A stretch of 64,000 bases of DNA from Hormiphora californensis (taxonomy: Eukaryota > Animalia > Ctenophora): the NCBI GenBank assembly GCA_020137815.1, contig CM035359.1, positions 1,240,001-1,304,000 on the forward strand, written 5' to 3'. Below the pieces are notes generated by a model, which saw only the letters and a list, made by a program, of their open reading frames with translations, did no database searches and was not told the DNA's origin. How positions within the stretch are numbered: position 1 is the first letter of the stretch; each line of letters starts with the position of its first letter. A program made the translations under genes and the position numbers. Below are positions 1 to 64,000 of the stretch, one piece after another.

Positions 1-2475
1 TCAGGGACTCAAGAGTTTTACGTCTCAACTCCCTCTCCTCAAATGTCCTGTCCGGACCAATGTACACATTATGAAAATTATCCGACTGTCTCAGCTCCTT
101 TGCCTTCTTCAACAAGGTTAACAGATTCTCCCTCGACGACAGGGTGGCAATCATTGGCCGAGTCTTGTTCTCAGCTTTTGCTCCAACACGCTTCACGTCG
201 GTGAGTTTCATCCTTTCATTCAACTCCTCTAAAATTTTTTCTACAGATAACCTTGATTTCTATATCCATTTTACTAATTGAACCGGTACCCCGGCTTTCT
301 ACTGCTTTATGGTCCTCTTTAGCAGTGGCGGCTGTATCAGCTGGACCCTTCTCCTCCTCAAGATTGAAGATCATAAGGTTACTGCTCCTGTCAACTTCAT
401 CTGTGATCGGTGCAACCGATTTCTTGAGCACATTCTGTAACTTAGATGGGGCAGTAGCAGCAGCACAATTAGTCGAAATGACTGTGGAGAACGATTTCAT
501 TTCTCTCTTGACAGTGTCTGTTACAGCTTTAGCAGCAGAGAGGCCCTCATCCTGAAGATCAATCACTTTTTTCTGCAACTCAATAACCTGCTTCTGACAC
601 TTTAGCAACTCCTGCTCCAAACTTCGAACAACTTTCGAGTGTTCAATCTCCATTTCTTCTGCCGATTTCGATCTGAACTGTGTCTTGCGGGTCCAGGCCT
701 GGGTTATTTCCCCAACGCTAAAAAGTCTATCCTCCTAGTTAAACCCCAATTCCTTGCTTCTGCCAAGTCCCTATTCAGTAACACAAACATTCAAATCCTG
801 ACAGAAGGAACAAGGTATCTAGGCGCACCCCTTGGCTCTGATAGCTTCAGAGATCAGTTTGTCTCTGACCAAGTCAGTGGTTGGTGCCGTCAGCTAGAGG
901 AGCTTTCATCTGCCTCCGAGACGGAACCCCAAGCGTCATTTTCAGCTTTCTGTGTAGGACTATCGAAAAAGTGGCTGTTCTTGATGCGCACTACGCCCTG
1001 TATATCACACCTCTTTCTCCCTCTGGAGCAAACCATCAGGACTCTCTTCCTTCCCAAAACCATAACTCCTCACTTTAGCGACACCCACAGAAACATTTTC
1101 AGCCTCCCTGCTAGGAATGGAGGTATTGGCATATCTGATCCCACCAAAATCGCGGATGACGAGTATGCTAGATCTGTTGAGGCTACTGCCCCCCTCTCTG
1201 AACTTATAAACGAACAGAATACACACATTACCTCAGAGAGAGCGGACAGAGCCACAGTGGATCTCAGTGTTGCCAAACACAAAGTTCTAACGGCTAAGAG
1301 AGCGAAACAGAAAGCTGAACTTGAAACTGCATCAGCTGAACTAGACCCCCGACAACAACGTCTCCACGAGGAACTGTGCCAACGCGGAGCCTCCACCTGG
1401 GTTACAACCCTCCCGCTCGCTGAACACGGCTTTCTTCTCAACAAAGGGGAGTTTCACGATGCTATGGCTCTACGGTATGATTTCCCAATTGAAGGTATAT
1501 CCCATACCTGCATGTGTGGAAAGCCTAACAGTATGGAGCACTGTCTCTCATGTCCCCTTGGTGGCTACGTTCATCTCCGCCACAATCAAATACGGGACCT
1601 CACTGCGAATCTTCTGTCCGAGGCTGGATGCACAGTCCACAGACGTTACTATTGAACCACATCTCCTTCCCATCACTGGAGAGCATTTCAAATACAAGAG
1701 TGCCAACACCGATGATCAAGCCAGGCTTGACGTGTCTGCTAGGAAGGTTTGGTAACGAAGTTACCCCTCCCTTGCCGGCGCGCGAAGCGCGCCAAACGAA
1801 GGCCGCGAAGCGGCCTGAGTGAGAGTGTGAGGTGTCTTGGATACCAATAGGAAGGTATGGGTTGACATGGACAAAACCTTCCTTGACATCAGAGTGTTTA
1901 ACTCACGTGCCGACTCCAACATCAAAAAGTCATTGAAATCGGCCTTGGCTTCTCACGAGAAAGAGAAAAAGAGGGTGTATAACGAACGAATCCTGGAAGT
2001 AGAGAAAGCCTCTTTCACACCCATTGTGTTCTCCACCACCGGAACCATGGGACGCGAAGCAGAAAGGTTCTACCGCAGACTGGCAGTTCTCCTTTCCGGG
2101 AAAACCAAACAATCTATCCCTGATGCGGTACGCTACATCCGACAGAGACTATCTTTCTGTCTCCTCAAAACTCTCATTGTCAGCCTCCGGGGTTACCGAG
2201 GGAAGACGATTACACCATACTATTCCAGTAGTATAGATATTAATTTATTGTATGTTTAATTTATTACCACAGTGTGTTTATATATAATTTGATTGTTATC
2301 CGTATAATTTTAAACCTCTTTTCCTTTAAAATTTCGATCTGAATTGGTTAGTTCTGACTTGCGAGAAACAGTAGCCAAACAACCATGTCAATCCTCGGGC
2401 GATATCCACGTCAGCAGGAAATTCTGTTTTCGCTGTCTTGCATAATAAGCAGTTCACCGTCTTCTTTGGCGACAT
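1..2475 (-). pseudogene. LINE ORF1-like gene (Cys-containing N-terminus, coiled coil, RRM/CTD-like C-terminus), interrupted by a CRE insertion and a 58-bp insertion; runs off the window start
   Basis: Removing the CRE insert (13-bp TSD) joins MSPKKTVNCLLCK...QFRSK (ATG 2475) in frame to SAEEMEIEHSK (ORF 216-653). Removing 58 bp (TTTCTAC repeated at 238-244 and 296-302) restores ...AVEKILEELNERMKLTDVKRVG...RPMIATL...NVYIGPDRT, resembling CR1/L2-type ORF1 C-termini (RSSNLMIFNL motif). Confidence 0.75.
678..2330 (+). mobile_element. CRE-clade non-LTR retrotransposon, 5'-truncated (RT C-terminus, CCHC knuckle, RLE endonuclease), disrupted
   Basis: Motifs GYFPNAKKS, RYLG, GGIG, CMCG..HCLSC..RHNQIRD, RLDV, FLDIRVFN, HEKEKKRVY, FTPIVFSTTG. 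Exact 13-bp TSD ATTTCGATCTGAA at 665-677 and 2331-2343. A 7-bp frameshift near 1635 and a 108-bp insert at about 1747-1854. Confidence 0.9.
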
Positions 2476-2507
2476 CGCTGAAAGGTGAGGTGGGGGGTTG
2501 CCGCCAC

Positions 2508-2549
2508 CTCAATAAATAGTTTTACGTTGTAGTTGATGAAAGTTTGAAA
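2508..2549 (-). ncRNA. Ctenophore-type spliced-leader exon sequence (relict genomic copy)
   Basis: TTTCAAACTTTCATCAACTACAACGTAAAACTATTTATTGAG (42 nt). It recurs with different flanks at 53109-53152 and 54927-54969 and resembles ctenophore SLs as I recall them (TTTCAAACTTT...TTGAG). Confidence 0.7.
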
Positions 2550-2630
2550 GGCTAACTTCTCCTGAGAATGATACCTCAGACTCGGAGTTGGAGCAGTTCG
2601 AAATTTCACTGGATGGTGTTCCGGGAAGAC

Positions 2631-2664
2631 ACCCTAACCCTAACCCTACTTTAGCCCTAACCCT
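2631..2664. repeat. Short interstitial telomere-like (CCCTAA)n tract
   Basis: accctaaccctaaccctactttagccctaaccct. Confidence 0.7.
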
Positions 2665-3043
2665 AAAAAACCGATTGTCAGCACTCCCAAAACACAAAAA
2701 AGTATAAAAAAACGGAAACAATAAATCAATTCATCCTCGGATCCTCATGCTAAGTTCTTCTCGTTCCTCTGTTCCTCAGGTACTCCCAAAACACCCAGAT
2801 TTTAACACTGGCCGAATCTGGAAGCCGTGGAAAACGCCCGCCGGCATAAAAAACGAGGGCACGCGCGATGTTTTGGTGCCGTTGTTGAAACATATATTTG
2901 TCGCGCGTTCCATCAAAAGGGGGATCACGCGGCGCGGCGCAGTATAAATAAAAAAGTAGCTAAAAGATTTTGGAAAGTTTTTGAATTTTTAACTTTTTTA
3001 ACTTTTTTAAATTTTTTCATCCATATAATAATTTCCAAAATGT

Positions 3044-4520
3044 TCCTAACCCCGGAAAATCGTGGCTAATTGTGAAACCCCAATACGAAGAAACTGCAAG
3101 GGAAATGTTCACGGACGTCAACATCACTACAGACGGCCAACGCTACCTAGGATCATACATCGGAACAGAGGAGAGCCAGAGGGAATTTGTTCAGAACGAG
3201 GTTGCAAAATGGAACGAGGAAATCAGTCAACTCTGTGAAATTGCAATAAACGAACCACAGCTAGCCTATAGTGCATACACCATCGGGATCTCGAAAAGGT
3301 GGAGCTACCTCATGAGAACAACTCCAGGAATATCCCAACAACTTGGAGTCATCGAGAAAACCATCCACCAAAAACTTCTCCCTGCACTTACTGGCCAACA
3401 TGTTATCAGCGACACCTTGAGATCAGTTGCATCCCTCCCTGTTAGATTTGGAGGATTGGGAATTGATAACCCAGAACTATCAGCGGATTCGGAGTACAGC
3501 TTTTCTAAGTTCATCACAGAAGACTTGTCTGCAGCGGTTCTTGGCCAACACGAAACATTTCAGGTTGATAAAAACCAACAAACTGAGAAATCATCAATTA
3601 TTCGCCGTACCAAAAATGACATTCATCATCAGAAAATTGAGGAGATTCGAAGCAAAATGACTAGCGCCGAAAGCAGGAACCTTGATCTCCTGTCTGAGAA
3701 AGGTGCATCTTCTTGGCTTACTTGTCTTCCCCTCCAAGCATTAAACTTTACCCTGAATAGACAAGAGTGGCATGATGCTCTGTCTGCACGTTACAACTTG
3801 CCGCTGACAGGAGAAGCACTGCCTACCAACTGCGTGTGTGGAGAGGAAAATAGTATCGATCACTCAATTTCATGTAAGATCGGCGGTTTTGTATGCTTTC
3901 GCCACAACAACGTGAGAGACTTTATTGCAAGTGAGTTCAGTAATGTGTGTCATGACACGAAAGTTGAACCCCATCTGCTAAATGTACGAGGAATGAGTCT
4001 CCCAGAGGGAACTATTACGGCGGATGGAGCTCGCCTAGATATCAGTACACGTGATTTCTGGTCTAGCATGGATAACACCTATTTTGATGTGAGGGTATTT
4101 AATCCTAGGGTGGCATCCAACTCTAACCAGGCAATCTCTAAAGTGTATGAAAAACATGAGAGGGAGAAAAAGACTGGCTACCTTCATCGGGTCATTGAAG
4201 TGGAAAAATCCTCATTTACACCTCTGGTAATGTCCACGACGGGGGGTCTCGGTCGGGAATTCAAAAAGACACTGAAACAGCTAGCCGATAAGAAAGCTAA
4301 GAAAACGGGATACAACTACGACCAATGCATCCGTTATCTTCGACTCAGGCTATCTTTCGCCATGGTGCGATCAATAACTGTTTCCATCAGGGGGCATCGG
4401 GGTAGATTGAGGGGCGAGGGCAACAGGGACGAGCAGCTATATCAAGTGGGGCAATAGACTCATTTTATATTTAATTTATTACAGTTTTTATCATTGTTAA
4501 GTGTCTACACCTATTTATAT
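3044..4520 (+). mobile_element. Second, divergent CRE-clade retrotransposon, 5'-truncated, with open ORF 3072-4457
   Basis: PNPGKSWLIVKP, RYLGSYIG, GGLG, CVCG..HSISC..RHNNVRD, RLDI, YFDVRVFNP, HEREKKTGY, FTPLVMSTTGG. No TSD identified; the 3' boundary is approximate. Confidence 0.9.
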
Positions 4521-5233
4521 TCAGGCCGATGTTGGCCGCCACCCCCCCAAAATGTTAGTCCGATAATTGTTTTCTCCCTACTCCTCCTACAGTTTTTGAG
4601 CTAGACCCCTGAAAATTTGTACACTGGTACTTTGGACCAAGGCGGGTGTAAGTACGGGCTCAGATTTTTGATCCGATCTTTACAACAGTGACGTCACGGG
4701 GTGACGTCATTGCGCCAAAAATACTTACATTTTTTCAAACGCTTCTAAGACCCTGAAAACGGCTCTAAATCAAAAAACTAACGCAATAGTGGGGAAAGAG
4801 AATCGTTTGAACTTCATTTTACATGATAGCGATTTCCCGTAACTCAATGTTTAAGGGTCGTAAATCGCGTCGGGAAAGTTAAAAATGCCAAAAATACGAT
4901 ATTTTTCACCGTAGCCACCCAAAATCTTATCCAATCGATATGAAACTTGGTCGTTATGTGAACTTTAATGTCCTTTGGCCAGGGGTTCCCGGAAAACGGA
5001 TTGGCAAGATGAGAACTGACCGGAGTTCTTATAATTCTAAATTCACGAATTTGGAATTTTTCGTCGACTTTTTTTTGGCGAGGAAATTTTCAATACAATG
5101 AATTTTAAAATTTTACACTGCGCGCGTAACTCTAAGTTCCGCGCGCGGCGTAAAAAAGCAGCGCTTTTTTGGGAAAATTCGCGCGTTACAGTAAATGATT
5201 TACCCGCCTCGCCAAAATTGTAACGCGCTCCTA

Positions 5234-7069
5234 CCGTGTGCGGCATAAAAAAGGCCCCCCCTAGACCACCATAGTTGCCGATGTGGTGGAGAGCTGTAAC
5301 TTGGCAGGGTTGCTCCACTATGTCTATCTTGATCCTGACAGAAAAATCAGAGCTCTAGCTCAAAATTCATTTTCATGAACGGAATGAACTTCTCCGTTCC
5401 TTCGATATGAGACCCCCTCATCATTCAGAATTTTTTGCCCGTCTTTGGCTAACGATTATCTTTGTAATGAGACCAATTTGAGCATAATCTGATTACCAGG
5501 AGAGACACAGTGGAGGGTTGTCAAAGTTCTCAAGCGGCCCGTGATACGAGATCATTTCATCAAGGAGGGGCCATCTTGTGTCACTAATCAGCCTATCATC
5601 TCACATTACACTAGCCAAGGGATCTGGGGTATTTAAATCTTCAAATGTTCATCAAAATCATTCCCAATCGTTACTTGCAATGCATTTTACACCCGAACAG
5701 AGGAACTTCATCTGGCTCCCCCCTGATGCCAGCTGCCTTGTGAATTCGGGTAATGGATCTCGCAGATGTCGCCAGTCTAATCGCTCTCCTGCGGGTGGAC
5801 TGGATTGGTGTTGTCTGTGTGTCTCTCAGTACTGCTGTTGTGGAAGCAGGACCTGTAGCAGACTTCCTCCTTCCGGATCGTCCAGGATTGTTGTTTTTGG
5901 AGTGGCCCTCGTCTGAAACTGTCCGATGGATCTTTCTGCAGGACTTCTTGGATGGGGCATGGCGGCCAAACTTGATAAAGAACTCCTGTTCGATGGTGGG
6001 GTAGAGGGTGTTGGTTTCCTTCTTGAGCCAGATGAAGTTCCTCTGTTCGGGTGTAAAATGCATTGCAAGTAACGATTGGGAATGATTTTGATGAACATTT
6101 GAAGAGTTAAATATCCCAGATCCCTTGGCTAGTGTAATGTGAGATGATAGGTAAGCGGTAAAGGTTGACCCGTCTCCTGAGAATTTTATTTTTCTTTGGC
6201 CATAACTCAGCCATTTCTTGACCAATTTGCAAAATATTGGGCTCGTTGGAAAGAGGGCATTGAGCTCTTTCAGATGAGCCCAAGAAAATCGAAATCGGCG
6301 CAAATTGCGCGGCTTTGCGCGGGGTAATGGCGCAAAATGCGCGTTTTCGCCACTACGCCGCGCAATTTGCGCCAATTTTCATTTTATTGAGCTCATTTTA
6401 AAGATCTCAATGCCCTCTTTCCAATGAGCCAAAGATTTTGCAAATTGGTCAAGAAATGGCTGAGTTATGGCCAAAACAGTTTTAAATTCTCAGGAGACGG
6501 GTCAACCTTTACCGCTTACCGAGATGATAGGCTGATTAGTGACACAAGATGGCCCCTCCTTGATGAAATGATCTCGTATCACGGGCCGCTTGAGAACTTT
6601 GACAAGAACTGGTGACATGAACCCAATCAATCAGCATCACAAAGTGACTTGAGAGCGTAGTGGAGGGATATTCAAGGGATATGAGAGCAATAATCCGTTA
6701 TTGAGACATGTTAACAGCACCCCAAACCCACTTTTCACCACGTGACCGGGCCTGGATCACATGTCAGGAGTGACGGTCGGAAAACCCTCCGCTGTGTCTC
6801 TCCTGGTAATCAGATTATGCTCAAATTGGTCTCATTACAAAGATAATCGTTAGCCAAAGACGGGCAAAAAATTCTGAATGATGAGGGGGTCTCATATCGA
6901 AGGAACGGAGAAGTTCATTCCGTTCATGAAAATGAATTTTGAGCTAGAGCTCTGATTTTTCTGTCAGGATCAAGATAGACATAGTGGAGCAACCCTGCCA
7001 AGTTACAGCTCTCCACCACATCGGCAACTATGGTGGTCTAGGGGGGGGCCTTTTTTATGCCGCACACGG
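5234..7069 (-). mobile_element. Non-autonomous Tc1/mariner-superfamily element with about 480-bp inverted arms and a transposase N-terminal fragment
   Basis: TA|CCGTGTGCGG...CCGCACACGG|TA. The fragment 6063 to about 5718 (MHFTPEQRNFIWL...FGRHAPSKK...NPGRSGRRKSA) resembles the DUF4817-type HTH of Tc1/mariner transposases. Confidence 0.8.
6150..6520. mobile_element. MULE-like MITE nested in the mariner right arm
   Basis: TIR GGTAAGCGGTAAAGGTTGACCCG...; 9-bp TSD GAGATGATA at 6141-6149 and 6521-6529. Confidence 0.8.
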
Positions 7070-7414
7070 TACTATGAGACTCATTGCTCTAAGGAACAAA
7101 CAAATTAATTTATCTTTTAAAAATCAAACACAAATGTCACCGGTTATATGAGGATAAATTACCATTTACCAGGTCACGGGTTCCCAGCAAACGGGTACTC
7201 TAGTTTTTCAAGATAACAGAAATTCAATTTTATGCTCTATCATCAGGAACCCCCAAAAATCGGATACCCTGGTGTCGGCTTGTTGTTTCTTATTCATTTT
7301 AGGTTCTAGCATCAGGGACCCCCAAAAATCGTATGAAAAGTACTAAAAAAGCACTAATAAAAAAGGCGTTCGAGAATCGTGTCACATATCCATCCAATTA
7401 GAATTTGTTAGCAC

Positions 7415-7820
7415 CCAGCGCTTATTTACAAGAAGGATTGAAGGAATGGAAAACCTCGACTAGTGGGAGCGAATGAAGAAAAAAACTCCATATCATGTCG
7501 TTACAAAGACGAAAAGAGCGATACACTGTTGTTCAGCTATGGAAAATCAAAAATGGTGTCGCCCCAAATAGCACCGGAATCCGATTTTACCACCATGAAC
7601 GGCTTTGTCAGGCACTGACTGTACATCACACACTCTCTCGCACACTCTCGCTCTGCGAGGCCGCTACGCCGAAGAGGACGGTCTGATGTGAGACAAGAAC
7701 GGCTAGGAATAAAAACTGAAGTACCATCCCTGTACTGGTACAGTGGAGAAGTCAGCCTTAACTAAATTTAGGGCTGCTCGGTTATGGAATACATTGCCGA
7801 AAGATGTCAACACGGCTCGA
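7415..7820 (+). mobile_element. Decayed CR1/L2-type LINE RT 3' remnant
   Basis: FTRRIEGMENLD*WER..MSLQRRKERY..LWKIKNG..ARLWNTLPKDV, with a 92-bp insert flanked by the 8-bp TSD GAACGGCT. Confidence 0.75.
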
Positions 7821-8248
7821 TCAGTACCCGCAATCCACTCGTTTAGGGTTATAGGACTCAGAATGGAAGTTCCATCTTGGATTGGGTATTAGCGGTTCGT
7901 GCGAAGTGGAGATGTCTAAAAGATACCGTTTATGTTTTGTTAATAAAACTATTTCAATAACTTTTATTTCAATAAGTTTCAGATTTGTTAGTAGTAGCCA
8001 TTTCCTAACCCGTGTTGCAAACAAATAGCTCATTTATATTGAGTCATTAGCTTGCCCGGGTGAGGGGATCACCCTTCGGTCACACGATCATGAGGGGCGC
8101 GACGTGCCCAAGTCATTAGCAACCCGCAAAAAAGTTCAAATTTACAAAAGCCATACTGGAAGGGACAGGCCGCTTGTAACCTTTCTGGCCTCTTTGAGAC
8201 TGTTACTATAATTGTTACTATAATTTACTCAACTTTTTAGTATAGATA

Positions 8249-14353
<6,105 letters not shown>

Positions 14354-15674
14354 TAAACGAATTGAGAGAGAATTGATCAACAATAATTGTGGGGTTGGGA
14401 AGTCAGAACATATCATGGCACAGTCATGCGAAGAATCACAGAACGAAGAGATCGGAGAGGGTAAAGATGTCAGAAAATGATATGAACTCTGGATAAACCT
14501 CCCGATATATTTAAAAGAGAACGAGAATTTGTAAATGTTTGCAAGTAATGCGTTGTGTATCATAATTTATCAGTTCTTGCAAAACCCAAAAAAAGATCTA
14601 ATTGTCCTCTTCATTTAAATGAAAATATTTCATCCCAAAACAGATCATCTAGAAAGGTCTATATAATCCAAAAGTTCCAACGATTATGGGATTATCTATC
14701 AGTTTTCATCAGATTCGCTGACGGTATCCACATCATCACCACTGCTCACTGGTTCGGTATCCTGGAAAGGTATTCAGTGAATCAGATCACATATTCATAT
14801 ATTAATGGGATGGAATTAATTCACACTGTATATTTTGCCTTGGAATAGTTCTATCGAGTGGCAAATTTGACGTTAAAAAGCAACTTGTCTGACCCATCAG
14901 TTACACTGCCGCTTGTAGTAGAGAAACGGTAATGGAAAACTGAGATACAGTAAGACGACACGCAACCGTGGCCAATCAGGGCGCTAGTACGTGCTGAACA
15001 CATGCACTTTTTGCCGCGCGTTATGCAACGTGCGCGTCTCATTACTGTATTTCTATTACGGTAATACGACTACAAGCAGCACTGTGATCTAGCTGAAAAG
15101 TGTGCTTTATTACCCGCGTGCTACGTAAAGTATGCGTCTCAACACGGTGTTGCGTTACCCTTTCTTCACTACAAGCGGCCGTGTGAGTATTTGATTTTCA
15201 AAACGAGAAAATATATGGACCGGGGAAATCTTATAACCACTTCCCTGCTATGTGTTATTATAGTTGTTGAGCACTCAACAAGTTCAAGTGGTCGCGTGGT
15301 CAGAGCTAATAACCATTTAGCTCAGCTATCTCTGACAGAGACGAAGAGCCACACGAAAGCGAAACGTTTACAGAGCTTCTCTGTTATAAAACGTGGACCA
15401 ACTTGACACTGTATTTACCTGAAACAAGCCCCGATTTCACCCGATTCCATTTCACCAACTTAAATGGTTCGATGGTTAAACTGATGGTTATTAGAAGAGA
15501 AAGTTTAATTTGGGAAACCAAGGACGATGATTTTATGTCAAGTTAGAAGTGGTTGAAGCTACGAAATTGATCTAAATCTTGATCAAGACTTACCATGGGG
15601 GGTTGAAAAAGAGAGTAAACAAAGAGAGAGAGAGAGAGGATCGAGAGGAACTGGTCGTCCCCGGAGACCACACG

Positions 15675-15774
15675 NNNNNNNNNNNNNNNNNNNNNNNNNN
15701 NNNNNNNNNNNNNNNNNNNNNNNNNNNNNNNNNNNNNNNNNNNNNNNNNNNNNNNNNNNNNNNNNNNNNNNNNN
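15675..15774. other. Assembly gap (100 N) followed by low-quality sequence to about 17100
   Basis: N run; homopolymer-inflated sequence; 16420-17100 is an error-rich inverted copy of about 17145-17900. Confidence 0.95.
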
Positions 15775-18333
15775 GCGGGGAGAAAACTTTTTGTGCACTT
15801 ACATGTTACAAAGGGGAAAGTTTTTACAAAGTGTTCAAAGTGTTAAAAATTTTAATGTGTTACTTAGGTTAAAAAAGGTTAAAAATTTTTACAAATTGTT
15901 AAAATTGTTACAAATTTTTACAAAGTTTTTAAAAAAAAATTTTTTTCTAGCAAAAAAAAAGAAAAAAATTTTTTACGTTTTTGTTTTTGGGGTGAATTAA
16001 GACACTTTTTCTGGTTTTTTACAAAATATAGCTAAAAATGGGTTGTTTTTGTCCCCGCCCGGGTTTTAAGCCAAATTTTAAAATATTTAACACTTTGTAA
16101 CATGGAAAGAAAATTTTGTGTGCGTTACTTTTTACAAAGTTTTTAGTGTCCCCCCCCCCCCCTAGAATGTCGTTTGTGCGATTTTTCCGCAAGCGCAGTG
16201 TGATTCTGACTGGGGAGTTGCGTGCTGGAAATCCATTGTGTGATTGGGCCCCCGCACCCATCCCAACAGAAATAGAAGGACAGATCACTGTAAGAGATCA
16301 ATCCAATGCCCAACGGGGGGAGTGATCGAGCAGAGATAGGTGGGACAGACCCTGGGTTTGCGATGGGTTTTACGAGGTTTTTAAAAAAGGGGCCAAAAAT
16401 TTATGATAGCGGGGGAGGCCCGCCTCCGAAAGGGGGATATTTGTGCAAAAAAAAATTAGGGGAAATGCGGGACAATTCCTGGAGCTTTTTGAAATTTTAT
16501 GAAATTTTTTTCAAAAGTTATTTTTCTTCATGCTTTCTCCCCGTTCTTTGAATTAAGGACTTAATTTACCGGGTTAGGAATTTGTTTGGTTGAATTTATC
16601 TTTCCAAGGCACCATAAAATCAAATTGAAGCCCGATCCATGGCATTTGGAAAATGCACATTCATGTTTTTGGTTTCCGCGATTTTAAATGGCGTTACGGC
16701 TACTTTTTGTTCAATCGTTTAAAAATGGGGGGGGGAAGGATAAGCAAAAAATTTTTAAAGAAAATGGGTCAAAACTCAAAGTTTTTTTTCAAGGTTGGTG
16801 TTAAATTCCCCCTCATTGGAACCAACATCCCTAAAGTGATGAAAAGTGATGGTTTTTGTTTGGACCATACCCTGCAATGATAGAGAGGTGTTAAAATTAC
16901 GTTTCTGGGCTAGTTAGTGGGTGTCCATGTGATCATGATGATATCCTGACCCTTTTCTGAGCCATAATTAAGGGATTTTCTCAAATTCAAGCATGTGATT
17001 TGAGGTTTTTGCGATTGGTATCGTGCAGCAATGTTGAGAGATCTCCATAGCACCTCAAAAATAATGATTAGTTCAATGAAAGGAGTTGATTTATGATTTT
17101 AAAATGATCGTTTAGTTCATTTTGACGTCTGTTTTAATCTTTTCTATAATAAATCAACTCCTTTCATTGAACTAATCATTATTTTTGAGGTGCTATGAGA
17201 TCTCTCAACATTGCTGCACGATACCAATCGCAAAAACTCAAATCACATGCTTGAATTTGAGAAAATCCCTTAATTATGGCTCAGAAAAGGTTGCCAGATA
17301 TCATCATGATCACATGGACACCCACTAACTAGCCCAGAAACGTAATTTTACACCTCTCTATCATTGCAGGGTATGGTCCAAACAAAAACCATCACTTTTC
17401 ATCACTTTAGGGATGTTGGTTCCTGAATGAGTGGAATGAACTACCAACACTTGAAAATGAAATGAGTTTTTACCCTGATTTTTCTTGTGAGGAAAGATCT
17501 TTGCTTATCCGATGTTCTCCCAAATTTTTAAAACGATTGAACAAAAAGGTAGCCGTGATACAGCCGATTGAAAGTCGCAGGAAGAGCCAAAATCATGAAT
17601 GTGCATTTTCTCAACTGCCATGTGATCTGGTGCTTCAATTTGATTTTTATGGTGCTCATTGGAAAGATAAATTCAACCCAAACAAAATTCCTAACTCTCG
17701 GTAAATTAGAGTCCTTAATTCATTAATGAACGTGTAGAAAGTTCATGAATGAAAAATGAACTTTTGAATAAAAATTTCATAAATTGCAAAAAGTCGTCCA
17801 GGAATTGTTCCAGCATGTTCCCGTAATTTGTTTTTGCACAACTATCACTGTTTCGGAGGTACGGCTCGTCCCCCGCTATCATAATTTATGGGCCACCTGT
17901 ATTATAGTAGGTAGATTAAATTTAAAAGGTCTAGCTTTCAGCTGTTTATATATTCGACACTTCCAGTTGATCACATGTCTAGACATTATCTAGTTTTGTA
18001 GTTCAATATTTCCTATTTAGGTTATTTTATAAATCATTGGAGCCTGTCTGTTTAATAACATTTCAAGCTGACACTTTCACCCTTAAACGAATGGAGGGAG
18101 GGAGACGCACAGTGCTTTGACGTTCGATGAGAATAAGAGAATTTCTAAAATTTTAGCCAAATACTAAATTTTGATATTTGGTTTAGCACGAAGAGCCGGA
18201 CCAAATGGACTATTCAAAATTGCCTTAGCCCACACCGTCCTGGTAAAAAATGAGGTTAACTTTTTGCCCGAAACTGGAGTTAACCTCAATAAATTATAGA
18301 CTGCAATTCAGAAGACCATAAAACCGGCTCTAA

Positions 18334-18782
18334 GGGGGGAGGCACACTGAAGTTGAGCGCGCTCGTTCAAATCTCAACCTCGCGACACACACTGAAGTTC
18401 GAAGTTCGAAGTTTCGCGAAAACCAATTTTCGGCTGAGAAATCATTTGTAAGATGCTAACTTACTTACCGGTACATTTCTCGAGATGTCCTTTATCCATA
18501 CCGAGTCAATTTCACCGTTTTTGAAATTTTTGGCTAATCCGGTCACAGTTGTCCCAATTCACCAAAAATTTTAAAAACGGTGAAATTGACTCGGTATGGA
18601 CAAAGGACACCTCGAGAGATGTACCAGTAAATAAGTTAGCACCTTACAAATGATTTCTCAGCCGAAAATGGGGTTTCGCGAAACTTCGAACTTTTCCGCG
18701 AAACTTCAAACCGCGAAACTTCAGTGTGTTTCACGCGGTTGAGAGTTGAACGCGCGCGACCAACCTCAGTGTGTCTCCCCCC
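18334..18782. mobile_element. PIF/Harbinger-type palindromic MITE
   Basis: TAA|GGGGGGAGGCACACTGA...TCAGTGTGTCTCCCCCC|TAA. Confidence 0.8.
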
Positions 18783-19056
18783 TAATAGTTAAATCTCACC
18801 AGGGGGATAGTTTGTATGCAATTTGACAGCCCTAAACCAAGCGTGTGGGCACCATCTATAGGAAGGGAATCTCTCCCCCCGGGGGAATCTAGATTAGAAC
18901 TGTCAAACATTATACATTTCAAACATTCATTCAACACCTCTTATCCACTGCAAGCGGTCCTCTATCGAATTTAACCTATCGAGATAACGTTTAATTATTC
19001 CTTTTAGGGGGGACCTGTCACAAGTGTCATACGTGAAGATCGCGAATCAGGAGAAG

Positions 19057-19155
<99 letters not shown>

Positions 19156-19648
19156 GGAGAGAGAGAGAGAGAGAGATTAAATGAGACATGAAATGATATC
19201 AGAGTGGGCATGATAGAAGAAATAAACTATAGTAACTAGTAAACTAACTATAGAAACTCTCAGACTAAAACGGGGAAACCAATAAACGTTAAACCATCAG
19301 TTGGTTGAGATGTCTGATTGTCTGACTTCTCCCTTGCACGTTGGTGGCGCCGTCACCTCTCTAGTTTTACCGTGCTACGCACGGAAGTTGAAAGGGTGAC
19401 TGCGTCACCAACCTTGCACGTAAAAGTTTTACGCTGACGCAAAAGACGATTTTGACAATTTGACGTAAACAACGAAGAGCACGAACGCATCTCTCTTGTG
19501 TAAAACGTACGGTGCAGTCCCCTGGGCACGACCTTCAGAATCCAAATTTGACCTTGTCAATAAACCCAAAAGAAGCATAATCTGCACTGCAAGTCAGTGA
19601 CTGACTGGTGTGGCTCACACGAAATTATTTGATCGACACACAATGACC

Positions 19649-20448
19649 CCTCATCTGGAGATTCAAGTTCTGGTTACCATGGCAACTATCCTAGTTACCT
19701 TAGTAACTAACATAACAAGGCCATCATTGGCATGGGACACCTTCTAATTACCTCTTCCTCATCTGGCGATTCAAGTTCTGGTTTGGTTACCATGGCAACT
19801 ATCCTAGATACCTTAGTAACTAACATAACAAGGCCATCATTGGCATGGGACACCTTCTAATTACCTCTTCCTCATCTGGAGATTCAAGTTCTGGTTACCA
19901 TAGCAACTATCCTAGATACCTTAGTAACTAACATAACAAGGCCATCATTGGCATGTGACACCTTCTAATTACCTCTTCCTCATCTGGAGATTCAAGTTCT
20001 GGTTACCATAGCAACTATATCCTAGATACCTTAGTAACTAACATAACAAGGCCATCATTGGCATGGGACACCTTCTAATTACCTCTTCCTCATCTGGAGA
20101 TTCAAGTTCTGGTTTGGTTACCATAGCAACTATATCCTAGTTACCTTAGTAACTAACATAACAAGGCCATCATTGGAATGGGACACCTTCTAATTACCTC
20201 TTCCTCATCTGGTGATTCAAGTTCTGGTTACCATAGCAACTATATCCTAGATACCTTAGTAACTAACATAACAAGGCCATCACTGGCATGGGACACCTTC
20301 TAATTACCTCTTCCTCATCTGGTGATTCAAGTTCTGGTTACCATAGCAACTATATCCTAGATACCTTAGTAACTAACATAACAAGGCCATCACTGGCATG
20401 GGACACCTTCTAATTACCTCTTCTTCATCTGGCGATTCAAGTTCTGGT
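19649..20448. repeat. Tandem array (about 117-125 bp, about 6.7 copies) spanning a minus-strand exon end and GT donor
   Basis: The minus-strand unit reads ...CCAGAACTTGAATCTCCAGATGAGGAAGAG|GTAATTAG. Confidence 0.9.
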
Positions 20449-20730
20449 TTCTTTTCTGCCTTCTTCTTTCTCTGCCTCTTCTTCTCTACTGTAGCAGAAG
20501 GAGTTTCCTCTGGGGAGGGCTCTTTGGGATCAGCATGGACTAAGGTACTGGCAGCATCTCGCTGTGCCTTGGACTTCCTTGTCTTTTTGGGATCCTTTTT
20601 ATCTTCTTTATCTTTCTTCTCCTTCTTCTCTTTCTTTTCTTTTTTATCAGTTTTCTCAGTTTTATCTTTTTTGTCTTTCTTGTCTTTCTTCGCCTTTAAC
20701 CTTGTCTATCAGTCTCTCAACTTTTGGACC
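20416..20730 (-). pseudogene. K/E/D-rich exon-like segment of an unknown gene, with two stops near its start
   Basis: LKAKKDKKDKKDKTEK...PELESPDEEE|GTAATT. Confidence 0.4.
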
Positions 20731-21523
20731 ATAACGTGTTACGTCTGAGCCTTCTAGGAACGAATTCTAGAATTATAATTAAAGAGAAAATATTTAAAGG
20801 GAAACAATTCGATTGTCTTGTCTCCCCAATCATTTTTCTGAGCACCAAAAATGAGACAAAAAAATTAGTCCACGATGGTAACTGTCAGGTAACTGTCACT
20901 GGTAAAGCACGTGACGAGCTCCCTGAATCAGACGTTTTGTGGGATTTAAATAAATGTCTGACCTCCATCGCGGGGCCCCAGTTTTATTTGACGCACAATC
21001 CGTTTTATTTCTTCACGAACATAGCAAAACGGGATTGACTCACGATGCTGCCAAACTGTTTTGGCGTGCTGAATGACACGTGACACTGAAGCTTCATTAT
21101 TTAATCAGACGTTGTACTATGAAGGGTTGACTTTGAAAGAGCTTGTTAGTGGGAATACGGTGTCTGAATAATACGATATCTGACCAAAACTGCTTCTTGG
21201 CGTGCTGATTGAGAATGAGCACTCAACATGAATTTCATTAAATTTTAATAGCGTGGGTACTAATGAAAAGTTGCACAAGAATTTTGAAATGAAGTTACCA
21301 AATTATGATACTGCAGCGACCCTCCCCATAAAATCTAATAAAATTTAATCGAATTAATTAAAGGGTATATAAACATCATTATAAGCCAATAAAGTACAAG
21401 CAACATTTACAGAAGAGCTCAACAAAGTACAGCAATATGAATTTCTCTCACACCCATATGTAAGATAGCTTGTGGGCTTGATCTGAGCCCTCAAACTGTC
21501 TGTCCCACATAGTCCCTTTCTCT

Positions 21524-21616
<93 letters not shown>

Positions 21617-21873
21617 ATCCCTCTATGCGGAGACTATTTGCACACGACGTGTGTATGTTAGCCAACAATCACCTGTTCTCTCGATCTGTCGTTGACTCAT
21701 TGTACCCCCACTCTCTAATTCCGGACATTCTACAGCCACCCAACTCCGTGGCACGTGGAGTGTGGATAATATCCACTGGATATTCCTGTTCGGCTATCTA
21801 ACTGGAATCTACAAAGTTGTATAGAAGGATCTAAACCAATTGGAAAAGTGTACGTGTTGAGAACTATTGAATC

Positions 21874-23238
21874 ATGAGGTATCCTGGTAACGACGAGGAC
21901 CTCCAGGACAACAGTTCCGATCAAACTGTCGACAACCTTTGGGACATCCCCTTGGATTCCTCCAACGGATTCCACCAGCGACCCTACTTCATGTATGATT
22001 CAACCGTATCCGATGTCACTCCCCCGGAATCCCCCACCGGACTATCTAGTGAGAGCGGAGCTATTGGCCATGGCACGAGAAGAAGCGGCCGACCGGTAAC
22101 ACCAGAACCTGGTCCATCAAATGCAAACAACGAATTCTACGTCCCCATGATTTCCATTAATGTACCCTCACGGAGGACTCAACGGAGGTTCAACAGTAGG
22201 AGGACCCACCCTAATTGGTATGGAGCCTCAGCCCTCACATCCCCCCGGGAGGACAGTGACTCAGAGCATCAACCAAGATCATCATCCTGGGATCCTCCGG
22301 TGAGAGTTCCGGCACGACGAGGATACCCACACCGGCCATCATCACCAGGAACACGGATACCACGACCTATAATGTCCACTGGATTACCAAGCCTTCGTCA
22401 GCAGAATCACGAGCAAGATCATGGTCTTGAAGAACCATTATCAAGCTTCATTCCTTCATTTCTCCTGAATGATCCGTTCCAAAGTAACCCTGAAGTGGCA
22501 CGTTTTATCCAGCCGTCACCCTCCCCCGTGGGTCCGATTGGACCACCCACCACTATGATCAACACTGCCTTCACCCCTTATCAACCAGTACCACCACCAC
22601 CAAGAACTTCGCTGCCAATCGTCGTGGATCAAGAAAGCAATCAACCACCCACCACTTACCCACCACCCCTCAATCAACACCCCACCCCTCGGTATAATTA
22701 CATCGCAGTAGGTGGTGAGGATGGAAGGACGGTAATTGGAACTACAACAGGAACTGTCACATCATCGCTCCTTGTATCAGCTTCTACACAGACCGATCCT
22801 CCCGCTCCGGAGCTGTCTTCTATAATCTCAGAATCCCAGGATCTGTCATTTGATGACACTGCTTTGCTAGGTGAAATTCTGTTCAACAGACAATCTCGAG
22901 GAGTTATAGATCCAGGCGATCTATCCTCACAACTCAGCGAGAGAGCGGGATCTGCTGATAGTGTGGCATCTAGCGTCTCCCTCTCTGGGTTGTCCTGTCG
23001 ATCACGTGACAATTTGTACCTCCCCGTGGACTATGCAGACAGCACTGACGATAGCAGCGAGGGAGAAACAACGTCCACCACAAAGGAAGAAGATAGATCA
23101 ACACCGACGCTGGAAGAGCAGGAAAATAACTTTGCGGTGGATGAAGGGACTCCGGGGCCATCATCAGTTGAACCTGGATTTAGAATCAGTGACGCCGCAT
23201 CCCACCGAACTAGCAGCGGAAATCGTCGTGAACAATGA
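21874..23238 (+). CDS. Intronless 454-aa Pro/Ser-rich protein of unknown function; may continue out of frame to about 23662 (acidic tail)
   Basis: Long ORF with GC content above its flanks; no recognisable domain. Confidence 0.5.
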   Translation: MRYPGNDEDLQDNSSDQTVDNLWDIPLDSSNGFHQRPYFMYDSTVSDVTPPESPTGLSSESGAIGHGTRRSGRPVTPEPGPSNANNEFYVPMISINVPSRRTQRRFNSRRTHPNWYGASALTSPREDSDSEHQPRSSSWDPPVRVPARRGYPHRPSSPGTRIPRPIMSTGLPSLRQQNHEQDHGLEEPLSSFIPSFLLNDPFQSNPEVARFIQPSPSPVGPIGPPTTMINTAFTPYQPVPPPPRTSLPIVVDQESNQPPTTYPPPLNQHPTPRYNYIAVGGEDGRTVIGTTTGTVTSSLLVSASTQTDPPAPELSSIISESQDLSFDDTALLGEILFNRQSRGVIDPGDLSSQLSERAGSADSVASSVSLSGLSCRSRDNLYLPVDYADSTDDSSEGETTSTTKEEDRSTPTLEEQENNFAVDEGTPGPSSVEPGFRISDAASHRTSSGNRREQ

Positions 23239-24043
23239 TGTAGTTATAAAGAATGGACGGTGTAGATTATCATTTGAGATGTTACACAATGATGATTTGA
23301 ACGAACTTCTCTCTCAGTCAGTCACACTCAAACTCGAAGAGGGAGGTGTAATAAGACTAAATGTGACACCAGTACCCGCCGCCCCTGCTGCTGCTTCACA
23401 GATGTCCACAACCCGGGACTCAGACTCACCGAGACCCATCTACTAGGAAACTAACCCGCTATCTCGGGGGAGTAGTACAATCAGGCCACCGACGCTCCGT
23501 TAAATTCTGCGAGGAATTAGAGCGTGTTGAGGTCCTAGAGGAGGAGGAGGAGGAGTTGAGTGATACGGTAATAACGGACACACAGGAGGAGGAGTGTGTA
23601 GTGTATAATAGTAGTGAGAGTGATGGTGATGTTAGTGATCTTGCGGAGATAGAAAATGATTGATTTTGTGGATCTAATGTGATTTTAATATAAGTTTTAT
23701 TCTTTTGATTGATTCCTACAAAACTGGTAACTTTTTCTGTATTCTATTATAAATACAATTTCAGAAGTAATTTTAATATACCCTTTCGGAGGGGTTTGTA
23801 AAGCTTTGAGCATGACTGATCTTTAAAGGTTCCTGGTTCAGTTCCCGTCTAAACCCATTATATTTCCCGATTATCTCGGGATATAAAATTATTACGTCTA
23901 TTATAGAAGGTCTATACGAATCGCACTGACGCACTGCCTTCCACGGAAATAAATATCATGTAACATTTTGAGAACCTCTCTCGAAACAAGCATTGTCAAA
24001 CGTTATCATTTCTCACAGCACCGTCAGCGCAGTAATACTACAG

Positions 24044-24098
<55 letters not shown>

Positions 24099-24897
24099 TG
24101 AGAGAAAGAGATCGATAGATAGACAGTGCGAGAAAGGAGGGGGAAGCAAGCTCTTGTTTAATTGAAATAGCAATATTCATTTGAGCAGTACCCCTTCTCT
24201 CCCTCTCTCTTTCTCCCTCTCTCTCTCCTCTCTCTTTCTCCCTCTCTCTCTCTCTCCCCTCTCTCTCTCTGTGTCTCTCTTACCCTTTTACCACGTGCCT
24301 CGACAAAGAGCTCATTTAGCGATCAACGTTTTGTGTCGCACCCCCCTTTTCATTCTCCCCCCTGACTGGCTAGTTCGTCCCTTTAACGTCAGATTGTTGG
24401 ACAAATTGAACCTGGGACAGCTGTCAGTTCTCTGATCGTCTAGAGTATGAATCGGGGTTTGACTATATTATATATGTATAATAAGTAGATAAAATAGTAA
24501 AACTCGCTTTATTTCGCTCATTTTTCATTATAACCCCATTTATTTTCTGTCAAGATCAGGGCAGATCACTCACTCAGGAGTTTTCATTGTCTAAAGCACA
24601 ACTATTCGAGCGATTCGATATTATACCTGTCAGAGCATATTGGCCTGACAGAACTTCACCAAGATTTAGTTTAGTGGTGGAGGAAATGATCGGATTGAGA
24701 GATAAATATAGGGTGCGACAGGGAGTGAAGAGGGAGAGAGAGAAGGAGAGAAATAAGGAGAGAGAGAGAGAAAAGGGATAAGGGTGGTGGCGGTGTTTAA
24801 ATGTTTTATGTATGTCCCTTATAAGGCTAATTCGTTAAACCAACGTTTTAGTCGCGTGGTGATCAATCTCACGGAGAGAGACAGAGGGAGAGAGAGG

Positions 24898-24962
<65 letters not shown>

Positions 24963-25963
24963 GCAAGTTACTCTATTTCCCTTCTGTCACCTTCATTTCG
25001 CGATGCTTGTCTCTGTGTGCATGCAGCGTTGCGTTTCATGGTAAATCGATATTTACAGTAAACCTTTCGGGGGCATTTTCTTTTCAGTTCACGCCTTGTA
25101 GCCCAGCTTGGATATAACAGCTAATATTATTATAAATGACAGCTAGGGCCAATAAGAAGGGAGGCCGGAGGGTCTCAAATCTTCGATTCAAGGAGAAAAG
25201 GTTTTCAAAAACCATCATTATAAATAACCTAGGGATCTAGAAACTTAAGAAATCCAAATGTAAACCTTACGTGGTATGCTTCTTGTTGATGGAATAAATG
25301 TTGCCCAGTCAGGTACGTCAACTCACCGAGGGACGGCGGTAAATTACATTAATTAAAGAGAGAACAATCATTATCCTGATTTAGGTATGTGTGTTATAGA
25401 GAGCTCCTTTATAGACAACAAAGTAGGCCATCATATATAGCTGTTTATAGAGTGTGTGATTGATTGCTTATTTTCTAACAGATCAGACCTTGATCTGCTT
25501 CTCGCTTAATTAACTTCAGAGCTGTGCGGGGGTCCCAATATTATAAAGGTCAAGCTAAAATTCATCATTATACTCCACATTTACCACTGGGGGACCAACT
25601 TACAAAAAGAACTCGGGTATGTTTGCCAAAAGTACTCCCAATGGCAATCGTATCTTAACCCGCGTGCCTCCACACGTTGTTAGTTAACCTGCGTCTCGCG
25701 ACAGCTTGCAAAGTGCTAACAACCCAATGAAATAACGTGTCGAGGAGCCACGCGGGTTAAGATACCCCAACTGCCAACGTGACAAAAGTACCCATACTTT
25801 TTGTAAGTTGCTCAGTTAAGTTCAAGCTATGATTTATTGAAAGCTTAGATTGCCTTCAGTTTCTCTTTGATCAATCATTGCTACTACAATTATATTTTTC
25901 TTGCTATTATAATGCTTATTTTCTGCATATATCAAACTCATATACATAATACAATTTATTCAA

Positions 25964-26118
25964 AATAAACTTCCATATTCCAATTTAGTTCTATTCCCGA
26001 TGAAGCCGTAACGGCGAAACGTTGAAATCTTCGTCGTCTTTTCTCCCGTGAACCCTATCCTGGTCGGCGGTGTGCCTACCTCAGTAGTACTATTCCTACT
26101 ATTCTGGCACTGATTCCC
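25964..26118 (+). mobile_element. 155-bp hammerhead-containing insert (Penelope pLTR or retrozyme-like)
   Basis: 14-bp TSD TACAATTTATTCAA (25950-25963, 26119-26132). TTC CCGATGA A GCCG-TAA-CGGC GAAACGTT GAA at 25994-26026 has a U-to-C change in the core. Confidence 0.7.
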
Positions 26119-26145
26119 TACAATTTATTCAATCTCTATTTAGCC

Positions 26146-29140
26146 ATGTCAGTTGATGTAGCGTCAGAAATAATAAAGGACCAAGATTTCCTTAAGGAGA
26201 ATCCTGGACTACAATATTTCCTCGGAAGCACCCTCATTATATTTGGAATAATTGGCACATTAGGTTGGTTGTAGACCATAACGAGTTGATAAATTCTCAT
26301 GATCACATGATGATCTGTACTGCTACAATTGCTTCTACAACTTTTATTGTTATTGAAATATTGAATGTATCATTTACATATTCTCTGTCATTTCAGGTAA
26401 CATACTAGCCATTGTGTGCGCCACCAACTACGAAAAACTACGAACAGTGAGCAACAAGTTTATTCTAAACTTGGCAGTTTCGGATTTGTTTATTTGTTGT
26501 TGGACTATGCCTATTCTGGGAACGTGTATTCTCCGTCGGGACTGGAACCTTACCACCACCGGTAATTATCATATTGGTCTTATATGTCTTTTGGGGGAGT
26601 ACTGGAGAATTTCAATTTTGGTAGTCACTGAAGATCCCTTACGGGTGAAACATTTGTTTGGCAAAATTCTTTGTTTCCCTTTGTATTGCAGTAATATGTA
26701 GTTGTCAATCATCAAATTAGGGCAATGCTTGTTTTGTTATCTTTGAAAGTTCCTTGAATTTATTAATATTACCGAAATAATATATCAATTCATATTTCAG
26801 TGTGTGCAGCGGTTGGGTTTATTGACAATGTAATGCTGACGACATCCGTCTGGACTCTGGGGTTTTCCTCTTTGAAACCGGTTCTTTAGAATCACCATGG
26901 CGTTCAAGTACCATCGATATATGAACAACACGAGCGCCAGTATTATCATTGTCGGAATTTGGCTTATTGCTATAGTCACCGCAGGTAATTAATCTCCCTT
27001 TCGTTTTAGTATGTAATATACAACATTACAGTCGGACCCCGATTTAGGGCCCCCCGATTTAGTGGCACCCCGATTTAGGGACAGGATTTTTTTCCCCCGA
27101 TATAGGAAATTAACCTTATTTGACCCCGATTTAGTGGACACCCCGATTTAGTGGACAAGAGCCTTTCCCCCGAGGGTGTCCCTAAATCGGGGTCCGACTG
27201 TATACAACATTACAGTCGGACCCCGATTTAGTGGCACCCTCGGGGGAAAGGGCTTTGTCCACTAAATCGGGGTGTCCACTAAATCGGGTTCATAAACAAT
27301 GTTAATTTCCTATAACGGGGAAAAAATCCCGCCACTAAATCGGGGGAGCATTAAATCGGGGTCCGACTGTATATATAATAATCTTGCAGTTAGTTTCAAG
27401 TCTTACAACTTATCAGAAAGTGAAGCTATTTATAGAATGGTGAATTGCATAACTCTCCTGCGGAGCTGGTTTTAAGTCCAACTTATACTATAAAAGGGGG
27501 CTTGCTCAATTTATATTTAGTCCGTCTGAATTTAGATTATATGTATAATCAATAAGACATTTTGCGGAGAGTGCTCTATCAAATAAATATAGTGGAGAGC
27601 TTATTAAGATTAACAAGAGAAACGGGCGTTCTATAATCAAAACTTGACAAATATCGATGGTATAAGAACCATTTAAATAGCATGTCTCGACTATCAATCA
27701 ATTATACGGTAGTAAATTGGAGTACTCGAGCAAATCCAAATCTCTTTATGAGCAACACTTGTTGGAAAAAAGTTTTTAATGTATATTATTGTTTCCAGGA
27801 CCACCACTAGTCGGCTGGAATGAATATTACTACGGAGGATACAGCTGCGTTTTGAAAGAATTTACCATGTAAGTTACTACTTTAATTAGTTATCGTGAAA
27901 GTTACTTCTTTAGTTCTGTATTTTAAAAATATTTCACTTATGAAAAATTATTTATCAGTTTGTTCTTAAGAACTATAATTAAAAAGATTTAATGTATCTC
28001 GAATAGCGAACATGAATAGTTCATAATGGGTGACTATAAAAGTATAATGTCTAGACATTAGCTATCAACTAGTATAGAAAACTCTCCAACCTACTGTACT
28101 AGCAAAAAATACTATTTTTTCATAAAATTCTCTTTTTTTAGAGATACAACCGGAGGACTATATTTCATCTACCTTACCATCCTATACCTCCCAGTCCCCC
28201 TTGGACTCATCCTTTACTCCTACACGTTCATTTTCATAACAGCTCGAAAACAGTAAGTTTTGAATTTCTCACGCCACAAGGACGGTTTGATTTTTAATCA
28301 GCACGTGATCGGTTAAGAGCCACACCTCTCCATGTGTCATATTTTAGAAAAAATAATTACATATAATATGCCCCTCCATTGTCTGCTACAGAATATATGA
28401 TAATTTTATCTCTCTTTCTCTCTCTCTCCCTCTCTTTCTCTCCATTGCATTACGCAATGAAGTATTTGATTTTGGGTCAGGGAAAGATAGTTAAATATCC
28501 GAGTTAGTTGGTCTAAAAATTTTGTTCATACAATGTTTGATGTAATTCCTTTTCTAGATAAATTATGTCACCAATTGACTAACATCTCTTAATTCTCAGC
28601 AAAAAGAACTCCAAACTCCGAAAGATGCACCGTTTGACTATCCAGTCTGTGTACCGGGAGAACATTGAAAACAACAAGATGTCAGAGGATGGGGCGCGAT
28701 CATCTGAAGATCCCGTTTCCATGGAACCCGTACCGTACCCACCCGTCAGTGAGGACATGCTAAACAGCAAGGGGGAACAGGAGCAGCAGCCAATCAGGAA
28801 GAAATGCTCAGGAAAGGTTGACAGGACGACGATCATGATTGTTGTTATCATTGGCATGACGATGATAACCCAAATTCCAGTTTGCAGCGTCTACACATTC
28901 AATTACTTCATCTCTTACTTTGTGGGAACGGGAAAGGAGATCGCTATCGGGCATGTCCTGAGTGCACTTCTACATTGGTTACTTCTCATGAACAGTGCAG
29001 CTGATCCGGTCATCTATGGGGTGATGAACCCACCCTTCCGTAATGCATACATTTCATCTTATTTGAGCGTGAAAAGGTGTTTGTCAAGACAGGATGGTTT
29101 ACCGCCAAAGAGGAGCGAGTCGTACACATCGAAAAAGTGA
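26146..29140 (+). CDS. Class A (rhodopsin-like) GPCR, not an opsin
   Basis: Exons 26146-26263, 26397-26561, 26801-26984 (one extra A near 26875), 27800-27868, 28142-28252 and 28600-29140. Motifs GN, NLAVSD, NRF, PPLVGW, NSAADPVIY; Leu at the K296-equivalent position. Confidence 0.9.
27030..27369. mobile_element. Two adjacent pogo/Tigger-like MITEs (27030-27201, 27213-27369)
   Basis: TA|CAGTCGGACCCCG...GGGGTCCGACTG|TA twice. Confidence 0.85.
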
Positions 29141-29739
29141 AGAAAATAGTTATGACATTAACTTAATTAATTGAAGCGATTATATATTAAGTTTTAGGAC
29201 TGAATTATAGAGACCTATTCTACGGATAGATTCGAAAGCTCAAGAGGGTTCTTTATCATGCTTATCATGCTTATGTAAAATGTATACCAAAAGAAATTCT
29301 TAGAAGAACTACTAAACTTAAAGTTGACTGATAATATGTATACGTGTATCAATGTGTGCGTGTGTGTTCTATCTTATTCTTTATTTGTTTAAATGTGTGG
29401 AGGTATCTAATTTTGAACGTTGCCTGTCCCTTCCGTTCGCCCGTGTAATTATCTCACAGTGCATTTTATTTTCTGTATTTATTGTATCTGATTGTCTCTA
29501 AAAAACACATTGTTTTCTTTTTTAAATATAATTTCAACTTGAACAAGTTACAAGTAAACGACAAATTTGTATAAAAAGAAGCACCTACACTCTACTTTAT
29601 ATATGCAATAAACCGCCAACCGGGTTTATATGTAGCGGGTCGCCCGCTAGGAAGATTCGCTTCACCATATATACTGCCCGACCTGCGAAGTAGGGAGGGT
29701 GGTATATCATGGTATAAAACCCGAGGGAGGGGTTTATTA

Positions 29740-30709
29740 CGGTGGCAGATTCCGGCCAAGTGTTTTTTCAATCAAGTGAAATATTTTTGTTTGAAGTTTT
29801 ATAAAAATTTTATTTCAAAATAAAAATAAACATGTCGTTAAAATTATTGGCCGGAATCTGCCACGCGGGTGGCAGATTCCGGCCAAGATTCTCAAAAAAC
29901 CTTGGCCAGAATCTGCCACACACGTGGCAGATTCTGGCCAACCAACTAAAACTTGTTTATATCAAAGCGAAAACCACTGTACCCGACTAATTTTGATACG
30001 CTGAATCACGTAAGATACTTTTCCAATCCCTCAGAGGTCGGGAAAGTGTCATAATTGACCATAATTGGGTCTAATTGACCCCATTTACAACTTTTCACCT
30101 TGAAACGATAGACGCTTATGTGAAGGCACTTTTCCGACTAATTTTGATACGCTGAATCATGTAAGCAACTTTTCCAAGTCCTCCGAGGTCGGGAAAATGC
30201 CTTAATTGGGTATAATTGGGTCTAATTAGCCTTAATTGCTCAATTAGGGCACTTTGCCGATCTCTGAGGACTTGGAAAAGTTGCTTACGTGATTCAGCGT
30301 ATCAAAATTAGTCGGAAAAGTGCCTTCACATAAGCGTCTATCGTTTTAAGGCGAAAAGTTGTAAGTGGGGTCAATTAGACCCAATTATGGTCAATTATGA
30401 CACTTTCCCGACCTCTGAGGGATTGGAAAAGTATCTTACGTGATTCAGCGTATCAAAATTAGTCGGGTACAGTGGTTTTCGCTTTGATATAAACAAGTTT
30501 TAGTTGGTTGGCCAGAATCTGCCACGTGTGTGGCAGATTCTGGCCAAGGTTTTTTAAGAATCTTGGCCGGAATCTGCCACCCGCGTGGCAGATTCCGGCC
30601 AATAATTTTAACGACATGTTTATTTTTATTTTGAAATAAAATTTTTATAAAACTTCAAACAAAAATATTTCACTTGATTGAAAAAACTCTTGGCCGGAAT
30701 CTGCCACCG
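29740..30709. mobile_element. 970-bp near-perfect palindromic DNA transposon with TA TSD
   Basis: TA|CGGTGGCAGATTCCGGCCAAG...CTTGGCCGGAATCTGCCACCG|TA. Confidence 0.9.
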
Positions 30710-30950
30710 TAGTTTATACTTTATATCAGCAAGGATTTATTGCGGCAGAAGATCCTTCACTTCTCGTCTTACAACTTCTCTTCTCGTCTTACAACTTATC
30801 ACTTCTCGTCTTACAACTTATCACTTCTCGTCTTACAACTTTCACTTCTCGTCTTACAACTTATCGTTTTGCATCGAATTTCGTCTTCTTGTTTTTAACA
30901 GTACCACAGCAAATGGCTACCTTGTAGCTTTTATACAAAACAGCGAAAAA

Positions 30951-31889
30951 ATGGAGATCGACAAAAACTGGTACGATGAATGGACACAAAAAGTGAAGAG
31001 GCTACCAGTCACCATGAACAACGTTCTGGGGAGAGAATGGGAGGCCGACCAGAAGAACGGATGGAAGGACGCCACTTGGCAGATAATGCGAGGTGAAAAC
31101 TGGGATGCTTTGATTGAACTAATGGAAAATACGGTTAAAATGTACAAACTGCTGAACGTTGCCGATGATATCTTCGCCAAGTCCACTACAAATGAATCTG
31201 TCGAGCAAACAGCTGTGGACAGACTAAGTGCAGACAAGGAGACCGCAGATTGCGAGGAAACGTTGGCGGATATGGAATCGGTCGGTAATGCATCTGAGTC
31301 ACTATCCTGGATGCTTGATCGCAAATTTGAATCAGATGATTATGCATCTGGCCCTGGGTCAATATCGATGTCTAGTGAAATTGCTTCCTATAAAGAGGAA
31401 AAAACGGGACCCACTGACAAGCGGCAGAATGTTATCGTGTTTTTACCTGCAGACATGGATGGCTCTATTCATGATGAGGCGATTGAAAAAGCTTTTGTAT
31501 ACCTTGGGTGTGAACAATTTAGTATAATGAACACGGAAATGGTCAGGGACAGAGGTGAGGACTGCAACGGGAAAATTGTACTTAGAGTACAAATGAACAC
31601 AGTAAAACAAGCATCAAAAGCCCTTGCTAATGCGTACAAACTGAAGAACTACCCTGTGCCTGGAATCTACATTGCCAAGGATATGACATACCATCAACGG
31701 CTAAAGATGCGAGAACTTGTGAAGACTCTACGGTACAGGATAGAAATGCTACCAAAGTACCGATGGAAAATTGTTGATTGGGAAGTGGTTAACGTCGGTC
31801 GTTTCAAGAAACAAGAGCAAGATTTCAAGCATGATTTGATGAACAGTTATAGTGGTTCACTGGATAGTATTTCTAGTGGACCACTATAG
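30951..31889 (+). CDS. Stand-alone LINE-ORF1-like protein with no ORF2 downstream
   Basis: C-terminal KRQNVIVF...LRVQM..ALANAYKLK...IYIAKDMTYHQRLKMRELVKTL resembles the ORF1 RRM/CTD. AATAAA near 31937 and 31992; about 21-bp tandem repeats upstream (30757-30862). Confidence 0.65.
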   Translation: MEIDKNWYDEWTQKVKRLPVTMNNVLGREWEADQKNGWKDATWQIMRGENWDALIELMENTVKMYKLLNVADDIFAKSTTNESVEQTAVDRLSADKETADCEETLADMESVGNASESLSWMLDRKFESDDYASGPGSISMSSEIASYKEEKTGPTDKRQNVIVFLPADMDGSIHDEAIEKAFVYLGCEQFSIMNTEMVRDRGEDCNGKIVLRVQMNTVKQASKALANAYKLKNYPVPGIYIAKDMTYHQRLKMRELVKTLRYRIEMLPKYRWKIVDWEVVNVGRFKKQEQDFKHDLMNSYSGSLDSISSGPL

Positions 31890-32181
31890 TCAGTGGTGAA
31901 GTTTTTTGAGACAAATATGGAGTAATACGAGAAGTCAATAAAACTGAGTTCAAAGGGTGTCCTGCCTAATGCAGACACCTACGATATAAACAATAAACAT
32001 TTTGAAATTACTATAGTGTGACATGGAAGTGAGTCTAGACATTATTTGCGTAGAGTACATGTCGAGTTGGCCGTGTGGCCAAAATCTTTATTATTATTAT
32101 TATTATTGCTCTTTTTATATAACATAATATTTTAGAGGGTCCCCATCGGCCATCCCCACTGACCACTAAACCACCGCAAAG

Positions 32182-57436
<25,255 letters not shown>

Positions 57437-57622
57437 GGTGTGGCTAGTATCAGTTTTAACTAGTTGGTGGGTTTTAGGAGGAACATTGCGTCTGGATACC
57501 ATGGCAACCCGTAAACGATTCACCAATAATCCACCGGTACAGCAAGATAGCATAGATTGGTAAAGCAATGAAAAGGCGCCAGAACTATTAATAAAACAAA
57601 CACCGTTTAGAAATATCCCCAC

Positions 57623-57673
<51 letters not shown>

Positions 57674-57802
57674 TTATTTTTATCTATGAGACTGAGTAAC
57701 AGCTGTGAATTTACGGAGAGGACTCATGGAGATGGGGCATTGTTACACACACATGTTCCCTTAAGTCAGAGTTCTTCTCAATGGATAATAAAGATGAGTG
57801 TC

Positions 57803-57863
<61 letters not shown>

Positions 57864-60521
57864 AAGAGAGAGAAACGTATCTTGGTGGCTTTTAAATACA
57901 AAAGACAACGACACCCTTTGTTAGCACTTCAAAACGGTACACGCTATACATACAAAGAAAAAATATTTTACGTAAAAATTATTAAGATGTGTAACATAAA
58001 AGTGCGTTCTACAACTCTACCAATTCACAAACTTGTAAACAAGAAGTACAAGCGCTCCCCGCCGGTAAATTAAATATCACATCAGGGGGCGAGAGATTGA
58101 ACGTAGGCTTACCAATTGGTGCTCCAAATATATAATGAAAAATAAATGAAATGAAATAAAATACATGAAGTAAAATACAGTGTGAGCTACACAAACATAA
58201 CAGATGGTCTGTTAGGTTAAAAACTAAAAATAGTTCTTGACTAAACAGCACGATTCCGGGGTCGTCTAGACGAAAGCCAGATAAACTTAAGAGAGAGAAA
58301 GGGACATTATATAAAGTAGAGCGCAGAACATTGTAAAGACACGTTTGTATGAGGCCGAAGTGTGTGCTGATCTATTATAATGTCTGTGTGTGTTTGTGTA
58401 TTACGAAGGAACAATATATCATAATCTGCATGCAGTGACCCTTAGTAGATTTCTTCCCATGAGGGGGCGACAATGGAACTTTCGTGCCGCTAGAAGCATT
58501 TCTCAAAACTCGGTGGATTTCTGTTTTACTATTTGCTATTTTTTATGGTATTTAAAAACTTTACTTTATTTTATCAAAAAGACCCGAGGTTGTCCTAAAG
58601 GATTTAGGTTAGTGTTTTTGCTTAAAGCTAAGCACATATAATTTCATTTTAAAAGAAAAAAGAAGGACAGTCGATTCGATAAATCTCGAGGTTTGACTAC
58701 GATCAAAGGGTTTGAAGAGACACATAAGATATAAGAGGTGCAGGTATATCATACATCTTATCGAGGCCTCCTCCAACATCAATCCTAGAATAAGTTGTTA
58801 GTTTACAATTGTAAATTACATACAGTTGTATTATTACGTTGTAAGTTATATCGATAAAAGAAATGTCATCAATAGGAAAAAGTATAGAACAATTAGGATT
58901 AGGACGATTCTCAAGAGTTCTGATCGATATTGTAACTGTTTTCGAAAAGAAAAACATTCGATTTAACTTACTTGGGAATTCCCATGCCTTTGATCATATC
59001 CGCTCCGCCCTGCATGTTTTCCTCAACGTTCTGCCGTGTCTGAAGGAAATATATCCAAATTATGGCTCCAAATTAGGATTTCGTCACGGACCTATTTCTA
59101 AATGACAAAGATGGACCTCGATTTGATTTTGACAGTTGGGAACGATTTAGTTTAACTAAACGAACGCTAACGTGTGGATATTTATTTATTCTTTAATATT
59201 CATTTTTACTGAACTGAGATCTAACATAAAATGGGGCCCATATATATTTTACATGAATACCTTGAAACTGTCCAGAAACCTATCAAACCAGTTTGGTTCA
59301 ACTAAAGCCATTCAAACCGGGCAGAACACACATGAAGATAGCCTTTAATAGAGGGGTACAGATAAAATGGAAATAATGAACACTGATTTGAAACTGAAAA
59401 CTTGGATCTAATTTGATAAAGAATTGACACAAACCCATGTTCCACAAAAAACCTCCCCCAAAATCCCCAAATATAAGACACTTTTTCAGACCATTCCACG
59501 TCTAATGACTAAAACAACGAGATGCATCAAGGTTGTCATATATTCTGAGTTGGTATCAATGTCCAGCTGCAGCAATCATGAGCAGTATTGAGATTCTTAG
59601 ATTCGAGATCAACACAGTGAATAATAAACACAAGCACACAGTACACACTACATACACCCGAATCCGTTACAAGGTTTTCACCCATTTTGAGTACTACAGT
59701 CGGACCCCGATTTACCGGGATGCTCGGGGGAAAGGGTTTTGCCCGGTAAATCGGCGTGAGGAATAAAACTAACATGGCCCCTGCTAGAACCCAAACTAAC
59801 ATGGCACCCTCCCGGGCACACACAGACATGGCCAGGGACTGAGATTGTACCGATCGGAAATCTATAGAAAAATTTCATTCCGTAACTGGAAATTTCTGTT
59901 TGGGGAACAATTCTCGTTAATGATTAGTGGTTGACCGTGTAAGGCACAGACGAATCCAACGCAACCGGAATTAGCTTTCTATCTCAACAGGAAGTGCTGG
60001 GTCTGGCATTTTCATTTTTGCTCATTTTTCGGTGCGTGAGTGGGGTTTGACAAATGAAATACCTGATTAGCAGTTTCACTAGCAGTGGTCTCGCCTCCAA
60101 AGGAGAGCCTTCGTTTCAGGTTATCCCAACAATCCGCATCCTCTGGTGAGGCAGATCCCATCGACATGACAACGAGGTAACTATGGCAACAATGTAACTA
60201 TGGCAACGTATTTATCCTATAAATGTGATAACTTATCAACAAAGTAACTAAATGTAACTGTCGATAAACGAAGTGACTAGATATATCAATTTCAATATTT
60301 TGGATAAACAAAATATCACAAAGGGTGTGGTAATGCAACCAAAGTAGTGACAAAATTTCAGGCATTAGCTACCACACATAAGTCGATGTATTGTCGTGTG
60401 ATAGCATAAAACACTAGACAGTCATTTGTTGGCCTACCTTCCTCTTTGGTGGTAGGCTTGCTCTCACTTTACCGTGTGTAAGCATCAAGAGAAACACTAC
60501 GAATAGATAGAAAACAGAGAT

Positions 60522-60677
<156 letters not shown>

Positions 60678-61834
60678 AGAGAGAGAGAGAGAGAGGGGGG
60701 AGAGAGAGATAGAGAGAGAGAAGAAAACCTCGAATTAATTGACCTCGAGGGAACAGGAATGATCTCAGAATTGAAAGGTTCAAATCAAACTTATTCTAAA
60801 CAGAACATGTACAAAAAAGGTTTTATATCGAAACACACATTTCGTCAATCATCATGTACATGGTTGAAGTTGGTTTCTATTCTTCTTATCTGGGGGCGCG
60901 AAATCGAGCACAAAATCGGGCGCGTTTTGCAAAATTTTGTATGTTTTTATGTTTACTGTGCTTCATCAAGTTGAAACCAGATTACAATTTACAAAATTTC
61001 ATATTACGGTTATGGGTTGTCAGGCCAATGCTCTGACCACAGTTCTTGTGTGCTCCTTATTTGAGAGAAATGAGAATAGTATAGGGTCAGGCCAATGCTC
61101 TGACAGTTTATGAGTTAACATATGATATTATAATATGTATACGATCTGTCAGAAAATGTAAAATGAACAACTCACCTTTTTATCAGCACTGCACTGGAGG
61201 CTCCTCATCACTTCGCCAACCTGAATAAAGGAGTCGGGATTATCATGGGGTATCAAAGTCAATTATCGATTTCCCGGGTTCATTGGGAGAAAGTTTGTAG
61301 TAATTTAAGTCGAGAGGTTTGACTCTACTGAATCATCTGATTTTGATATCCATATAGATTCAAAGATTCAAAGATTTAGATTTAAGATTCAGATTCAAGG
61401 AAATGAGGGTTTACATGTCATTTATGCAGGGAAAAGCTCCGACTTTTCGAAAGTTCTTTCACTCAACTCTAGCAACTTTGTCTTTATTGATATTAATTGT
61501 TCGCCAATTACCCTCGTAGCCCCTTTCTATTACTTCAGCTCCAGATGAGGCGCTTACGCAGTTATTTGCACCATTGGCCTAGCTAATTTGCCGTCTTATG
61601 ACGTCATAGATGGAAGGGGATAATATAATTGGAGTTTGCATCCTGTAACCTCATGTCTCTCCCCTCAGTTCCGACCAACTTTAGATAGAGTCACCATGAC
61701 CTAAATGGCTGCCGCTGCGGGGACTGCAGCAGCAACCGGAAAATCTTGTTAAGCCTTTTTTACTCTTAGCATTGGCTGTGAGTTTTTCTAAAAAGTTATT
61801 TAGCCGACAAAGAGAGGGGAGAGAGAGTGAGAGA

Positions 61835-61896
<62 letters not shown>

Positions 61897-62044
61897 AGCT
61901 TCCTGGCACCGTCTGGCTAATACTATTAAATACCATCTAGTTACGGAAACTTTTTACTTGCACAAAACTTTTTTGACAAATCTGTTTGGCTGAGTTGTGA
62001 AGTTTTTGTATATTGTTGCTTAATAATCCATCATTACTTCCCTT

Positions 62045-62075
<31 letters not shown>

Positions 62076-62267
62076 TGCATCATCTTCATTCTCCTATTGG
62101 TAATGAAATTACCCCTCCGCACGCGAGAGTAAAAAAGGGGTGATTTCGTAACCAAATTCTCCTATCAATCTCTAGGATACATGATGCTGTTGTTCTTGAC
62201 ACTTTTTGTGGCAGCTCTAGGAGACACTCTTATTGGTACGTAGTGAAATCATATCTCCCTAAATTAA

Positions 62268-62447
62268 TATTCACAACTCCGAATCACACTACATCACCAA
62301 CTCCCAATCATAATTCAAATTGATCTGTCATAATCGCCGCATTTTGTAAATCATATCTCCCTAAATATTCACAACTCCGAATCACACTACATCACCAATT
62401 CCCAATCATAATTCAAATTGATCTGTCATAATCGCCGCATTTTGTAA
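62268..62447. repeat. Local tandem duplication (about 97-bp period)
   Basis: aaatcatatctccctaaa...aatattcacaactccgaatcacactac...cattttgtaaa occurs twice. Confidence 0.85.
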
Positions 62448-64000
62448 AATATGATCCATATATAATGGTACATTGCATCTCGAGGTTATATACGACAACC
62501 TCGATATGCAAGGTACCATATCTTATACATACAGATAATATTTTACAATATCTTGACGGGTATACTCACTAAGCATTCCAATGATATTGCATAATATTAT
62601 CTAACATTCCTTCCTTTCCCAAACCTTCCATTCCCGATCCTATCATATCTATTTTGGCGTTATATATGAAAGATGACATCCACTTCCAGTTCCAATTGTA
62701 AATACCGATGAAGCATGGGAAGTTACATCATATGGGGCACGTATCTTGAACACGTGGCGACGTAACCATGACATGTGTCTTTCGAGAGGGGCAACACTTT
62801 TAGAGATTGGCGATGCAACTTTTAACGCACAGGTATGGCGTAATTAATAGATATCTTTCTTCTCTTTAAATCTGCTTTTACAAAATGATTGTAAACTCAT
62901 TCTTGCTGGATAAACCAAGGAATTGGTGCTATTTTTAAATTTGTAATGACTGCAGCTGTCTAACACCGAGGGCCTGTGTTTAGGTTGCATCCCTCGCTGG
63001 CAAGACGGGGATTTGGCTGGGTTTGTTGTTCAAGGGAGACAATGAGTTTGATTGGTTTAGCGGACAATCGCTCTCCTACAGCCCTTGGGCTAGAGGTATG
63101 TGTATAAGTTTGCAGAAAGGAACTCTCAATTCCTAATTTTATATTTCCAAAATCTGAACGCTAACGATACCCTCTCGCTGTGACTCTAAACATTGTTATT
63201 ATAGGGTACCCCACTACGAGTGAAAGTCGTTATTACGCCTACCTCCGTCCTGATGGAACATGGGCCACTGCAAATGGAGCTGCTGACATGAAACCTGTCT
63301 GCATGAGAAGGATCAAACGGGTATAATTGTGAAGCTATATCTTGTTTAGCTTACTAATAAACAGACACACCTATATTTTGATACTAGCTTAAATTTTTTG
63401 AATCTCGAGTATAAGAGTCTTTCTTTGAGTGACTTTTAGTTGGCATATAAAGTTAAACGCGGTATCCTGAGATTCTGAGAATACGGAAATTATATAGTAG
63501 CTCTCAGATGAAATGAAGAATTATATGAACGTGAAAGCTCAAGTAAATATTTCAGTAGAACAACATTTTGACATGTGCGTAGGTCTCAGGGGCTAGGGAC
63601 TCCCTAGCAGGGAGTTCCTAGTAGACTTGAACGTAAGATCTTTCTCAGAATCTTGGATACATACTGTTATAATACTGTTAAACAGGGGTGCCCCGCCCTT
63701 ATATAAACTGCGTTGCATACTATGGAGCACCAGTAACCGATCTCTCAACCCCTTATATCCAACAGCTGATATATCGTTACAGGAATATAGGGAGAGGGAA
63801 GCGAGGACCGATAAAGAGAAAACTACAAAAATGTCAAAAACCGAGATGGTTGCAACTGAAAAGGCTGTGGAGTATAATTCGGAGGTACCTTACAAACCAA
63901 AAAGTAAGATAAATGGTGATGGATGAAATTGTTGGGGGTAATTTAATTAATTCCCGATCAAGGCAGTACTAGTATCACTAATATATGTTGCCATGGCAAC

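What the first reader, a model, noticed from the sequence alone, without database searches (positions are those of the whole stretch)
2473..2549. Full spliced leader hard-wired 32 nt upstream of an ORF1-like gene: retrocopy of a trans-spliced RNA
Seen: a 42-nt sequence ending ATTTATTGAG lies directly 5' of a short UTR and the ATG of the reconstructed ORF1-like gene. Similarity to the copy at 53109 starts and stops exactly at the ends of this motif. Known: ctenophores use SL trans-splicing, and relict SLs mark mRNA recycling in dinoflagellates. Inference: SL-capped transcripts, here of a retroelement-like gene, are reverse transcribed full length and reinserted. The element may get its 5' end by trans-splicing rather than from an internal promoter. 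The junction also forms a hairpin (GAGGTGG...CCACCTC) and reads AG|GT.
Basis: partly seen in the sequence, partly recalled or inferred. Interest (0 to 1): 0.85.

Follow-up and report, generated by a model that had tools for sequence, protein, structure and literature searches.

The report
Comb-jelly retrotransposon with swappable spliced leaders
A jumping-gene copy, likely from a comb jelly, begins with the short leader sequence that these animals splice onto their messenger RNAs; sister copies carry different leaders at the same join and the unoccupied site has no leader, so the element's RNA is likely given its front end by the host's splicing machinery before it is copied back into DNA.

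Summary
A 42-nt ctenophore-type spliced leader (SL; minus strand 2549-2508) lies 32 nt before the ATG of a LINE ORF1-type gene (an intact relative folds like human L1 ORF1p) broken by two later insertions. Contigs of public runs add three things. (1) Empty site: in 3 of 4 runs the upstream flank continues into other sequence where the window has the leader, so the leader arrived with the insert. (2) In a related organism the same 5' UTR carries a different, Hormiphora-type leader at the same TTGAG|GTGGC join. (3) One contig has the leader joined to a second acceptor 30 nt downstream. Loci with leader plus GTAAG donor exist elsewhere; this is not one. Best reading: the element's RNA is trans-spliced, then retrotransposed nearly full length (0.75). 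Whether leader-headed copies propagate with no promoter of their own is inferred, not shown; the 3' end, ORF2 and target duplication lie outside the window. The idea is in print as an untested hypothesis for flatworms and as mRNA recycling in dinoflagellates, and this scan noted SL-headed LINEs before in dinoflagellate-type genomes; I found no ctenophore report. New variant of a known kind.

The parts
2508..2549 (-). Spliced-leader exon, ctenophore type, probably lacking its first 2-3 nt; its only AG is the last two bases; 2547-2549 also match the empty-site flank (3-nt microhomology)
   Evidence: (alignment to published leader, 0 of 5000 shuffles)
2478..2507 (-). 30-nt 5' UTR segment reading GT...pyrimidine tract...CAG; junction 1 at 2508/2507, second acceptor at 2480-2478, 2 nt before the ATG
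   Evidence: 80% pyrimidine before the CAG; table 5c: one X7 contig (depth 55) lacks exactly this segment
2486..2511 (-). Predicted hairpin pairing the leader's terminal UGAG and the first UTR bases with the UTR; covers junction 1 and part of the second acceptor's pyrimidine tract
   Evidence: -15.6 kcal/mol, 0 of 200 shuffles
2332..2475 (-). ORF1 5' piece (start codon, cysteine-containing N-terminus)
   Evidence: 80-88% identity to intact relatives P0001, P0003
678..2330 (+). Later insertion into ORF1: 5'-truncated fragment of another non-LTR element (RLE/CRE-like label recalled, not from a call), with a 13-bp target duplication at 665-677 and 2331-2343
   Evidence: X4 contig 12 leaves the window sequence at 2331
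297..677 (-). ORF1 middle piece (coiled coil, start of RRM)
245..295 (.). Second later insertion (51 nt) with a 7-bp duplication at 238-244 and 296-302; breaks the frame
1..247 (-). ORF1 3' piece (RRM, C-terminal domain); reaches residue 247 of 269 of the intact relative at the window edge
   Evidence: 90% identity to P0001 residues 166-247
2547..2620 (.). Upstream target flank; found without the leader (empty site) in other individuals and in a related organism
   Evidence: table 8: X1 record 8, X7 records 31 and 32, X11 record 16; with the leader: X5 record 24
53109..53152 (-). Second leader copy, followed by GA (no donor), in an intron of a C2/PRT_C (MCTP-like) host gene; duplicated at 54926-54970

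Best explanation
This is a recent, now broken insertion of a LINE ORF1-type retroelement whose first bases are a spliced leader, likely added to the element's RNA by the host spliceosome before the RNA was likely reverse transcribed almost to its cap and inserted. Steps. (1) Shown: a leader heads the copy; the target site without the insert has no leader; sister copies carry other leaders at the same join, and one carries the leader at a second acceptor 30 nt downstream. (2) Inferred: each such copy comes from a separately trans-spliced transcript, and integration was by target-primed reverse transcription (established for non-LTR elements; the 3-nt TTT overlap at the 5' junction fits it). (3) Inferred, weaker: because the leader's only AG is its last two bases, a leader-headed copy read through from a host promoter would be re-spliced at that AG and swap the old leader for a new one without leaving a relic, so the family would need no promoter of its own. 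(4) Shown: this copy was later hit by two insertions and cannot encode an intact ORF1.
For: Leader identity: matches the published Hormiphora leader at both ends; summed contig depth on the leader is 2.5-5.2 x 10^5 against 50-400 on the flank in four DNA runs, with unrelated flanks on both sides; in the one run guessed to be RNA, 4 contigs lie on 1-3000, all within 2508-2549, two stopping exactly at 2508 (weak, contigs cannot show an RNA end). Empty site: 4 listed contigs in 3 of 4 runs (X1 record 8, depth 49.5; X7 records 31, 32; X11 record 16) match the flank down to 2547 and carry 118-356 other letters where the window has the leader. Different leader, same join: 3 X7 and 2 X11 contigs match UTR and TTGAG to 2512 and go on as a Hormiphora-type leader (agreement 0.97, 0.87), while X7 record 30 carries the window-type leader on the same UTR (depth 7.15). 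In X5 the UTR contig (depth 974) breaks at 2512; of 507 depth starting at 2483, 257 is the window's leader and 250 is something else (inferred from depth arithmetic, letters not shown). Second acceptor: one X7 contig joins 2477 straight to 2508 (table 5c). No listed contig leaves the UTR before TTGAG, so no copy with a different upstream acceptor was seen (73 loose-end rows and 921 pieces not shown). Gene identity: intact relative P0001 reads through both breaks; its model's 10 best Foldseek matches are all human L1 ORF1p (E 1.3e-6 to 2e-4), VIA Z 10.0, 9.6, 9.0 for ranks 1-3; CC-RRM-CTD is ORF1 type II (PMC4120745). Multi-copy: UTR/flank depth ratios about 2.2, 3.9 and 9.9 (rough). Precedent: about 30% of Hydra transposon Iso-Seq reads carry a leader (PMC12220107).
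Against: The 3' end, poly(A), target-site duplication and any ORF2 are outside the window and no genome is held, so retrotransposition is inferred, and the family may be ORF1-only. All evidence on other copies is from short assembled contigs (k-mer graph pieces), not long reads. The second-acceptor copy rests on one contig that appears only in table 5c, with side lengths not given. The filled-site contig in X5 has only 27 letters on the leader side, below the tool's 31-letter rule. In sample S1 a single contig (depth 110-157) carries the window-type leader on all its collapsed copies, which also fits simple inheritance of a leader. For step 3: GAG is a weak acceptor (own knowledge), only 50% pyrimidine precedes it against 80% for the downstream CAG, and the hairpin would cover it. 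An allele with the leader alone at this site would look like the filled allele in these contigs and is not excluded.
Confidence: 0.75

Rival explanations
1. Site-specific insertion: the element targets existing genomic leader copies or SL RNA genes and lands right after the exon's AG, as NeSL and trypanosome SL-targeting elements do; different leaders reflect different targets.
For: Explains different leaders at one join without splicing; leader copies are very abundant (718 and 491 copies in two ctenophores, PMC8527503); SL exons are known targets of non-LTR elements (PMC4640811); an unchecked scan note reports an ORF1-only element in sea-squirt SL genes.
Against: The empty site has no leader in 3 of 4 runs, so two successive insertions at one spot would be needed; upstream flanks are unrelated between copies rather than a shared SL-gene promoter; the copy joined at the downstream CAG is a splice signature; known SL-targeting elements have one RLE-type ORF, not a type II ORF1 (for the RLE clades; rest own knowledge).
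Confidence: 0.1
2. Captured leader as internal promoter: the leader was acquired by trans-splicing only now and then and is otherwise inherited; copies are transcribed from the leader's first base, and the hairpin shields the AG|GU junction from splicing.
For: All collapsed copies in S1 share the window-type leader to 2533; the hairpin is strong and a sister 5' end seen in X7 and X11 keeps a similar pairing by eye (one contig each); relict leaders were proposed as basal promoters in dinoflagellates (PMC5585692). An internal promoter role of the Ascaris leader is recalled; one search did not verify it.
Against: At least two leader classes and two acceptors occur among copies only about 8-10% diverged, which needs repeated splicing. 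This rival differs from the best explanation only in how often the leader is renewed.
Confidence: 0.12
3. An SL RNA gene (exon, GT donor in a hairpin) that happens to lie next to, or was fused with, an ORF1 gene.
For: AG|GT inside a hairpin is a listed feature of SL RNAs (PMC12582326 section 6).
Against: Other loci read leader + GTAAG (X4, 5 contigs; X11, 3 contigs) and share nothing further with GTGGCG...; no Sm-like site in the next 158 nt; no Rfam match in the window; the site is empty in other individuals.
Confidence: 0.02
4. Assembly chimera at a high-copy repeat.
For: The window has signs of noisy assembly (indel-rich tandem duplicate 51858-55462); this caveat was raised for the Schistosoma cases (PMC5832876).
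Against: Independent runs hold the leader-UTR join (X1 record 1, X4 record 12, X5 record 22) and the flank-leader join (X5 record 24) with 0-1 differences, and the two X5 pieces have matching depth, 257 and 252.
Confidence: 0.01

Closest known systems
Leader-bearing retrotransposon loci of parasitic flatworms (Boroni et al. 2018, PMC5832876; Calvelo et al. 2025, PMC12582326)
   Same: Leader sequence fused to LINE/LTR elements in the genome, read by the authors as integration of trans-spliced element RNA (6 loci in S. mansoni; 597 loci near mobile elements across 24 species).
   Different: In the passages read these are set-aside loci with mostly partial leaders and an untested hypothesis (chimeric assembly not excluded). 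Here: another phylum, a near-full leader, an empty site, different leaders and two acceptors on one element.
Dinoflagellate mRNA recycling with relict DinoSL (Slamovits and Keeling 2008, known through PMC5585692 and PMC12014239)
   Same: Trans-spliced RNA is reverse transcribed with its leader and inserted; an AG in the old leader can act as the next acceptor.
   Different: Those are mostly host-gene retrocopies and accumulate leader relics; here the passenger is the retroelement, no relic precedes or follows the leader, and the leader's only AG is terminal, so re-splicing would leave none.
Trans-spliced transposon transcripts in Hydra (PMC12220107)
   Same: About 30% of transposon Iso-Seq reads carry a leader: the RNA step that the model needs.
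   Different: RNA-level only in the passages read; no genomic leader-headed copies described.
SL-exon-targeting non-LTR elements (NeSL of nematodes; CRE/SLACS of trypanosomes)
   Same: A leader exon lies directly 5' of the element.
   Different: There the leader belongs to the target and is present at the empty site; here it is absent from the empty site.
Type II ORF1 (CC-RRM-CTD) of L1, CR1 and L2 clades; ORF1-only HAL1-like elements
   Same: Domain order and fold.
   Different: Clade cannot be set without ORF2; ORF1 type does not define a clade.

Membership tests
Ctenophore spliced leader exon | Sequence like published ctenophore leaders, ending TGAG | tested here: met
   shared TTTCAAACTTT start and TTGAG end; 0 of 5000 shuffles
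Ctenophore spliced leader exon | Encoded at loci followed by a canonical donor | tested here: met
   loose ends before 2506 read leader + GTAAG in X4 (5 contigs) and X11 (3 contigs)
Ctenophore spliced leader exon | Present on 5' ends of many unrelated mRNAs | tested here: inconclusive
   4 contigs of a run guessed to be RNA lie only on the leader, two stop at 2508; contigs cannot show RNA ends
SL RNA gene (this locus) | Canonical donor and SL-intron sequence with Sm site | tested here: not met
   GTGGCG instead of GTAAG; no Sm-like motif in 158 nt; no likeness to the donor-bearing loci
SL RNA gene (this locus) | Donor site inside a hairpin | tested here: met
Retrocopy of a trans-spliced RNA | Insert begins at the leader's 5' end; empty site lacks the leader | tested here: met
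   4 listed contigs in 3 of 4 runs
Retrocopy of a trans-spliced RNA | Leader joined at splice-acceptor positions, varying between copies | tested here: met
   two leader classes at junction 1; one contig at the CAG 30 nt downstream
Retrocopy of a trans-spliced RNA | 3' poly(A) or simple-repeat tail and target-site duplication | not testable with these tools
   3' end lies beyond position 1; no genome held
APE-type LINE with type II ORF1 | ORF1 of coiled coil, RRM and C-terminal domain | tested here: met
   on the intact relative P0001; links it to the window
APE-type LINE with type II ORF1 | ORF2 with endonuclease and reverse transcriptase downstream | not testable with these tools
   outside the window; searches found no locus; some searches found only gene models fused to host-type sequence
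SL-targeting elements (NeSL, CRE/SLACS type) | Leader present at the empty target site | tested here: not met
   one locus only, and a leader-only allele is not excluded
Dinoflagellate-type recycling | Tandem or truncated leader relics ahead of the gene | tested here: not met
   a single leader at this locus

The most novel reading that the evidence does not exclude
A retrotransposon family with no promoter of its own that rebuilds its 5' end every cycle: any leader-headed copy read through from a host promoter is trans-spliced at the old leader's terminal AG, which trims off host flank, caps the RNA for translation and restores exactly the same structure with a fresh leader. Each insertion would then record which leader class was in use in the cell where it jumped, and many of the hundreds of unexplained leader copies in ctenophore genomes would be retro-insertion heads, not SL RNA genes.
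Probability: 0.35. Interest if true: 0.8.

Novelty: new variant of a known kind. Interest (0 to 1): 0.6.

Why it matters
Non-LTR elements must regenerate their 5' end at each jump; known solutions are an internal promoter, a self-cleaving ribozyme or insertion into a transcribed repeat (own knowledge). Host trans-splicing as a further solution has been suggested for flatworms but, in the passages I read, not tested. This locus gives the tests in one place: an empty site, exchanged leaders and alternative acceptors. It also offers an explanation for the 491-718 dispersed leader copies reported without explanation in ctenophore genomes, which confuse gene annotation (PMC8527503), and it makes the question directly testable with existing long-read genomes and Iso-Seq data.

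Tried and rejected
No whole genome is held, so no genome-wide census. Rfam: 0 matches in 64,000 bases at gathering score. Pfam on 8 window pieces and on P0001/P0002: nothing at the curated cut-off; PDB sequence search with the alignment: only coiled-coil-type weak hits, best E 0.016. No related locus in viral or prokaryote contigs. No RNA holder of 1-3000 was listed, and the run guessed to be RNA gave no cover of ORF1: no evidence either way on expression. Searches for longer fused proteins gave no ORF1-ORF2 product: weak; close relatives sit on contigs of 0.6-2.5 kb, which fits an ORF1-only element or fragmented assemblies. Target-duplication search for the 53152 copy gave only 6-7-nt AT-rich repeats: not significant; its downstream fold is not better than shuffles (68 of 200). 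ESM Atlas for P0001: best score 0.89, PHD-bearing unnamed clusters, a lead only. The atlas look-up for the neighbouring non-LTR fragment did not complete, so its clade label stays recalled. An X1 contig (depth 11.4) with G>C at 2480 that stops at 2483 may be a second copy joined at the downstream acceptor; too weak to count. Derelle et al. 2010 and the Hormiphora supplements could not be read; they may list this leader class or discuss the genomic copies. Our-findings look-ups by place and sequence were empty.

Full report
1. Observation. On the minus strand, 2549-2508 reads as a 42-nt A/T-rich motif ending ATTTATTGAG; the ATG at 2475 follows 32 nt later. Two other copies lie at 53152-53109 and 54970-54926, the latter inside a 1.8-kb tandem duplicate of the former. 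Local alignment of the regions around the first two covers only the motif plus one G, 42 of 45 columns identical. The junction reads AG|GT and folds into an 8-bp stem that 0 of 200 shuffles match.

2. The motif is a ctenophore-type leader. The Hormiphora genome paper (PMC8527503; passages read, including section 37; supplements not readable) prints a 44-nt leader found on 56% of Iso-Seq reads and reports 718 genomic copies, and 491 in Mnemiopsis, without explaining them. The window's motif shares its first 11 and last 5 bases and outscores 5000 of 5000 shuffles. The host is therefore inferred to be a ctenophore. In four DNA runs the summed contig depth on the motif is 2.5-5.2 x 10^5 against 50-400 on the flank, and 12-21 contigs per run leave its 5' end into unrelated sequence. 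Some contigs continue from the leader with GTAAG (5 in X4; 3 in X11): these look like the true SL RNA genes. This locus has GTGGCG, no Sm-like motif in the next 158 nt and no Rfam match, so it is not one of them. In the single run guessed to be RNA, the only 4 contigs on 1-3000 lie within the leader and two stop at 2508; this fits a leader on many RNAs but contigs cannot prove it. Most other copies are preceded by AG (4 of 5 runs shown), as in the published leader, so this copy likely lacks 2-3 bases at its start.

3. The gene is a LINE ORF1. It is in three pieces: 2475-2332, 677-297 and 247-1. A 1.65-kb plus-strand fragment of another non-LTR element sits between the first two with a 13-bp target duplication, and a 51-nt insert with a 7-bp duplication between the last two. 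An intact 269-aa relative, P0001, reads through both breaks at 80-90% identity. Its model (19-sequence alignment, mean pLDDT 72.9) has a long helix, an RRM and a small C-terminal domain; the 10 Foldseek matches with E <= 0.001 are all human L1 ORF1p, and these also rank 1-3 of 48,161 chains by VIA (Z 10.0, 9.6, 9.0). This is ORF1 type II, found in L1, CR1, L2 and R1 clades (PMC4120745, passages). The profile finds 12,289 cluster representatives at E <= 0.001. The stop codon is about 22 codons beyond the window, so ORF2, tail and target duplication cannot be seen; the element may be ORF1-only.

4. The leader came with the insert. In one search, four listed contigs from 3 of 4 runs match the upstream flank down to 2547 and then hold 118-356 other letters: X1 record 8 (same organism label as the best holders, depth 49.5, the only cover of the flank in that run), X7 records 31 and 32 and X11 record 16 (a related organism, 6-8 differences in 74). 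X5 record 24 has flank plus leader (depth 252; 27 letters on the leader side, short of the tool's 31), and X5 record 22 has leader plus UTR at depth 257. So the site is polymorphic, the empty state is shared with the related organism, and the insert starts at the leader within a 3-base overlap.

5. The leader varies between copies. The UTR is multi-copy (depth ratios to the flank about 2.2, 3.9, 9.9; rough). In the related organism 3 contigs of X7 and 2 of X11 follow the UTR up to TTGAG (2512) and continue as a Hormiphora-type leader, while X7 record 30 has the window-type leader on the same UTR. In X5 the UTR contig breaks at 2512, and depth arithmetic shows a second branch of about 250 beside the window's 257 (letters not shown). 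Against this, in sample S1 one contig carries the window-type leader for all collapsed copies. One X7 contig (depth 55, table 5c only) joins 2477 directly to 2508, lacking exactly the 30-nt GT...CAG segment; that CAG has an 80% pyrimidine tract and lies 2 nt before the ATG. One contig each in X7 and X11 shows a diverged sister 5' end, also leader-headed, with a similar C-rich UTR ending in TTTCAG and an ATG. No listed contig leaves the UTR before TTGAG, but 73 loose-end rows and 921 pieces were not shown.

6. Mechanism. Shown: leader-headed copy, empty site, several leaders, two junctions at AG. Inferred: element RNA is trans-spliced, then copied to its 5' end by target-primed reverse transcription (0.75). 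Inferred more weakly: the leader's only AG is terminal, so a read-through transcript of a leader-headed copy could be re-spliced there and renew its own 5' end without a relic or a promoter (0.35). Points against this last step are the weak GAG acceptor, the stronger CAG downstream and the hairpin over the junction. Rivals: targeting of leader copies (0.10; fails on the empty site, at one locus), an inherited leader acting as promoter (0.12), an SL RNA gene (0.02), chimera (0.01).

7. Comparison with print. Calvelo et al. 2025 (PMC12582326; passages and section 6) set aside 597 flatworm loci with partial leaders near LTR and LINE elements and suggest this origin. Boroni et al. 2018 (PMC5832876; passages) report six such elements and do not exclude chimeric assembly. 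About 30% of Hydra transposon Iso-Seq reads carry a leader (PMC12220107; passages). Dinoflagellate retrogenes keep leader relics, with an internal AG as the next acceptor and a proposed promoter role (PMC5585692, PMC12014239; passages). SL exons are targets of NeSL elements (PMC4640811; passages). Passages of PMC7653826, PMC12460157 and PMC2566580 added nothing. Derelle et al. 2010 was not available. Searches (listings only, open-access library) showed no report of leader-headed retrotransposons in ctenophores or of leader exchange between copies; subscription papers and Repbase entries were not covered. Unchecked scan notes describe SL-headed LINEs in dinoflagellate-type genomes and an ORF1-only element in sea-squirt SL genes.

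8. Verdict. The kind of thing is known; the phylum, the empty-site test and the exchange of leaders and acceptors on one element appear new. New variant of a known kind, interest 0.6.

Noticed in passing
window 53109-53152 and loose ends before 2507: The second leader copy is followed by G-ATG and sits in sense in an intron of an MCTP-like gene; 8-15 contigs per run also read leader + G-ATG, with at least two recurring continuations. These may be leader-headed short elements or retrocopies.
   Followed up: partly
window 53005-53025 and 53153-53168: A ~15-bp inverted repeat (by eye) brackets the second leader copy and about 100 nt downstream; one arm is the host gene's splice donor.
   Followed up: no
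window 678-2330 and 2985-4480: Two plus-strand 3' fragments of related non-LTR elements (38% protein identity; RLE/CRE-like label recalled). The first is nested in ORF1 and has a high-copy ~75-nt insert near 1750-1825.
   Followed up: partly
window 2296-2312: The 3' tail of the nested element shares a 10-nt word with the sequence after the GTAAG donor in X4's leader loci; probably chance, noted because such elements target SL genes in trypanosomes.
   Followed up: no
window 2631-2666: Degenerate telomere-type hexamer repeat 80 nt upstream of the insertion, at the edge of a very high-copy repeat.
   Followed up: no
table 5c (X1, X5): Contigs with tandem partial leaders exist in the genome (depth 18.9 and 79.2).
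   Followed up: no
window 49817-51787: A 656-aa open frame with a weak C-terminal GIY-YIG match, Penelope-like by recall, in the MCTP-like gene.
   Followed up: no
window 51858-55462: 1.8-kb tandem duplicate at 96.6% with many single-base indels, repeating host exons; possibly an assembly artefact.
   Followed up: no
window 30678-31889: A 403-aa plus-strand frame whose C-terminal part looks by eye like another ORF1-type RRM/CTD; not tested beyond an empty Pfam scan.
   Followed up: no
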